9,994 nucleotides of DNA, taken from IMG/VR virus record IMGVR_UViG_2541047778_000017; one strand, written 5' to 3'. A program made the position numbers and the translations under genes. This document shows, one piece after another, positions 1 to 9,994 of the stretch. Positions within the stretch are counted from its first letter, which is position 1; each line of letters opens with the position of its first letter. The notes under the pieces are model-generated. The model made no database searches. It had not been told where the DNA came from and saw only the letters and a list, made by a program, of their open reading frames with translations. This DNA comes from a virus. Its lineage: Duplodnaviria > Heunggongvirae > Uroviricota > Caudoviricetes.

Positions 1-420
1 ATGACGGATTATCAGCCATACAGGAAAGGAACTGTGCTTGCCCCAACTGGACCATGCAATCATCTTCATGTGATTTGTAATGATCCTGTTTATTACCCCG
101 TTAACGATTGTTATTGTGTTTTAGTTGTTAATATTTCTAGTATCAAGGATGGTGTCCCCCACGATCCGTCTTGCGTCTTGAATTCTGGTGATCATCGCTT
201 TATCAAGCATCCAAGTTATGTTGTTTACGCTGAAGCTATAATTTGGCGAGTGGATAACATGGTTAGAAAGCAGCGATCGGGTGAGATTTCTGTTCATGAT
301 GATATGCCAGAAGCTACATTCAATAGAATTCTGGACGGTTTTGATATCTCTGATGAAGTTACGCCAAAGAACCTTAAATTTAAAAATAAATATTGCGTAT
401 CATCTATTGATGATGAGTAA
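1..420 (+). CDS. PemK/MazF-fold toxin-like protein (139 aa), apparently complete
   Basis: ORF begins at window position 1 with ATG and ends TAA 418-420. By-eye pattern match to Kid/PemK/MazF toxins: N-terminal Y-x-P-x-x-G-x-V motif (YQPYRKGTVLAPTGP), a VLVVNISS segment resembling the conserved VVPVTS-type strand, and a C-terminal SYVVYAEAIIWRVDNMVRKQRSGEISVHDDMPEATFNRILDGF block resembling the GVV...D...R..G.L....E....VL core. No antitoxin-like ORF lies upstream inside the window. Confidence 0.45.
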   Translation: MTDYQPYRKGTVLAPTGPCNHLHVICNDPVYYPVNDCYCVLVVNISSIKDGVPHDPSCVLNSGDHRFIKHPSYVVYAEAIIWRVDNMVRKQRSGEISVHDDMPEATFNRILDGFDISDEVTPKNLKFKNKYCVSSIDDE

Positions 421-459
421 ACAACAGGAATTGTTTCGGTATAACTTCTGGAGTTTTCT

Positions 460-633
460 ATGGAAGATCAAAAAGCAACCAAGCCACAGCTTAAGTTCGA
501 CACAATGAAAGCATTCGCAGGTATGGGGGCTGCTGTTGAAGTTCTGATGAAGGCTGCTCCTAATGCGTTCACTCACGCTACTGTCTCTGGTAAAGAGCAG
601 CAGGGTAAGCTTCGTCGTCGCAAAGCAGCATGA
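460..633 (+). CDS. small protein, 57 aa (MEDQKATKPQLKFDTMKAFAGMGAAVEVLMKAAPNAFTHATVSGKEQQGKLRRRKAA), unknown function
   Basis: Not in the ORF track (below its length cut-off). ATG at 460 preceded by GGAG at 450-453 with 6-nt spacing; TGA at 631-633; intrinsic terminator follows within 20 nt. Basic C-terminal tail. Confidence 0.45.
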   Translation: MEDQKATKPQLKFDTMKAFAGMGAAVEVLMKAAPNAFTHATVSGKEQQGKLRRRKAA

Positions 634-651
634 TCATAGCTGGTGCTTTTT

Positions 652-680
652 GAAAACCCGCCTTTAGGCGGGTTTTTTCT
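652..680. terminator. bidirectional rho-independent terminator between convergent transcription units
   Basis: AAAACCCGCC-TTTA-GGCGGGTTTTTT: GC-rich stem flanked by an A-run on the 5' side and a T-run on the 3' side, so it can terminate transcripts from either strand. It sits right after the stops of the 57-aa ORF (plus) and the PrtN-like ORF (minus). Confidence 0.7.
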
Positions 681-962
681 TTAGTGATGTTCTTTGCCCT
701 TCTGTTTGCCTGTTCTGACCTGTTCCCACTCGATACGTCCTTCTTCTCGTCTTTTGTCTATGTATTCCGCAAGATCCTGAATATTGATGCAACGTTTTGC
801 TTTTTGTGATGTGCCGATGCGATATGTTGGAACGGGCAACTTACAAGCGTTTGCTTTTGCTTCTGCTGTGGCTGGACTCATACCAAAGTACTTTTGGCTA
901 ACTGCTGAGAGTTCAATGTTTGAGGTATTGAATTCAGCCATCAGTAAAAACAAGGTGTTCAT
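681..962 (-). CDS. pyocin-activator PrtN-like small DNA-binding protein (93 aa from ATG at 962)
   Basis: N-terminus MNTLFLLMAEF... and the ...KLPVPTYRIGTSQKAKRCINIQDLAEYIDKRR block match my recollection of PrtN-family proteins. Start chosen at ATG 960-962 because GGAG lies 6 nt upstream and the longer track ORF (start 1037) would overlap the upstream gene by 35 nt. Stop TAA at 681-683. Confidence 0.5.
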   Translation of the reverse strand: MNTLFLLMAEFNTSNIELSAVSQKYFGMSPATAEAKANACKLPVPTYRIGTSQKAKRCINIQDLAEYIDKRREEGRIEWEQVRTGKQKGKEHH

Positions 963-1002
963 AAATTTCTCCATTATCCCGGCTGCACCCGAGGGTAATA
1001 TA

Positions 1003-1869
1003 TTAATTAATAGCATCTTTGCTCTGAAGTACAGCAAATGCCATTAATACCTCTAAAGTATATCGTCTATAAAACTTAACGAATCCAACATAAAAAACAT
1101 AGACGAAGAAAAAGCTAAGTAGCGTCGAAATAGAAATATAAGACACCGCCCCACCTTCTATAGCACGATAAATTAATGTTAGAAATGATATCCAAAATGT
1201 AATTACAAATACTAAACAAATATTTCTGCAAAAACCATATAATGCAACATAGTTTTGAATTTTTGTTTGATGTTGATTAGAAAATTCATAGACGTAATGA
1301 TAAGCCAATCTGAAAAGATCATCATGAAGACCTGTCCTGATGTTTAATAATTTATCGTCTATTCTGAATTTTTTTTCATAACCTTCTTTGATCATTAGCC
1401 ATGTGGTATTAGCTAATTGAAATGGCAATGATTGTGAATAACATAGTTTTTGAGTGGCGTAATCCCATGGTATTATCGGGAATAACATTACTTTGATTAT
1501 GCAGTATTTTATTTTTCTCTTTGTGTCTTCGTTCTGTTTGTCACTTGATGGTGTTAAGACGTTTTTTTTGTCATCTGATAACTTGTTAAATAGATATTCT
1601 GACGGATATTGTAATTCTTCGTTCATATATTTTTCAATAAAAAATGCGGATGTGATAGATATAAAGTGTCCAGCTATGTAAGATATGATTACTATTGAAC
1701 CATAGTTCAAAATGCCAAAGATTTGACTTTGACCTCTGAGCAATTCAGTTAAGTCAATAACAATATCTAGATCGAATGTCAAACCACAGAAATACATTAA
1801 TAGGATAAAAAAACCACCTGGTATTAAATATCCAAGAAAGTCATAGAATGAGAATGGATTTTGATTCAT
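1003..1869 (-). CDS. integral membrane protein with four predicted TM helices (288 aa), unknown family, in an AT-rich segment
   Basis: Hydrophobic stretches FYDFLGYLIPGGFFILLMYFCGL, IFGILNYGSIVIISYIAGHFISITSAFFI, YVALYGFCRNICLVFVITFWISFLTLIY and AVSYISISTLLSFFFVYVFYVGFV, with a ~125-aa hydrophilic domain between TM2 and TM3. Start chosen at ATG 1867-1869 (GGAG 9 nt upstream) rather than the TTG at 1893 used by the track. The gene and its flanks (about 1040-1975) are visibly far more AT-rich than the rest of the window. Confidence 0.65.
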   Translation of the reverse strand: MNQNPFSFYDFLGYLIPGGFFILLMYFCGLTFDLDIVIDLTELLRGQSQIFGILNYGSIVIISYIAGHFISITSAFFIEKYMNEELQYPSEYLFNKLSDDKKNVLTPSSDKQNEDTKRKIKYCIIKVMLFPIIPWDYATQKLCYSQSLPFQLANTTWLMIKEGYEKKFRIDDKLLNIRTGLHDDLFRLAYHYVYEFSNQHQTKIQNYVALYGFCRNICLVFVITFWISFLTLIYRAIEGGAVSYISISTLLSFFFVYVFYVGFVKFYRRYTLEVLMAFAVLQSKDAIN

Positions 1870-1977
1870 TGTTGCTCTCCAATAATTTTTCAATTTGTAA
1901 TATAACCTATATCTATATGTTAATAAATTACTTATATGTTCTTTTATGGCAGAGTTTGAATTCGTACGTGCTGATTT

Positions 1978-2502
1978 TTACGACTCAGTTAACTCTTTAA
2001 AGCGTTCCATAAACATCCCATAGGCATGGCCTGGCGACAGTGGAATAACTTTGAACATCTCTGTTGCCGGGATACCTTCCAGTACAGGCCAGAAAGAGCC
2101 ATCATCAAGCCCGAGATCGCGGCGTTCGGTTGCCAGCATGATGAGATCGGCATATTTCACAGGCGTGCTCATAACCGTGGGTAACCCGTATTTCTCACGG
2201 ATTACGGCGTCTATTTTTTCTTCCATCCGTTTATAGTCAGGAAGAAGGCGTTTCAGCGGCGTGGGGATGTCCTGGCAATACGCTTCTGTTGCATCATGCA
2301 TTAACGCTTCAAAAGCAAATTCCTGCGGCACCAGCTGGCTGCAAAGCACCGCATGTTGGGCGACACTGTAGAAGTGTGAAAGATGACCGGCAAAGCGACA
2401 GATATTTGAAAGGGAAACCGCGATATCGTTAATCACGATGTCGTCTTTATTTATCCTGTCATAATAAAAATGCTTCCCGGAAAAAGTTTTAATAAATGAC
2501 AT
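1978..2502 (-). CDS. yfdR: HD-domain phosphohydrolase, YfdR-like (174 aa)
   Basis: HD signature present (RFAGHLSHFYSVAQHAV ... LMHDATEAY). Sequence and length match my recollection of CPS-53 YfdR. Start at ATG 2500-2502 with GGAG 6-9 nt upstream (the track start at 2532 adds 10 residues without an RBS). Confidence 0.7.
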   Translation of the reverse strand: MSFIKTFSGKHFYYDRINKDDIVINDIAVSLSNICRFAGHLSHFYSVAQHAVLCSQLVPQEFAFEALMHDATEAYCQDIPTPLKRLLPDYKRMEEKIDAVIREKYGLPTVMSTPVKYADLIMLATERRDLGLDDGSFWPVLEGIPATEMFKVIPLSPGHAYGMFMERFKELTES

Positions 2503-2629
2503 TTTGTTCTCCGCGTATATGTGCTGCACCACGCTGAATTCTGGTAAAAGGAAGCCCTCACCATCCGGCGATTATTGAGTCAATTACGTTTCCATAAATG
2601 CCCCCGCAGGGGCATTTGCAGTAATGAAA

Positions 2630-3454
2630 TCAGGCGGTGAAAGTACCAATAAAGGTTTCTACTTTGCTGTCTTTGAATTTCTCAACAAGCAGATCACGAA
2701 ATTCGTTAGCCATTTCTTCCTGCACCGCCTCCAGCTGAATAATGCGCAGAACCAGTACAGGACGATCGCCAGTGATAATGCTGAGGCGTAATTTAAATGG
2801 ACGTTCTTTCAGACCTTCAAACGGAACGCATTTAAATTCAAATGCCACTGGCATAATGTCTTTGGTCTTCGCTTCGACAGATTCCATCAGGGAGCGTTTG
2901 CCGCTGAAGTCATTATCTTCAAAATCAGCGGTCTGGTTTGCTTCAATCGTGATTTTACGGACTGCCGCAGCCGCTTTTGTTGCCTGAATGGCGTCACCAT
3001 TAGCATCAAAGCCCACAAGATAGTCGGCCCAGTCTTCAATCCATTCTGCCAGTGACTTCTGGGAGTTACGCTCGCCATTAACAGACAGCAGGGCAGAGAA
3101 CGGTGCTGTCTTTTTCAGTTTGAGAGTGGCGGTGTTATCTGCGTGACCTGGTTCATCAATAGTACCCAGGTTAAGCACACTGATGGCTCGCATATTATCG
3201 GCATCGATAAAGCAGCGGGTGCCTTCATCTGCAAGATCTTTAGAATAACGGGTAAAGTCATCGATGCTGGCAGTGGAAAGCGCACCACGGAAACGGAAGC
3301 GATTTAAATTAAATTTTTCCAGATCATGAATGCGGAAATTCTCAGGCAATGCCACAGCATCGGCACCAATCTTACTGATAATTTCATTAACACCCTGAGC
3401 AGAAATAAGGGCATGGATTTGATTAATTGCGGTTGCGTCTAAGTTCTGAGACAT
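2630..3454 (-). CDS. yfdQ: YfdQ-like protein of unknown function (274 aa)
   Basis: Full-length ORF with GAGGA 5 nt upstream of ATG 3452-3454. Length and sequence match my recollection of CPS-53 YfdQ, and it sits between yfdP-like and yfdR-like genes as in K-12. Confidence 0.7.
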
Positions 3455-3519
3455 AATAAGTCCTCACTATATTAAGATATTCAGTGATGAGATAAATAAT
3501 CAGTTAATTAAGAACGATA

Positions 3520-3882
3520 TTAATGACCTGCTGCGCGGAGTTTTCCGTCAGGTTCACCGGCAAGAGTCAGTAATTGTCCCTGGTCTTCCTGCAGAATAGT
3601 CAGGCGACCACCGCGATTGACATACATCGGCGTTTCGGTGGTGTCTTCTTCGGAAATTTTCCCGCGGTTAGTCGGGCGAACATATGAGAGTTTGTGTTTG
3701 ATTTTCACACGGTTCTCATCAAATGGTTCGATTTCCAGGTTGAGCGAGACCTTACCTTTGTTTTTCGTGTTCATCACACCGGAAGCGACTTCACTGAGAA
3801 CAGCGCCGATTTTAGTTTCAAATACGCCGCCGTCCAGCTCCCCGATAAATGCCTGCACATCAGTACTGCGTTCGCTAGCCAT
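3520..3882 (-). CDS. yfdP: YfdP-like protein (120 aa)
   Basis: Start chosen at ATG 3880-3882 (MASERSTDVQAFIGELDGG...) with AGGAG 7 nt upstream. The 62-codon N-terminal extension of the track ORF (to 4068) overlaps the hairpin region and has no RBS. The 120-aa length matches recollection of YfdP. Confidence 0.6.
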   Translation of the reverse strand: MASERSTDVQAFIGELDGGVFETKIGAVLSEVASGVMNTKNKGKVSLNLEIEPFDENRVKIKHKLSYVRPTNRGKISEEDTTETPMYVNRGGRLTILQEDQGQLLTLAGEPDGKLRAAGH

Positions 3883-3930
3883 TTTGCTGCTCCTCATCAT
3901 ATCGACCCTGCAAGGTCGGTTGGTTTCTCC

Positions 3931-4066
3931 ACAAAACAGAGAAGAACACCTGCGGTGGCAGCCGCCCGGATGGATTGGGTTATGAGCCCGTCGTCCGGTG
4001 ATGCTCTTCTCTGTTTTGTAAAAAGAGCGGTACCAGCCGGAAGCAAGTGTACAAACTGGTACCGCC
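3931..4066 (-). other. two adjacent perfect inverted repeats (candidate RNA stem-loops) in the leader of the leftward operon
   Basis: Hairpin A: ACAAAACAGAGAAGA (3931-3945) pairs perfectly with TCTTCTCTGTTTTGT (4005-4019), a 15-bp stem enclosing a 59-nt GC-rich loop. Hairpin B: GCGGTACCAG (4027-4036) pairs with CTGGTACCGC (4057-4066), a 10-bp stem with a 20-nt loop. They lie 49-185 nt upstream of the yfdP-like start codon; no plausible ORF overlaps them. Confidence 0.35.
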
Positions 4067-4496
4067 AAAGCAGTGGCTGTTGTGGTGACCGGTGCTGATC
4101 TCCGGCTTGCGGTTATTTCAGACTCTCACGGGCGTTTAATTGCCCCGCCGAACAGCTCTTTTCCGCAATAGCTGCAATGTCTTTCGCGCATCAGCCTGCG
4201 CATTCACCACAACGCTGAGAGCACTTAGCCAGTTACGGCACCACACTTTGTCGCGGTTCCATAAATGCCCTCATCGTTGCACCCTGGTCTCTTCCCAGGT
4301 GTCAAACCGAACCGCCACGCTGGTTAGGCGTCTTATCAGCATCATCATTGACTTGCACATTCCGGCTACCTGGTTTGTTTGCCCGAGCAAGGAGTGGATT
4401 GTCCCCTTTAACATCCCCAGACCGCTAACGACGCATGTGCCATACGCCGTGTTACAACCAAATTTTGTTAGTACCTTGTTTGTAGGTCTGGAAAGA

Positions 4497-4548
4497 AAGA
4501 TAAAATGAAGTTGCGTATTATGCAAGTGTTTTATTGCGAGATATGCAA
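4497..4548 (-). promoter_or_regulatory. candidate leftward early promoter with two operator-like sites (pL/OL analogue)
   Basis: Two near-identical 15-bp sites, TTGCGTATTATGCAA (4511-4525) and TTGCGAGATATGCAA (4534-4548), resemble TTGCGCGTTAAGCAA in the cI-cro intergenic region. On the minus strand, TTGCAT (-35, complement of 4520-4525), a 17-nt spacer and TATCTT (-10, complement of 4497-4502) would start transcription near 4489 heading toward the yfdP-like operon. Confidence 0.3.
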
Positions 4549-4560
4549 TTTGGTGGGTAA

Positions 4561-4586
4561 TGAAAAGCCACCTTCTGGTGGCTAAT
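4561..4586 (-). terminator. rho-independent terminator downstream of the repressor gene
   Basis: Minus-strand reading AGCCACC-AGAA-GGTGGCT followed by TTTTCA, about 20 nt after the repressor stop at 4605-4607. Confidence 0.55.
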
Positions 4587-4604
4587 TGATGTTGAGGTAG
4601 GGGG

Positions 4605-5297
4605 TTAATTGTGTCGCTTAAGGGTCTGTGACTGACTGATTAAGACCTTTCCAAAGACCATAAACCGGTGTTCGTTTTCGCTGGTAATTCCCCATTCACG
4701 GTAAATCTGGTTATCAGAAATTACCAGTAGTTTGTCAGGTATCATTTGCAGTCGTTTGACATAAATTTTATCATCAAAACCAAACACATAGATACCATCC
4801 CCATCAAACTGATTGATACTGATATCAACGAAGATGAGATCTCCTGGCTCAATGGTTGGACACATACTGTCCCCACGAACGTTGATAACTTTAATGTGAT
4901 TGGCTGGTCGTCCTCCAAACATCGATACAGCATTATCAGTTATGTATTCAATGGCATGAATCACATCAATGACATCACCGCCCTGGATAAGGCCATTTCC
5001 CGCACTGACACTGACATCCAGCATTTCAATACGGAATACATCCTTCACCTGCGCAACATCCTCACCAGTACTGTTTTTACATACAGTATTACTTTTGAAG
5101 TCTGAGGTAAAGAGATCTGCAATATCAACACCTAAGCTCCTGGCAATATTACTCAGGGCTTGTTCAGTGAATTGTTTCTGCTTACCTGTTTCCAGGCGTG
5201 AGATATTCGCCGCATCCACTCCTATTGCTTCAGCGAGATCGGCGATTTTCATGTTCTTCGCCTGGCGAAGTTGTCTGACTCGATTTCCTATGCTCAT
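4605..5297 (-). CDS. phage repressor, cI/LexA-like: N-terminal HTH plus C-terminal S24 autopeptidase domain (230 aa)
   Basis: N-terminal HTH (VRQLRQAKNMKIADLAEAIGVDAANISRLETGKQ) and C-terminal S24 signatures (VRGDSMCPTI with the Ser nucleophile; IYVKRL with the Lys general base). Divergent from a cro-like gene across a 97-bp operator region. Confidence 0.9.
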   Translation of the reverse strand: MSIGNRVRQLRQAKNMKIADLAEAIGVDAANISRLETGKQKQFTEQALSNIARSLGVDIADLFTSDFKSNTVCKNSTGEDVAQVKDVFRIEMLDVSVSAGNGLIQGGDVIDVIHAIEYITDNAVSMFGGRPANHIKVINVRGDSMCPTIEPGDLIFVDISINQFDGDGIYVFGFDDKIYVKRLQMIPDKLLVISDNQIYREWGITSENEHRFMVFGKVLISQSQTLKRHN

Positions 5298-5394
5298 GCG
5301 TTTATTACATTTCTTTATTGCGCGTTAAGCAAATCAACTTGCGCAAAATATTTGCGTGAAATAATATGCTTACCACGCAATATGTGGAGGTTAT
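5298..5394. promoter_or_regulatory. divergent promoter/operator region (OR with pR and pRM analogues)
   Basis: Operator-like sites TTGCGCGTTAAGCAA (5318-5332), palindromic TTGCGCAA (5339-5346) and ATGCTTACCACGCAA (5366-5380, reverse complement TTGCGTGGTAAGCAT). Candidate pR: -35 TTGCGC (5339-5344), 17-nt spacer, -10 TAATAT (5362-5367). Candidate pRM on the minus strand: -35 TTGCTT (complement of 5327-5332), 17-nt spacer, -10 TGTAAT (complement of 5304-5309), ending 6 nt before the cI ATG, which implies a leaderless or near-leaderless cI mRNA. Confidence 0.45.
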
Positions 5395-5655
5395 ATGCAA
5401 TCACCATTACGAAATGTGCGTAAGGCGCACGGATTTACTTTGCAGCATGTTGCTGCGGGTGTTCAGGTTAATCCAGCGACGCTGAGTCGTATTGAAAGAC
5501 TGGAACAAATTCCATCTATCGATCTTGCAGAACGTCTGGCCAATTTTTTTAAGGGTGAAATCAGCGAAATGCAGATTCTTTATCCGGCACGTTTTCAATC
5601 TAGCCAAAACCAGAATGGGTTTAAACCACAGGAACAGGAGGTAAGCCGTGGGTAA
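5395..5655 (+). CDS. Cro-like XRE-family HTH regulator (86 aa)
   Basis: HTH motif FTLQHVAAGVQVNPATLSRIERLEQIPS; GGAGG 4 nt upstream of ATG 5395; divergent from the repressor. Its 3' end overlaps the start of the next gene. Confidence 0.8.
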   Translation: MQSPLRNVRKAHGFTLQHVAAGVQVNPATLSRIERLEQIPSIDLAERLANFFKGEISEMQILYPARFQSSQNQNGFKPQEQEVSRG

Positions 5656-6205
5656 GCATCACTGGAAAGTGGAAAAACAACCTGAGTGGTACGTGAAAGC
5701 TGTCAGAAAAACTATCGCGGCATTGCCTGGGGGTTACGCTGAAGCTGCTGACTGGCTGGATGTAACAGAGAACGCTTTATTCAACCGCCTTCGTGCAGAT
5801 GGCGATCAGATTTTCCCGCTGGGATGGGCAATGATTTTGCAACGTGCTGGTGGAACTCACTTCATTGCTGACGCTGTGGCGCAGTCTGCAAATGGCGTCT
5901 TTGTGTCTCTTCCTGACGTCGAGGATGTGGACAACGCCGATATTAACCAGCGCCTGCTGGAAGTCATCGAACAGATCGGGAGTTACTCAAAGCAGATTCG
6001 TTCGGCAATCGAAGATGGGGTAGTGGAGCCACACGAGCAGACAGCAATTAATGATGAGTTGTATCTGTCAATTTCGAAGCTCCAGGAGCATGCAGCACTG
6101 GTCTACAAAATCTTCTGCGCTCCAGAAAAGAGTAACGCCCGCGAGTGTGCAGCTCCGGGCGTCGTGGCGTCGATTGCTTCTGGTTGTGGAGAAACTAACG
6201 CATGA
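5648..6205 (+). CDS. CII-like phage regulatory protein (phage 186 CII / CP76-type), 185 aa
   Basis: GTG start at 5648 with AGGAGG at 5636-5641 (6-nt spacing), overlapping the cro-like stop at 5653-5655. Position immediately after cro and overall sequence character recall the CP76-type CII family; this assignment is from memory only. Confidence 0.55.
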   Translation: MGKHHWKVEKQPEWYVKAVRKTIAALPGGYAEAADWLDVTENALFNRLRADGDQIFPLGWAMILQRAGGTHFIADAVAQSANGVFVSLPDVEDVDNADINQRLLEVIEQIGSYSKQIRSAIEDGVVEPHEQTAINDELYLSISKLQEHAALVYKIFCAPEKSNARECAAPGVVASIASGCGETNA

Positions 6206-6350
6206 ACAGTTTAACGGCAAATAACCGTTTGTCGCAACAGCTGGTGGTCAGCGTCGCTGAACACCTGTTGTTACGGCATGAATGCAGATTACCAAATCAC
6301 CTGGCTGTAAGTAACCACAGAGAACTTTACCTGACTGTGGGGGGCGAGTT

Positions 6351-6530
6351 GTGCAGGAACTTAACCGCTGGTTTCGTGACGGAAGAGGGCTTTATGTCCA
6401 TGTTATTCGTTGGGAGCCAGAAACACAGCGCGTTATCTATCTTCGCAAAGACTACCCGCATGAGTGCTTTAGTCCTTTGTGGAAATTCAGGCGTGATTTT
6501 GTTGAGTGTGAAGGACCACCAGCATATTGA
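6351..6530 (+). CDS. candidate small protein, 59 aa (VQELNRWFRDGRGLYVHVIRWEPETQRVIYLRKDYPHECFSPLWKFRRDFVECEGPPAY), GTG start
   Basis: Not in the ORF track. Alternate frame inside the long 6202..7353 ORF, bounded by TAA 6312-6314 and TGA 6528-6530. Its composition is protein-like (W, Y, mixed charge), unlike the overlapping long frame. G-rich stretch 6338-6343 could serve as an SD; a LexA-box-like palindrome lies 31 nt upstream. Confidence 0.3.
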   Translation: MQELNRWFRDGRGLYVHVIRWEPETQRVIYLRKDYPHECFSPLWKFRRDFVECEGPPAY

Positions 6531-6807
6531 TTCTGCAATTCCGGGACGTTACACTGCTCAGGCACCTTATAAAGCGGGTGCCGGGCGTGGAAACCCGAAA
6601 TTCAATATAGAGCACAACCGCGCTCATGCGGTTTTTTCGTGTCATGAGCATCGTTACGCCCAAATTATGGTGGGGCGTGCAGGGCCAACTTCGGTTGGGC
6701 CGGGTTCTATGTTGACCGGTATTTCCACCCCTGTACGTCTCACCACCTATATGGTCGTGGAAAGCCTTGGTGGTGAGTTCATTGAATTCAACATAGGGGC
6801 TGTCACC

Positions 6808-7353
6808 ATGACTACTCTCCCAACCCAATCTCACCCTGAAATCACGATTATCAATGGTCGCGTTGTTACCACATCTTTTGCAGTAGCTAATTACTTTACT
6901 AAACGGCATGAGCGGGTTTTAGATAGAATTAGAAACCTCGAATGTTCCGCTGAATTTACTGAACACAATTTTGTGTTAAGTGAATACACCGACGCATCAG
7001 GCCGCAAACTCCCTTGTTACCAAATCACCCGCGACGGTTTTGCGTTTCTTGCCATGGGCTTCACTGGTAAACGTGCTGCCCGGTTCAAAGAGGCATACAT
7101 AAATGCCTTTAACCAGATGGAAAAACTGCTTTCAAAGCCATCCACGCTGAGCGATGCCGCAGATAACGCCAGCGTGCTTTACTCCCACCTGTCGGTAATC
7201 CACAAGGTCTGGCTGCAGCAGCTTTATCCCATGTTGGCAAAAGCCGAATCCCCGCTGGCTGTAAGTCTGTATGACCGCATCAACGACGCGGCGCTACTGG
7301 CCAGTCTCATAAATTTGTCGCTGAACCCTTCAGAGGTAAGGGGGCGCAAATGA
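6808..7353 (+). CDS. Rha-family phage regulatory protein (181 aa from ATG 6808; the frame is open upstream to ATG 6202)
   Basis: MTTLPTQSHPEITIINGRVVTTSFAVANYFTKRHERVLDRIRNLECS...YQITRDGFAFLAMGFTGKRAARFKEAYINAFNQME matches my recollection of the Phage_pRha domain, which is normally N-terminal. AGGGG lies 8 nt upstream of ATG 6808. The 202 in-frame codons upstream are His/Ser/Arg/Gly-rich and poor in Asp/Lys, which argues against their being coding, although the ATG at 6202 overlaps the cII-like stop (ATGA). Confidence 0.65.
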   Translation: MTTLPTQSHPEITIINGRVVTTSFAVANYFTKRHERVLDRIRNLECSAEFTEHNFVLSEYTDASGRKLPCYQITRDGFAFLAMGFTGKRAARFKEAYINAFNQMEKLLSKPSTLSDAADNASVLYSHLSVIHKVWLQQLYPMLAKAESPLAVSLYDRINDAALLASLINLSLNPSEVRGRK

Positions 7354-7574
7354 TCCGGAATATTTTCAAACGGTTTACCAATCATACTTTCCGTTGTCCT
7401 CGTCCGGGTCAGTGGTACACCACGCCTGCAGGGCATGTTCTACGTGTTAGCCTGGTTGACCGTGAATGTCAGAAGGTGGTTTGTGAACCGCTGGGCCGTA
7501 ATTACCGCGTCAGTATGCCGCTTATAGCCTTTTGCTCCGGAAAAATGTTTAAGCGTCTGGGAGGTGTGGCGTGA
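7350..7574 (+). CDS. small hypothetical protein (74 aa)
   Basis: ATG 7350 overlaps the Rha stop (ATGA) with a G-rich SD (AGGTAAGGGGG) upstream; its stop overlaps the next GTG start (GTGA). No family recognised. Confidence 0.5.
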   Translation: MIRNIFKRFTNHTFRCPRPGQWYTTPAGHVLRVSLVDRECQKVVCEPLGRNYRVSMPLIAFCSGKMFKRLGGVA

Positions 7575-7870
7575 ACTGTTTTCAGTTTGTGTGCGGATGT
7601 GCTTTCGATAACCCGATTCAGCGCCTGATTATGTTGCGTGTTTTGATGTCGGGTTCTTCAGACGGTGAAGGCGAGAGAGTTATTGATCATCAGGTGCTTG
7701 CTGATTTCTGCTGTTGTTCTAAGCAAGCGATATTCAGGGAAACCCTGGCACTGGAAAGAGCTGGTTATCTTCATATCCGAAAAATTGCAACGCTTACTAT
7801 TGATGCAAAAGCCAGACTACAACCTGCGCGTGGCTACACAATTCTCATGCTGCGGAAGGAGGTTGTATGA
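7571..7870 (+). CDS. hypothetical protein (99 aa), possibly winged-helix
   Basis: GTG 7571 with GGAGG 7 nt upstream; stop TGA 7868-7870 overlaps the ATG of the replication gene (ATGA). The segment VLADFCCCSKQAIFRETLALERAGYLHIRK resembles a DNA-binding helix pair. Confidence 0.5.
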   Translation: MNCFQFVCGCAFDNPIQRLIMLRVLMSGSSDGEGERVIDHQVLADFCCCSKQAIFRETLALERAGYLHIRKIATLTIDAKARLQPARGYTILMLRKEVV

Positions 7871-8862
7871 GCCGTTACGCCCCCACACCGGAAGTTATGG
7901 CTATTGGTCAAATTAATATTTCCGGCAATGTTACACCTGCGACCTGGTGGAAATATATTCGACTACCCAGTGGGCGTCCGGATGCGACGGCTATCGCTCT
8001 GCTTTCAGAGATCGTTTACTGGTACCGCCCGACAGAGGTCAGGGATGAGCACACCGGAGCGTTGCTGGGATATCGCAAGCGTTTTCAGGGCGACAAACTG
8101 CAAAGAAGCTACCAGGCGTTTGCTGAGCAGTTTGGTTTCGGGAAAAGGGAAACCGCAGATGCGCTGAAGCGTCTGCGCGATGCAGGGTTTATTACTCTGG
8201 ATTTACGCACGGTGGAAATGCTCGATGGGGTGAAATGCAGCAATATTTTGTTTGTCGGGATCAACCCACAGGCAATTGCGGCCATCACCACACCTTCTTC
8301 TGTTTCGCCAGAAAGTAACAGCAATAATGCAATCAGCGATACAGCTATTACGTTAAAACGGAACACCCCCCGACGTCATAACGGAACAGGGGATACGCCG
8401 AATGTTGATACAAATACAGAGATTACTACAGAGATTACTACAGAGATTACAACGGAGACTAAAAACACTATTGGCGCATCCGCTGACGCGTCTGCACCAG
8501 CGCGTTCTGCCAGACAGGAATATTCACCGGAATTTGAACAGGCCTGGCAGGAATATCCCAAACGTGCTGGTGGTAATTCAAAATCCGCCGCTTTTAAAGC
8601 CTGGAAAGCCCGAATCAGGGAAGGTGTGACACCCGAAACCATGCTCGACGGTGTGAAACGCTATGCCGCCTGGGTGCGTGTCTCTGGAAATACCGGTACC
8701 CAGTTCGTGAAGCAGGCGTCGACGTTCTTTGGTCCGGATCGTCATTTCGAAGAATCCTGGGAAGTTCCTGCGGTATCTGCAGTCAGACGCGAGGACCCGT
8801 ACTTCAAAGCCAGTTACGACAACGTGGACTACAGCCAGATCCCGGCAGGATTCAGGGGGTGA
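7867..8862 (+). CDS. phage replication initiation / replisome-organizer protein (O-like N-terminal DNA-binding domain, DnaD-like C-terminal domain), 331 aa
   Basis: Perfect AGGAGG 4 nt upstream of ATG 7867. N-terminal winged-helix-like region (ALKRLRDAGFITLDLRT), a low-complexity linker encoded by tandem repeats (NTEITTEITTEITTETK), and a C-terminal EFEQAWQEYPKRAGG...KAWKARI...FFGPDRHFEESWE block that matches the pattern F..W..YP.K......A...W of DnaD-like/replisome-organizer C-terminal domains as I recall it. Confidence 0.7.
   Translation: MSRYAPTPEVMAIGQINISGNVTPATWWKYIRLPSGRPDATAIALLSEIVYWYRPTEVRDEHTGALLGYRKRFQGDKLQRSYQAFAEQFGFGKRETADALKRLRDAGFITLDLRTVEMLDGVKCSNILFVGINPQAIAAITTPSSVSPESNSNNAISDTAITLKRNTPRRHNGTGDTPNVDTNTEITTEITTEITTETKNTIGASADASAPARSARQEYSPEFEQAWQEYPKRAGGNSKSAAFKAWKARIREGVTPETMLDGVKRYAAWVRVSGNTGTQFVKQASTFFGPDRHFEESWEVPAVSAVRREDPYFKASYDNVDYSQIPAGFRG
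8416..8460. repeat. tandem 12-bp repeat (ACAGAGATTACT, about 3.75 copies) inside the replication initiator gene; candidate origin iterons
   Basis: ACAGAGATTACT at 8416-8427 and 8428-8439, ACAGAGATTACA at 8440-8451, partial ACGGAGACT at 8452-8460. A separate 9-bp direct repeat AACGGAACA occurs at 8356-8364 and 8379-8387, just upstream. Confidence 0.8.
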
Positions 8863-8864
8863 GC

Positions 8865-9194
8865 ATGAGTCTTTTGAATGACGTTCAGAAATTCATTGAA
8901 GCCCATCCGGGGTGTACTTCCGGAGACATTGCGGATGCTTTTGCTGGTTACTCACGGCAGCGCGTTCTGCAGTCAGCAAGCAAGTTACGTCAGAGTGGGC
9001 GTGTGGCTCACCGTTGTGAAGGAGATACACGCAGACATTTCCCACGCCTGACTGAGAGAGCGCAGGATCCGGAACCACAACCAGTTCGTGAAACCAGACC
9101 TGTGCGCAATTTCTATGTCGGCACTAACGACCCGCGGGTGATTTTGTGCCTGACCCGCCAGGCGGAAAAACTGGTCAGGGAGATGGCGGCATGA
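8865..9194 (+). CDS. hypothetical protein (109 aa from ATG 8865; alternative GTG at 8859 overlaps the upstream stop)
   Basis: GGGGG at 8855-8859 lies 5 nt upstream of ATG 8865; its stop TGA 9192-9194 overlaps the next ATG (ATGA). N-terminal region (FIEAHPGCTSGDIADAFAGYSRQRVLQSASKLRQSGRV) looks winged-helix-like. No family recognised. Confidence 0.5.
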   Translation: MSLLNDVQKFIEAHPGCTSGDIADAFAGYSRQRVLQSASKLRQSGRVAHRCEGDTRRHFPRLTERAQDPEPQPVRETRPVRNFYVGTNDPRVILCLTRQAEKLVREMAA

Positions 9195-9517
9195 CGACGT
9201 TAACTCAATGCCAGCAGCAGGTGCTGGATATGCTGATTTCTTATCAGAAAGAACGTGGCTTCCCGCCAACCAATCAGGAGGTGGCAACCATGCTGGGATA
9301 CCGTTCAGTGAATGCAGCGGTGGAGCATCTTCGCGCACTGGAGAAAAAAGGCGTCATCACGATAAAGCGTGGCGTGGCCCGGGGCATCACGCTTCATACC
9401 GCGGTGAAGGACGACGACAGCGAGGCGGTCGGGATTATCCGCTCACTGCTTGCCGGTGAGGAAAACGCAAGGCTGCGTGCAACCCACTGGTTACATGAGA
9501 GGGGCCTGAAAGTATGA
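9191..9517 (+). CDS. LexA N-terminal DNA-binding-domain protein lacking the S24 peptidase domain (108 aa)
   Basis: MTTLTQCQQQVLDMLISYQKERGFPPTNQEVATMLGYRSVNAAVEHLRALEKKGVITIKRGVARGITL aligns by eye with the E. coli LexA N-terminus (LT.RQQEV...I......G.PPT..EIA..LG.RS.NAA.EHL.AL.RKGVI......SRGI.L). No Ser/Lys peptidase motifs follow. GGAG 7-10 nt upstream of ATG 9191. Confidence 0.7.
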   Translation: MTTLTQCQQQVLDMLISYQKERGFPPTNQEVATMLGYRSVNAAVEHLRALEKKGVITIKRGVARGITLHTAVKDDDSEAVGIIRSLLAGEENARLRATHWLHERGLKV

Positions 9518-9903
9518 AGCTGATCCTGCCTTTTCCGCCCAGCGTGAACACGTACTGGCGACACCCCAACAAAGGGGCGTTTGCTGGTAAGAGCCTGATA
9601 AGCGCGGCGGGGCGAAAATTCCAGAGCGCGGCGTGCGCAGCAATAGTTGAGCAGTTACGTCGTCTGCCGAAACCAACGTCGGCACCTGCTTCAGTGGAGA
9701 TCGTGTTGTTTCCTCCGGATAACAGGATCCGCGATCTGGACAACTATAACAAGGCGCTGTTTGACGCCCTGACCCACGCGGGGGTGTGGGAAGACGACAG
9801 TCAGGTGAAAAGAATGCTGGTGGAGTGGGGACCGGTTATCCCGGAAGGGAAGGTCGAGATCACTATCAGTAAGTACGAGAAAACGGCGGGTGCAGCTGCC
9901 TGA
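9514..9903 (+). CDS. rusA: RusA-type Holliday junction resolvase (129 aa)
   Basis: LPFPPSVNTYWRH and RDLDNYNKALFDALTHAGVWEDDSQV match conserved RusA motifs, including the catalytic acidic cluster region. ATG 9514 overlaps the upstream stop (ATGA). Confidence 0.85.
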   Translation: MKLILPFPPSVNTYWRHPNKGAFAGKSLISAAGRKFQSAACAAIVEQLRRLPKPTSAPASVEIVLFPPDNRIRDLDNYNKALFDALTHAGVWEDDSQVKRMLVEWGPVIPEGKVEITISKYEKTAGAAA

Positions 9904-9922
9904 TTAAGAGGAGAAACGAAGT

Positions 9923-9994
9923 ATGAATAATCTGATGGTCATTGATGGTATTGAAGTTCGTCGTGATGCTTATGGGCGTTACAGCCTGAACGAT
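9923..9994 (+). CDS. 5' end of a gene truncated by the window edge (MNNLMVIDGIEVRRDAYGRYSLND...), possibly a KilA-N-type protein
   Basis: Strong RBS AGAGGAGAA 9 nt upstream of ATG 9923. The opening motif (IDG..VR.D..GRY.LNDL) resembles the start of KilA-N-type prophage proteins as I recall them. Only 24 codons are in the window. Confidence 0.35.
   Translation, partial: MNNLMVIDGIEVRRDAYGRYSLND

Follow-up and report, generated by a model that had tools for sequence, protein, structure and literature searches.

A probable PanA–PanT toxin–antitoxin pair, divided by the start of the window, at the att end of an Escherichia coli lambdoid prophage inserted at dusA

The first 420 positions of the window, the term used here for the whole 9,994-nucleotide stretch of DNA analysed, most probably (at a probability of roughly 0.8) encode the toxin of a type II PanA–PanT pair, which forms a swappable cassette at the att end of a lambdoid prophage integrated at dusA, the 57-aa gene that follows being a separate gene. 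The window comes from such an E. coli prophage, and its base 1 is the first base of the toxin ATG. Over positions 1-700 the sequence is shared at 100% identity with many E. coli chromosomes and at 99% with phages SKA5 and Lys8385Vzw, and in E. coli strain E2 the corresponding region is a prophage at dusA; the remaining content of the window consists of lambdoid early genes, namely yfdR/Q/P, a cI-like repressor, a cro-like gene, ymfL and Rha. The features of the region are listed below in window coordinates, together with the evidence for each of them.

-568 to 4 (5432-6004 of locus L001), + strand: panA, 190 aa, lying outside the window except for its end; SocA_Panacea domain (PF13274, 2.2e-19)
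1 to 4, + strand: 3' end of panA (last 4 nt), its TGA at 2-4 overlapping the toxin ATG as ATGA; from the 100% identical E. coli E2 locus
1 to 420 (stop codon included), + strand: panT, 139 aa, predicted MazF/Kid-fold toxin of the PanT T6 family; conserved N-terminus, AlphaFold2 (AF2) model, fold matches and PanA upstream
421 to 449, + strand: 3' flank of the PanAT cassette and recombination breakpoint; homology with PanAT-less prophages restarts at 447-450
450 to 453, + strand: GGAG ribosome-binding site of the 57-aa gene, read from the sequence; the ATG at 460 stands 6 nt further on
460 to 633, + strand: 57-aa conserved prophage gene (phrog_2741, WP_000390069.1), a backbone or neighbour gene outside the toxin–antitoxin pair; homologues and their distribution
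652 to 677 (6652-6677 of locus L001), + strand: intrinsic terminator (11-bp stem with 6 G-C pairs, T-run), ending the rightward panA-panT-57-aa transcription unit
681 to 1037 (681-962 in RefSeq), - strand: PrtN-type excisionase, marking the att-proximal prophage end; PF11112 at 1.9e-22, phrog_1300 excisionase at 5.5e-39

The partner of the toxin gene lies just outside the window. The initial annotation described the 139-aa ORF as an orphan toxin with no antitoxin gene upstream within the window, which follows trivially from the start of the ORF at base 1; since the window begins exactly at the first codon of the toxin, the orphan status is an artefact. Immediately upstream of base 1 in E. coli E2 lies the gene of a 190-aa 'Panacea domain-containing protein' (WP_000458584.1), which matches PF13274 (SocA_Panacea, formerly DUF4065) over residues 27-137 with 70.9 bits against a cutoff of 25.7. 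The 3' end of this gene (...TCATGACGG) carries a TGA stop that overlaps the ATG of the 139-aa ORF by 4 nt, so that panA and panT follow each other directly on one strand and their translation is probably coupled; a Panacea-domain gene stands directly upstream of the toxin in phage Lys8385Vzw as well. Among the alternatives offered in the initial annotation, the one of an antitoxin just outside the window is thus borne out, panA ending 4 nt into it; that annotation had also named an antitoxin gene immediately upstream as the finding that would make this an ordinary toxin–antitoxin pair with an unrelated 57-aa ORF, and such a gene is what the upstream DNA holds. The DUF4065 domain was named 'Panacea' by Kurata et al. 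(2022, PNAS; PMC8832971), who reported dozens of unrelated toxins (PanT) as partners of PanA antitoxins, and the toxins most relevant here are those of their cluster T6.

The pairing is strictly conserved. A genome scan with the family alignment gave 32 PanT loci, which span Enterobacterales, Vibrionales, Methylococcales, Piscirickettsiaceae, Burkholderiales, Sphingomonadales, Rhodobacterales and others, and 30 of which are informative, the other two being located at contig ends without upstream DNA. A PanA homologue directly upstream on the same strand is present in all 30, in Gamma-, Alpha- and Betaproteobacteria (phmmer E from 1e-112 to 7e-11); the panA/panT junction is a -4 overlap (ATGA or GTGA) in 16 of them, and the other 14 show TAATG-type or other overlaps of -1 to -4, or gaps of 3-62 nt. 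The order PanA then PanT also recurs in five phage records, including Yersinia phage YeP1, Klebsiella phage ST13-OXA48phi12.5 and Pseudomonas phage Sirocco. When the E. coli query is run with or without panA, an identical set of 205 of the 5,426 complete E. coli genomes (about 4%) is matched, which means that PanA is present in every genome that carries PanT. The record of Sirocco (OR683410.1) contains, at 1477-1884 and downstream of the PanA homologue, a PanT homologue of 48% identity that bears no annotation, a 44-aa ORF on the opposite strand being annotated at that place. In this P2-like phage the PanAT pair lies beside the portal gene, a position that we take to be a known P2 defence hotspot.

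The 139-aa and 57-aa ORFs are genuine genes and not chance ORFs. The former is confirmed at positions 1-420 with its ATG at base 1, and its product matches the unnamed phrog_19071 in PHROGs (3e-31), has homologues in 62 clusters with identities as low as 47%, and belongs to a family whose profile retrieves 2,703 representative proteins, taken from clusters at 50% identity, at E<=1e-3. RefSeq places the toxin start 11 codons later, at a GTG at base 34 (128 aa, WP_014640052.1), probably on account of the AGGAAAGGA in front of this codon; that start would delete the first beta-strand of PanT, which comprises residues 10-16 in the AF2 model. The conservation of residues 1-11 among the homologues, which agrees with the complete N-terminus proposed in the initial annotation, the position of this strand and the overlap of the ATG with the panA stop together make the 139-aa form the likely product, and the ATG at base 1 the likely true start. 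Defective toxin copies, truncated or frameshifted, occur in some E. coli genomes in which PanA keeps its annotation: there are products of 53 aa and 116 aa (cluster members P0077 and P0081), a locus shorter by 1 bp and a locus with a deletion (E. coli matches H35 and H45), and such copies could reflect a toxin that is inactivated now and then. Clustering of proteins at 90% identity groups the 139-aa toxin with 190-aa PanA sequences and a 232-aa 'DUF4065' protein, and this mixture is probably a clustering artefact of overlapping or fused gene calls over the ATGA junction.

The assignment of the 139-aa protein to the Kid/PemK/MazF toxins, which the initial annotation had drawn from a sequence pattern, is upheld by the predicted fold but not by any of the sequence profiles applied. 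The AF2 model, built on an alignment of 54 sequences (mean pLDDT 90.1, pTM 0.84), contains an SH3-like barrel of the MazF/Kid type with extra C-terminal helices; the top 50 Foldseek matches in the PDB are all MazF, the best matches among viral models are proteins named 'PemK-like' or 'Endoribonuclease', and MazF and Kid score above CcdB in both fold searches. At the sequence level, the protein has no match in Pfam (PF02452 included), NCBIfam or PADLOC, and profiles made from the 54 homologues, or from 127 representatives at 24-50% identity, recover no MazF, Kid or CcdB among PDB sequences. When the 127 relatives are scanned individually with Pfam, none is significant for PF02452, with a single one at E 0.11. 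An hhalign comparison with a five-sequence MazF/Kid/EndoA alignment, in which the Kid sequence was checked against 1m1f, gave a probability of 0.4%, a weak negative in view of the thin template and of a comparison made on sequence without secondary structure. The MazF/Kid fold of PanT is clear in the predicted model and lies beyond the reach of HMM search.

The residues that are nearly invariant in the PanT family are H21, D55, C58, H65, S72, Y76, G63, F67, G113 and S117. As the criterion for MazF catalysis, an Arg in the GxEQxGxRP S1-S2 loop together with a Thr/Ser was considered (R29/T52 in E. coli MazF; R73/D75/H17 in Kid). Reading of the PanT sequence reveals no GxEQxGxRP loop motif and, since the near-invariant residues are other ones, the RNase chemistry of PanT is not established. 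Functional equivalents of the MazF catalytic residues may nevertheless be present in the PanT structure. In a reading of the secondary structure by eye, H21 and S46/S47 fall roughly near the positions of MazF R29 and T52, and some 24 residues (48-71) have the look of an insertion; the H21/D55/C58/H65 set, which would lie largely on this inserted loop, might form a zinc site or a novel catalytic centre. The conservation of these His, Asp, Cys and His residues is the one non-trivial scientific point that the analysis leaves.

In a different view of the toxin, PanT has a MazF/CcdB fold without being an RNase, acting as a gyrase poison or through another His/Asp/Cys/His chemistry or target, and is still neutralised by PanA. 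This is improbable, inasmuch as MazF and Kid outscore CcdB in the fold searches and H21 and S46/S47 seem, by eye, to sit roughly where MazF has R29 and T52, while the T6 representative selectively inhibited protein and not DNA synthesis (PMC8832971), which argues against a gyrase poison. A further reading, rather unlikely in our estimation though less so, holds that T6 PanTs have a MazF barrel in which H21/D55/C58/H65 replace the Arg/Thr loop and that their target or chemistry is other than the mRNA cleavage of MazF. Its second and separate part is that the prophage panAT, placed in a swappable att-proximal slot and, in a P2-like Pseudomonas phage, beside the portal gene, may be an abortive-infection defence with Panacea as the sensor of the infecting phage. 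It would be much more surprising if panT were a non-toxic or decayed passenger beside panA, with no toxin activity in E. coli. The truncated or frameshifted E. coli copies (53 aa and 116 aa; H35 and H45) and the lack of toxicity in E. coli of 8 of 25 predicted PanTs (PMC8832971) would agree with such a passenger, but PanT is strongly conserved over its whole length, its strict and probably translationally coupled pairing with PanA extends over three proteobacterial classes, and cluster T6 includes a validated toxic relative.

The least credible of the readings considered is the toxin-first arrangement raised in the initial annotation, in which the 139-aa toxin would be paired with the downstream 57-aa protein. 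The individual elements that suggested it are all present as described, that is, the two ORFs, the GGAG at 450-453 and the terminator after the 57-aa ORF; both genes are on the same strand, stand 39 nt apart and have a common terminator after them but none in between, and the 57-aa gene has a good ribosome-binding site. The distribution of the genes contradicts the pairing, however, since no homologue of the 57-aa protein is found at any of the 32 PanT genome loci, even at E<=10, or in three further phages; in Kosakonia and Pluralibacter, a PanAT of 86-87% identity abuts the same excisionase and the 57-aa gene is absent. Conversely, the 57-aa gene is found together with xis but without PanAT in phage mEp460 and in about 360 E. 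coli genomes, and prophages of Salmonella, Enterobacter and Franconibacter likewise have it without PanAT, after a gene of 177-179 aa. The toxin, moreover, already has a dedicated antitoxin, PanA, upstream. The 57-aa ORF had been presented as one that annotation missed, yet it is the RefSeq protein WP_000390069.1; it matches phrog_2741 over its full length at 1.5e-35 and has homologues of equal length, down to 65% identity, in Escherichia, Salmonella, Enterobacter, Atlantibacter, Franconibacter and Cronobacter. With a pLDDT of 60.6, its AF2 model cannot be relied upon. The 57-aa gene is thus a separate conserved prophage gene that merely has its transcript end and terminator in common with panAT, the terminator at 652-677 being the sole terminator-like site on the + strand from panA to xis.

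The prophages without PanAT also delimit the cassette. In mEp460 and the approximately 360 E. coli genomes, the match to L001:5432-6700 is limited to 1016/1019-1269 of that segment, that is, to 447/450-700 of the window. Where the 57-aa gene occurs without PanAT, it is preceded in 15 of 15 loci, Salmonella, Enterobacter and Franconibacter prophages included, by a gene of 177-179 aa, with a gap of about 190 bp (2271-3174 in locus L003; loci L036-L049); its 177-aa product (gp23 of mEp460, WP_000956557.1, phrog_4350) has no match in Pfam or the PDB, and its C-terminal part looks GNAT-like by eye. The occurrence of either PanAT or the 177-aa gene upstream of a constant 57-aa gene indicates that the att-proximal slot carries alternative cargo. 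The unit of the 177/179-aa and 57-aa genes occupies two prophage positions, a pattern that suggests a mobile moron cassette: E. coli and Salmonella have it beside att/xis, and in Enterobacter and Franconibacter it stands between the Q antiterminator and the genes for lysis. The phage genome has its integrase gene beyond panA, in divergent orientation, which places panAT, after integration, at the extreme edge of the prophage, adjoining the attachment site.

Other elements of the window deserve mention in their own right. Beside the excisionase, a 296-aa predicted membrane protein (1003-1893, - strand; phrog_12528, E 6e-161) has a weak match to the SieB superinfection-exclusion family (PF14163, E 1.4e-3, below the cutoff) and a PADLOC match to Csx27 (E 2e-5), and may be an exclusion or defence membrane protein. 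On the + strand at 6562-6750, within the ORF of the Rha family regulator (6202-7353), two Rfam matches exceed the gathering score, an isrK Hfq-binding RNA (6562-6638, 61.6 bits) and a C4 antisense RNA (6663-6750, 82.4 bits), and this region is reminiscent of a C4 immunity element of the P1/P7 type or an isrK-ant module of the Gifsy type. The Rfam search of window positions 1-700 returned no RNA family.

Taken as a whole, the locus is most probably an ordinary PanA–PanT pair cut by the window edge, accompanied by an unrelated small neighbour gene, and the PanAT family to which it belongs has been known since 2022. By analogy with the T6 pair of Pseudomonas moraviensis, PanA would neutralise PanT by direct binding, and PanT, once free, would inhibit translation; judging from the fold, cleavage of RNA would be the most likely route to such a block. 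The genomic position of panAT, in a swappable slot next to att and, in Sirocco, beside the portal gene, would be consistent with a function in prophage maintenance, in abortive-infection defence, or in both; the literature yielded nothing specific on a defence phenotype of PanAT, and PADLOC gave no match for the pair. The case illustrates how a gene at base 1 of a window can pass for an orphan toxin when its partner is cut off, and it has consequences for annotation, the RefSeq toxin start being 11 codons late and panT missing from at least one phage record (Sirocco). It also draws attention to a widespread MazF-fold PanT family that lacks a Pfam model and is carried by temperate phages of E. 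coli, Yersinia, Klebsiella, Vibrio and Pseudomonas.

Among the known systems, the closest are the pairs of cluster T6, whose toxins were described by HHpred as 'EndoA/PemK/MazF-family RNases', have no CDD match and occur in antitoxin-first order with -4 or -1 junctions in Proteus, Pluralibacter, Pantoea septica LMG 5345, Yersiniaceae 2016Iso4, Photorhabdus, Halomonas, Pseudomonas, Methylococcales and Alphaproteobacteria (PMC8832971). Two of the loci recovered in the genome scan, L009 and L008 (P0249), come from Pantoea septica LMG 5345 and Chimaeribacter/Yersiniaceae 2016-Iso4; their toxins are 55-57% identical to the query, and their junctions of -4 and -1 equal the values given for these strains, with the order A|T, in the T6 rows of Dataset S1 (PMC8832971). 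On account of these shared strains with matching junctions, the E. coli pair is filed as a T6-type PanAT. The Kurata dataset includes only two E. coli genomes, which belong to clusters T1 and T3 and neither of them to T6 (PMC8832971), so that the E. coli prophage copy is a new putative T6 member.

The validated T6 pair is that of P. moraviensis (WP_083354365.1 / WP_083201923.1), whose toxin is toxic in E. coli, is neutralised by PanA, co-purifies with it in pull-down assays and selectively blocks the incorporation of 35S-methionine, i.e., translation (PMC8832971). This toxin is absent from the matches listed for the broad-profile homologue search, and the putative kinship of the E. coli PanT to it is based on shared membership of the Kurata cluster. 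The E. coli pair resembles T6 in having a standalone Panacea antitoxin without an N-terminal domain first and, overlapping it by -4 or -1, a toxin of some 130-140 aa second; in a toxin with no CDD or Pfam match and nevertheless a MazF/PemK-like structure; and in a taxonomic spread over Enterobacterales, Pseudomonadales, Vibrionales, Methylococcales and Alphaproteobacteria. The N-terminus of its PanA, MFCEEKVAQ, resembles the restored N-terminus of the P. moraviensis PanA, MIFSEQKVAQ (PMC8832971). The P. moraviensis pair was scored 'NotPhage' (PMC8832971), unlike the E. coli pair, which is clearly phage-borne.

Compared with MazF, Kid (PemK) and EndoA (PF02452), PanT shows no profile-level similarity and only 7-16% identity in structural alignments; GxEQxGxRP is missing from its short S1-S2 loop, the conserved residues being H21, D55, C58 and H65 instead, it has the insertion of about 24 residues (48-71) and additional C-terminal helices, and its antitoxin is the Panacea-domain protein PanA and not MazE, Kis or PemI. 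The fold scores of CcdB, CptN, ToxN and AbiQ are below that of MazF. A CcdB identity was rejected, there being no CcdB profile match and no CcdA partner, and the T6 representative blocking translation and not replication; a type III identity (ToxN/CptN/AbiQ, with an RNA antitoxin) was likewise rejected, since a search of L001 5000-6800 for tandem repeats found none. With regard to the antitoxin, Ernits et al. (2023; PMC10440598) reported that a Panacea domain standing alone is able to neutralise a toxin directly, and proposed a sensor role for Panacea. The domain PF13274 (SocA_Panacea) is also common to the E. coli PanA and to SocA of the Caulobacter SocAB system, where SocA is a ClpXP adaptor; the E. 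coli protein differs from SocA in reaching 14 bits against the NCBIfam SocA equivalog cutoff of 190, its toxin is unrelated to SocB and, unlike SocAB, the PanA of T6 binds its toxin stably, which is type II behaviour.

What the first reader, a model, noticed from the sequence alone, without database searches (positions are those of the whole stretch)
681..1977. AT-rich two-gene module (4-TM membrane protein plus PrtN-like regulator) at the distal end of the leftward operon: candidate superinfection-exclusion or abortive-infection system
The segment from about 1040 to 1975 is strikingly AT-rich compared with its neighbours, which points to recent acquisition. It encodes a 288-aa protein with four predicted TM helices and a ~125-aa hydrophilic domain that I cannot place in any family, followed 40 nt later on the same strand by a small PrtN-like protein, and the pair ends at a strong terminator. 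In the K-12 CPS-53 layout, as I recall it, yfdS and yfdT occupy this position after yfdR, so this looks like a cargo replacement. Membrane proteins in this position of lambdoid early operons are classically exclusion or Abi factors (lambda RexB, SieB-type proteins).
Basis: partly seen in the sequence, partly recalled or inferred. Interest (0 to 1): 0.7.

Follow-up and report, generated by a model that had tools for sequence, protein, structure and literature searches.

The report
Prophage membrane-protein cassette beside an excisionase
The AT-rich stretch is a single accessory gene for a four-helix inner-membrane protein of a large uncharacterised family distantly related to the CRISPR accessory protein Csx27, a plausible but untested anti-phage factor, while the small "PrtN-like" gene next to it is simply the prophage's excisionase.

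Summary
The sequence observations hold. A 975-bp island at 30% GC (z = -5.6) encodes a 288-aa four-TM protein, followed 40 nt later by a PF11112 (PrtN) protein and a terminator. The two-gene-module reading does not hold. The small gene is an RdfN-type excisionase of a dusA-integrated lambdoid prophage. In relatives, the membrane gene sits in front of three unrelated excisionase families. The AT-rich unit (992-1982) is therefore a single-gene cassette.

Its product belongs to a family of at least 946 clusters across many phyla, under purifying selection (dN/dS 0.16-0.24). The family has invariant polar residues that I infer lie at the cytoplasmic membrane face. Its confident AlphaFold model has no counterpart in the PDB or BFVD. 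The Pfam SieB hit is spurious. Csx27 models are hit by 82 of 110 members.

No partner gene is conserved. A 44%-identical homologue, paired with DUF4760, is the third most common cargo (1,102 occurrences) of the P2 gpA-gpQ defence hotspot and appears untested there. About 9% of complete E. coli genomes carry an allele.

My best guess is a stand-alone prophage exclusion or defence factor acting at the inner membrane. This is an inference, not a demonstrated function.

The parts
1003..1869 (-). Gene for a 288-aa four-TM inner-membrane protein (PHROG 12528; remote Csx27-superfamily similarity). This is the actual cargo.
   Evidence: ORF and translation. phrog_12528 matches full length at E = 5e-161. 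PADLOC Csx27 matches at E = 1.8e-5 for this protein and hits 82 of 110 relatives. AlphaFold model has pLDDT 90.5. dN/dS is 0.16-0.24.
1870..1977 (-). AT-rich (26% GC) 5' spacer of the cassette. It holds an SD (GGAG, about 1877-1880) and a weak candidate sigma-70 promoter (-35 TTTATT 1927-1922, -10 TATATT 1904-1899).
   Evidence: Composition. It is 100% identical to the spacer in E. coli S88 although the coding sequence is only 83% identical. The promoter-like match scores 8 of 12 and was not found by the stricter scan. It is a candidate only.
992..1982 (-). Extent of the cassette defined by comparison with phages that lack it.
963..991 (-). Boundary sequence of about 29 nt with the SD of xis. 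It is shared by phages whose xis genes are unrelated, so it is a likely recombination joint.
681..962 (-). rdfN-type excisionase (recombination directionality factor), 93 aa, PrtN domain. It is not part of the cassette.
   Evidence: PF11112 at E = 9.7e-23. PHROG 1300 excisionase at 3.6e-39. mEp460 gp25 is annotated as excisionase. RdfN has been shown to be the RDF of dusA-specific elements (PMC8409611). The prophage is in dusA with its integrase at the far end.
652..677 (.). Bidirectional intrinsic terminator closing the leftward operon and the convergent accessory genes.
   Evidence: and the sequence.
1978..2502 (-). yfdR (HD-domain 5'-deoxynucleotidase), the upstream flank of the slot.
   Evidence: Annotation of the identical locus in strain E2. 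Pfam YfbR-like.

Best explanation
**Shown.** The region holds two independent things.

1. Gene 681-962 is the prophage's RdfN-type excisionase. It is the last gene of the leftward operon of a roughly 48-kb lambdoid prophage integrated in dusA.
2. Segment 992-1982 is a self-contained single-gene cassette. It is AT-rich and has its own spacer and ribosome-binding site. It sits in the variable slot between yfdR and xis.

The cassette encodes a 288-aa protein with four TM helices. The protein belongs to a large family, spread across many phyla, that is under purifying selection and has no conserved partner gene. The family gives a reproducible remote match to Csx27 models.

**Inferred.**
- The protein is oriented N-in/C-in, with its central helical domain of about 130 aa in the cytoplasm.
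- Its invariant polar residues are H68, S74, E79, H191, E195, H200, K203, N206, R215, K265 and E273. They lie at the predicted cytoplasmic ends of the TM helices and in the flanking segments. That placement suggests a binding or catalytic site at the inner face of the membrane rather than a passive periplasmic plug.
- Most likely the prophage carries the protein as a stand-alone factor that interferes with incoming phage or foreign DNA at the inner membrane. It could block or process DNA as it emerges into the cytoplasm, or it could open or perturb the membrane when triggered.
- It may be expressed from its own weak promoter in the lysogen.
For: - **Excisionase identity:**
- **Cassette borders:**
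- **Real, constrained gene:** dN/dS is 0.16-0.24, and dS of 0.54-0.75 compares with 0.12 for the neighbouring yfdR.
- **Family size:** 946 clusters at 50% identity with E <= 1e-3, of which 212 are at <= 1e-30.
- **Conserved residues:**
- **Structure:** pLDDT 90.5, pTM 0.89.
- **Topology:** positive-inside counts across 110 members.
- **Csx27 link:** PADLOC Csx27 is hit by 82 of 110 members (best 2.2e-10) and tm_4 by 28 of 110. NCBIfam CAS_Csx27 is hit by 19 of 110 (best 2e-6). No other PADLOC membrane-protein model is hit by more than 5 members.
- **No conserved partner:** among 63 sequence groups, the commonest adjacent Pfam family is the integrase, at 4 of 121 neighbours.
- **Accessory and defence context:** a 44%-identical homologue lies between portal gpQ and replication gpA of P2/P88-like phages. 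That interval is the hotspot defined by Rousset et al. (PMC9122126). Their Table S5B ranks this cargo third, with 1,102 occurrences, described as '1 TM in protein 1, 4 TM in protein 2'. Other members sit in a lambdoid nin region, overlap a C5 DNA methylase gene, or lie next to type I/II RM genes.
- **Prevalence:** 492 of 5,426 complete E. coli genomes carry an allele.
Against: - No functional data exist for any member that I could find.
- PADLOC 2.0 has no model for the family other than the remote Csx27 and tm_4 hits. The family motifs and the accession numbers are absent from the DefensePredictor supplements that are held.
- Rousset et al. list the P2 cargo but apparently did not test it. 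DUF4760 does not occur in their construct table.
- Only a minority of family members sit beside recognisable defence genes.
- Some sit beside glycosyltransferase or polysaccharide genes, which would fit an envelope function equally well.
- The promoter is weak by consensus, so expression in the lysogen is unproven.
- Csx27 itself lowers Cas13b interference rather than defending (bioRxiv 10.1101/092577).
- The placement of the invariant residues at the cytoplasmic face comes from their positions relative to the predicted TM segments. I could not examine the model's 3-D coordinates.
Confidence: 0.5

Rival explanations
1. The membrane protein and the PrtN-like protein form one two-gene superinfection-exclusion or abortive-infection module, with the PrtN-like protein as its regulator.
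For: The two genes are adjacent on the same strand, 40 nt apart, and end at a terminator. PrtN is a transcriptional activator in Pseudomonas (the family name of PF11112).
Against: - The small gene is the RDF of dusA-type elements (context).
- It is found without the membrane gene, and pieces of xis or yfdR occur in thousands of genomes that lack it.
- The membrane gene is found with unrelated xis genes.
- The GC drop excludes the small gene.
- The 40-nt spacer is a boundary sequence shared by phages with different xis genes.
Confidence: 0.04
2. The membrane protein is a lysogenic-conversion or host-fitness factor unrelated to phage defence. For example, it could be a membrane-embedded enzyme or transporter acting on a lipid or envelope precursor.
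For: - The invariant His/Glu/Lys/Arg residues flanking the TM helices look enzyme-like.
- Some family members lie beside glycosyltransferase, epimerase or WecG genes.
- The family is widespread in chromosomes of non-enteric phyla.
- Prophage slots next to int and xis often carry envelope-modifying genes, such as gtrABC (yfdG/H/I) in CPS-53. This last point is from my own knowledge.
Against: - There is no similarity to GtrA or to any transporter or enzyme family in Pfam or NCBIfam.
- There is no structural match in the PDB.
- Polysaccharide-gene neighbours are only about 3 of 121.
- The gene recurs in phage accessory and defence hotspots.
Confidence: 0.22
3. The protein works like its distant relative Csx27 or like the role proposed for the Csx27 family. 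It would either be a membrane channel or gate for single-stranded DNA uptake, or a modulator that dampens a host nucleic-acid-targeting immune system to the phage's benefit (counter-defence).
For: - Remote but reproducible matches to Csx27 and tm_4 models.
- Csx27 represses Cas13b interference.
- Makarova et al. 2019 predicted ssDNA channels and a subfamily tied to DNA modification. This is as cited in PMC7642515 and PMC11662929; I could not read the paper itself.
- One relative overlaps a C5 DNA methylase gene.
- The gene lies in the delayed-early leftward operon, where lambdoid phages keep host-takeover genes (general knowledge).
Against: - E. coli and Salmonella have no type VI-B system.
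- Among neighbour families shared by two or more loci, none was a competence, ubiquitin-like, WYL or cas13b gene.
- The window protein carries an insert of about 125 aa that is absent from the 206-position Csx27 profile.
- Ten Bacteroidota members gave no NCBIfam Csx27 hit.
Confidence: 0.15
4. The protein serves the phage's own lytic or lysogenic cycle, for example in membrane remodelling, lysis timing or genome entry, rather than acting against other phages.
For: Same-strand position in the early-left operon. Purifying selection.
Confidence: 0.06

Closest known systems
Csx27, the accessory membrane protein of type VI-B1 CRISPR-Cas13b systems, and the wider 'Csx27 family' of Makarova et al. 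2019
   Same: Both are predicted four-TM proteins. HMM matches span almost the whole Csx27 profile (residues 6-257 against profile positions 4-182 of 206). 82 of 110 family members hit the PADLOC Csx27 model and 19 of 110 hit NCBIfam CAS_Csx27. One relative is translationally coupled to a DNA methylase gene. That echoes the DNA-modification subfamily mentioned in the abstract of the 2019 paper, which I recall but could not read.
   Different: No cas13b gene or CRISPR array lies nearby. The protein is about 80 aa longer, with a large cytoplasmic helical insert. It is carried by prophages of Enterobacteriaceae. All matches are far below the curated NCBIfam cutoff, and the window protein itself gets no NCBIfam hit. 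The mechanism of Csx27 is itself unknown.
The 'DUF4760 + 4TM' cargo of the P2-like phage gpA-gpQ hotspot (Rousset et al. 2022, Table S5B, rank 3)
   Same: Protein 2 of that cargo is 44% identical over the full length, with the same motifs. Both are prophage accessory genes in variable slots.
   Different: In P2-like phages the gene is preceded by a DUF4760 one-TM protein and followed by ParM/StbB genes. No DUF4760 gene exists in this window, and DUF4760 is not a neighbour in the other lineages sampled. The phage type and the slot differ. It appears not to have been tested there.
Lambda RexB, P22/lambda SieB and P22 SieA (classical prophage exclusion membrane proteins)
   Same: All are small multi-TM inner-membrane proteins encoded by lambdoid prophages as dispensable accessory genes.
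   Different: There is no sequence relationship. The SieB hit is sub-threshold and occurs in 1 of 110 members. No RexB, or any other membrane-protein defence model, was hit in PADLOC. There is no RexA-like partner. The position is next to xis, not next to cI or N.
SNIPE / PD-lambda-1 (membrane-anchored GIY-YIG nuclease that cuts phage DNA during injection)
   Same: It is a functional analogy only. SNIPE is a single-gene, constitutively membrane-bound defence protein whose working parts face the cytoplasm at the site of genome entry (PMC13190303).
   Different: [quoted passage not shown] None of these is present here, and the PADLOC scans returned no model of that system.
RdfN (PrtN-domain recombination directionality factor of dusA-specific integrative elements) and TorI of K-12 CPS-53. 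This comparison is for the small gene.
   Same: It has the PF11112 domain. It is a small basic protein encoded at the end of the element opposite the integrase, in an element inserted in dusA. It holds the same terminal position as torI.
   Different: It is 93 aa against 76 aa for the Vibrio RdfN. The element is a lambdoid phage rather than a mobilisable island. Excision activity was not tested here. TorI belongs to a different sequence family.

Membership tests
Pfam SieB (PF14163, superinfection exclusion protein B) | Score above the Pfam gathering threshold (26 bits), with the match shared by relatives | tested here: not met
   18.8 bits, E = 1.3e-3, covering only residues 53-107. Only 1 of 110 family members gives any SieB hit.
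RexAB-type exclusion (lambda) | RexB-like four-TM protein with an adjacent RexA-like sensor gene | tested here: not met
   No RexA or RexB model was hit in PADLOC. The neighbours are yfdR and xis. No conserved neighbour exists across 63 groups.
Csx27 family | Significant match to Csx27 sequence models | tested here: inconclusive
   PADLOC Csx27 matches the window protein at E = 1.8e-5 and 82 of 110 relatives, best 2.2e-10. NCBIfam NF040557 matches 19 of 110, best 2e-6. The window protein and 10 Bacteroidota members give no NCBIfam hit. No bona fide Csx27 sequence was available for a profile-profile test.
Csx27 family | Four predicted transmembrane helices | tested here: met
   Hydropathy and the AlphaFold model.
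Csx27 proper (type VI-B1 accessory) | Encoded next to cas13b and a CRISPR array | tested here: not met
   The window is a lambdoid prophage early region. No Cas-related family appears among neighbour families shared by two or more loci.
PHROG 12528 (phage protein family of unknown function) | Full-length profile match | tested here: met
   E = 5e-161, residues 1-288 against profile positions 1-288 of 288.
P2-hotspot 'DUF4760 + 4TM' cargo (Rousset 2022) | Homologous four-TM protein | tested here: met
   44% identity over 284 aa, E = 4e-66.
P2-hotspot 'DUF4760 + 4TM' cargo (Rousset 2022) | Adjacent DUF4760 gene, and a location between gpA and gpQ of a P2-like phage | tested here: not met
   The upstream gene is yfdR (HD domain) and the downstream gene is xis. 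The phage is lambdoid.
RdfN / PrtN-domain excisionases (small gene 681-962) | PF11112 domain above threshold | tested here: met
   80.5 bits against a cutoff of 24.2. PHROG 1300 'excisionase' at 3.6e-39.
RdfN / PrtN-domain excisionases (small gene 681-962) | Carried by an element integrated at the 5' end of dusA with a tyrosine integrase | tested here: met
   In strain E2, a dusA 5' fragment lies left of the prophage. The integrase and an intact dusA lie about 48 kb to the right.
RdfN / PrtN-domain excisionases (small gene 681-962) | Required for excision (attL x attR recombination) | not testable with these tools
   This needs a deletion and complementation assay like the one in PMC8409611.
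Known anti-phage defence systems (PADLOC 2.0) | Match to a validated defence protein model other than Cas accessories | tested here: not met
   Only Csx27, tm_4 and a few weak PDC-M48A and PDC-S47 hits.

The most novel reading that the evidence does not exclude
A stand-alone member of the Csx27 superfamily, with no CRISPR system nearby, is by itself a prophage-borne immune or exclusion protein. It would act on incoming nucleic acid at the cytoplasmic face of the inner membrane through its invariant His/Glu/Lys/Arg residues. If so, this would reveal the ancestral function of Csx27. It would also explain why this gene is among the commonest cargos of the P2 gpA-gpQ hotspot and why it also occupies the slot next to xis in some lambdoid prophages.
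Probability: 0.3. Interest if true: 0.75.

Novelty: new member of a known kind. Interest (0 to 1): 0.5.

Why it matters
If the protein does protect lysogens, it would be a very compact single-gene membrane defence. An allele is present in about 9% of complete E. coli genomes, including ExPEC and APEC lineages such as S88, IHE3034 and APEC O1. Alleles also occur in Salmonella, Klebsiella, Enterobacter and Citrobacter prophages.

Its P2-type homologue is the third most frequent cargo of the P2 hotspot. No published test of either was found in the sources I could read.

It would also provide an E. coli-native, genetically tractable relative of Csx27. The mechanism of Csx27 has remained unknown since 2017.

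Separately, the correction matters for annotation. 'Pyocin activator PrtN family protein' at the end of these prophages should read as excisionase (RdfN type). It should not be taken as a regulator of neighbouring cargo.

Tried and rejected
- **SieB homology:** rejected. The hit is sub-threshold and occurs in 1 of 110 members.
- **Solved-structure relatives by sequence profile:** none found. None for the small protein either.
- **Foldseek against BFVD:** nothing below E = 0.46.
- **Foldseek against AFDB:** the library was not available.
- **Conserved partner gene:** sought by BLAST clustering of neighbours within 3.5 kb across 63 groups. Also sought by Pfam and PADLOC scans of 121 adjacent ORFs. 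None was found.
- **Downstream genes of about 360 aa in two loci:** they turned out to be unrelated to each other.
- **Domain fusions in longer family members:** none.
- **An 'empty' yfdR-xis junction in E. coli:** none in 5,426 genomes.
- **MEI008 cargo:** I first took its 207-aa gene for a different cargo. DNA alignment showed it is a truncated allele of the same gene.
- **Boundary hairpin as an RNA element:** it is no more stable than shuffled sequence.
- **LF82 Perceval 'transmembrane protein' moron:** not shown to be this family, because no Perceval-like record appears among the phage tblastn hits.
- **Papers not held:** Makarova et al. 2019 and Brenes & Laub 2025.
- **DefensePredictor supplements:** the family motifs and accession numbers are absent.
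Full report
**1. What is in the sequence**

The window is the early region of a lambdoid prophage. In E. coli strain E2 the same DNA (99.8% identity) lies at the left end of a prophage of about 48 kb. A 105-bp dusA 5' fragment flanks the left end, and the integrase plus an intact dusA flank the right end.

On the minus strand the order is: cI-like repressor, an unannotated gap, yfdP, yfdQ, yfdR (1978-2502), a 288-aa ORF (1003-1869), a 93-aa ORF (681-962), and a hairpin terminator (652-677). Beyond the terminator, convergent plus-strand accessory ORFs run towards attL.

Positions 1003-1977 are 29.5% GC against 48.7 +/- 3.4% for every other window of that size, z = -5.6. The drop covers only the 288-aa gene (30.0%, GC3 26%) and its 108-nt upstream spacer (25.9%). 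The small gene is 42.6% GC, which is ordinary for this phage.

The 288-aa protein has four hydrophobic helices and a hydrophilic stretch of about 130 aa between the second and third. The small protein matches the PrtN Pfam family at E = 1e-22.

**2. The small gene is the excisionase, not a partner**

- It matches PHROG 1300, annotated as excisionase, at 3.6e-39.
- It is annotated as excisionase in phage mEp460, whose copy of the xis region (window 447-991) is about 96% identical at the DNA level.
- Durand et al. (PMC8409611) showed by deletion, complementation and a mini-element assay that the PF11112 protein RdfN is the recombination directionality factor of dusA-specific integrative elements. 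They noted that such genes are ubiquitous in those elements.
- This prophage is a dusA-specific element. Its integrase sits at the opposite end, as expected if attP lies between int and the xis-side accessory genes.
- In K-12 CPS-53 the same terminal position, after yfdR-yfdS-yfdT-ypdJ, is held by the RDF torI.

Three comparisons separate the two genes.

- Pieces of xis or yfdR occur in thousands of E. coli genomes, but only 24 carry the whole segment.
- Homologues of the membrane gene are followed, at the same spacing of about 40 nt, by a 68-aa xis overlapping its integrase in Salmonella and in E. coli S88 and H1. In Enterobacter and Klebsiella they are followed by a DUF4224 xis plus integrase.

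The membrane gene therefore keeps company with whatever excisionase the phage has. The two-gene module is an accident of position.

**3. The cassette**

Alignment with phages that lack the membrane gene places its borders at 1983/1982 and 992/991. The first border falls two codons before the yfdR stop.

The 29 nt between 991 and the xis start (963-991) contain the xis Shine-Dalgarno sequence. They are shared by phages with unrelated xis genes, so this looks like one of the short boundary sequences at which lambdoid modules recombine. Its small hairpin is not unusually stable.

The 108-nt spacer upstream of the membrane gene is identical in S88, although the coding sequences are only 83% identical. 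It has a good SD and a weak sigma-70-like match: TTTATT, 17 nt, TATATT, ending 29 nt before the ATG. Comparable -10 boxes sit 29-39 nt upstream in the Salmonella and Enterobacter loci. The stricter scan did not call this site, so an independent promoter is a possibility only.

The gene is under purifying selection, with dN/dS of 0.16-0.24 between the window, S88 and Salmonella alleles. The N-terminal two helices are the most constrained. Synonymous divergence is 0.54-0.75, against 0.12 for the adjacent yfdR. So the alleles are old and have been reassorted, which does not fit a recent import. One strain, MEI008, carries a truncated copy.

By blastn, 492 of 5,426 complete E. coli genomes hold some allele.

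- 24 genomes have the near-identical allele.
- About 180 have the full-length 83% allele, including S88, IHE3034 and an O2:K1 APEC strain.
- The remainder have a more distant allele.

Among the phage records, the E. coli hits are 44-51% identical and lie in P2/P88-like phages.

**4. The protein family**

A profile search of 1.84 billion cluster representatives found 946 clusters at E <= 1e-3 and 212 at <= 1e-30. Nearly all are 270-300 aa and match end to end. Members occur in Gammaproteobacteria, Betaproteobacteria, Deltaproteobacteria, Bacteroidota (many Flavobacteriia), Firmicutes, Acidobacteria, Gemmatimonadota and Chloroflexi.

In a 110-sequence alignment at 27-45% identity to the query:

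- F6, Y14, Y64, G67, S74, E79, H191, R215 and K265 are invariant.
- N4, P5, D10, H68, P89, S90, E195, H200, K203, N206, the YVALYGF block and E273 are at least 90% conserved.

With that alignment AlphaFold2 gives a confident all-helical model, pLDDT 90.5 and pTM 0.89.

Charge counts across the family place the N-terminus, the central domain (median 18 K+R) and the C-tail in the cytoplasm. By sequence position, the conserved polar residues sit at the predicted cytoplasmic ends of TM2, TM3 and TM4 and in the helices leading into and out of them. I could not inspect 3-D coordinates, so 'one site' is an inference.

Longer members carry only extra helices, with no fused known domains.

**5. Relation to known families**

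- Pfam has no model for the family. The SieB hit (18.8 bits, below the 26-bit threshold) occurs in 1 of 110 members and is best treated as noise.
- The one reproducible signal is Csx27, the four-TM accessory protein of Cas13b systems.
  - PADLOC's Csx27 model is hit by 82 of 110 members (best 2.2e-10; the window protein at 1.8e-5, across profile positions 4-182 of 206).
  - The companion VI-B model tm_4 is hit by 28 of 110.
  - NCBIfam's independent Csx27 model is hit by 19 of 110 (best 2e-6).
  - No other PADLOC membrane-protein model is hit by more than 5 members.
- I therefore regard superfamily-level homology as likely. It is not proven.
  - All scores are far below curated cutoffs.
  - Ten Bacteroidota members gave no NCBIfam hit.
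  - I had no genuine Csx27 sequence for a profile-profile test.
- Csx27 lowers Cas13b interference in E. coli by an unknown mechanism.
- Makarova et al. 2019 described an expansive Csx27 family outside CRISPR loci and proposed ssDNA channels. I could not read that paper. I rely on how others cite it and on my memory of its abstract.

**6. Genomic context across the family**

I clustered every ORF within 3.5 kb of the gene in 152 loci, representing 63 groups at 60% identity. I also scanned the 121 immediately adjacent ORFs against Pfam and PADLOC. No partner is conserved. The commonest adjacent family is the phage integrase, at 4 of 121.

The contexts are those of variable DNA:

- next to xis-int at the end of the lambdoid left operon;
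- in a lambdoid nin region between dnaB and Q;
- overlapping a C5 cytosine methylase gene;
- beside type I S subunits, type II methylases, ResIII and PIN_8 genes, and occasionally glycosyltransferases.

The most telling case is in P2/P88-like phages. A 44%-identical homologue lies between portal gpQ and replication gpA, preceded by a DUF4760 one-TM protein. Rousset et al. defined exactly this interval as the P2 anti-phage hotspot. Their Table S5B lists this cargo as rank 3, with 1,102 occurrences, noted as '1 TM in protein 1, 4 TM in protein 2'. The protein-2 sequence given there is plainly this family. DUF4760 does not appear in their list of cloned constructs, so it seems not to have been tested.

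**7. Most likely mechanism, and rivals**

*Shown:*
- a dispensable single-gene cassette;
- a constrained four-TM protein;
- recurrence in phage accessory and defence slots;
- no partner gene;
- remote similarity to Csx27.

*Inferred:*
- The protein acts alone at the inner membrane, with its functional surface facing the cytoplasm.
- For a prophage gene of this kind, the most economical role is protection of the lysogen against other phages or foreign DNA. It could interfere with DNA as it enters. SNIPE shows that a membrane-anchored, cytoplasm-facing single protein can work this way. Alternatively it could perturb the membrane on a trigger, in the manner of RexB or Csx28.

I put about 50% on this composite statement. 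Within it, the annotation parts are close to certain and the defence role is roughly even odds.

*Rivals:*
- an envelope or fitness function unrelated to phages (0.22);
- a Csx27-like modulator or DNA-channel role, possibly counter-defence (0.15);
- a role in the phage's own cycle (0.06);
- the original two-gene module (0.04).

**8. Novelty and value**

The family is already catalogued without a function, as PHROG 12528 and as a line in a supplementary table. A wide Csx27 family has also been described. I therefore file this as a new member of a known kind, not a new kind.

Its value is practical. It is an abundant, compact, apparently untested candidate with an E. coli-native context, and it could give a handle on what Csx27-like proteins do. 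The finding as written overstated the module and mis-assigned the small gene.

**9. Limits**

- No experiment was possible.
- The AFDB fold library was unavailable.
- Two key papers could not be read.
- My ORF calling for neighbours was crude.
- Only neighbour families shared by at least two loci were visible in the summary tables.

Noticed in passing
[not shown]
   Followed up: partly
window 6562-6638 (+) and 6663-6750 (+): Rfam finds isrK (61.6 bits) and a C4 antisense RNA (82.4 bits) back to back. Both lie inside the 5' third of the ORF annotated as 'Rha family phage regulatory protein' (6202-7353). The protein start is therefore probably mis-called, and the region may be a c4/isrK-type antirepressor control element.
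   Followed up: no
window 3883-4604: About 720 nt between yfdP and the cI-like repressor carry no annotated gene in strain E2, and this is the most GC-rich part of the left arm (0.52-0.55). Only mechanical ORFs overlap it. In S88 the equivalent interval holds a frameshifted ORF and a 170-aa plus-strand gene.
   Followed up: no
window 963-991: A boundary sequence of about 29 nt (…GGTGCAGCCGGG…ATGGAGAAA…ATG) precedes the start codon of unrelated excisionase genes in different lambdoid phages. It is a likely module-exchange joint. Its hairpin is not significant.
   Followed up: partly
window 460-633 (+): A 57-aa lysine/alanine-rich ORF convergent with xis is conserved at about 96% DNA identity in mEp460 (gp24) and is annotated in E2. 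Its function is unknown, and it shares the bidirectional terminator with xis.
   Followed up: no
L177 4027-4650 (E. coli MEI008): The membrane gene is truncated to a 207-aa ORF in this strain, although the DNA is 91% identical across the whole cassette. The gene can therefore decay in some lysogens.
   Followed up: partly
window 7867-8862 (+): The 331-aa replication-region protein (annotated 'LvrA C-terminal domain-related') contains a perfect peptide repeat, TEITTEITTEITTE, which implies a short in-frame tandem DNA repeat near 8400-8450.
   Followed up: no
L013 5464-5961; L181 3964-4461: DUF4760, a one-TM protein of 165 aa, always precedes the P2-type homologue by about 40 nt but is absent from every other lineage sampled. 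It may be an optional partner or an independent cargo.
   Followed up: partly

Follow-up and report, generated by a model that had tools for sequence, protein, structure and literature searches.

The window, the whole 9,994-nucleotide stretch of viral DNA that was analyzed, carries three leftward genes at 1978–3882, followed by a single gene for a membrane protein:

3520–3882, minus strand: yfdP, 120 aa, here the first gene of the operon
2630–3454, minus strand: yfdQ, DUF2303 protein, 274 aa
1978–2502, minus strand: yfdR, HD-domain 5'-deoxynucleotidase-like protein, 174 aa from the ATG at 2502
1003–1893, minus strand: multi-pass membrane protein, 296 aa, 30% GC, PHROG 12528, unknown function

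BLASTP against the NC_000913.3 proteins of E. coli K-12 MG1655 confirmed the names that an earlier sequence-only reading had given to the three genes, identity being high rather than low: 118/120 residues for YfdP (98%), 271/274 for YfdQ (99%), and 165/173 for YfdR (95%, E 3e-130). NC_000913.3 also bore out the placement of the K-12 genes in CPS-53 (KplE1, b2359–b2361), where gene order and spacing are the same as in the window, and the RefSeq labels for this stretch in the best-matching genomes are yfdP, YfdQ family protein, and yfdR 5'-deoxynucleotidase. At the DNA level, positions 1983–3901 are 97.1% identical over 1919 bp to K-12 yfdR..yfdP. The longest yfdR reading frame begins at GTG 2532, and the K-12-equivalent start is ATG 2502; YfdR ends four residues short of K-12 YfdR because the homology to K-12 breaks at 1983, at the 3' end of the gene.

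YfdR matches PHROG 318 'dNMP phosphatase' (E 8.5e-109) and PDB 2gz4 (E 1e-11), and the HD-domain metal-binding motif (H...HD...D) is present in its translation as QH...MHD...QD. It has the HD fold and motif in common with the E. coli 5'-deoxynucleotidase YfbR (PDB 2paq), and the Pfam YfbR-like HD profile scores just over threshold (27.3 bits, cut-off 25.9), but YfdR is no equivalog of YfbR, falling below the YfbR 5'-deoxynucleotidase equivalog cut-off of NCBIfam NF003009 (22.2 bits vs 122) and giving a phmmer E of 0.31 to 2paq. YfdQ matches Pfam DUF2303 (PF10065) with 308 bits over profile positions 2–269 of 269. Since the entry for a solved homologue (PDB 9o7m, 'YfdQ Protein', unpublished) contains 36 YfdQ chains, YfdQ is probably a large homo-oligomer. 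YfdP homologues carry PF27127, for which the local Pfam scan gave no match to YfdP. Fold searches with YfdP and YfdQ gave no functional clue, and the PADLOC defence models did not match YfdP, YfdQ, or YfdR.

Outside the three genes the window differs from K-12, the homologous blocks being 1983–3901 and 8787–9174 only. In K-12 the module is followed by yfdS, yfdT, ypdJ, and torI, whereas the window has the low-GC membrane protein and a PrtN-type excisionase. Everything that lies upstream of −19 from yfdP is missing in K-12: there is no leader RNA, OL/pL, or cI/cro, and in their stead stand iteron-like repeats to which the host factor SrsR binds (PMC9181523). With two mosaic blocks in common, to call the window a more complete relative of the CPS-53 ancestor goes too far.

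Closer counterparts are found in phages. The block is 97–98% identical in the cultured phages mEp460, PhiR63_1, Stx2a_1447, Stx2a_WGPS2, 1720a-02, and phiSTEC1575-Stx2k, with which cdtI is also grouped. In mEp460 (NC_019716, gp33–gp39) the identity from yfdR through cro is 97.8% over 3.7 kb, that of the leader is 99.2%, and the cI/cro alleles are the same. After yfdR, mEp460 has a 120-aa SfV p29-like gene in the yfdS position and then small ORFs, its early-left region also including an Ea22-like gene, a DUF551 protein, an exonuclease, an excisionase, and an integrase, whereas the window has the single membrane-protein gene before the excisionase. The same three families open the early-left operon of LLS (gp37–39), ST64B (gp35–37), phiNP, and ArgO145 (PMC12315714), in copies that are more diverged (76–90% identical for LLS versus ST64B) and whose yfdQ and yfdP homologues were stated to be of unknown function (PMC12315714). 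The membrane protein, for which matches to SieB and Csx27 are both weak, replaces yfdS, yfdT, and further early-left genes of most relatives; among 80 viral contigs with the same YfdP, it was present in 1, YfdS in 55, and YfdT in 25. In the closest relative, strain E2, the prophage lies in dusA, not argW; it contains IS insertions and is annotated without an integrase.

To the right of the module lies a complete immunity region:

4511–4548, minus strand: OL, with two operators, TTGCGTATTATGCAA (4511–4525) and TTGCGAGATATGCAA (4534–4548)
4566–4583, minus strand: intrinsic terminator after cI, AGCCACCAGAAGGTGGCT then TTTTCATT, from the terminator scan
4605–5297, minus strand: cI-type repressor, 230 aa, with HTH and LexA-like S24 self-cleaving domain
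5318–5380, between cI and cro: OR, with operators at 5318–5332 (perfect) and 5366–5380 (one mismatch)
5395–5655, plus strand: cro-like HTH protein, 86 aa, Pfam HTH_3, 5.8e-10
5648–6205, plus strand: cII-like regulator, Phage_CP76 family, Pfam 2.2e-13, annotated ymfL in strain E2

The cI product matches Pfam Peptidase_S24 (1e-18) together with HTH_3/HTH_26, and the Ala-Gly site (VSAGNG), the GDSM serine, and the VKR lysine are visible in its translation. Perfect or near-perfect TTGC-N7-GCAA operators clustered in intergenic DNA number only four, the OL pair and the OR pair. The region has the marks of lambdoid immunity: an SOS-cleavable CI, a divergent Cro, and the same type of operator at OL and OR. 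The sequence-only reading had put the module downstream of an intact repressor and cro, and it was right in this, CI, Cro, the CII-like gene, and the OL/OR operators all being found. As for its candidate pL, the OL operators place the presumed promoter, which overlaps OL at a position taken from the operators only, but the region 4490–4560 has no consensus-quality sigma-70 promoter, no site reaching at least 9 of 12 positions; a CATAAT within OL1 is all that was found there, and from its sequence it is a possible −10 of the presumed pL.

The leader from the presumed pL to yfdP is approximately 640 nt long, non-coding, and highly folded. Its parts, the last and most proximal of which we refer to as the type A element, are:

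4286–4463, minus strand: distal leader segment, non-coding, 78% identical to the sequence directly 3' of the phage P1 tRNA-Met
4079–4213, minus strand: STnc100/PasD-like prophage RNA unit, ~135 nt, with a 10-bp closing stem (GUUGUGGUGA / UCACCACAAC), inverted repeat I4
4020–4066, minus strand: hairpin and U-run, arms 4065–4056 and 4036–4027, U-run 4024–4020
3880–4022, minus strand: type A element, a conserved structured leader RNA, ~140 nt, multi-helix
4019–4000 with 3950–3931, minus strand: type A helix P1
3998–3994 with 3970–3966, minus strand: type A helix P2a
3989–3987 with 3979–3977, minus strand: type A helix P2b, loop CUCAUAA
3965–3962 with 3955–3952, minus strand: type A helix P3
3918–3915 with 3906–3903, minus strand: type A helix P4

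The unit at 4079–4213 shows 96% identity with a segment of phage P1 that lies just 3' of tRNA-Thr, and the P1 copy carries a compensatory change in the closing stem (GAUGA/UCAUC). Repeats related to the STnc100/PasD sRNAs (Rfam RF02076; Zhu, Shabalina & Storz 2026 preprint) flank the P1 tRNA genes, and the equivalent unit of relatives matches the whole STnc100 model. All scores nevertheless lie under the gathering threshold of 47 (41.9 bits for the relatives' unit, 33.9 bits for the P1 copy), the window copy gives no match, and the type A structure is different. An Rfam search of window positions 3850–4620 at E<=10 returned no match, including to STnc100, DicF, RprA, and tRNA; a tRNA gene in the leader was rejected, ARAGORN likewise finding none in the window.

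The hairpin at 4020–4066 (inverted repeat I3, 10/10 complementary) has a different stem sequence in relatives, in which hairpin and U-run are retained, and its appearance is that of an intrinsic terminator ending an sRNA-like unit upstream. The counterpart in relatives scores below threshold with the 3' half of RprA (44.4 bits, gathering 70) and with DicF (33–34.3 bits, gathering 48); the window is without the RprA-like UUGCUGUGUGUAGUCUU seed. We also considered a boxA/nut reading of CGCUCUUUUUACAA at 4029–4016. Relatives show CGCCCUUUUU or CACCUUUUUU behind unrelated hairpins, so a terminator U-run fits better.

Early-left leaders with regulatory RNA include the lambda N leader (nutL and an RNase III hairpin), HK022 putL, and the Qin dicB-operon leader that yields DicF. 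Here, as in these, a long structured RNA separates the first early gene from the leftward promoter that the repressor controls, and in relatives the type A element comes after an sRNA-like unit whose 3' hairpin is DicF/RprA-like. There is no boxA/boxB nut site in the window leader, and no N-like gene was recognized among the ORFs of the window. HK022 put is a putL/putR pair with two adjacent stem-loops, from which the type A element is set apart by copy number and architecture. The type A element occurs once per phage locus (48 loci, including a 40-kb prophage), a search for a put-like pair finding no second, pR-side copy, and in architecture it consists of two hairpins enclosed by a long closing helix.

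The element is followed by the ribosome-binding site GAGGAG and the yfdP ATG at 3882. The structured leader noted in the sequence-only reading is real and shows strong covariation: 98.1% of cells in the alignment are paired, with nine pairs changed on both sides, compared to 36–49% paired in slid controls, and a second set of 20 species genomes gave 99.0%. The covariance model scored 127 bits in the sense orientation vs 43 in the antisense. Nucleotide identity of the element is 82–93% beside YfdP homologues that are approximately 60% identical to the YfdP of the window, so that, by sequence comparison, the element is more conserved than yfdP. It is present in approximately 46% of complete E. 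coli genomes, occurs across the Enterobacterales, and is absent from K-12. Its internal hairpin and the initiator tRNA-fMet anticodon arm have CGGGCUCAUAACCC in common. Two coding interpretations of the region were discarded. A small upstream ORF (AUG/GUG-GAG-AAA) after helix P1 varies in frame and length between relatives in the alignment, and the plus-strand hypothetical ORFs gp36 and gp37 annotated in the mEp460 leader are unlikely to be genes, since it is RNA helices on the opposite strand that nucleotide conservation and covariation track.

The type A element lies upstream of whichever gene opens the operon; in other phages this is an RdgC-family, DUF551, or YfdR gene, which fits a slot for DNA-metabolism genes. 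It has no match in Rfam 15, a conserved leader RNA is not mentioned in the description of the LLS/ST64B-type operons (PMC12315714), and the element is apparently undescribed so far. We tentatively propose, as a reading with somewhat less in its favor than against it, that it is an undescribed cis-acting RNA from the early-left operon of a lambdoid phage group of Enterobacterales with no recognized N-like gene, controlling whichever gene comes first. Within this proposal it may act as an RNase III/RNase P processing-stabilizing module, as a tRNA-like decoy, or by antitermination or translation control.

Taken together, the data make us confident that the prophage is a mosaic lambdoid one of the mEp460/SfV/ST64B type and that its early-left (pL) operon, repressed by CI, opens with the three genes at 1978–3882. 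We propose that this operon operates as follows. In the lysogen, CI on the OL operators would silence the operon. Upon RecA-stimulated self-cleavage of CI, RNA polymerase would start near 4500–4550, proceed leftward, and cross the leader with its STnc100/PasD-like unit, its hairpin and U-run, and its multi-helix element; the fold of this leader is supported by covariation, and a role for it we infer. Transcription of yfdP, yfdQ, and yfdR would follow. YfdR is predicted to be an HD-domain phosphohydrolase with weak 5'-dNMPase activity, the K-12 protein also binding DnaA domain I, and YfdP is likely to be a small partner protein. The putative role of the module is most likely to modulate, soon after induction, the DNA metabolism of host or phage (nucleotide pool, replication initiation).

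The published phenotype of these genes concerns K-12. As the sequence-only reading had stated, the HD protein YfdR of K-12 binds DnaA, and overexpression of the K-12 cluster inhibits replication initiation (PMC4776307). The binding is to domain I of DnaA, and that of the purified protein is Phe46-dependent (PMC4776307). Inhibition in vivo was obtained with multicopy yfdQRS or yfdQRT, and in vitro with YfdQRST-oversupplied extracts (PMC4776307). The phenotype requires yfdQ and yfdR together with yfdS or yfdT, the gene set of Noguchi & Katayama 2016; yfdQR alone does not suppress over-initiation, and yfdP is dispensable (PMC4776307). The nucleotide affinity of YfdR was reported to be much lower than that of YfbR (PMC4776307). 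Carried over to the window, the phenotype is incompletely provided for: yfdQ and yfdR are both present, but tblastn with K-12 YfdS and YfdT (E<=1e-3) found neither gene in the window, and in the syntenic relative in strain E2 neither occurs up to the prophage end. Because the required co-factors YfdS and YfdT are missing, it is unlikely that the DnaA-dependent block of replication operates in this prophage in the published manner.

A role in host takeover would have induced YfdR, with help from YfdQ, bind DnaA domain I and prevent initiation at oriC, delaying host replication in a yfdR-dependent manner. Such a role is unlikely, even though the YfdR of the window is 95% identical to the K-12 protein that binds DnaA and the genes lie under early phage control. 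In addition to the ineffectiveness of yfdQR without yfdS or yfdT, the effect is seen on overexpression only, deletion of K-12 yfdQRST giving no replication or hydroxyurea phenotype, and inhibition by pure YfdR is only 'moderate' (PMC4776307); the C-terminus of YfdR also differs between the window and K-12. We consider it distinctly improbable that the module is an unrecognized recombination or repair function replacing the Red/RecET-type Rec module in lambdoid phages without one. In its favor, the cluster is the early-left content of the 'no Rec module' phages LLS, ST64B, and phiNP (PMC12315714), the same leader drives genes for RdgC-family RecA modulators in other phages, and the 36 chains of the solved YfdQ homologue suggest a large assembly, as single-strand annealing proteins form. 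That these are domesticated stress-tolerance genes, host-controlled as in K-12, where the host regulator SrsR (YgfI) has the yfdO/yfdP spacer as its strongest target in the genome and growth phase regulates yfdPQ mRNA (PMC9181523), and where CPS-53 genes aid peroxide tolerance (cited in PMC9181523 and PMC4776307), is very improbable for this prophage, in which the K-12 control region is missing (homology stops 19 bp 5' of the yfdP ATG), the window has no SrsR box cluster (a single one-mismatch site lies inside the cII-like gene), and the genes stand behind OL, the presumed pL, and a conserved phage leader. The iteron-like repeats of the K-12 spacer point to its being the product of a rearrangement.

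The reading as the first genes of a CI-repressed early-left operon places the module in familiar company. The yfdP-yfdQ-yfdR module is found in 3012 of 5426 complete E. coli genomes and the yfdP-leader-cI junction in 645, and a yfbR/yfdQ/yfdP-type cluster has been called common in lambdoid early-left operons (Genome Res 2025, PMC12315714). The special opportunity implied for this prophage is thus not borne out, the same block being present in cultured phages and in those 645 genomes, and the cluster being already described. The yfdPQR arrangement is a known, very common module and not a novelty; as originally stated, the observation carries little weight, the genes, their K-12 history, and their early-left position being already on record. 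Cultured phages that carry the identical block are available for experiments.

These results bear on how the K-12 finding that YfdR inhibits replication is extrapolated to prophages. The K-12 locus is decapitated, being without the phage promoter, operators, and leader, and caution is also called for because the phenotype requires YfdS or YfdT, missing from this prophage. The K-12 yfdPQR copy, which was used in all experiments, has lost the type A element. This conserved folded RNA immediately 5' of yfdP is the less expected part of the locus and, if functional, would add a new regulatory RNA to a very common group of prophages.

We compared the three consecutive minus-strand genes of the window with the CPS-53 defective prophage of E. 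coli K-12 MG1655. They were called as the following ORFs:

1978-2532, minus strand, ORF containing yfdR
2630-3454, minus strand, yfdQ
3520-4068, minus strand, ORF containing yfdP

The proposed assignment as yfdP, yfdQ and yfdR was confirmed, with 118 of 120 residues identical to the K-12 protein for YfdP (window 3520-3882), 271 of 274 for YfdQ and 165 of 173 for YfdR. At the DNA level, window 1983-3901 is 97.1% identical to K-12 yfdR..yfdP over 1919 bp; the yfdR start equivalent to that of K-12 is the ATG at 2502 rather than the GTG at 2532. The RefSeq annotation of the best-matching genomes has the same gene calls. YfdR matches the Pfam YfbR-like (HD) family barely over threshold, PHROG 318 ('deoxyribonucleoside 5' monophosphate phosphatase') and PDB 2gz4, an uncharacterised HD protein, and falls below the NCBIfam YfbR equivalog cut-off by a wide margin (22 vs 122 bits). 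YfdQ is a DUF2303 protein over its full length (Pfam), and the structure of a homologue has been solved (PDB 9o7m, 'YfdQ Protein', E 1.6e-44; 36 chains with that sequence in the entry); a literature search found no paper citing this entry. YfdP matched no family in a scan of a local copy of Pfam. YfdQ and YfdP each belong to large PHROGs, where no function is assigned to them.

Of 5426 complete E. coli genomes, 3012 have the three-gene stretch and 645 the junction of yfdP, leader and cI. The cultured phages mEp460, PhiR63_1, phiSTEC1575-Stx2k, 1720a-02, Stx2a_1447 and Stx2a_WGPS2 carry the yfdR-to-cro block at 97-98% identity. Beyond yfdR, the mEp460 operon has a 120-aa gene at the yfdS position and Ea22-like, DUF551, exonuclease, xis and int genes. 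In a set of 80 viral contigs whose YfdP is 99% identical, YfdQ was found in 76, YfdR in 72, YfdS in 55, YfdT in 25 and the membrane protein of the window in one. This protein (1003-1893, minus strand; 296 aa, multi-pass) is encoded at about 30% GC, the rest of the window being at 45-55%, and its gene replaces yfdS/yfdT and the later early-left genes of the relatives. It gave weak matches only, to SieB (Pfam, under cut-off) and Csx27 (PADLOC, E 2e-5), and could be a moron for superinfection exclusion or defence.

The sequence-only reading had placed these genes next to a complete immunity region and downstream of a candidate pL. A gap of 720 bp with no credible gene inside lies to the right of yfdP, and the region contains:

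4566-4583, cI terminator
4605-5297, minus strand, CI-type repressor of 230 aa with HTH and S24 peptidase domains
5395-5655, Cro, divergent from CI
5648-6205, CII-like gene

The CI translation shows the Ala-Gly, GDSM and VKR motifs. Two perfect TTGC-N7-GCAA palindromes (4511-4525 and 4534-4548) lie just downstream of the cI terminator, and two more lie between cI and cro (5318-5332, and 5366-5380 with one mismatch), which is the expected layout of the paired operators OL and OR flanking cI. The repressor, Cro, CII-like gene and operators were thus present as described; a sigma-70 consensus scan at OL found no good promoter, so that the position of pL is inferred from the operators. With pL placed there, yfdPQR most probably form the start of a CI-controlled, presumably co-transcribed early-left operon in a common mosaic lambdoid prophage.

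Further elements lie to the right of this region. Rfam identified isrK (6562-6638, plus strand; 61.6 bits, gathering 50) and C4 antisense RNA (6663-6750, plus strand; 82.4 bits, gathering 45), with a weak c4 a1/b1 target site. The region 6549-6750 (plus strand), a predicted RNA switch like P1/P7 immI or Gifsy-1 IsrK, lies inside a 383-aa ORF (6202-7353) upstream of its Ash/Rha (antirepressor-like) domains, so that the first ~200 codons of this ORF, annotated as 'Rha family', are probably non-coding. The gene for the replication protein (7867-8862) contains 3.7 copies of a 12-bp unit, TACAGAGATTAC (8415-8458, plus strand), encoding TEITTEITTEITTE; these repeats are probably origin iterons, the gene being O-like. 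Its C-terminal part and the ORF after it (8859-9194) are homologues of K-12 yfdO/yfdN.

The description of the window as a more complete relative of the CPS-53 ancestor could not be upheld. CPS-53 shares only two blocks with the window, 1983-3901 and 8787-9174 (yfdO C-terminus and yfdN N-terminus, 98.2% identical to K-12), alike in order and orientation but separated by 4.9 kb in the window and 631 bp in K-12. After yfdR, K-12 has yfdS, yfdT, ypdJ and torI, whereas the window has the membrane-protein gene of 30% GC (1003-1893) and then a PrtN-type excisionase. The closest genome, E. coli strain E2 (98.1% identity, 90% coverage), carries its copy in dusA, with IS insertions and no integrase annotated. 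These data indicate that the window is a mosaic, related to CPS-53 through shared modules. At the left end of the window, a 139-aa ORF (1-420, plus strand; PHROG 19071, function unassigned) and its neighbour (460-633, plus strand; annotated in E2 as a Panacea-domain protein, a toxin-antitoxin antitoxin domain) may form a toxin-antitoxin pair where the prophage ends, beside truncated dusA. Homology with K-12 starts just 19 bp ahead of the yfdP ATG. In K-12, the spacer between yfdO and yfdP is made up of iteron-like repeats, and among the genomic targets of the host regulator SrsR these are the strongest (PMC9181523); the four reported SrsR boxes (TCAGATTTTGA and variants; K-12 locus L001, 9440-9520) are iteron-like direct repeats. 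Because these repeats are fused so close to the yfdP start, the region controlling yfdPQ in K-12 seems to have arisen by rearrangement and not to be the phage's own promoter region.

The sequence-only reading also cited inhibition of replication initiation by this gene cluster, from which a role in host takeover was proposed. The citation is correct, since multicopy yfdQRS or yfdQRT suppressed over-initiation; yfdP was dispensable, yfdQR without S or T did not suppress it, and deletion of yfdQRST gave no replication or hydroxyurea phenotype (Noguchi and Katayama, PMC4776307). The observation of yfdPQR is correct and its biology already known. The three genes may act in DNA metabolism or in the control of replication. 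tblastn found no match to yfdS or yfdT within the window, so the gene set needed for the replication phenotype is incomplete and the host-takeover mechanism is unlikely to operate here.

The proposal of a structured leader was supported. Window 3883-4500 (minus strand) has a folding z-score of -4.5, with no tRNA and no Rfam match, and its proximal element shows strong covariation, as expected of a fold under selection. We divided the leader into a distal part (4079-4463), a hairpin with U-run, and the proximal element (3880-4022). The distal part (minus strand) contains a ~135-nt unit with a closing stem of 10 bp; the unit is 96% identical to a phage P1 segment directly after tRNA-Thr, in which the stem has a compensatory change, and a second segment is similar to the sequence directly after P1 tRNA-Met. 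The units are homologous to the repeats after these tRNA genes (P1 locus L005, 300-2220), and a core of ~40 nt, GUGAAUGCGCAGGCUGAUGCGC, is shared with non-coding sequence in many unrelated phages (HK620 late leader, phiV10, Klebsiella phages). The relatives' equivalent of the ~135-nt unit scored 41.9 bits, just under the threshold of 47, for Rfam STnc100, a prophage sRNA family lately tied to PasD (preprint 10.64898/2026.05.13.724894). The middle part is:

4020-4066, minus strand, hairpin plus U-run, both retained in relatives while the stem sequence varies

In most relatives, UUGCUGUGUGUAGUCUU precedes it (loci L131 2704-2840, L108 2809-2857 and L087 2807-2856; window equivalent 4020-4075); the window copy has lost this seed. 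The relatives' UUGCUGUGUGUAGUCUU and hairpin make up either a near-copy of the RprA 3' half (RprA being a host sRNA; 44 bits, below gathering) or a DicF-like RNA (33-34 bits, below threshold), which suggests a phage-encoded sRNA mimic.

The proximal element is more conserved than its downstream gene, with 82-93% nucleotide identity where the neighbouring YfdP homologues are about 60% identical in protein to that of the window. It folds as a long helix P1 around hairpins P2 and P3, with a small hairpin P4 ahead of the RBS. Across 28 non-redundant sequences, 98.1% of cells were paired in this structure and 9 pairs had both partners changed (48 cells), against 36-49% paired and no more than 10 such cells in slid controls. 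A second, independent set of 20 species-representative genomes (Escherichia, Shigella, Citrobacter, Enterobacter, Kosakonia, Mixta, Leclercia, Buttiauxella, Erwinia, Klebsiella and others) gave 99.0% paired and 8 covarying pairs, in an alignment fitted to the model and so biased toward the structure. The covariance model scored 127 bits on the yfdP-sense strand vs 43 antisense; the G-U pairs thus favour an RNA transcribed together with the operon.

The element occurs exactly once per phage locus (48 loci). Scanning viral contigs for its invariant core gave 120 loci, with a YfdP start 80-110 nt downstream in 92 and another first gene in 23 (RdgC-family, YfdR directly, DUF551 protein, or others); in five the contig ends before the first gene can be told. 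It therefore belongs to the operon leader and not to yfdP. K-12 lacks it, while 2493 of the 5426 complete E. coli genomes (46%) carry it, their annotation being blank there or at most giving a hypothetical protein; it also occurs across Enterobacterales. Rfam 15 gave no match, and a literature search found no paper with its sequence. The P2b hairpin (GGG-CUCAUAA-CCC) has 14 nt, CGGGCUCAUAACCC, in common with the anticodon arm of K-12 initiator tRNA-fMet. Since some relatives and the weaker copies of phage P1 have other loops (CUCAUUC, UUCAUAU, AACUAA), a tRNA-derived origin and specific mimicry of tRNA-fMet are equally likely. The conserved leader RNA is the one potentially new item in this region.

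What the first reader, a model, noticed from the sequence alone, without database searches (positions are those of the whole stretch)
3883..4604. About 720 bp of ORF-free leader between the repressor gene and the leftward operon, carrying two perfect stem-loops
Phage early regions are usually densely coding, and in lambda this position holds rexAB and N. Here no protein-like ORF is present on either strand (the track ORFs at 4140..4508 and 4271..4525 have atypical composition and no RBS). The sequence does contain a 15-bp perfect inverted repeat around a 59-nt loop (3931-4019) and an adjacent 10-bp perfect hairpin (4027-4066), both just upstream of the yfdP-like start. No N-like antiterminator is encoded in the window. 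Possible roles: a cis-acting antitermination RNA comparable in concept to the HK022 put elements, an RNase III processing or retroregulation site, a small RNA, or a protein-binding DNA site.
Basis: seen in the sequence. Interest (0 to 1): 0.6.

Follow-up and report, generated by a model that had tools for sequence, protein, structure and literature searches.

The report
Prophage leader packed with structured RNAs
The gene-free 720 bases after the prophage repressor gene are an untranslated leader made of conserved RNA structures: a DicF/STnc100-type small-RNA module ending in a terminator (the 10-bp hairpin), a long helix that probably serves as an RNA-cutting site (the 15-bp repeat), and an undescribed RNA domain shared with phage P1.

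Summary
Both inverted repeats are where stated, no reading frame is conserved, and the region is 99% identical to phage mEp460.

All signals lie on the minus strand, which the leftward early promoter transcribes.

- **10-bp hairpin (4066-4027) plus U5:** a conserved intrinsic terminator. In a sibling leader it aligns to the 3' hairpin of Rfam STnc100 (45.1 bits, cutoff 47). It matches the DicF terminator of prophage Qin.
- **15-bp repeat:** the base of a 25-bp helix capped by a three-way junction. Compensatory changes across about ten genera support it (13 of 35 pairs; 0/500 shuffles). It starts right after the U-run in 141 of 142 contexts and precedes different first genes.
- **By analogy with Qin:** RNase III cuts dicBF read-through RNA 19 nt past the DicF hairpin, inside an equivalent helix. 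I therefore read this helix as an RNase III processing site. This step is inferred.
- **One junction arm** carries 14 nt identical to the initiator-tRNA anticodon stem-loop.
- **Upstream (4452-4276):** a pseudoknotted RNA domain absent from Rfam, also found in P1 and phiV10-like phages next to tRNA genes.

A model built from nine known put RNAs does not match the leader.

The parts
4566..4583 (-). Terminator of the repressor (cI-like) transcript: GCCACCAGAAGGUGGC followed by UUUUC
   Evidence: Terminator scan. The equivalent site is annotated as a terminator in SfII and Ayreon.
4497..4548 (-). Inferred leftward early promoter and operators. Operators TTGC-N7-GCAA at 4548-4534 and 4525-4511. 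Inferred -35 TTGCAT at 4525-4520, -10 TATCTT at 4502-4497, start near 4490.
   Evidence: Direct repeat D2. Same operator / 8 nt / TATCTT layout in L128 and L158, and a consensus TTGACA-N17-TAAACT in L020. The consensus scan does not call it, so this is inferred.
4276..4452 (-). Module A: conserved pseudoknotted RNA domain. P1 4449-4429; P2 4421-4418 / 4372-4369; invariant GGUAGCCGGAAUGUGCAAG 4370-4352; P4 4331-4328 / 4320-4317; pseudoknot 4325-4322 / 4308-4305; P5 4299-4295 / 4287-4283.
   Evidence: 39 distinct homologues: 98.3% of cells paired, 10 pairs with compensatory change, 0/500 shuffles reach the covariation score. Homologues in P1, P7, D6 and phiV10-like phages. No Rfam family.
4079..4213 (-). 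STnc100-like sRNA core domain: closing helix GUUGUGGUGA (4213-4204) / UCACCACAAC (4088-4079); hairpin GCCGGAGAUCAGCACCGG 4106-4089
   Evidence: 10-bp perfect repeat I5. Aligns with L003, L066 and P1 domains. L003 matches Rfam STnc100 over the full model at 45.1 bits; P1 gives 33.4 bits. The window itself gives no hit at E <= 10.
4020..4066 (-).
   Evidence: Conserved with 35 different 3' arms, and a U4-8 run in 141/142 contexts. Aligns to the STnc100 terminal hairpin and to the DicF terminator in Qin.
3926..4024 (-). Predicted RNase III processing helix.
   Evidence: Fold -51.2 kcal/mol, z = -7.9. 35 pairs, 98.2% paired, 13 compensatory, 0/500 shuffles. Positional analogue of the RNase III-cut helix after DicF.
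3977..3990 (-). CGGGCUCAUAACCC within arm 1: identical to the anticodon stem-loop of E. coli initiator tRNA (loop CUCAUAA 3986-3980)
   Evidence: tRNA sequence verified in 5426/5426 E. coli genomes. CAU loop kept in 18/19 homologues and as UUCAUAU in P1. ARAGORN finds no tRNA.
3919..3932 (-). Conserved single-stranded motif GUGGAGAAACCAAC; its GGAGA pairs with the terminator U-run
   Evidence: Invariant GGAGAA in A2. Kept even where T or SL-B are missing (L007, Providencia). A 15-nt version recurs at 6185-6199(+).
3880..3918 (-). Hairpin 3 (3918-3903), SD GAGGAG (3895-3890), yfdP-like ATG (3882-3880)
   Evidence: The hairpin sequence differs but pairing is kept in other genera.

Best explanation
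The 720 bases are the untranslated leader of the repressor-controlled leftward early operon of an mEp460/SfV-type prophage in which no N-like antiterminator was found. The leader is a chain of RNA modules on the minus strand.

After derepression, transcription starts near 4490. It first makes Module A, a pseudoknotted domain of unknown role. It then makes an STnc100/DicF-type small-RNA domain whose 3' end is the intrinsic terminator T (the 10-bp hairpin plus U5).

Transcripts that stop at T, or are trimmed to it, yield a terminator-ended small RNA of the Hfq-binding type. Transcripts that read through fold at once into SL-B. This is a 25-bp helix (the 15-bp repeat plus extensions) capped by a three-way junction.

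I propose that RNase III cuts this helix, as it cuts the equivalent helix 19 nt past the DicF hairpin in the dicBF operon of prophage Qin. The cut would release the small-RNA part and set the 5' end of the yfdP-yfdQ-yfdR mRNA, and so its stability and translation.

**Shown:** the structures, their strand, their conservation and covariation, the terminator anatomy, and the homology to the STnc100 and DicF loci.

**Inferred:** promoter position, actual termination, Hfq binding, RNase III cleavage, and any effect on expression.
For: **Identity and layout**
- mEp460 is 99.2% identical over the region.
- Gene order is cI / leader / yfdP-yfdQ-yfdR.

**Strand**
- The minus strand folds better.
- Invariant G.U pairs occur in both modules.

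**Hairpin T**
- Strong stem directly followed by U4-8 in 141/142 distinct contexts, with 35 different 3' arms.
- It aligns to the terminal hairpin of Rfam STnc100 in sibling leader L003 (model 1-206, 45.1 bits, E = 1.3e-8).
- It aligns to the DicF terminator, and the domain upstream of DicF is homologous to L066-type leaders.

**STnc100 architecture in the window**
- 10-bp closing helix, internal hairpin, linker, then T.

**SL-B**
- 13 of 35 pairs show compensatory change, against 5.3 in shuffles (0/500). Slid controls give 5 or fewer.
- 25 contiguous base pairs.
- Fixed 30-nt spacing from the U-run to the tRNA-like motif in 123 of the 141 contexts that have a U-run (30-35 nt in 138).
- It precedes yfdP, rdgC-like, yfdR-like and other first genes, so it acts at operon level.

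**Experimental precedent**
- Position +19 falls inside the 5' strand of a roughly 21-bp helix that directly follows the DicF terminator.
Against: - Rfam STnc100 and DicF models do not report the window itself, even at E <= 10. The sibling leader is just below the STnc100 cutoff, and DicF scores only 19.8 bits against a cutoff of 48.
- The helix after DicF in Qin closes an STnc100-like domain. It is not sequence-related to SL-B, so the RNase III argument is positional analogy only.
- A simple RNase III site would not need the strongly conserved arm sequence GACGGGCUCAUAACCCAAUCC.
- No expression, termination or cleavage data exist for this element. K-12 CPS-53 lacks it.
- How RNA polymerase passes T in a phage with no detected N-like protein is unexplained.
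- The promoter is weak by consensus and was not called by the scan.
Confidence: 0.55

Rival explanations
1. Factor-independent processive antitermination, as with HK022 put. An RNA in the leader binds RNA polymerase and lets it read through T and later terminators, replacing the missing N protein. The candidate is Module A, not the two hairpins.
For: - No N-like protein was found; SfII, SfIV and SfV are also reported to lack N.
- The LLS phage paper speculates on put-like control for yfdR/Q/P phages.
- Module A begins at or within about 40 nt of the promoter start in lambdoid contexts. It lies upstream of T and of a terminator-like hairpin after yfdQ.
- Its first hairpin shares ACGGCG...CAUGCGUCG, including a G.U at the same place, with put stem I.
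- It typically precedes untranslated RNA such as tRNAs and leaders, where Rho would act.
Against: - The put covariance model gives no hit in the leader. Its best window hit is elsewhere at 9.5 bits, E = 0.18.
- Several invariant put positions are not kept.
- No second copy lies in the rightward operon.
- In P1 it sits 2.3 kb from the promoter.
- In 3 contexts it is followed by a boxB/boxA-like site, which suggests N- or Nus-type control there.
Confidence: 0.15
2. SL-B is a regulatory RNA whose key part is the initiator-tRNA-like anticodon arm. It could bind a factor that reads the tRNA-fMet anticodon stem-loop (30S P site/IF3, MetRS, or an anticodon nuclease such as VapC). The effect would be to control translation of the first early-left gene, or to act as a decoy.
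For: - 14 nt are identical to the tRNA-fMet anticodon stem-loop, including the G-C pairs next to the loop.
- The loop pattern YU-CAU-A-W is kept in 18/19 homologues and in the P1 copy.
- The arm is far more sequence-conserved than the helices around it.
Against: - Only 2-3 G-C pairs form, above an internal loop. Four homologues have two G's and one has a different loop.
- Providencia homologues keep the long helix but lack this arm entirely.
- The cassette precedes unrelated genes.
- The resemblance could be a relic of a phage tRNA-Met gene. Related leaders do carry tRNA genes.
Confidence: 0.15
3. T is simply an insulator ending a non-coding leader transcript. The yfdP operon is expressed from its own promoter between T and yfdP, and SL-B is a 5' stabiliser of that transcript.
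For: T is strong and universal. The sequence right after the U-run, TTTACA, resembles a -35 element.
Against: - No promoter-like site is called on the minus strand between 4020 and 3883.
- No -10 element is conserved.
- The base-paired strands of SL-B show RNA-type covariation over exactly that stretch.
Confidence: 0.07
4. The inverted repeats act as DNA: a binding site for a dimeric protein, or a cruciform.
For: Perfect 15-bp arms 59 bp apart.
Against: - Arm sequences change between genera while pairing is kept.
- G.U wobbles are tolerated on one strand only.
- Arm spacing varies from 39 to more than 65 nt through insertions in one arm.
Confidence: 0.03

Closest known systems
DicF sRNA in the dicBF operon of cryptic prophage Qin (Rfam RF00039; 'dicF-like' prophage sequences)
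   Same: - A small RNA sits inside a repressor-controlled early operon of a lambdoid prophage.
- The terminator hairpins are nearly identical in the 5' arm (GGCGGUAUCAG against GGCGGUACCAG), each followed by U5.
- The domain upstream is homologous in L066-type leaders.
- The terminator is followed directly by a helix of at least 20 bp, then the SD of the next gene.
- DicF ends arise by termination or by RNase III cleavage.
   Different: - The sequence before the hairpin and the hairpin loop both differ, so no ftsZ targeting is implied.
- The DicF model does not report the window, and gives 19.8 bits in a sibling leader.
- The downstream helix is not sequence-related.
STnc100 (Rfam RF02076), a prophage-encoded Hfq-associated sRNA related to PasD
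   Same: - Closing helix UGGUG/CACCA, an internal hairpin next to the 3' strand, a linker and a terminal Rho-independent terminator.
- Sibling leader L003 matches the whole 206-nt model at 45.1 bits. P1 has a copy.
   Different: - The window's interior and linker have diverged enough that the model reports nothing at E <= 10.
- Copies discussed in the papers read lie downstream of stx2 or near Q, not in the early-left leader.
- Its function is unknown.
HK022 / HK639 put antiterminator RNAs
   Same: - Structured RNA just downstream of the leftward early promoter, in phages where no N-like antiterminator was found here (HK022 itself lacks N).
- Partial sequence match of Module A's first hairpin to put stem I.
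   Different: - About 175 nt with five helices and a pseudoknot, against about 70 nt with two stems.
- The put model is negative.
- No rightward copy.
- Also found beside tRNA genes in P1 and phiV10-like phages.
RNase III site in the lambda N leader and T7 early-mRNA processing signals (from my own knowledge)
   Same: A double-stranded segment of at least two helical turns, lying between a non-coding leader and the first early gene.
   Different: No sequence relation. SL-B carries a conserved three-way junction on top. Cleavage is untested.

Membership tests
HK022 put RNA | Sequence/structure match to the two-stem put core (invariant AACGGC...GUCGG...GGCGGG...AGG..GA...CAAU) | tested here: not met
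   Model R1, built from 9 known puts, gives no hit in 3883-4604 at E <= 10 with filters off.
HK022 put RNA | Copies downstream of both early promoters (putL and putR) | tested here: not met
   nhmmer profiles of Module A and SL-B find single copies only, apart from a 15-nt motif at 6185-6199.
HK022 put RNA | Acts in cis on RNA polymerase without protein factors | not testable with these tools
   Needs in vitro transcription.
STnc100 (RF02076) | Rfam model score at or above the 47-bit gathering cutoff | tested here: not met
   Window: no hit at E <= 10. Sibling leader L003: 45.1 bits, E = 1.3e-8, model 1-206. P1: 33.4 bits.
STnc100 (RF02076) | Architecture: UGGUG/CACCA closing helix, hairpin abutting the 3' strand, terminal hairpin plus U-run | tested here: met
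   4213-4204 / 4088-4079, 10 bp perfect. Hairpin 4106-4089. T plus U5. Alignment with L003, L066 and P1.
STnc100 (RF02076) | Expressed, Hfq-associated small RNA | not testable with these tools
   No transcript data for this locus.
DicF (RF00039) | Rfam model score at or above the 48-bit cutoff | tested here: not met
   Window: none. L003: 19.8 bits.
DicF (RF00039) | Homologous terminator hairpin and upstream domain, inside a repressor-controlled prophage operon | tested here: met
   Alignment with Qin. Gene context.
DicF (RF00039) | 3' end also made by RNase III cleavage of read-through RNA | not testable with these tools
   Known for DicF. Here only a helix of at least 25 bp at the equivalent place.
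Intrinsic (Rho-independent) terminator | G+C-rich stem directly followed by a U-run on the transcribed strand | tested here: met
   13-bp stem, -21.2 kcal/mol, CUUUUU tail. Conserved in 141/142 contexts. The scan missed it because its loop limit is 3-8 nt.
Lambda N/nut antitermination | N-like arginine-rich protein plus boxA/boxB | tested here: not met
   No N-like family among the ten larger ORFs searched in Pfam; small ORFs were not screened. CGCUCUUUUUACA resembles boxA but is not conserved in homologues (GUCCUUUUU, GCAAUUUUUU, GCCCUUUUU).
RNase III substrate | At least about 20 bp of uninterrupted double-stranded RNA | tested here: met
   25 contiguous pairs. A long helix is kept even in Providencia, where the interior differs.
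RNase III substrate | Cleavage by RNase III | not testable with these tools
   Needs an rnc mutant or an in vitro assay.
tRNA / tRNA-like | Cloverleaf recognised by ARAGORN or the Rfam tRNA model | tested here: not met
   No tRNA in the window. Only a 14-nt identity to the tRNA-fMet anticodon arm.

The most novel reading that the evidence does not exclude
Two of the leader's modules may be new RNA classes with their own activities.

Module A is a roughly 175-nt pseudoknotted RNA shared by lambdoid prophages, P1-type phage-plasmids and phiV10-type podoviruses. It could be a factor-independent anti-termination or anti-Rho element that replaces N and protects untranslated phage RNA such as tRNAs and leaders.

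The SL-B junction arm could be a working mimic of the initiator-tRNA anticodon arm, acting on translation initiation or as a decoy for anticodon nucleases.
Probability: 0.2. Interest if true: 0.85.

Novelty: new variant of a known kind. Interest (0 to 1): 0.55.

Why it matters
- Many common enterobacterial prophages (mEp460, SfII/SfV, cdtI, Stx2c phages, ST64B-like) lack an N homologue. How they run their early-left operon is not known.
- This analysis shows their 'empty' leader is a conserved chain of RNA modules and gives exact coordinates for experiments.
- It links the leader to DicF and STnc100, sRNA families with known or suspected effects on the host.
- It defines two structured RNAs that Rfam does not hold.
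- It flags that current annotations place spurious 'hypothetical protein' genes on these RNAs.

Tried and rejected
- **Rfam on the window and on the leader alone**: only noise in the leader.
- **Put covariance model**: negative.
- **tRNA search**: none.
- **Coding tests**: rejected an N-terminal extension of yfdP and the two track ORFs.
- **boxA/nut reading of CGCUCUUUUUACA**: rejected because the sequence is not conserved.
- **GcvB-sponge reading of CACCACAAC** (as for AgvB): set aside, because that sequence is the 3' strand of the STnc100-type closing helix.
- **ops/RfaH resemblance of GGCGGUA and GGUAGC**: judged too weak by eye; not tested further.
- **Pas sRNAs**: no sequence or context match in the preprint's main text.
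- **P1 CRISPRi essentiality paper**: uninformative.
- **K-12 CPS-53**: lacks the cassette, so K-12 data cannot help.
- **King et al. 2011 and Faubladier & Bouche 1994**: not held.
- **Covariance models of Module A and SL-B**: not built. nhmmer profiles were used instead.

Full report
**Context.** The window is an mEp460/SfV/SfII-type lambdoid prophage. Region 3883-4604 is 99.2% identical to phage mEp460 and is found in 2665 of 5426 complete E. coli genomes.

Gene order:
- Leftward: yfdR-like HD phosphatase (1978-2532), yfdQ-like DUF2303 (2630-3454), yfdP-like (3520-3882), then the leader, then an S24/HTH repressor (4605-5297).
- Rightward: cro-like, CII-like (CP76), and a region with isrK and C4 RNAs before a Rha-type gene.

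Pfam found no antiterminator family in the ten larger ORFs tested. The literature says SfII, SfIV and SfV lack N. It also speculates that yfdR/Q/P phages might use put-like RNA.

**Observation.**
- As minus-strand RNA the long one extends to 25 contiguous pairs, at -51.2 kcal/mol and z = -7.9. The short one extends to 13 pairs, at -21.2 kcal/mol and z = -4.8. Each folds better than its plus-strand counterpart.
- The region is not coding. The two track ORFs match no PHROG family.
- The frame upstream of yfdP is open for anything from 1 to 106 codons in homologues.
- Homologous segments differ in length by all residues mod 3, and no frame is stop-free in more than 15 of 39.

**Direction of transcription.**
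- The repressor transcript ends at a terminator at 4583-4566.
- Two operator-like TTGC-N7-GCAA repeats lie at 4548-4534 and 4525-4511.
- I place the leftward promoter at -35 TTGCAT (4525-4520) and -10 TATCTT (4502-4497). This rests on comparison with other immunity types that have the same operator / 8 nt / TATCTT layout, or a consensus promoter, directly before the conserved RNA. It is inferred, and the consensus scan does not call it.
- Sequence shared between immunity types begins just downstream of this point.

**The 10-bp hairpin is a terminator of a DicF/STnc100-type small RNA.**
- On the minus strand, hairpin T (4066-4027) is followed by C-UUUUU (U-run 4024-4020).
- I fetched 31 loci from other species and 80 viral contigs through the yfdP protein, and more through DNA motifs.
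- In 141 of 142 distinct contexts, a hairpin ends 0-4 nt (0-2 nt in 138) before a run of 4-8 U at this position. There are 35 different 3' arms.
- In a sibling E. coli leader (L003), Rfam STnc100 matches over its whole 206-nt model at 45.1 bits (cutoff 47, E = 1.3e-8). The model's terminal hairpin and U-run align to T. DicF also gives a weak hit there, at 19.8 bits.
- The window has the same architecture: closing helix 4213-4204 / 4088-4079, hairpin 4106-4089, a linker, then T.
- Its interior has diverged, however, and Rfam reports nothing there at E <= 10.
- In K-12 prophage Qin, the domain upstream of DicF is homologous to another variant of this leader (L066 type). The DicF hairpin (GGCGGUAUCAG...CUGCCGCC plus U5) aligns with T.

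**The 15-bp repeat is the base of SL-B, a conserved three-way junction.** SL-B begins at the nucleotide after the U-run.
- In 19 sequences from about ten genera, 98.2% of cells are paired. Thirteen of 35 pairs show compensatory change, against 5.3 in shuffles (0/500). Sliding the partners gives at most 5.
- Several G.U pairs would be A.C on the other strand.
- Parts: basal helix 4024-4000 / 3950-3926, which includes the invariant U-run : GGAGA extension; arm 1 at 3998-3966; arm 2 at 3965-3952, which takes insertions of up to about 25 nt.
- Arm 1 carries CGGGCUCAUAACCC (3990-3977). This is identical to the anticodon stem-loop of E. coli initiator tRNA, whose sequence I verified in all 5426 genomes.
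- A CAU-containing seven-base loop is kept in 18 of 19 homologues and, as UUCAUAU, in a related P1 segment.
- After the helix come the conserved motif GUGGAGAAACCAAC, a small covarying hairpin (3918-3903), the SD and the ATG.
- The T/SL-B cassette precedes yfdP in 153 of 184 contexts. Otherwise it precedes rdgC-like, yfdR-like or other genes. It is therefore an operon-level element, not a gene-specific one.
- Some relatives lack parts of it. Buttiauxella lacks T and SL-B. Two contigs keep T only. Providencia keeps T and a long helix with a different interior.

**Why RNase III.**
- In Qin the DicF terminator is directly followed by a helix of about 21 bp that closes a multi-branch domain just before the dicB SD. 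Position +19 lies inside its 5' strand.
- SL-B occupies the same place, has 25 contiguous pairs, and keeps a long helix even where its interior is replaced.
- This is analogy, not proof. It also does not explain the conserved arm.

**Module A.** The largest conserved element is upstream, at 4452-4276.
- In 39 distinct homologues, five helices are 98.3% paired, one of them a pseudoknot (loop CACC with GGUG; C-G changes to A-U in five sequences including the window). Ten pairs and 83 cells show compensatory change, and 0/500 shuffles reach the covariation score.
- Invariant blocks include UAUGGCACAUG, AGCGGUC, GGUAGCCGGAAUGUGCAAG and the loop GAAGAG. The 18-mer was the search seed, so its invariance is by construction.
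- RNAalifold alternatively pairs the invariant GCACAU with AUGUGC. This may indicate a switch, but it cannot be tested by covariation.
- Homologues lie in P1, P7, D6, RCS47 and SJ46, directly after trnI and before ban. They also lie in phiV10/TL-2011b-type phages directly before tRNA-Arg, and in Kosakonia and Phytobacter prophages.
- Of 135 distinct contexts, 52 have SL-B downstream, 26 have a tRNA downstream, and 3 have a boxB/boxA-like site.
- No Rfam family matches it in the window, P1 or phiV10.

**Put test.** Module A's first hairpin shares ACGGCG...CAUGCGUCG with put stem I. However, a covariance model of nine known puts gives no hit in the leader, and no second copy exists rightward. 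Put membership is not met. A put-like function for Module A remains a minority hypothesis.

**Limits.**
- There are no transcript or cleavage data.
- The alignments are not phylogenetically independent and are partly seeded by exact motifs.
- The Rfam models fail on the window itself.
- How polymerase passes T is open.

**Verdict.** The feature is real and conserved. It is best filed as a new variant of the DicF/STnc100 prophage small-RNA arrangement, with a predicted RNase III processing helix. It sits next to two structured RNAs that have not been described in Rfam.

Noticed in passing
window 6562-6638(+) and 6663-6750(+), inside ORF 6202-7353: Rfam isrK (61.6 bits) and C4 antisense RNA (82.4 bits) lie inside the long ORF annotated as Rha in mEp460. 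Residues 117-213 of that ORF hit Pfam Ash (PF10554), exactly over these RNA genes. Either the ORF is an artefactual fusion, or the Pfam family overlaps RNA genes.
   Followed up: partly
window 6185-6199(+): The 15-nt motif UGUGGAGAAACUAAC that follows SL-B recurs as the last codons of the CII-like gene, 10 nt before the ATG at 6202 (ATGA overlap). The same is seen in Ayreon and SfII. It may be a shared signal of both early operons, or a module-junction sequence.
   Followed up: partly
window 6206-6293(+): The best window hit of the put model lies just after the CII-like gene, roughly where HK639 annotates an 'M3-like RNA'. At 9.5 bits and E = 0.18 it is not significant.
   Followed up: no
L243 (phage P1) 1492-1700, between upl and tciA: P1's ban operon holds a homologue of the SL-B arm (loop UUCAUAU), then an STnc100-like domain at 33.4 bits. 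This is in addition to Module A after trnI and the annotated 'dicF-like region'.
   Followed up: partly
L006, L008, L021, L025-L027, L029, L030: loop of hairpin T: In several genera the terminator loop carries a roughly 25-nt insertion with a conserved GAUGAUAAUGUUCUG motif, preceded by AGGAGG-like sequence. It may be a mini-ORF or a binding site. It is absent from the window.
   Followed up: no
window 2610-2585(-), between yfdQ-like and yfdR-like: Hairpin AAUGCCCCUGCGGGGGCAUU followed by UAUGG. It is annotated as a terminator in Ayreon. In SfII the same hairpin is fused directly to the GUGGAGAAACUAACC motif by a deletion of yfdP-yfdQ.
   Followed up: partly
L145, L158, L201 (viral contigs): Module A is followed by a hairpin and GCUCUUUAA(CAA), an rrn-type boxB-boxA arrangement. 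Module A therefore also occurs in phages that probably use Nus/N-type antitermination.
   Followed up: no
L019/L023 (Phytobacter), L111, L125: Related leaders carry real tRNA genes or tRNA T-arm-like sequence between Module A and hairpin T (tRNA-Ile at +531). The leader is therefore a general landing site for non-coding RNA genes.
   Followed up: partly
L332 (K-12 MG1655) 3248-3604: In K-12 CPS-53 the yfdO-yfdP intergenic region consists of TGACGG-type iteron repeats and lacks T and SL-B. K-12 data sets therefore say nothing about this cassette.
   Followed up: yes

Follow-up and report, generated by a model that had tools for sequence, protein, structure and literature searches.

The window, by which we mean the whole stretch of 9,994 nucleotides of viral DNA that was analysed, is the immunity region of a lambdoid prophage of the mEp460 / SfII / Stx2a_1447 type. 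The minus-strand gene at 4605-5297 encodes a cI repressor of 230 aa (PHROG 4, transcriptional repressor) with a Pfam HTH_3/HTH_26 domain at residues 7-64 and a Peptidase_S24 domain at residues 107-218, and the plus-strand gene at 5395-5655 encodes Cro, a small HTH_3 protein (Pfam) of 86 aa preceded by the Shine-Dalgarno sequence GGAGG (5386-5390). An earlier note on this DNA was thus right about the identity of both genes, which are divergent and 97 bp apart, the arrangement found in lambdoid phages. We placed the start of cI at 5297 because helix 1 of the HTH would otherwise be excluded. Residues A99, G100, S144 and K181 of CI are invariant across the alignment; with a catalytic role inferred from LexA, Ala99-Gly100 would be the cleavage site and Ser144/Lys181 the S24 dyad. 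A search of solved structures returned distant HTH and UmuD matches only. Helix 3 is AANISRLETGKQ in CI and PATLSRIERL in Cro. BLASTP gave no alignment of the N-terminal domain of CI with Cro; in the Pfam register the two proteins have Ser-Arg-(Leu/Ile)-Glu at identical helix-3 positions and, judging only from this register and from precedent, Cro most likely binds the same sites as CI. Next to cro lies the gene for a CII-like YmfL/CP76 protein (5648-6205). A terminator scan detected an intrinsic terminator for cI on the minus strand (AGCCACC-AGAA-GGTGGCT followed by TTTTCAT, 4566-4583), located between the cI stop codon and the second left operator described below, and the annotation of SfII has a stem-loop at the same place.

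A palindrome repeated on both sides of cI

The earlier note had described four 15-mers flanking cI on both sides, and an exact pattern match confirmed all of them, the left pair just past the cI terminator and the right pair within the 97-bp cI-cro gap. The promoter-proximal left operator, OL1 (TTGCGTATTATGCAA, 4511-4525), scores highest of all window positions with the weight matrix (21.5 bits), and the second left operator, OL2 (TTGCGAGATATGCAA, 4534-4548), with its centre 23 bp from that of OL1, ranks second. On the right, site A, the OR3 equivalent (TTGCGCGTTAAGCAA, 5318-5332), ranks third; it is the site nearest cI and the best match to the consensus. Site C, the OR1 equivalent (ATGCTTACCACGCAA, 5366-5380), matches on the minus strand as TTGCGTGGTAAGCAT. 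Its centre base, 5373, carries a T-to-C change private to the window, and this non-consensus C lowers its matrix rank to sixth.

Two other sites are additional to those four. Site B, the weak OR2 equivalent (TTGCGCAAAATATTT, 5339-5353), ranks between 25 and 37 and is only a half-site in the window, where its left part, TTGCGCAA (5339-5346), is conserved and the rest is not; conservation in the intergenic region peaks at ACTTGCGCAA (~1.96 bits). Site D (GTGCGTAAGGCGCAC, 5416-5430), in codons 8-12 of cro, is the degenerate form of a fourth operator and has matrix rank 7 of 9980. The right side has two clear sites, A and C, and between them the weak site B; counting D, the four sites, one of them in coding sequence, are spaced by 21, 27 and 50 bp.

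The pattern TTGCGN5WGCAW has four matches in the window against 0.15 expected, a number reached in none of 200 shuffles, and no further exact match was found within these 10 kb; with one mismatch permitted there are 6 matches against 2.1 expected. Since the pattern was chosen after the sites had been seen, three independent tests were run. One is the weight matrix, for which only distant relatives were used (51 unique sites); scored at 9980 positions of the window, it gave the ranks above. Its fourth-ranking match (7040-7054, inside an ant-like ORF) was treated as a coincidence of coding sequence, as was TGGCGCAGTCTGCAA within ymfL (5877-5891), which occurs in e14 too. Another, a de novo scan, covered every 4-mer palindrome with a gap of 0-12 nt, enumerated in the zones on either side of cI in 22 distant relatives. 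The same motif came first: TTGC-N7-GCAA occurs 45 times inside the zones and 4 times outside (p = 5e-44), and it is the sole palindrome with three copies in the window's own cI-flanking zones.

The remaining test was a comparison with 25 relatives from ~12 enterobacterial genera, whose cI proteins are mostly 53-95% identical. In these, TTGC-N7-GCAA lies at fixed distances from cI, with a density of 16.6 per kb in the flanks and 0.45 elsewhere (37-fold, p = 4e-100). All 25 relatives have site A (centre 28 nt from the cI ATG), 24/25 have site C (76 nt), 17/25 site D (~126 nt) and 12/25 the full site-B 15-mer, with at most one mismatch. On the left, at least one OL site was found in 22 of the 25, and at least two, 22-24 bp apart, in 18; the OL1 equivalent lies ~84 nt beyond the cI stop. 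Among 18 non-redundant relatives the half-sites reach ~1.9 bits, the site centres 0.9-1.0 and the spacers 0.5-0.7. The family consensus, absent from the earlier note, is TTGCG-N5-CGCAA with an A/T centre, and, as in other lambdoid phages, OR in the cI-cro gap and OL carry copies of the same palindrome.

The motif co-occurs with the CI helix ANISRLETGKQ and is missing beside cI genes with other helices. The cI of PhiR26_1 (42% identity, with a different helix 3), ymfK of e14 and the cI of HK022 are flanked by other palindromes, and TTGC-N7-GCAA was not found beside any of the three, nor was the motif found with an Acinetobacter homologue. The motif tracks the recognition helix of cI and, together with the conservation, this link strongly favours reading the repeated motif as an operator, as the earlier note had proposed.

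Predicted promoters at the sites

The half-site of OL1 at 4520-4525 (TTGCAT, minus strand) would also serve as the -35 of pL, exactly 17 nt from the predicted -10, TATCTT (4497-4502, minus strand). This geometry, a TTGCxx -35, 17 nt and a TAnnnT -10, is kept in most of 22 aligned loci while the spacer sequence itself changes, in support of the pL prediction, and transcription is expected to start near 4489-4491. The leader of pL (4492-4395) is structured and apparently non-coding; no twin of it, as in a put-like pair, was found downstream of pR within the window.

For pR, TTGCGC at 5339-5344, in site B, is the proposed -35 and TAATAT at 5362-5367 (plus strand), again 17 nt away, the -10. The prediction is supported by the comparison: TTGCG(C/G), exactly 17 nt and TAnnnT are found in 27/27 loci, and the expected start of transcription is 5374 or 5375. 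Site C spans the end of this -10 and the expected transcription start, and it begins with AT and never TT because the TAnnnT of pR overlaps it.

The candidate -35 of pRM is TTGCTT (5332-5327), which site A covers together with part of the spacer, and the candidate -10 is TGTAAT (5304-5309, minus strand), 6 nt before the cI ATG. The corresponding ATTACA block carries 1.9 bits per position, and the series TGTAAT/TTAAAT, 6 nt, ATG is kept in 23/27 loci with no Shine-Dalgarno sequence. The cI transcript is therefore probably leaderless, beginning with the A of its own ATG (5297). This proposal of the earlier note is supported less strongly than pR and pL, position -11 of the hexamer being G or T and never the usual A. 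A simple sigma-70 scan at its own threshold called none of the three proposed promoters. Its only match near OR, a minus-strand promoter with TCCACA, 16 nt and TATTAT (5388-5361), was discarded, as it is not conserved in F1055, Kp4878-1 and Eeyore. We also rejected as an operator the fifth-ranking matrix match (ATGCGTTTATTACAT, 5296-5310), which overlaps the cI ATG and has an unconserved left half, and read it as the -10 block of pRM. The centre of site B lies at ~-49 of pRM, and lambda OR2 is centred at ~-42, a different geometry for activation. Since site A is the best match and B lies at ~-49, the ordered occupancy and activation of lambda cannot be assumed here.

A proposed switch and its alternatives

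We consider it very probable, from the sequence comparison, that the sites serve as operators in a lysis-lysogeny switch of the lambda type. Dimers of CI, which would consist of a 434-like HTH and a LexA-like S24 autocleavage domain, would bind, possibly cooperatively, the 15-bp palindrome (T)TTGCG-N5-CGCAA(A) with an A/T pair at its centre. OL1 would cover the -35 and spacer of pL, with OL2 abutting it upstream, and pL would read leftward through a leader of ~420 nt into the early left genes. On the right, site C would cover the -10 and start of pR, site B its -35, and site A the -35 of the weak pRM, whose cI mRNA would begin directly with the AUG. With CI bound at C (and B) and at both OL1 and OL2, the lytic promoters would be kept off, while occupation of site A by Cro or by excess CI would turn cI off; RecA-stimulated cleavage at Ala99-Gly100 would lift repression.

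A motif defined post hoc, with an unimpressive count of 6 against 2.1 once a mismatch is permitted, might be an artefact of chance or of composition in AT-rich intergenic DNA. The exact pattern argues otherwise, as no shuffle reached its four occurrences, and the positions are kept across ~12 genera (p ~1e-100), with the independent matrix and the de novo scan in agreement; we regard this explanation as refuted and its probability as negligible. The conserved TTGC could also be there only as -35 hexamers for RNA polymerase, its palindromy being incidental. All three proposed -35s are indeed TTGC half-sites (TTGCAT for pL, TTGCGC for pR and TTGCTT for pRM), and in site B TTGCGCAA is the most conserved part, yet its partner half in the 15-mer is unconserved. 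However, the GCAA partner 7 nt away is generally as conserved as TTGC, OL2, site C and site D coincide with no -35, and the pair is concentrated in the cI-flanking zones (the 45 copies against 4). Moreover, TTGCxx is a poor -35 (3/6), and its invariant non-consensus C would be left without a reason, so that we hold this account to be highly improbable.

Another regulator might bind the sites, be it Cro alone, the CII-like YmfL/CP76, an Ant/Rha-like protein or a host factor, with CI recognising something else. A CII-like gene does adjoin, and lambda CII recognises direct repeats of TTGC (TTGC-N6-TTGC); also, CGCAAAATATTTGCG at 5342-5356 loosely resembles a PurR box. Against this, ymfL is found in e14 as well as in SfII and the window; with its different repressor, e14 has no copy of the motif, which therefore follows cI/cro and not ymfL. 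The sites of lambda CII are direct repeats with N6, whereas the motif here is inverted with N7. We rejected the PurR box, since CGCAA..TTGCG occurs there only in the clade of the window, with the wrong spacing and without the central CG. No other palindrome is comparably enriched beside cI, and with sites on pL, pR and pRM the layout is the classic one for CI and Cro, as in HK022. Binding by another regulator thus seems improbable, and CI is the protein that we infer to occupy the operators.

Site D may add a further feature to the proposed switch. It is a full match in most relatives, and in cro Leu8 is always TTG and Ser11 always TCG where adjacent synonymous positions vary, a pattern suggesting that selection on synonymous codons of cro maintains the site. 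The right-hand operators of the mEp460/SfII-type switch may number four and not three. Within the E. coli/Shigella clade to which the window belongs, and which has Stx2a phages among its members, the middle site B has decayed, and so has D. The pL leader, for its part, might function as a cis-acting RNA element, in phages of a group without N. The full combination, namely four OR sites including D, decay of B and D and a change at the centre of C that alter the switch, and a leader acting as an RNA element, is in our judgement unlikely to hold in all its parts. If true, the decay of B and D and the change at 5373 could result in a weakened, more inducible switch or in a partly operator-constitutive prophage.

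Known systems and the reach of the site map

The closest characterised system is that of HK022, annotated with 15-bp operators, three in OR and two in OL (GenBank X16093, Oberto et al. 1989). Its CI has the C-terminal domain in common with that of the window (42.7% identity over residues 19-228), and its operators are likewise 15-bp palindromes of the form 5-N5-5; as predicted here, they overlap both the -35 and the -10 elements of pL and pR. The geometry of OL is also of the HK022 type: in HK022 the two sites, separated by 24 bp, begin 61 and 85 nt beyond the cI stop, and in the mEp460/SfII-type family their centres are 61 and 84 nt past it. HK022 differs in the N-terminal DNA-binding region of CI and in the Cro protein, in the operator sequence (TGAAC-N5-GTTCA in HK022, TTGCG-N5-CGCAA here) and in the OR spacing (24 and 33 bp, compared with 21 and 27 bp here). 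Only HK022 has nun and a nutL-like/put element, and only the present family has a fourth site inside cro.

The textbook organisation of lambda shares with this region the divergent cI and cro, a second cluster at pL, a CI that joins an HTH to an autocleavage domain of the S24 type and has an Ala-Gly site and, if our predictions are right, a tripartite OR with a weak middle site and a cI mRNA that begins at its AUG without a Shine-Dalgarno sequence. On the other hand, the operator sites of lambda are 17 bp long, with three at OL, its Cro has a different fold, and rexAB lies between cI and OL, which are 2.3 kb apart in lambda and ~0.8 kb apart here. Unlike in lambda, an N gene is not evident in the window, and it is absent from SfII according to the literature.

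The Stx phage 933W, studied by the Koudelka lab (PMC3317979), is also lambdoid and also has 15-bp operators with an A/T centre, five sites in all (three OR and two OL). Its half-site (position 2 mostly G-C, position 3 with consensus A-T, 4 A-T, 5 C-G and 6 mostly T-A) is unrelated to TTGCG, a string absent from that paper; 933W has been characterised experimentally, whereas the operators of the mEp460/SfII type are predicted here from sequence. We discarded the immunity of 933W or BAA2326 for the window, as their published operator sequences differ, and also that of e14 (cohE/croE), which the ymfL annotation had prompted, as the DNA-binding part of YmfK/YmfT is unrelated and e14 has GGTACA repeats. 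By operator sequence, the immunity specificity of the window would differ from those of HK022, 933W and e14. Finally, the PaaR2/YdaS switch of CP-933P is bistable and lambdoid-like, with four palindromes between divergent promoters (PMC8630535). Its outer sites overlap pRM and pR, and it has four sites rather than three, as may be the case here; unlike ours, its palindromes are of 18 bp, built on GTTTAGTAA, equally spaced and served by different regulators.

About one complete E. coli genome in five (1043 of 5426) has this prophage type, and the immunity type is also found in SfII, a serotype-converting phage of Shigella, as well as in Stx2a/Stx2k-converting phages. In the literature on mEp460, SfII/SfV and ST64B, searched also with the operator strings, we found no account of the operators or promoters of this immunity type. 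It is thus a very common but unstudied lambda-like prophage switch of E. coli, an ordinary kind of element of which we report a new, well-supported example. No new principle is gained, the design being that of lambda and HK022 with another recognition code. The map of the sites, with their consensus and the predicted promoters, provides probes for EMSA and footprinting; it permits typing prophages into immunity groups by sequence, and tests of silencing and induction in Stx2a phages of the mEp460/SfII type.

Motif copies on both sides of the repressor gene

The window comes from the early region of a lambdoid prophage and is 98% identical to mEp460, ~97% to phiSTEC1575-Stx2k, PhiR63_1, Stx2a_1447 and Stx2a_WGPS2, and 90.6% to Shigella phage SfII; of 5426 complete E. 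coli genomes, 1043 contain its segment 4440-5700. The repressor gene cI (4605-5297, minus strand) encodes 230 amino acids with HTH_3/HTH_26 and Peptidase_S24 domains and a match to the PHROG 4 repressor family. A99-G100, which by analogy with LexA would be the cleavage site, and S144 and K181, by the same analogy a catalytic dyad, show no variation among relatives. Several public records annotate a 215-residue CI (15 codons less, from Met16; window 5252-5297), among them mEp460 (4707-5354) and Stx2a_1447 (4562-5209), while the 230-residue start is given in others, SfII and phiSTEC1575 included; since the shorter version deletes HTH helix 1, the correct start is 5297. The cI terminator lies at 4583-4566 (minus strand). 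On the plus strand, cro (5395-5655; 86 amino acids, HTH_3 Cro-like) has a GGAGG Shine-Dalgarno sequence and adjoins the ORF of a CP76/YmfL CII-like protein (5648-6205).

An earlier note had proposed that a 15-bp motif, TTGCG-N5-WGCAA, flanks cI on both sides and constitutes the operators. All four copies are exactly where it placed them: OL1 (4511-4525, TTGCGTATTATGCAA) and OL2 (4534-4548, TTGCGAGATATGCAA), 23 bp apart, directly after the cI terminator, and site A (5318-5332, TTGCGCGTTAAGCAA), ~0.8 kb from OL2, with site C (5366-5380, TTGCGTGGTAAGCAT as reverse complement), within the 97-bp cI-cro gap. The first three match the pattern exactly, and site C matches on the minus strand. TTGCGN5WGCAW has 4 matches in the 9994 bp against 0.15 expected, a number reached in 0 of 200 dinucleotide-preserving shuffles; permitting one mismatch brings just two extra matches, both coding, and alone is not significant. 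Because the pattern had been written after viewing the sites, we relied on tests that make no use of the window.

We collected cI relatives from a phage collection (F1055, 83% protein identity; Kp4878-1 and Eeyore, ~70%) and from GTDB, with one genome per species (24 loci, from Shigella, Citrobacter, Kluyvera, Pseudescherichia, Klebsiella, Buttiauxella, Trabulsiella, Pantoea, Mixta, Rosenbergiella, Dryocola, Proteus, Serratia and Phaseolibacter), and counted TTGC-N7-GCAA with at most one mismatch. The sites recur at fixed distances from cI. Upstream of its ATG, site A is centred at 28 nt in 25/25 loci, site B at 49 nt in 12/25, site C at 76 nt in 24/25 and site D at ~126 nt in 17/25; past the stop codon, typically at ~61 and 84 nt, 22/25 loci have at least one OL site and 18/25 at least two, 22-24 bp apart. 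Motif density is 16.6/kb in the cI-flanking zones versus 0.45/kb in the rest of the same loci, a 37-fold enrichment (binomial p = 4e-100). When 18 non-redundant upstream regions were stacked on the cI ATG, the half-sites of A and C carried ~1.9 bits per position, site centres 0.9-1.0 and inter-site spacers 0.5-0.7, the typical profile of a phylogenetic footprint.

We derived a symmetrised weight matrix from 51 unique sites in distant relatives, with the window and everything ≥90% identical to it left out. Its consensus is TTGCG-N5-CGCAA, and among 9980 window positions its top three were 4511, 4534 and 5318, in that order, with 5366 at rank 6 and 5416 at rank 7. An unbiased enumeration of all 256 four-mers as inverted pairs (gaps 0-12 nt) in 22 distant relatives also put TTGC-N7-GCAA first (45 copies in flanking zones, 4 outside; p = 5e-44), the next ranks being its sub-patterns. 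In the window it was the only palindrome with three zone copies and zero outside.

The motif also goes with the recognition helix of the repressor. Every motif-bearing locus encodes helix 3 as (A/G/S)(N/S)(I/V)SR(L/V)ETGKQK, and the motif is absent beside four cI homologues with another DNA-binding region. PhiR26_1 (42% identity, helix 3 SQAAIQKIETGK) has cI flanked by CAACAACC/GGTTGTT-type repeats, HK022 (43%, C-terminal, with a different N-terminal region) by TGAAC-N5-GTTCA, and e14 YmfK, with an unrelated N-terminus, by GGTACA-type repeats; nothing comparable was found beside the cI of an Acinetobacter homologue. As e14 shares ymfL with the window yet lacks the motif, it is cI and cro that the motif tracks, rather than the neighbouring CII-like gene. 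CI and Cro show no similarity by BLASTP; in the Pfam HTH_3 register, S33-R34-L35-E36 of CI and S31-R32-I33-E34 of Cro occupy the same helix-3 positions, which would fit recognition of common sites.

Predicted promoters and additional sites

Conservation makes the predicted pR and pL well supported. pR (plus strand) would consist of a -35 TTGCGC (5339-5344), 17 nt and a -10 TAATAT (5362-5367), and TTGCG(C/G), 17 nt and TAnnnT are present there in 27/27 loci despite a diverging spacer. Site C spans ~ -9 to +7 of this promoter and opens with AT, not TT, in all relatives, since its first two bases are the last two of the -10. For pL (minus strand), an OL1 half-site would supply the -35, TTGCAT (4525-4520), with TATCTT (4502-4497) 17 nt further on; most of the 22 aligned loci have a TAnnnT hexamer at this distance. 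Conservation thus supports the overlap of sites and promoters proposed earlier for the predicted pR and pL, whereas pRM (minus strand; -35 TTGCTT, 5332-5327, a site A half-site; 17 nt; TGTAAT, 5309-5304; 6 nt; ATG at 5297) is plausible, and a generic promoter scan called none of the three. A possibly leaderless cI transcript, like that of lambda, had also been suggested. The pRM hexamer is conserved in 23/27 loci, as is its spacing to the ATG, and all 27 lack a Shine-Dalgarno sequence before cI, supporting a leaderless transcript, but no locus has A at -11 of the hexamer and the scan was negative.

Two further right-hand sites complete the series, with centres at 5325 (A), 5346 (B), 5373 (C) and 5423 (D) and gaps of 21, 27 and 50 bp. 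Site B (5339-5353, TTGCGCAAAATATTT) lies over the pR -35; its left part, ACTTGCGCAA, is perfectly conserved (~1.96 bits, the strongest block of the region), and the right half fits the motif in only about one relative in two, the window not being among the matches. It appears to behave like a weak middle operator that also serves as the pR -35. In the window's clade, a second TTGCG (5352-5356) in the pR spacer, 13 nt past the TTGCGCAA block, forms with it a near-palindrome, CGCAAA-ATA-TTTGCG, with outward-facing half-sites (5339-5356), for which no conservation was found in distant relatives.

Site D (5416-5430, GTGCGTAAGGCGCAC) falls on cro codons 8-12 and is a full match in most relatives (TTGCGnAAnTCGCAA/T). 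Leu8 is TTG and Ser11 is TCG in every relative with these residues, while synonymous codons vary at Arg9, Lys10, Leu5 and Leu16, pointing to constraint on site D at the DNA level. Its outer bases are lost in the window's clade (Val8, Ala11).

The centre of site C (5373) is C in the window, T in mEp460 and Stx2a_1447, and A or T in each of the 51 matrix sites from distant relatives. The segment 5340-5400 is exact in 0/5426 complete E. coli genomes, with 649 records at one mismatch. Possible explanations for the C are a mutation that weakens the operator, a rare variant, or an error in sequencing.

Candidate RNA elements nearby

Downstream of the CII-like gene, 6549-6750 (plus strand) is a P1 immI-like c4/ant module with Rfam matches to C4 antisense RNA (6663-6750, 82 bits), isrK (6562-6638, 62 bits) and the a1/b1 C4 target (6549-6601). 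All of these elements lie within ORF 6202-7353, a 383-residue "antirepressor" given as one CDS in phage records, so that its N-terminal part is probably not genuine coding sequence. Another cluster of weak, sub-threshold Rfam matches (rnk leader, RNAI, P9, Leu leader, sroH) at 582-685 (plus strand) is probably a stem-loop or terminator belonging to none of these families.

The ~420 nt past the predicted pL (4070-4492, minus strand) contain no convincing ORF, and close relatives differ there by indels whose lengths are not divisible by 3. For the first 98 nt the folding energy is -33.3 kcal/mol (z = -3.9), and the hairpin ACGGCGTATGGCACATGCGTCGT is conserved in relatives. This stretch, with no Rfam match and no twin downstream of pR in the window, may be a cis-acting leader RNA; the phage group has been reported without N. 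Another conserved pL-leader block, GCCACCGGCGGCTACTTCGTGGGCGTCCTGCCTGTTCGC (read on the strand opposite pL), is absent from the window and occurs in five more distant relatives (L005, L007, L014, L017, L019) and in e14 (L009, about 5080-5130), loci that share it despite differing repressors and operators.

The proposed switch and known systems

With conservation, weight matrix, de novo scan and helix 3 all in its support, the interpretation in the earlier note is supported, and the best reading of the sites is as operators of a lambda/HK022-type switch. CI dimers at C, with B, and at OL1/OL2 would block pR and pL; site A, over the pRM -35, would let CI repress its own gene, or Cro switch cI off; and SOS-induced autocleavage of CI would lift repression. 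The lambda order of filling is not transferable, as A is the best consensus site, and lambda-like activation of pRM is uncertain with B centred near -49, versus -42; cooperativity and looping likewise cannot be carried over from lambda.

The closest characterised system is HK022, whose GenBank annotation (X16093) lists 15-bp palindromes as operators: three in OR, and two in OL that start 61 and 85 nt past the cI stop. They overlap the pL and pR hexamers; the layout is alike but the recognition sequence differs. The operators of phage 933W (three OR, two OL) are likewise 15 bp long and centred on A/T, with an unrelated half-site (PMC3317979), and in the CP-933P PaaR2/YdaS system OR contains four palindromes (PMC8630535). 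Phage records of this immunity type carry no operator annotation, and neither the operator strings nor descriptions of them were found in the searchable literature, subscription-only papers (e.g. the SfV and ST64B genomes) aside. The predicted operator and promoter map of this widespread immunity type is a new, well-supported example of a mechanism that is not itself new. Less ordinary features are the predicted operator conserved within cro; the joint decay of this site and site B in the E. coli/Shigella/Stx2a clade; and, at the central base pair of the window's pR operator, a T-to-C change private to this copy.

What the first reader, a model, noticed from the sequence alone, without database searches (positions are those of the whole stretch)
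6206..6807. Enigmatic 600-bp interval between the cII-like and Rha genes: coding status unclear
An ATG at 6202 overlaps the cII-like stop, as at every other gene junction in this operon, and that frame stays open into Rha to give a 383-aa ORF. However, the first 202 codons are rich in His, Ser, Arg and Gly and poor in Asp and Lys, which looks like non-coding sequence. An alternate frame holds a protein-like 59-aa ORF (6351..6530). The interval also has GC-rich hairpins (GGCACC/GGTGCC at 6561-6582; GCTCATG/CATGAGC at 6622-6649; a UUCG-looped stem at 6682-6701). It could be a Rha protein with a novel N-terminal extension, a frameshifted gene remnant, a small host-takeover gene (compare fil and dhr after cII in phage 186) or a structured RNA.
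Basis: seen in the sequence. Interest (0 to 1): 0.5.

Follow-up and report, generated by a model that had tools for sequence, protein, structure and literature searches.

The report
Two small RNAs guarding an antirepressor
The puzzling 600 bases are not a new part of the Rha protein: they hold a small conserved prophage gene and two already-known regulatory RNAs (IsrK and C4) that lock translation of the Rha gene, an arrangement that is common in E. coli prophages.

Summary
ATG 6202 overlaps the stop of the cII-like gene (ymfL), and a 383-codon frame runs into rha (chance about 3e-5). However, the 600 bp are not a Rha domain.

They hold four things:
- The start of a ymfM-like gene (6202 to about 6350). 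Embedded in another frame is a conserved 59-aa DUF4222 gene (6351-6530).
- A conserved promoter and the IsrK sRNA with its terminator (6562-6638).
- A C4-type antisense RNA (6663-6750).
- A leader with two sites that pair with C4: b2 (6757-6763) and a2 (6788-6799, overlapping the rha Shine-Dalgarno).

In 48 distinct related modules, the C4 loops, their mimics in IsrK and the leader targets co-vary three ways (11 a' and 7 b' specificities). This is one more copy of a known antirepressor lock, the Gifsy-1 isrK-orf45-anrP and P1 c4-icd-ant type. Sequences similar to it occur in about 40% of complete E. coli genomes.

Unexpectedly, the long frame is stop-free in 172 of 173 modules. It is entered through ATGA-overlapping start codons, which suggests that ribosomes traverse the RNA genes.

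The locus is ordinary in kind, with two testable side leads.

The parts
5648..6205 (+). ymfL (cII/CP76-like regulator). Upstream gene whose stop overlaps ATG 6202.
   Evidence: Pfam Phage_CP76 E=2e-13. NCBIfam phage_reg_YmfL equivalog, 168 bits.
6202..6350 (+). N-terminal ~50 codons of a ymfM-like gene, in the frame of the long ORF. It starts in an ATGA overlap with ymfL.
   Evidence: Same start as e14 ymfM. BLASTP 1e-15 to the YmfM of L235. In 22 diverse loci the N-terminal 55 codons show a coding signature: codon-position entropy 0.36/0.30/0.61, and 0 stops against 4.0 and 2.7 in the other frames.
6339..6344 (+). GGGGGG, the likely Shine-Dalgarno for the DUF4222 gene.
   Evidence: A purine-rich box 6-12 nt upstream of the start is conserved in 36 distinct junction sequences, mostly GGAGG/GGAG followed by ATG.
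6351..6530 (+). DUF4222 gene: 59 aa, GTG start. It lies in a different frame from the long ORF and is embedded in the ymfM-like ORF.
   Evidence: Pfam PF13973 E=9e-14. Annotated as a CDS in RefSeq E. coli. Codon-position entropy 0.71/0.61/1.30 over 37 unique homologues from about 15 genera. AlphaFold2 model pLDDT 85, a small beta-barrel.
6527..6555 (+). PisrK promoter: -35 TTGATT (6527-6532), 17-nt spacer, -10 TACACT (6550-6555), start near G6562.
   Evidence: Positions -37 to -4 are at least 90% conserved in 45 unique upstream segments, while sequence further upstream depends on the context. The left edge of the module is the -35 box. It matches 8 of 12 consensus positions, so the simple scan missed it. 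A promoter upstream of isrK was shown experimentally in Gifsy-1 (PMC4825925).
6562..6638 (+). IsrK sRNA. It carries b1 (GUGGAAA, 6587-6593), a1 (UCAAUAUAGAGC, 6602-6613) and an intrinsic terminator (stem 6616-6633 plus a U run).
   Evidence: Rfam RF01394, 61.6 bits against a gathering score of 50. Terminator scan. b':b1 and a':a1 covariation. c4-a1b1 RF03163 gives a sub-threshold match at 6549-6601.
6663..6750 (+). C4-type antisense RNA. It has a 17-bp closing stem, a UUCG hairpin, a second hairpin whose loop is a' (6704-6715), and a single-stranded b' (6722-6728).
   Evidence: Rfam RF01695, 82.4 bits against a gathering score of 45. MFE fold identical to the family structure, -44.5 kcal/mol. 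Compensatory changes occur in 4 pairs of the closing stem and 4 of 5 pairs of hairpin 1.
6667..6669 (+). AUG inside the 5' strand of the C4 stem. It is the equivalent of orf45 AUG1 of Gifsy-1 and is in frame with rha.
   Evidence: In Gifsy-1 this AUG opens the 45-codon orf45, which ends in an ATGA overlap with anrP (PMC4825925). It is in frame with the downstream gene's ATG, with no stop between, in 172 of 173 modules.
6757..6763 (+). b2 target (GUGGAAA) of the C4 b' segment, followed by an anti-Shine-Dalgarno stretch (GCCUU).
   Evidence: RNAduplex -9.1 kcal/mol. A 7/7 match to the cognate b' in 47 of 48 distinct modules, across 7 b' types. Leader hairpin analysis.
6788..6799 (+). a2 target (UCAACAUAGGGG) of the C4 a' loop. 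It overlaps the rha Shine-Dalgarno GGGG (6796-6799).
   Evidence: RNAduplex -12.1 kcal/mol. In the a':a2 helix, 7 of 12 pairs change on both sides and 94% of cells are paired. Slid controls for the whole structure tested in that call gave 36-44%.
6808..7353 (+). rha (Rha-family regulator, antirepressor-like). This is the gene controlled by the module.
   Evidence: Pfam Phage_pRha E=8e-31 on residues 21-106 counted from ATG 6808. TIGR02681, 100 bits. All 15 Rha-relative loci scanned carry isrK and C4 at the same distance upstream.
6202..7353 (+). The 383-codon frame that links ymfM-like, isrK, C4, the leader and rha. It is kept stop-free but is not conserved as a protein.
   Evidence: Annotated in databases as 'Rha family' or 'ash family protein'.

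Best explanation
The interval is a composite of two overlapping small genes and an RNA-based lock on the rha gene. It is not a Rha domain.

Anatomy:
1. 6202-6530 is the counterpart of e14 ymfM. A YmfM-like N-terminal domain is read in the long frame. A conserved 59-aa DUF4222 gene with its own start is embedded in another frame.
2. A constitutive-type promoter (6527-6555) makes the 77-nt IsrK sRNA, which ends at its own terminator.
3. Transcripts that read through that terminator, or that come from the early operon upstream, contain the C4-type RNA (6663-6750).
4. The C4 loop a' and linker b' pair with a2 and b2 in the leader. The a2 site covers the rha Shine-Dalgarno.

How it most likely works:
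- As in P1 c4-icd-ant, C4 pairing blocks rha translation.
- The leader also folds on itself so that an anti-Shine-Dalgarno stretch next to b2 pairs with the Shine-Dalgarno.
- IsrK carries mimics of both targets (a1, b1). It can therefore bind the C4 sequence and relieve the block, as shown for Gifsy-1 IsrK, which activates anrP translation about 140-fold.
- The a and b sequences set an immunity specificity that differs between prophages.
- The long open frame exists because ribosomes must be able to run from upstream (from AUG 6667, or from ymfM) to the rha start to open the leader. This is translational coupling.

Shown here: the identity and structure of the RNAs, the three-way covariation, promoter conservation, the coding frames and stop-codon avoidance.

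Inferred: processing of C4, repression, the decoy or activator role of IsrK, the antirepressor role of Rha, and actual translation of the long frame.
For: RNA genes:
- Rfam hits above the gathering scores: C4 82.4 vs 45, isrK 61.6 vs 50.
- The same pair lies upstream of rha in 15 of 15 relatives tested.
- C4 stems carry compensatory changes.

Three-way covariation over 48 distinct modules:
- a':a2: 7 of 12 pairs change on both sides, 94% of cells paired.
- a':a1: 8 of 12 pairs, 91% paired.
- b':b1: 6 of 7 pairs, 97% paired.
- Slid controls for the whole structures tested in those two calls: 33-46%.
- b2 matches its cognate b' 7/7 in 47 of 48 modules.
- There are 11 a' types and 7 b' types, in 21 combinations.
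- Cognate duplex energy is -26.0 kcal/mol, against -15.5 for fully heterologous pairs.

Regulatory geometry:
- a2 overlaps the Shine-Dalgarno.
- The promoter is conserved from -37 to -4 in 39 different upstream contexts.
- The terminator is present.
- The leader hairpin sequesters the Shine-Dalgarno in 39 of 39 unique leaders (mean z -3.2).

Homology of layout with Gifsy-1 isrK-orf45-anrP:
- The C4 AUG is orf45 AUG1.
- The genetics are in PMC4825925.

Coding frames:
- DUF4222: Pfam hit plus third-position variability.
- YmfM N-terminal domain.

Stop avoidance:
- No stop in the gene frame in any of 48 distinct modules.
- The two other frames have 12+12 distinct stop sites between the C4 AUG and the gene ATG, and 7+7 in isrK plus the spacer.
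- 172 of 173 modules are in frame and open.
- ATGA-coupled entry into that frame is seen in several independent contexts.
Against: - There are no expression data for this locus.
- C4 processing and repression are taken from P1 and P7. The IsrK effect is taken from Gifsy-1, where the authors explain it by a structural switch in the cis mRNA rather than by titration of a free C4 RNA. In that study, extra STnc1160 did not counteract IsrK.
- The Rfam c4-a1b1 model scores only 23.6 bits here, against a gathering score of 46.7.
- The exact leader hairpin of the window is not supported by covariation in its register: 67% paired against 58% for a one-column slide.
- Rha is not homologous to P1 Ant. 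Its antirepressor role rests on Gifsy-1 AnrP and on database names.
- In Gifsy-1 the frame is closed two codons upstream of the C4 AUG, so openness through isrK is not universal.
- The sampled modules are close relatives (all share a 24-nt isrK 5' end or a Rha at least 77% identical), so the stop-site counts are not fully independent.
Confidence: 0.8

Rival explanations
1. The 383-aa ORF encodes a genuine Rha protein whose N-terminal 202 residues form a functional domain.
For: - The frame is open far beyond chance.
- It is open in nearly all relatives.
- RefSeq annotates it as a Rha family protein.
- More than 1000 database proteins share the N-terminal stretch.
- Pfam Phage_ASH matches it.
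Against: - Residues 117-194 are the translation of isrK and C4. Their variation follows RNA pairing, not codons.
- Residues 51-109 overlap DUF4222, where the other frame carries the coding signature. In the long frame the second codon position is the most variable.
- The same N-terminal stretch is fused to unrelated 77-aa, 120-aa and 181-187-aa genes.
- rha has its own conserved Shine-Dalgarno and ATG.
- In Gifsy-1 the upstream ORF is out of frame with the gene and ends at its start.
Confidence: 0.05
2. The RNA module is as described, but the continuity of the long frame is a neutral by-product of recent common ancestry and RNA constraints. The interval is not translated in vivo, apart from DUF4222 and perhaps a short ymfM product.
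For: - The modules sampled are closely related.
- a1 and a2 are near-copies lying 186 nt (62 codons) apart, so they are in the same phase. Stop-free a2 sequences therefore give stop-free a1 sequences.
- In Gifsy-1 a TGA closes the frame just upstream of the C4 AUG.
Against: - There are 24 and 14 distinct stop sites in the other two plus-strand frames, and none in the gene frame.
- On the minus strand, only 9 of 48 variants have any stop-free frame.
- All indels between module types are multiples of 3, except in the one broken copy, L056.
- The frame is entered by ATGA overlaps with the preceding gene at -360, -81 and -54 in different contexts.
- Translation of orf45 is required for anrP expression in Gifsy-1.
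Confidence: 0.3
3. The main regulator is IsrK acting as an activator through a structural switch of the read-through mRNA (the Gifsy-1 model). The C4-like RNA would be only a processing by-product with no repressor role.
For: - In the Gifsy-1 genetics, IsrK in trans raises anrP translation about 140-fold.
- Mutations in the IsrK/orf45 pairing behave as predicted.
- Constitutive STnc1160 did not counteract IsrK.
Against: - The a2 and b2 targets in the leader co-vary with the C4 loops as tightly as a1 and b1 do. A pure IsrK:orf45 model does not need this.
- The C4 fold is conserved with compensatory changes and matches the P1/P7 family.
- a2 overlaps the Shine-Dalgarno.
Confidence: 0.25
4. The interval is a frameshifted or decayed gene remnant.
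For: The odd amino-acid composition of the long frame.
Against: - Every segment is accounted for by conserved, intact elements.
- The region is 92-99% identical in hundreds of E. coli genomes and in inducible phages such as mEp460 and Stx phages.
Confidence: 0.02

Closest known systems
Gifsy-1 isrK-orf45(STnc1160)-anrP locus of Salmonella (Hershko-Shalev et al. 2016, PMC4825925)
   Same: - Same order and spacing: promoter, IsrK with terminator, C4-like RNA whose 5' AUG opens an ORF, leader, antirepressor-like gene.
- Both RNAs hit the same Rfam families in both loci.
- The same a/b complementarities are present.
   Different: - Here the module sits in the early right operon after ymfL/ymfM, not after the late antiterminator gene antQ.
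- The ORF from the C4 AUG is fused in frame to the gene (141 nt) instead of ending in ATGA out of frame (about 134 nt).
- The frame is also open upstream through isrK.
- No isrJ was found downstream.
- The a' specificity is different.
immI region of phages P1 and P7 (c4-icd-ant; Citron and Schuster 1990, cited from PMC12197685 and from my own knowledge)
   Same: - An antisense RNA of the same Rfam family, cut from the same transcript as its target.
- Two short recognition elements a' and b'.
- Targets upstream (a1, b1) and downstream (a2, b2), with the downstream set at the ribosome binding site.
- Specificity differences give heteroimmunity.
- Translational coupling through an upstream ORF.
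   Different: - a1 and b1 are packaged here into a separately terminated sRNA (IsrK).
- The regulated gene is a Rha-family protein, not Ant.
- The leader ORF starts inside C4 rather than after a2/b2.
- No Icd homologue was identified here.
P4 immunity (seqA-CI RNA-seqC) and N15 cB/antA (from PMC4825925's discussion and my own knowledge)
   Same: A processed small RNA with two flanking complementary sites on the same transcript. IsrK was called a structural homologue of seqA.
   Different: Those systems act by premature transcription termination. Here the target overlaps a Shine-Dalgarno sequence, which points to translational control.
e14 ymfL-ymfM (sfiC) of E. coli K-12
   Same: - Same ymfL gene.
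- The same ATGA-coupled start of the next ORF.
- The same embedded DUF4222 ORF.
   Different: - In e14 the ymfM frame stops about 20 nt before the DUF4222 stop.
- In e14 the next gene follows at once, and there is no isrK-C4-rha module.

Membership tests
C4 antisense RNA (Rfam RF01695; P1/P7 c4 type) | Covariance-model score above the family's gathering threshold | tested here: met
   82.4 bits against 45, full length 1-87, at 6663-6750 (+).
C4 antisense RNA (Rfam RF01695; P1/P7 c4 type) | Fold: long closing stem enclosing two hairpins, supported by compensatory changes | tested here: met
   The MFE fold equals the family structure. Closing stem: 4 pairs change on both sides, 99.9% paired. Hairpin 1: 4 of 5 pairs change on both sides, 100% paired.
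C4 antisense RNA (Rfam RF01695; P1/P7 c4 type) | Two exposed elements (a', b') complementary to a2/b2 at the ribosome binding site of the downstream gene | tested here: met
   a' 6704-6715 pairs with 6788-6799, which overlaps the Shine-Dalgarno GGGG. b' 6722-6728 pairs with 6757-6763. Covariation over 11 a' and 7 b' types.
C4 antisense RNA (Rfam RF01695; P1/P7 c4 type) | A second set of targets (a1, b1) upstream on the same transcription unit | tested here: met
   a1 6602-6613 and b1 6587-6593 lie inside IsrK. a':a1 changes on both sides in 8 of 12 pairs, and b':b1 in 6 of 7.
C4 antisense RNA (Rfam RF01695; P1/P7 c4 type) | Processing from a precursor (RNase P) to a ~77-nt RNA that represses antirepressor synthesis | not testable with these tools
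   Needs RNA mapping and reporter assays. A processed ~80-nt STnc1160 was seen in Gifsy-1.
IsrK sRNA (Rfam RF01394) | Covariance-model score above the gathering threshold, with an intrinsic terminator | tested here: met
   61.6 bits against 50, at 6562-6638. Terminator stem 6616-6633 plus a T run.
IsrK sRNA (Rfam RF01394) | Own promoter directly upstream | tested here: met
   -35 TTGATT, 17 nt, -10 TACACT. It is conserved from -37 to -4 in 39 different upstream contexts. Only 8 of 12 consensus matches. Activity was not measured.
IsrK sRNA (Rfam RF01394) | Followed by a short ORF (orf45) translationally coupled to an antirepressor-like gene | tested here: inconclusive
   The orf45 AUG is conserved (6667), but here the ORF is fused in frame to rha instead of ending at its start.
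IsrK sRNA (Rfam RF01394) | Hfq binding and trans-activation of the downstream gene | not testable with these tools
   Experimental properties, known only for Salmonella (PMC4825925).
c4-a1b1 motif (Rfam RF03163) | Covariance-model score above the gathering threshold | tested here: not met
   23.6 bits against 46.7, E=0.0013, at 6549-6601. Gifsy-1 scores 48.1. The function (a1/b1 sites) is nevertheless present.
DUF4222 (Pfam PF13973) | Profile match above the gathering score, and evidence that this frame is the coding one | tested here: met
   51.1 bits against 27. Third-position entropy is about twice that of positions 1 and 2 in 37 homologues. Own Shine-Dalgarno and start are conserved. Confident fold prediction.
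Rha family (Pfam PF09669 / TIGR02681) | The Rha domain starts right after ATG 6808 and needs no upstream residues | tested here: met
   The domain covers residues 21-106 of the 181-aa product. TIGR02681 covers residues 13-110.
YmfM / SfiC (e14 cell-division inhibitor) | Homologous ORF starting in an ATGA overlap with ymfL, of about 110 aa, ending near the next gene | tested here: inconclusive
   The start and N-terminal domain are homologous. The usual stop is missing, so the frame runs on into rha. Division inhibition was not tested.
Phage_ASH (Pfam PF10554) | Profile match above the gathering score | tested here: met
   31.5 bits against 26 on residues 117-194. The matched stretch is the conceptual translation of isrK plus C4 (6550-6783), so membership says nothing about protein function.

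The most novel reading that the evidence does not exclude
The long frame is a selected translational bridge.

- In operon transcripts, ribosomes handed over by ATGA coupling from the upstream gene (here ymfL to ymfM) would translate straight through the IsrK terminator, the C4 gene and the a2/b2 leader.
- This would override both the terminator and the antisense and hairpin lock.
- Rha would then be made (alone or as a fusion) only once the early operon is on. Transcripts from PisrK, which are untranslated up to +106, would end as IsrK or yield C4 and keep rha shut in the lysogen.

A second novel reading concerns the embedded DUF4222 protein. It, rather than the annotated YmfM polypeptide, may be the real SfiC-type division inhibitor.
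Probability: 0.3. Interest if true: 0.65.

Novelty: new member of a known kind. Interest (0 to 1): 0.4.

Why it matters
- Annotation. Thousands of enterobacterial prophage records label this stretch as a 'Rha', 'ash family', 'peptidase' or 'Icd-like' protein and omit two RNA genes and, often, the DUF4222 gene. Pfam PF10554 largely models a translated RNA region.
- Biology. The 11 a' and 7 b' recognition types, and the tandem modules with different types, point to an RNA-coded immunity and cross-talk code for antirepressors among co-resident prophages, including Stx phages. That bears on prophage induction and toxin release.
- Side lead 1. An ORF kept open across two sRNA genes, if really translated, would be an unusual way to make a terminator and an antisense lock conditional on upstream translation.
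- Side lead 2. The ymfM/DUF4222 overlap reopens which product is SfiC, and a two-mutant experiment could settle it.

Tried and rejected
- Leader hairpin of the window tested for covariation in its own register: not supported (67% paired against 58% for a one-column slide). Every leader does fold into a hairpin that sequesters the Shine-Dalgarno when folded on its own.
- Programmed -1 frameshift joining the YmfM N-terminus to DUF4222: rejected. There is no conserved slippery heptamer, DUF4222 has its own conserved Shine-Dalgarno and ATG, and a stop often lies just upstream in its frame.
- Minus-strand 140-aa ORF 6487-6909: no Pfam hit, and open in only 9 of 48 module variants. Spurious.
- Other RNA families in 6150-6900 at E up to 1: none besides C4, isrK and a weak c4-a1b1 match.
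- NCBIfam: no model for YmfM, DUF4222 or the isrK-C4 translation.
- Foldseek of the DUF4222 model against the PDB: only weak SH3/KOW/Tudor-like resemblances (best E=0.05), so no functional inference.
- The generic sigma-70 scan found no promoter in the interval. The promoter was recognised only through conservation.
- Longest-run complementarity gave noisy cognate against non-cognate tables, because constant flanks pair with the GGAGG box. Column-wise pair counts and duplex energies were used instead.
- The first paper searches failed on terms that were too short.
Full report
**Setting**

The window is the immunity and early region of a lambdoid E. coli-type prophage. Its genes, in order:
- An S24-peptidase/HTH repressor, 4605-5297 on the minus strand.
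- A Cro-like HTH gene, 5395-5655.
- ymfL (CII/CP76-like), 5648-6205.
- The interval in question.
- rha, 6808-7353.
- A chain of genes whose starts overlap the preceding stops.

An 801-nt query (6100-6900) spanning the interval matches 2173 of 5426 complete E. coli genomes and 76 phage records, including mEp460, cdtI, ST64B and many Stx phages.

**Observation**

- ATG 6202 overlaps the ymfL stop (ATGA), and the frame is open to 7353, giving 383 aa.
- Shuffles of the 603 nt give P = 3e-5 for a stop-free frame. The other two frames carry 13 and 9 stops.
- His and Gly are enriched and Asp and Lys are depleted. Ser and Arg are not enriched.

**What the right half is**

Rfam places two families above their curated thresholds on the plus strand: isrK at 6562-6638 (61.6 bits against 50) and C4 antisense RNA at 6663-6750 (82.4 bits against 45).
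- IsrK ends in a terminator, stem 6616-6633 plus a T run.
- The C4 segment folds alone into exactly the family structure, -44.5 kcal/mol.
- I fetched 80 viral contigs encoding Rha relatives (77-99% identical). All 15 that I scanned with Rfam carry isrK and C4 at the same distance upstream of the gene. Four of them (L012, L034, L059, L062) carry two tandem copies of the module.
Some have two or three modules spaced 656-869 nt apart.

**Pairing and specificity**

Aligning the distinct modules showed hypervariable patches that change together.
- In the window, the C4 hairpin-2 loop (a', 6704-6715, GUUCUAUGUUGA) is complementary to two sites. One is 6788-6799 in the leader (a2, UCAACAUAGGGG), whose last four bases are the rha Shine-Dalgarno, 8 nt before ATG 6808. 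The other is 6602-6613 inside IsrK (a1).
- The single-stranded C4 linker (b', 6722-6728, UUUCCAC) is complementary to GUGGAAA at 6757-6763 (b2) and at 6587-6593 in the loop of IsrK hairpin 2 (b1).
- Duplex energies run from -9 to -15 kcal/mol per site.

Counts over 48 distinct modules, which hold 11 a' types and 7 b' types in 21 combinations:

| Helix | Pairs changed on both sides | Cells paired |
|---|---|---|
| a':a2 | 7 of 12 | 94% |
| a':a1 | 8 of 12 | 91% |
| b':b1 | 6 of 7 | 97% |

- When the 3' partners are slid by 1-3 columns, the whole structures tested in those two calls (one search also included the RNAs' own helices) fall to 33-46% paired.
- b2 matches its own b' over 7 of 7 bases in 47 of 48 modules.
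- Summed duplex energy is -26.0 kcal/mol for cognate pairs, against -15.5 when both elements differ.
- One module (L017) is a recombinant whose IsrK no longer matches its C4.
- The C4 closing stem and first hairpin also show compensatory changes.

**Promoter**

The 34 nt from -37 to -4 relative to G6562 are at least 90% conserved in 45 unique upstream segments drawn from 39 different genomic contexts. Conservation stops exactly at the -35 hexamer. The elements are -35 TTGATT (6527-6532), a 17-nt spacer and -10 TACACT (6550-6555). The simple consensus scan missed it because it matches only 8 of 12 positions.

**Comparison with known systems**

In Gifsy-1, the region between antQ and anrP holds isrK, a C4 match and the Rfam c4-a1b1 motif.
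- The published orf45 is the ORF that starts at the AUG in the C4 5' strand (AUUAUGG). It runs 45 codons and ends in an ATGA overlap with anrP. That AUG is 6667 in the window.
- Hershko-Shalev et al. (PMC4825925) reported five relevant results. The isrK promoter drives anrP transcription by terminator read-through. The mRNA is translationally silent. IsrK in trans activates anrP translation about 140-fold through pairing with the orf45 region. orf45 translation is required. An ~80-nt RNA (STnc1160) is processed from the read-through transcript.
- They likened the layout to P4 seqA-CI-seqC.
- P1 and P7 c4 RNA blocks the ribosome binding site of the ant operon and sets heteroimmunity (PMC12197685).
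- The co-occurrence of isrK and C4 next to BRO, Rha or Ant genes was noted in APSE phages (PMC7313666).

The window's module is therefore a further member of a described kind.

**The leader**

All 39 unique leaders fold into a hairpin in which a stretch next to b2 (GCCUU, CUCC or UUCC) pairs with the Shine-Dalgarno. The mean z-score is -3.2, and the Shine-Dalgarno is 83% paired. The rha ribosome binding site is thus shut even without C4, which fits the silent Gifsy-1 fusion. The window's exact register is not confirmed by covariation, so I treat this hairpin as likely but not established.

**The left half**

ATG 6202 is the start of ymfM in E. coli K-12 e14, with the same ATGA overlap with ymfL.
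- The 59-aa ORF is Pfam DUF4222 (E=9e-14). Some RefSeq genomes annotate it. e14 has it too, with a TTG start and an AAGGAG box. There it overlaps the 3' 160 nt of the annotated ymfM in another frame and runs 20 nt past the ymfM stop.
- In 40 loci from about 15 enterobacterial genera, the DUF4222 frame shows the classic signature. Codon-position entropy is 0.71, 0.61 and 1.30. A conserved Shine-Dalgarno and start are present. The AlphaFold2 model is a confident small beta-barrel (pLDDT 85), without a significant PDB neighbour.
- The N-terminal 55 codons of YmfM are also truly coding. Entropy is 0.36, 0.30 and 0.61, with no stops against 4.0 and 2.7 in the other frames. The window's first ~50 codons are a diverged homologue.
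- The C-terminal half of YmfM, which overlaps DUF4222, is not conserved as protein. Yet it has no stop in any of 37 unique sequences, where 0.9-2.0 are expected.
- In e14-like loci this frame ends about 20 nt before the DUF4222 stop. In the window type and in Citrobacter L204 that stop is absent and the frame runs on.

**The long frame**

- In 172 of 173 parsed modules, the C4 AUG is in frame with the downstream gene's ATG (138 or 141 nt apart) with no stop between.
- Over the 48 distinct modules, the two other frames show 12+12 distinct stop sites between the C4 AUG and the gene ATG, and 7+7 in isrK plus the spacer. The gene frame shows none.
- The minus strand has a stop-free frame in only 9 of 48 variants.
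- Indels between module types are multiples of three, except in one damaged copy.
- In several independent contexts the frame begins at an ATG in an ATGA overlap with the stop of the preceding gene. The positions are -360 (ymfL), -81 (after a 181-aa rha) and -54 (after 120-aa Rha-like genes, with a GGGAGG box).
- The same N-terminal stretch is joined to unrelated downstream genes of 77, 120 and 181-187 aa. The polypeptide is therefore not a conserved domain, but its translatability appears to be selected.
- The part downstream of 6667 is explained by the coupling shown in Gifsy-1. The part through isrK is not explained by published work. In Gifsy-1 that part is closed by a TGA.
- My inference is that, in this fully overlap-coupled early operon, an open frame lets ribosomes cross the inserted RNA module. 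This would avoid polarity and might override the IsrK terminator and the lock. That is the novel case, at about 30%.

**Database consequences**

- Pfam Phage_ASH matches residues 117-194 of the long frame, which is nt 6550-6783, the translation of isrK plus C4.
- More than 1000 database proteins with this stretch are called 'ash family protein', 'Rha family', 'peptidase' or 'Icd-like'.
- Phage records leave both RNAs unannotated.

**Verdict**

- The finding resolves into known elements: a ymfM/DUF4222 gene pair and an isrK-C4 lock on rha.
- It is a new member of a known kind and is very common.
- Two side observations deserve a bench test: the selected open frame across two sRNA genes, and the possibility that DUF4222 rather than YmfM is SfiC. 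The published ymfM experiments cloned or deleted both frames together.

Noticed in passing
window 6550-6783 (frame of the long ORF): Pfam PF10554 (Phage_ASH) matches the conceptual translation of the isrK and C4 RNA genes. More than 1000 database proteins named 'ash family protein', 'peptidase' or 'Icd-like' are this ORF, so the family largely models a translated RNA region.
   Followed up: partly
L203 (E. coli K-12 e14) 4823-5181; window 6202-6530: The annotated cell-division inhibitor gene ymfM (sfiC) overlaps a better-conserved DUF4222 gene in another frame, with its own Shine-Dalgarno and start. 160 of its 180 nt lie inside ymfM. The published pBAD-ymfM and delta-ymfM experiments do not separate the two, so the active product is open. 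No paper in the library links DUF4222 to YmfM.
   Followed up: partly
L098:9643-11209, L085:6535-7450, L119:4702-5612, L166:10222-11132: Tandem arrays of two or three complete isrK-C4-gene modules (spacing 656 nt with 120-aa Rha-like genes, 863-869 nt with full rha). Each copy has a different a'/b' specificity.
   Followed up: partly
L017:587-841: A recombinant module. IsrK carries the window-type a1 (UCAAUAUAG), but C4 and the leader carry the CUUUGGUGA/UCACCAAAG type, so IsrK no longer matches its own C4 at the a site.
   Followed up: no
Four core pairs are conserved across module types, with one U-A to G-C swap (65% paired against 25-47% in slid controls). It may be an alternative structure of read-through transcripts.
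   Followed up: partly
window 6751-6814 and the leaders of 39 related modules: Each leader folds so that a stretch beside b2 pairs with the Shine-Dalgarno of the downstream gene (mean z -3.2). The window's own register is not backed by covariation.
   Followed up: partly
window 6487-6909 (-): A 140-aa minus-strand ORF antisense to isrK and C4. It has no Pfam hit, and a stop-free minus-strand frame exists in only 9 of 48 module variants, so it is spurious.
   Followed up: yes
window 8415-8458: A 12-bp tandem repeat (TACAGAGATTAC, 3.7 copies) inside the 331-aa ORF 7867-8862, giving TEITTEITTEITTE. It may be iterons of a replication origin within an O-like gene. The ORF has no Pfam hit.
   Followed up: no
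window 9188-9517: A 109-aa protein consisting only of a LexA DNA-binding domain, with no peptidase domain. It is encoded in the early operon of a prophage whose main repressor (4605-5297, minus strand) has an S24 self-cleavage domain.
   Followed up: no
window 7350-7380 and L012 about 2170-2215: The first ~10 codons of the 74-aa ORF that follows rha (MIRNIFK...) recur after the first rha of tandem arrays. There they run in frame into the next isrK promoter and module. This suggests that the junction after rha is a recombination point for module duplication.
   Followed up: no

What the first reader, a model, noticed from the sequence alone, without database searches (positions are those of the whole stretch)
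8350..8460. Iteron-like direct repeats inside the replication initiator gene: candidate origin
A 12-bp unit ACAGAGATTACT is tandemly repeated about 3.75 times (8416-8460) and a 9-bp unit AACGGAACA occurs twice (8356-8364, 8379-8387), all in the linker between the N-terminal DNA-binding domain and the C-terminal domain of the O-like protein. In lambda the origin iterons lie inside gene O at the equivalent position. The repeats also encode a low-complexity TEIT linker whose copy number may vary between strains.
Basis: partly seen in the sequence, partly recalled or inferred. Interest (0 to 1): 0.45.

Follow-up and report, generated by a model that had tools for sequence, protein, structure and literature searches.

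The report
Origin inside a prophage initiator gene
The repeats are real and very probably form this E. coli prophage's replication origin, and the 12-base repeat is a DNA element kept almost unchanged inside related initiator genes of phages and plasmids from many bacterial phyla.

Summary
They lie in gene 7867-8862, in the part that encodes a predicted disordered linker between a confident winged-helix N-domain and the C-domain.

Comparison with about 150 distinct relatives shows one layout throughout. After the N-domain coding region come 2-7 lineage-specific, semi-palindromic iterons at about 22-bp phasing. In the window these are 8349-8364, 8372-8387 and a weak third at 8394-8409. Next comes a 12-bp tandem array, TACAGAGATTAC, at 8415-8462.

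The array is conserved as DNA, not as peptide. Its synonymous sites are fixed (ACA 50/50, GAG 36 against GAA 1), whereas they are randomised at the family's most conserved peptide. In some relatives the same DNA is read in another frame.

The array follows the N-domain type, not the C-domain or the host. SfV-type initiators share this C-domain but carry their own 12-mer.

Copy number varies from about 1.7 to 4.7 among near-identical prophages.

Best reading: a lambda/RepA_N-style origin. The 16-mers are the initiator-binding iterons. The 12-mer array is the adjacent opening or strand-capture element, like the 13-mers of oriC and RK2. Nothing here has been tested by experiment.

The parts
7867..8862 (+). 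Replication initiator gene (331 aa). It codes an N-terminal winged-helix domain, a disordered linker that contains the origin, and a YfdO/SfV-type C-domain.
   Evidence: ORF. phrog_270 'replication initiation protein', E 7e-77. No Pfam or NCBIfam family. AF2 domain limits.
7867..8292 (+). Coding region of the N-domain (aa 1-142), with the hallmark LSEIVYWYRP. It is a winged helix of the RepA_N / DnaD-NTD structural type.
8349..8364 (+). Iteron 1, TACGTTAAAACGGAAC. It is an imperfect dyad (TTACGT / ACGGAA) around an A-tract.
   Evidence: It aligns with the TACGTTGAAACGTAAC iterons of Yersinia, Serratia, Xenorhabdus and Acinetobacter phage IME-AB2. It is invariant in 80 close relatives.
8372..8387 (+). 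Iteron 2, GACGTCATAACGGAAC, 23 bp after iteron 1. It is read in a different reading frame (RHNGT instead of TLKRNT).
   Evidence: A 23-bp spacing is not a multiple of 3, so this is a DNA repeat and not a peptide repeat.
8394..8409 (+). Degenerate iteron 3, TACGCCGAATGTTGAT, 22 bp after iteron 2.
   Evidence: It aligns column for column with the third iteron of relatives and resembles L089/L097 ACGCCGAAAAGT / ACGCCGAAACGG. It is weak on its own.
8410..8462 (+). Conserved lead-in (ACAAA) plus the 12-bp tandem array: TACAGAGATTAC x3 and a degenerate unit AACGGAGACTAA. Proposed role: duplex-opening / strand-capture element of the origin.
   Evidence: TRF. Synonymous sites are fixed across phyla against a randomised control. 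Frame-independent. It is the least stable 45-bp duplex window in the gene. It has no secondary structure as a single strand. Copy number ranges from 1.7 to 4.7.
8463..8862 (+). Exchangeable C-module: the rest of the linker plus the C-domain and tail. The mosaic junction lies directly after the array.
   Evidence: Stx2a-phage O genes match only 8415-8760. SfV/mEp460/cdtI match from 8468 or 8513 onwards. L316 joins an SfV-type N-module to ACTATTGGCGCATCCGCTGA.

Best explanation
Region 8349-8462 is the replication origin of this lambdoid prophage, embedded in the linker-coding part of its own initiator gene.

Proposed mechanism (inferred, by analogy with lambda O and RepA_N Rep proteins):
1. Dimers of the initiator's N-terminal winged-helix domain bind the three semi-palindromic 16-bp iterons, which are spaced 22-23 bp apart (two helical turns).
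2. The bound dimers oligomerise and bend the DNA.
3. This strains the adjacent 12-bp tandem array (TACAGAGATTAC)n, which is the least stable duplex in the gene and unstructured as a single strand.
4. The array opens, and one strand, or the distorted duplex, is probably held in a sequence-specific way by the conserved half of the N-domain.
5. The exchangeable C-domain recruits the host or phage helicase and primase machinery.

Shown here:
- the anatomy of the region;
- DNA-level purifying selection on the array, independent of reading frame;
- lineage-specific iterons next to a universal array;
- co-inheritance of N-domain, iterons and array as one module.

Inferred: binding, melting, strand capture, and which part of the protein reads the array.

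For: 2. Iterons. In 69 distinct relatives there are 2-7 semi-palindromic repeats, often around an A-tract, at 21-24 bp phasing. Their sequence differs by lineage (TACGTTGAAACGTAA, TACAAAATTTTGTA, CATGTAATCAATTACATG, CTCCCGAAAAAACGGGAG and others). This fits the published description of RepA_N iterons (PMC7145576). The window's copies are read in two different frames.

3. The array is selected as DNA.
- Codon counts: Thr ACA 50/50 against a 34% background; GAG 36 against GAA 1, where the background is 62% GAA; AAG 9 against AAA 0.
- Control: in the same genes the codons of the invariant peptide LSEIVYWYRP are randomised.
- In several Lachnospiraceae the same DNA is read in frame +1, giving YRDY/NRDY peptides.
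- The motif occurs only 460-700 nt after the gene start, on the + strand.
- At least 97 of 119 representatives of different 50%-identity clusters carry it.

4. The array follows the N-module and not the C-domain or the host. It is joined to at least five unrelated C-domains. It is also found behind a distantly related second N-domain family, the Stx2a-phage O type. SfV/mEp460/cdtI initiators share the window's C-domain, downstream genes and host, yet have other iterons and a different 12-mer, GAACCAGTCAAW.

5. Physical properties. The 45-bp window at 8405 has the lowest duplex stability in the gene (-49.7 against a mean of -60.7 kcal/mol, sd 5.1). GC is 35%. The single strand is unstructured.

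6. Precedent. An initiator that opens an adjacent A+T-rich DUE and captures one strand is the general theme of origin opening. The DUEs of oriC and RK2 are 13-mer repeats whose sequence and number matter (PMC5043065). Two iterons plus the AT-rich tract suffice for unwinding in lambda, and O binds AT-rich ssDNA (PMC7466680).
Against: - There is no experimental evidence for binding, melting or origin activity in any member of this family.
- The window has only two good iterons plus one weak one.
- The array is only moderately A+T-rich (33-35% GC) and ranks about 250th of 9949 windows for instability across the whole 10-kb window.
- A 12-bp period is unusual for dsDNA-bound iterons, but it does not prove a DUE role.
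- Copy number of the array varies freely, so exact geometry is not critical.
- No helicase-loader gene follows the initiator in the window, although viable phages SfV and mEp460 have the same layout.
- The prophage itself may be defective.
Confidence: 0.65

Rival explanations
1. The 12-mer units are themselves the primary double-stranded binding sites (true iterons) of the initiator. The dyad 16-mers would then be auxiliary sites, for example for autoregulation, handcuffing or another protein.
For: The array is the most conserved DNA in the region and co-occurs with the most conserved part of the N-domain (invariant residues cluster in aa 10-82). It travels with the N-module. An unrelated N-domain type carries its own 12-mer.
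Against: - Initiator specificity normally diverges together with its sites. Here the array is identical in lineages whose N-domains are only 35-45% identical, and in a second family at about 18% identity. The dyad repeats are what diverge.
- The dyad repeats have the published iteron anatomy: semi-palindromes around an A-tract with two-turn phasing (PMC7145576, PMC7466680).
- A 12-bp spacing leaves little room for winged-helix dimers.
- Copy number varies from 1.7 to 4.7 among near-identical prophages.
Confidence: 0.2
2. The array is conserved because a host component or an RNA-level signal reads it. Candidates are primase start sites, another universal DNA-binding protein, or an mRNA element that controls translation of the initiator.
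For: The motif is the same from Proteobacteria to Bacillota, Chloroflexota and Actinomycetota, as expected for a universal partner. Each unit contains CTG on the bottom strand and TTA/CTA on the top strand. From my own knowledge these are DnaG-preferred trinucleotides. pSK41 Rep binds DnaG (PMC5703833).
Against: - In the same host, with the same C-domain and the same downstream genes, SfV-type initiators use a different 12-mer.
- There is no Rfam family and no predicted structure.
- A codon-specific RNA effect is excluded by the frame +1 variants.
- By eye I found no match to the DnaA box, IHF or -10 consensus.
- Trinucleotides are too short to explain conservation over 24 bp.
Confidence: 0.07
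3. The array is kept mainly as a shared boundary sequence that promotes homologous exchange of N- and C-modules between mobile elements, and has no role in initiation.
For: Mosaic junctions lie exactly at or just after the array: Stx2a O genes match from 8415, SfV-type genes from 8468, and L316 is a hybrid. At least five unrelated C-domains follow it.
Against: - Recombination benefit alone does not maintain 24 bp at synonymous sites across phyla whose DNA is otherwise saturated.
- The array keeps a fixed distance from the last iteron.
- Junctions are after the array, so it always stays with the N-module.
Confidence: 0.05
4. The repeats are an ordinary coding tandem repeat (slippage-generated VNTR) in a disordered linker plus a chance 9-mer repeat, with no function at the DNA level.
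For: The array is in frame and encodes low-complexity TEIT in a predicted disordered region. Copy number is polymorphic. A 9-mer repeated within 50 bp is expected about twice per 10 kb.
Against: - Synonymous sites are fixed against a randomised control.
- The same DNA is read in another frame in some relatives.
- The motif is present in about 80-90% of a family of roughly 2000 clusters.
- The 16-mers are read in two frames and conserved in other genera.
Confidence: 0.03

Closest known systems
Bacteriophage lambda ori / O protein (also the Stx phages 933W and P27)
   Same: The origin lies in the middle of the initiator gene, in linker-coding DNA between a DNA-binding N-domain and a partner-recruiting C-domain. 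The iterons have internal dyad symmetry at 20-24 bp phasing. They are followed on the 3' side by a less stable tract where opening occurs. Two iterons plus that tract are the minimal unwinding unit (PMC7466680).
   Different: The N-domain is not detectably homologous to lambda O (hhalign probability 0.2%; no Phage_rep_O hit). The window has no P-like gene next door. In place of an irregular purine-rich A+T tract there is a regular 12-bp tandem whose sequence is conserved across phyla.
RepA_N plasmid and satellite initiators (pSK41 and pTZ2162 Rep; Vibrio PLE RepA)
DUE 13-mer repeats of oriC and of RK2 oriV (and, more loosely, DnaA-trios)
   Same: Short tandem repeats lie directly beside the initiator-binding sites. 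They have lower duplex stability. In the known cases their sequence, number and arrangement matter, and the initiator captures one specific strand (PMC5043065).
   Different: The period is 12 rather than 13 (or 3). The content is only 65-67% A+T. The array lies inside a coding region. It is conserved far more widely than any known plasmid DUE. The initiator is a winged-helix protein and not an AAA+ protein. ssDNA binding has not been tested.
SfV / mEp460 / cdtI / CPS-53 YfdO-type replication proteins of E. coli phages
   Same: They share the window's C-domain, tail and downstream genes (PerC-like, LexA-like, RusA). The layout is also the same: five to eight 21-22 bp iterons, then a 12-bp tandem of 2.5 copies, all in linker-coding DNA.
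   Different: The N-domain is unrelated (HTH_36-like). The iterons differ (GGTAGTGCAGGAGATTCAC), and so does the 12-mer (GAACCAGTCAAW).

Membership tests
Lambdoid O-type origin (ori inside gene O) | The origin lies within the initiator gene, between the N-domain and C-domain coding parts | tested here: met
   The repeats at 8349-8462 code residues 162-199 of the disordered linker, between the N-domain (aa 1-142) and the C-domain.
Lambdoid O-type origin (ori inside gene O) | Several dyad-symmetric iterons at about two-turn phasing | tested here: met
   Three boxes at 8349, 8372 and 8394 with 23 and 22 bp spacing. The first is a 5/6 dyad and the third is weak. Relatives have 2-7 clear semi-palindromes. 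Lambda's spacings are 20, 24 and 23 bp.
Lambdoid O-type origin (ori inside gene O) | An A+T-rich, easily melted tract directly 3' of the iterons | tested here: met
   The array is 33-35% GC and is the least stable 45-bp window in the gene. It is not extreme within the whole 10-kb window.
Lambdoid O-type origin (ori inside gene O) | The initiator is homologous to lambda O (Pfam Phage_rep_O) | tested here: not met
   No Pfam hit at E<=0.01. hhalign of family profile A4 against the lambda O N-half gives probability 0.2%. There is only a weak phrog_391 'O-like' hit over aa 73-213.
Lambdoid O-type origin (ori inside gene O) | An adjacent P-type or DnaC-type helicase-loader gene | tested here: not met
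   The next genes are PerC-like, LexA-DBD-only and RusA. Relatives with the same N-module (L003-L005) do have DnaC-like and DnaB-like genes.
Lambdoid O-type origin (ori inside gene O) | The initiator binds the iterons and the fragment supports initiator-dependent replication | not testable with these tools
   This needs EMSA or footprinting and a plasmid replication assay.
RepA_N-type initiator with an internal origin | Sequence membership in Pfam RepA_N (PF06970) | tested here: not met
   No hit for the window protein or for ten diverse relatives, even at E<=0.1.
RepA_N-type initiator with an internal origin | N-terminal winged-helix domain of the RepA_N / DnaD-NTD fold | tested here: inconclusive
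RepA_N-type initiator with an internal origin | Semi-palindromic iterons converging on an A-tract, located centrally in the rep gene | tested here: met
   The definition is taken from PMC7145576 and PMC5703833.
RepA_N-type initiator with an internal origin | Conserved NTD, a dispensable linker encoded by the origin, and a variable host-specific CTD | tested here: met
   The linker has pLDDT <50. At least five unrelated C-domains (DUF6017, Phg_2220_C, YfdO-type, DnaD-like and others) follow the same N-module. Whether the linker peptide is dispensable was not tested.
DUE repeat element (oriC / RK2 13-mer type) | Tandem short repeats directly beside the initiator sites, with low helical stability | tested here: met
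DUE repeat element (oriC / RK2 13-mer type) | The site of initiator-dependent strand opening, with sequence-specific capture of one strand | not testable with these tools
   This needs KMnO4 or P1 footprinting and ssDNA-binding assays. Indirect support: DNA-level conservation that follows the N-domain type.
Plain coding VNTR in a disordered linker | Conservation, if any, is at peptide level only, and synonymous sites drift freely | tested here: not met
   Synonymous sites are fixed while the control peptide's codons are randomised. The DNA is conserved across reading frames.

The most novel reading that the evidence does not exclude
The tandem TACAGAGATTAC array is a previously undescribed, pan-bacterial origin element. 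In this reading it is the phage and plasmid counterpart of the oriC 13-mers or DnaA-trios. The conserved aromatic half of a large winged-helix initiator superfamily (motifs P..WW and IVYWYRP) would read it in a sequence-specific way to open DNA next to lineage-specific iterons. If so, a single motif would pinpoint the origins of thousands of phages, phage-plasmids and other mobile elements. It would also make directly testable how RepA_N-like initiators, which have no ATPase, melt DNA.
Probability: 0.4. Interest if true: 0.8.

Novelty: new variant of a known kind. Interest (0 to 1): 0.62.

Why it matters
An origin inside an initiator gene is textbook for lambda and for RepA_N plasmids, so the window by itself is an ordinary member of that design.

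What is not ordinary is the 12-bp array. It is held fixed at synonymous sites, and across reading frames, in a family of about 2000 clusters that has no Pfam model. The family spans Proteobacteria, Bacillota, Actinomycetota, Chloroflexota, Cyanobacteria and others. A distantly related second family carries the same array, and an unrelated initiator type carries its own 12-mer in the same position.

This suggests a general two-part origin grammar: variable iterons for specificity and a conserved 12-mer tandem for opening.

Possible uses:
- a sequence signature for predicting origins in uncultivated phages and plasmids;
- a handle on how ATPase-less winged-helix initiators open DNA, which the literature states is unknown for RepA_N proteins (PMC7145576);
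- a caution that 'low-complexity linkers' in such proteins are shadows of DNA elements.

Tried and rejected
1. First working idea: the array belongs to the C-module, because Stx2a-phage O genes match the window only from 8415 onwards. Rejected. The array precedes at least five unrelated C-domains and is absent from SfV-type genes that share the window's C-domain.

2. Peptide-level conservation of TEIT. Rejected by the codon counts and their control and by the frame +1 variants.

3. Homology to lambda O. hhalign probability is 0.2%.

4. Pfam, NCBIfam and a PDB sequence search for the N-domain gave only sub-threshold generic wHTH hits.

5. Rfam found nothing in the region. ssDNA folding gave z = -0.47. 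The promoter and terminator scan found nothing at the repeats.

6. By eye, the unit does not resemble a DnaA box, an IHF site or a -10 hexamer.

7. Literature searches for the 12-mer, its complement and the peptide signatures found only irrelevant primer matches. Concept searches found no description of this family's origin.

8. I tried to find a plasmid on which the family gene is the only rep gene. Vagococcus pBN31-16k also carries another rep gene, so this was inconclusive. The Protochlamydia plasmid copy shows no array at <=5 of 24 mismatches.

9. Resemblance between the lambda A+T-rich tract and the array (the words AGATTAT and CAGAGAAT) is too vague to claim homology.

10. The information-content profile is biased, because the sequences were anchored on the motif. 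I did not use it as evidence of conservation.
Full report
CONTEXT

The window is a lambdoid E. coli prophage. Its replication region (7571-8862) is 100% identical to that of a prophage at the argU tRNA / intD site of strain HS13-1, which has one extra gene further downstream.

It carries a cI-like repressor, a cII-like gene, an Ash/Rha antirepressor region and a 99-aa ORF. These are followed by ORF 7867-8862, a PerC-like gene, a LexA DNA-binding-domain-only gene and RusA.

ORF 7867-8862 (331 aa) matches phrog_270 'replication initiation protein' (E 7e-77). It has no Pfam or NCBIfam family.

AlphaFold2 gives three regions:
- a confident N-domain, aa 1-142, pLDDT >90;
- a disordered linker, aa 143-218, pLDDT <50;
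- a helical C-domain of low confidence.

OBSERVATION

TRF reports one array at 8415-8458 with period 12, 3.7 copies and 93% matches. ACAGAGATTACT is exact at 8416 and 8428 and has one mismatch at 8440.

The two copies extend to 16-mers that match at 14 of 16 positions and lie 23 bp apart. The degenerate 16-mer has 0.27 expected matches, and no shuffle of 200 reached the observed count.

Because 23 is not a multiple of 3, the two 16-mers are read in different frames (TLKRNT and RHNGT). They are therefore a DNA repeat and not a peptide repeat.

CLOSE RELATIVES

Eighty IMG/VR loci have N-domains 97-100% identical to the window's. Their linker DNA is almost invariant, except that the array has about 1.7, 2.7 (the majority), 3.7 (the window and 13 others) or 4.7 copies (alignment).

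The same N-domain, iterons and array also occur with another C-terminal tail, followed by DnaC-like and DnaB-like genes.

THE FAMILY

The N-domain (hallmark LSEIVYWYRP) defines a large family. phmmer against 1.84 billion representatives finds 1971 clusters at E<=1e-10.

Eighty genomic loci were recovered. They come from:
- Enterobacterales, Marinomonas and Acinetobacter;
- Bacillota: Bacillaceae, Lachnospiraceae, Syntrophomonas and Caldanaerobacter;
- Actinomycetota, Chloroflexota, Atribacterota, Thermodesulfobacteriota and cyanobacteria.

Isolated phages of Acinetobacter, Bacillus, Geobacillus and Eggerthella carry the family. Plasmids carry it too.

After the N-domain nearly all members show repeated peptides such as DVTPPTLKRxT. 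These are followed by T(Y/N)TE(I/N)TTE(I/T)T, and then by at least five unrelated C-domains, including DUF6017 and Phg_2220_C.

KEY TEST: DNA OR PEPTIDE?

I anchored 50 distinct genes on the peptide only, which leaves synonymous positions free. The codons of the run are nevertheless fixed:
- Thr is ACA in 50 of 50 genes; the background in the same genes is 34%.
- Glu is GAG 36 times and GAA once; the background is 62% GAA.
- Lys is AAG 9 times and AAA never; the background is 65% AAA.
- The next Thr is ACT in 32 of 44, and the one after it ACA in 40 of 40.
- At the following position there are 28 GAG and 11 AAG, with no GAA or AAA.

As a control I looked at the invariant peptide LSEIVYWYRP in the same genes. 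There Leu and Ser each use six codons, and Pro and Arg are evenly spread. Synonymous sites are therefore saturated in this sequence set.

In several Lachnospiraceae the same DNA (TACAGAGAWTAC) is read one frame over, as YREYNRD or YRDYHRDY.

The motif occurs only 460-700 nt after the N-domain start, on the coding strand, and nowhere else in the 4.4-kb loci.

Of 119 representatives from different 50%-identity clusters, 93 carry the frame-0 signature and 4 the frame+1 type. Most of the rest show degenerate versions.

The array is therefore selected as DNA, and the TEIT peptide is a by-product.

ITERONS

The 180 nt before the array contain 2-7 semi-palindromic repeats at 21-24 bp phasing in 69 distinct loci. 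Their sequence differs by lineage:
- TACGTTGAAACGTAA in Serratia and Yersinia; the same type occurs in Xenorhabdus and in Acinetobacter phage IME-AB2;
- the perfect palindrome TACAAAATTTTGTA, six to seven copies, in Coprococcus;
- CATGTAATCAATTACATG in Syntrophomonas;
- lambda-like CTCCCGAAAAAACGGGAG and TCCCCGAAATCGGGGA in Lachnospiraceae;
- CTATGGCGnAAAAACGCCATAG in Slackia.

This is the anatomy published for RepA_N iterons: semi-palindromic direct repeats converging on a poly-A tract (PMC7145576). It is also the anatomy of lambda's iterons (PMC7466680).

Alignment A5 places the window's three boxes column for column on three iterons of Yersinia, Serratia, Xenorhabdus and phage IME-AB2, followed by the array. 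The boxes are:
- 8349-8364, TACGTTAAAACGGAAC;
- 8372-8387, GACGTCATAACGGAAC;
- 8394-8409, TACGCCGAATGTTGAT (weak).

WHAT DOES THE ARRAY TRAVEL WITH?

A scan of IMG/VR for two exact units found the array behind the YWYRP N-domain in 61 of 80 loci. In others it lies behind a second N-domain family (PIAYYP...LFYW...LEHRIYY), which is the Stx2a-phage 'O' type of locus L002. That family is distantly related (hhalign E 9e-5, probability 60%). Each of its members has its own lambda-like iterons.

The replication proteins of SfV, mEp460 and cdtI behave differently. They share the window's C-domain, tail, downstream genes and host. Yet they have an unrelated HTH N-domain, five to eight 21-22 bp iterons (GGTAGTGCAGGAGATTCAC) and a different 12-bp tandem, GAACCAGTCAAW, in 2.5 copies. 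That 12-mer is also kept in a diverged relative with other iterons (L308).

Mosaic junctions fall immediately after the array.

So N-domain, iterons and 12-mer array form one co-inherited module. The array's sequence follows the N-domain superfamily and not the C-domain or the host.

PHYSICAL PROPERTIES

- The array region is the least stable 45-bp duplex window in the gene (-49.7 against a mean of -60.7 kcal/mol, sd 5.1).
- It is about 35% GC with a positive AT skew.
- As a single strand it is unstructured (z = -0.47).
- There is no Rfam family there.

STRUCTURE AND KNOWN FAMILIES

There is no sequence-level link to RepA_N or to lambda O.

The published picture of pSK41 Rep fits the anatomy found here. 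Its NTD binds Rep boxes that lie centrally in rep. Its linker is encoded by the origin and is dispensable. Its CTD is host-specific and binds DnaG. In pPR9 the NTD and origin have been swapped naturally as one unit (PMC5703833).

The general model of origin opening is that an initiator bound at several sites stresses and opens an adjacent A+T-rich element and captures one strand. In oriC and RK2 the DUE consists of 13-mer repeats whose sequence and number matter (PMC5043065). In lambda, two iterons plus the AT-rich tract suffice for unwinding, and O binds AT-rich ssDNA (PMC7466680).

INTERPRETATION

The best-supported reading is that 8349-8462 is the prophage origin. The 16-mers are the specificity iterons bound by the winged helix. 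The 12-mer array is the adjacent opening or strand-capture element, read by the conserved part of the N-domain.

The invariant residues cluster in aa 10-82, while the wHTH region at about aa 76-121 is more variable. Assigning the two DNA elements to the two halves of the N-domain is an inference from this pattern.

The main rival is that the 12-mers are the true double-stranded binding sites. This is less likely because the array does not diverge with the initiator whereas the dyad repeats do. Only binding experiments can settle it.

NOVELTY

The design itself is known. The family's N-domain has no Pfam model. I found no description of the conserved 12-mer array, although only an open-access library could be searched.

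I therefore rate it a new variant of a known kind. The window itself is ordinary. The cross-phylum DNA element is the interesting part.

Noticed in passing
window 6562-6638 and 6663-6750 (+): Rfam gathering-level hits to the isrK Hfq-binding RNA (61.6 bits) and the C4 antisense RNA (82.4 bits). Both lie inside the long ORF 6202-7353, which carries Ash and Rha domains. This looks like a P1/P7-type c4-antirepressor control region, and the 383-aa ORF call may be too long at its 5' end.
   Followed up: no
window 7571-7870 (+): A 99-aa ORF whose stop overlaps the initiator's start codon (ATGA). It matches only the N-terminal 40% of phrog_4617 'replication initiation protein' (E 4e-29). It is present in L003 and L004 but absent in L005. 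It could be a small accessory wHTH protein or a remnant of another initiator.
   Followed up: partly
window 8366-8371 (C6 tract between iterons 1 and 2); A5 run at 8463-8467: Database relatives carry frameshifts at these homopolymers. P0001 and P0004 are -1 at the C tract, L198 has C7, and P0003 shifts at the A run. P0005 (a cluster of 74 member sequences) has a 14-nt deletion. All of these yield N-domain-only proteins with out-of-frame tails such as MLIQIQRLLQRL or RDYYRDYNGD. They could be decay in cryptic prophages, phase variation or sequencing errors. This is unresolved.
   Followed up: partly
window 8859-9517 (+): No helicase-loader or helicase gene follows the initiator. Instead there is a PerC-like gene and a 109-aa protein that consists only of a LexA DNA-binding domain (PF01726, no S24 peptidase domain). 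The viable phages SfV and mEp460 have the same order, so this C-domain presumably recruits host machinery directly.
   Followed up: partly
L291 976-1196 (phage cdtI); L287 2300-2460 (mEp460): The SfV-type replication genes hold their own internal origin-like region: 7.7 copies of a 21-bp iteron and then GAACCAGTCAAA in 2.5 copies (period 12). The region encodes GGSAGDS... and EPVKEPVNEP. It has the same grammar as the window's origin but a different vocabulary.
   Followed up: partly
window 8469-8491; L002 2549-2571; L316: ACTATTGGCGCATCCGCTGACGC, directly after the array, is shared by initiators with three different N-modules (this family, the Stx2a-phage O type and an SfV-type hybrid). It marks the recombination boundary between the N- and C-modules.
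   Followed up: partly
L286 520-575 (lambda ori A+T-rich tract): The lambda tract after iteron 4 contains AGATTAT (read as KDY) and TCAGAGAAT (read as SEN). These are reminiscent of the array units AGATTAC and ACAGAGAAT, but there is no regular 12-bp period. This may be coincidence or a very old relationship.
   Followed up: no
P0020; plasmid hits H136-H141 (Candidatus Megaera/Megaira); P0054, P0071, P0101: Some family members have a DnaA_N domain (PF11638) fused in front of the N-domain and are annotated 'DnaA-like'. Others contain two tandem copies of the N-domain.
   Followed up: no
window 4948-4977 and 9933-9954: Two further short tandem repeats were reported by TRF. One has period 9 and 3.3 copies, inside the cI-like repressor gene on the minus strand. 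The other has period 10 and 2.3 copies, at the start of the last ORF. Both have low scores and were not examined.
   Followed up: no

Follow-up and report, generated by a model that had tools for sequence, protein, structure and literature searches.

The closest characterised analogue of the phage protein analysed here is gp6 of the Bacillus tectivirus GIL01 (Fornelos et al., 2018; PMC6182141), which is a shortened homologue of LexA and an activator of the late promoter P3. gp6 binds GaCACAnnTGTGaC and has the recognition helix SHKTAHRYL, in which K38 is essential (PMC6182141). For E. coli LexA itself, the DNA contacts in helix 3 are S39, N41, A42, E44 and E45 (PMC3091678). The LexA DNA-binding domain (DBD) alone fails to repress sulA, whereas its fusion to any dimerising partner represses (PMC7595419). 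Other phage products that damp or reshape the SOS response are GIL01 gp7, phage DinI-like proteins and Listeria phage AriS (PMC4551915, PMC9043618). These act on the RecA or LexA proteins and not on SOS operators, and they have no sequence or fold kinship with the protein described below.

We analysed a window of 9,994 nucleotides of viral DNA (IMG/VR record IMGVR_UViG_2541047778_000017), in which a LexA-type DBD is encoded as a protein of its own. The features of this gene and its immediate neighbours are:

8859–9194, plus strand: upstream PerC/YfdN-like ORF, 111 aa ('transcriptional activator' PHROGs)
9178–9183, plus strand: Shine-Dalgarno-like GGGAGA, 7 nt 5´ of the LexA-DBD ATG (read from the sequence)
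9191–9517, plus strand: LexA-DBD-only gene, stop codon included (ORF list, PF01726, PHROG 362)
9191–9400, plus strand: LexA-type winged helix-turn-helix, residues 1–70 (helices 6–22, 28–35 and 40–52; strands 56–59 and 65–68)
9305–9346, plus strand: recognition helix region, residues 39–52, SVNAAVEHLRALEK (alignment with E. coli LexA)
9401–9514, plus strand: linker and two-helix tail, residues 71–108 (linker 71–75, helices 74–87 and 93–103; AF2)
9514–9903, plus strand: rusA, Holliday junction resolvase (Pfam RusA, E=6e-15)

The protein is a LexA-type DBD without the autopeptidase domain

The gene product is 108 aa long and belongs to the LexA_DNA_bind domain family and to PHROG 362 ('transcriptional repressor'). 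The original prediction was a LexA-type DBD that lacks the autopeptidase domain, with an HMM search against the LexA DNA-binding family as the proposed check. This search bears it out, with a match to Pfam PF01726 at E=2.9e-19 and 69 bits (cut-off 23.7) that aligns protein residues 1–65 with model positions 1–65 of 65. The PHROG 362 profile is matched over the full length (E=1.1e-59; residues 1–108 on profile positions 1–106 of 106). In the AF2 model of the protein (pTM 0.54), the predicted DBD superposes on E. coli LexA (PDB codes: 1lea, 1jhh and 3jso) at 1.4–1.8 Å, and it shares 44–50% amino acid identity with the LexA N-terminal domain.

No match to a Peptidase_S24 domain with the Ser119/Lys156 dyad is found in the 108-aa protein, and the next ORF is RusA. 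The canonical LexA equivalog model TIGR00498 gives 70.8 bits against a cut-off of 110.95 and covers model positions 1–91 of 203. A weak HMMER alignment runs on into the LexA hinge/cleavage-site region (...LLAGE versus ...VAAGE). A residual cleavage site at the A88-G89 dipeptide within LLAGEE was considered and rejected, because AK, AN, VG and others stand at the same place in relatives and the segment is predicted to be helical (AF2). With no S24 domain, no conserved cleavage site and a score under the TIGR00498 cut-off, the protein is not a member of the LexA equivalog. Compared with canonical LexA, it retains the winged helix and the contact residues S39, N41, A42 and E45, but has neither the S24 peptidase/dimerisation domain nor the conserved Ala84-Gly85 site; it carries V44 and a 38-aa two-helix tail and is located in an early lytic operon.

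The protein as such is already present in annotation, and a precedent for the concept has been characterised. Identical proteins in mEp460, SfII, Ayreon and Stx2 phages are named 'LexA DNA binding domain protein'; others are annotated 'LexA-like protein' or 'repressor, lexA family', and some copies, wrongly, 'SOS-response repressor and protease LexA'. GenBank, PHROGs and RefSeq already label the protein, so the domain call is not a discovery. A full-text literature search found no functional study of the enterobacterial LexA-DBD-only family.

The likeness to gp6 is that both are phage LexA DBDs without a cleavable C-terminal domain, expressed with early genes. Pairwise BLASTP of the two proteins gives no alignment, and hhalign of the family against gp6 returns a probability of 96.7% with 32% identity over 63 columns. 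gp6 is a tail-less protein of 66 aa, whereas the protein described here adds the conserved 38-aa tail. The gp6 helix SHKTAHRYL is re-targeted and gp6 is an activator, in contrast to the LexA-like SVNAAVEHL found here. The settings also differ, GIL01 being a linear tectivirus plasmid-prophage without cI in a Gram-positive host.

The gene belongs to the early rightward operon

The stop codon of the ORF at 8859–9194 overlaps the LexA-DBD start (ATGA), and the LexA-DBD stop overlaps the rusA start in the same way (ATGA), which agrees with the proposed translational coupling between a small ORF and rusA in a nin-like early region. RefSeq neighbours name the counterpart of the upstream ORF 'yfdN: PerC family transcriptional regulator'; most relatives have a phage Dam methylase in its place. 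The chain of overlapping ORFs comprises cro (5395), a cII-like gene, Rha, three replication-region ORFs, the PerC-like ORF and rusA, with no convincing promoter or terminator between cro and rusA that would isolate the LexA-DBD gene. The unbroken chain indicates that the gene belongs to the early rightward operon of a lambdoid prophage. A scan of 8700–9994 for operator-like palindromes near the gene yields just two weak inverted repeats, and the PADLOC defence models yield one weak and irrelevant CARF match.

A conserved family confined to Enterobacteriaceae prophages

By tblastn, the protein is found at 97–100% identity in about 50 sequenced phages, which include mEp460, SfV, SfII, SfIV, Ayreon and SKA5 as well as Stx2a, Stx2c and Stx2k converting phages. 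Of the 5426 complete E. coli genomes, 2233 carry the gene, usually once; it is almost always followed by rusA and preceded by a phage Dam methylase or, in fewer cases such as this window, by a PerC/YfdN-like gene. An exhaustive profile search recovered full-length relatives at 38–47% identity. All the named distant relatives are from Enterobacteriaceae (Cronobacter, Enterobacter, Cedecea, Klebsiella, Salmonella and Citrobacter), and the family is confined to prophages of these bacteria. rusA is the family's nearly invariable downstream partner, as in the Enterobacter, Cronobacter and metagenome loci, and despite differing replication modules the order is kept: replication protein, PerC and/or methylase, LexA_DBD, RusA, KilA-N or Rha, DUF968 and Q.

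Over 51 distinct alleles, pN/pS is 0.07 (0.02 in the DBD and 0.21 in the tail), which means strong purifying selection, and such low values mark a functional protein and not a remnant. Sharing of 16-mers among 80 related loci shows that only the nin module, from −1.3 to +2.5 kb, co-travels with the LexA-DBD gene; no distal phage element beyond this module always accompanies it. Phages whose copies of the gene are nearly identical have dissimilar immunity, replication, Q and late regions.

DBD-only LexA proteins form a much larger world than the PHROG 362-type family, with 738 matches at E<=1e-10 in a representative search. Proteins P0128, P0129, P0134, P0137, P0138 and others have two tandem LexA_DNA_bind stretches within 140–230 aa, and Dam-LexA_DBD fusion ORFs occur as P0022, P0092 and P0098.

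The recognition helix is LexA-like with one systematic difference

The LexA counterpart of the recognition helix SVNAAVEHLRALEK is SPNAAEEHLKALAR. Four of the five LexA contacts are kept (S39, N41, A42 and E45), and E44 is replaced by V. Position 44 is nowhere acidic across the family, while E45 and A42 vary in some distant members. The subfamily of the window thus looks LexA-like at this helix, with position 44 as the one systematic difference. The non-acidic residue 44 together with the variable 42 and 45 suggests that the specificity may have drifted.

A conserved two-helix tail is the putative dimerisation element

The tail had been regarded as an unrelated stretch, a view that does not survive comparison with relatives of only 38–47% identity, in which it is a conserved family feature with the pattern E-[AV]-x3-[IL]-R-x-L-[LV]-A ... 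A-R-x-R-A-x2-[WFY]-L. In the AF2 model, linker residues 71–75 have pLDDT below 50 and the tail helices about 88. Searched alone, the tail has no match in the PDB at E<=10 and gives only a sub-threshold NIL match in Pfam. Structural neighbours that align over 80–86 residues include regulators of the MntR/DtxR/IdeR and MecI/Rv1846c types. Regulators of these types dimerise via helices located C-terminal to the winged helix, which for the tail is an analogy only.

We propose that the two-helix tail replaces the S24 domain as the dimerisation element. Any occupancy of SOS boxes depends on such dimerisation, since the LexA DBD alone does not repress sulA; as any dimerising partner restores repression, a small dimerising tail would be enough. 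The engineered LexA-DBD fusions of the bacterial LexA two-hybrid system provide a working model, in which a DBD with a C-terminal dimeriser is a non-cleavable sulA repressor (PMC7595419). They differ in being artificial and in using the E. coli LexA DBD, whereas the DBD here is about 50% diverged and its tail is a presumed dimeriser.

SOS boxes in the window and in related phages

SOS boxes were scored with a position weight matrix (PWM) trained on 21 E. coli operators. Its absolute scores are approximate; the training sites score 12.9–27 bits. The features concerned are:

4605–5297, minus strand: cI repressor gene, which contains the 5069–5088 box in its inter-domain linker (codons NTVCKNS)
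5069–5088, no strand: near-consensus SOS box TACTGTTTTTACATACAGTA (PWM 25.8 bits)
6305–6320, no strand: CTGTAAGTAACCACAG, the site first put forward as a target (CTGT-N8-ACAG ends exact; PWM 7.6 bits)

The site at 6305–6320 had been put forward as a target; as an SOS box it is rejected, its 7.6 bits lying below every training site. It lies in coding sequence that the window shares with mEp460 and SfV. The 383-aa ORF at 6202–7353 has an Ash domain (residues 117–213) and a Rha domain (223–308), and its first ~60 residues, the stretch that holds the 6305–6320 site, fall outside the best PHROG profile; the true start of this ORF may be further downstream.

The sole strong SOS box in the window is the one at 5069–5088, which fits TACTGT-N8-ACAGTA at 12 of 12 flank positions, independent of the PWM. 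Exact CTGT-N8-ACAG occurs twice against 0.16 expected, at just the cI box and 6305; loose matches (up to 1 mismatch) are not enriched in the window (4 observed, 3.3 expected). The cI-internal box is found at the same position in SfII, ST64B, Klebsiella phage 1 LV-2017 and Flotzy with 23–27 bits. These four cI alleles have 69–92% DNA identity, and the linker peptide diverges; retention of the box while the flanking peptide diverges indicates selection on the DNA. A specific link between this box and the LexA-DBD gene was considered and rejected, given that in ST64B, Flotzy and Klebsiella phage 1 LV-2017 the box is present and the gene is missing. The box is a candidate target primarily of host LexA and also of the LexA-DBD protein.

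The cI-sense strand has a conserved −35-like TTTACC, 17 nt upstream of the box, whose TACTGT is a possible −10 element, and a Shine-Dalgarno-like GAGGA and an in-frame GTG (V84) follow downstream. One possibility is that the box serves as an internal promoter under LexA control, from which a repressor with the C-terminal domain only would be made; another is a LexA roadblock within cI. No earlier report of a cI-internal SOS box was found in the literature searched, and this operator embedded in cI is arguably more surprising than the LexA-DBD gene itself.

Among 80 IMG/VR loci sampled, in which the LexA-DBD gene is 98–100% identical, 44 have at least one strong SOS box (15 bits or more) in the flanks and 36 have none. 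The recurrent positions are cI-internal (24), the start of a late-region methylase gene (26) and the stretch after rusA and before KilA-N (5).

Several of the boxes in relatives stand at defined genes. The identical box TACTGTAAAAATAAACAGTG (22.3 bits) occurs in SfV (L006, 34170–34189), Ayreon (L012, 41489–41508) and a Stx2c phage (L011, 16752–16771), where it lies within the gene of a 350-aa 'putative DNA methylase' between Q and holin, 8 nt past the annotated start; the same box is present in 26 of the 80 related IMG/VR loci. The box TACTGTATTTATGAACAGTG (21.7 bits) is in the rusA-KilA-N intergenic region of L035 (12114–12133) and of four similar IMG/VR loci. Its place before the KilA-N gene suggests that KilA-N may be LexA-controlled in some relatives; the equivalent place in the window (9904–9923) has no box. 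mEp460 has a DinI-like gene beside int, and two strong boxes in tandem (L001, 799–846; 23.4 and 21.3 bits) overlap its annotated promoter, so that this phage has two different SOS-modulating genes, the DinI-like one and the LexA-DBD gene.

In the Enterobacter sp. Ap-916 prophage (L013, 4505–4579), a terminator hairpin and a promoter (TTGCAA-17-AATAAT) are followed by the SOS box ACCTGTACATTCATACAGTA, directly upstream of an operon of small ORF, LexA_DBD homologue, small ORF, RusA, DUF968 and Q; these elements come just after an inserted RNase toxin/immunity moron. The LexA-DBD gene of this prophage may itself be LexA-regulated or autoregulated. In the loci with distant homologues L002–L005, the stretch that runs from cI up to the lysis genes lacks a strong SOS box.

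A possible RecA-insensitive surrogate of LexA

Our preferred but tentative reading, to which we give a little under an even chance and of which the dimerisation, the SOS-box specificity, the expression timing and the effect on physiology are inferred, is that the protein is a RecA-insensitive surrogate of LexA, dimerised through its tail, that re-occupies SOS boxes during lytic growth. The N-terminal winged helix would read LexA-type half-sites (CTGT), and the C-terminal two-helix hairpin would take over dimerisation from the missing S24 domain. With no cleavage site or peptidase domain, the protein could not be inactivated by activated RecA. It would be synthesised from the coupled early (pR) operon cro-cII-rha-replication-perC-lexDBD-rusA, and membership in this operon implies that it would accumulate in lytic growth, when SOS induction has destroyed host LexA. 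On the host chromosome, the SOS boxes would be occupied again and the SOS regulon shut down again. The phage targets would be the cI-internal box here and, in relatives, the boxes at the dinI-like, KilA-N and late-region methylase genes.

Several observations count for this reading. The DBD is of full length and superposes on that of LexA; the helical tail is conserved; purifying selection is strong; the four contacts S39, N41, A42 and E45 are kept, compared with SHKTAHRYL in gp6; the hosts (Enterobacteriaceae) share the CTGT-N8-ACAG box and the family is restricted to them; SOS boxes are frequent in the lineage (44/80 loci); and an SOS box lies upstream of the homologue's operon in the Enterobacter prophage. 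Co-travel of the nin module alone fits a target that is available in trans everywhere, such as the host SOS boxes, and speaks against a dedicated distal operator on the phage, the mode in which gp6 works. Points against this reading are the absence of any PDB or Pfam family match for the tail, the change of E44 to V with varying E45 and A42 in distant members, the loose tie between phage SOS boxes and the gene (36/80 loci without a strong box), and the intact host LexA of an undamaged infected cell, in which a surrogate would be redundant.

A broader claim, that about 40% of E. coli genomes encode a RecA-proof LexA surrogate which resets SOS after commitment to lysis and, in phages like this one, also acts on the cI operator, seems to us rather improbable. 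If true, it would be an undescribed SOS-wired commitment circuit, in which competing SOS-inducible elements (colicin lysis genes, LexA-controlled antirepressor prophages and SOS toxins) would be silenced, and the cI operator may drive an internal promoter for the C-terminal-domain-only repressor or block cI transcription. Were SOS boxes re-repressed, this very common prophage gene would actively alter how the host responds to DNA damage during induction. The carriers are Stx2-converting phages, serotype-converting Shigella phages and many commensal E. coli prophages, and the possible effects extend to prophage competition, colicin release, mutagenesis and the timing of Shiga-toxin phages. The analysis mostly re-derives existing database annotation; what it adds is the conservation of the tail, the recognition residues that are retained, data on synteny and selection, and a better target site at 5069–5088.

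Alternative functions of the protein

The protein may instead be a phage-specific transcription factor with a re-targeted, non-SOS operator that activates or represses a nin or late promoter in the manner of gp6. This is unlikely in our judgement, yet it deserves real weight. gp6 itself is the precedent for a truncated LexA homologue at a late promoter, P3 (PMC6182141), and hhalign links the family to it (probability 96.7%, 32% identity). The consistently non-acidic position 44, the variation of 42 and 45 in distant members, and the distant loci L002–L005, which lack a strong SOS box between cI and the lysis genes, point in the same direction. However, the subfamily of the window keeps S39, N41, A42 and E45, which gp6 changed; late transcription proceeds via a Q antiterminator, and phages that share the near-identical gene have different Q and late regions. 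The co-inherited module also offers no conserved palindrome as an operator, with the two weak inverted repeats in 8700–9994 being all that is seen.

Synteny raises another explanation, in which the protein is no transcription factor but binds DNA in the service of the recombination, replication or methylation module and, for example, targets or modulates RusA or Dam. The gene almost always adjoins rusA on its upstream side with overlapping stop and start, its usual neighbour on the 5´ side is a DNA methyltransferase or the replication protein, which also holds for relatives of 38–47% identity with other replication modules, and the databases contain the Dam-LexA_DBD fusion ORFs. Phage synteny, however, often reflects module inheritance and not function, and the fusion ORFs are rare singletons, probably frameshifts. 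The arrangement also has exceptions: L005 has an opposite-strand gene between the LexA-DBD gene and rusA, and ST64B and Klebsiella phage 1 LV-2017 lack the LexA-DBD gene, the Dam-like gene of ST64B directly adjoining RusA. Fold and conserved residues match those of a sequence-specific repressor, and we consider an accessory role quite improbable.

The tail bears on a further explanation, that the protein is a monomeric half-site binder which competes with host LexA and, as a dominant-negative 'anti-LexA', would lower repression instead of restoring it. On their own, LexA DBDs are weak operator binders and give no repression (PMC7595419), dimerisation through the tail is inferred, and the AF2 model has a pTM of 0.54 and a floppy linker. 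A weak monomer would, however, be a poor competitor of dimeric LexA, and the conserved amphipathic two-helix tail would need another explanation, its pN/pS of 0.21 arguing for a function. Such a role appears highly improbable. That the gene is a decaying, functionless remnant of a captured lexA, as the weak HMMER extension into the hinge/cleavage region might suggest by hinting at a longer LexA ancestor, is effectively refuted by its pN/pS of 0.07 over 51 alleles, its intact state in 2223 of the 5426 E. coli genomes and an architecture kept down to 38% identity in several genera, and with a DBD just about 50% identical to that of host LexA it is not a recent capture.

Other features of the window

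The left end of the window is absent from all 80 related loci and is therefore probably a strain-specific moron. It contains a 139-aa ORF at 1–420 with no match in PADLOC, the sole library searched. At 1003–1893 on the minus strand lies a 296-aa hydrophobic protein, probably a multi-pass membrane protein, which has a weak PADLOC Csx27 match (E=2e-5). Few of the 80 related loci have the replication module of the window (16-mer sharing about 0). Inside its replication gene (7867–8862), a 12-bp tandem repeat TACAGAGATTAC of 3.7 copies at 8415–8458 encodes TEITTEITTEITTE; the repeat looks like an iteron-type origin within the initiator gene, as in lambda O.
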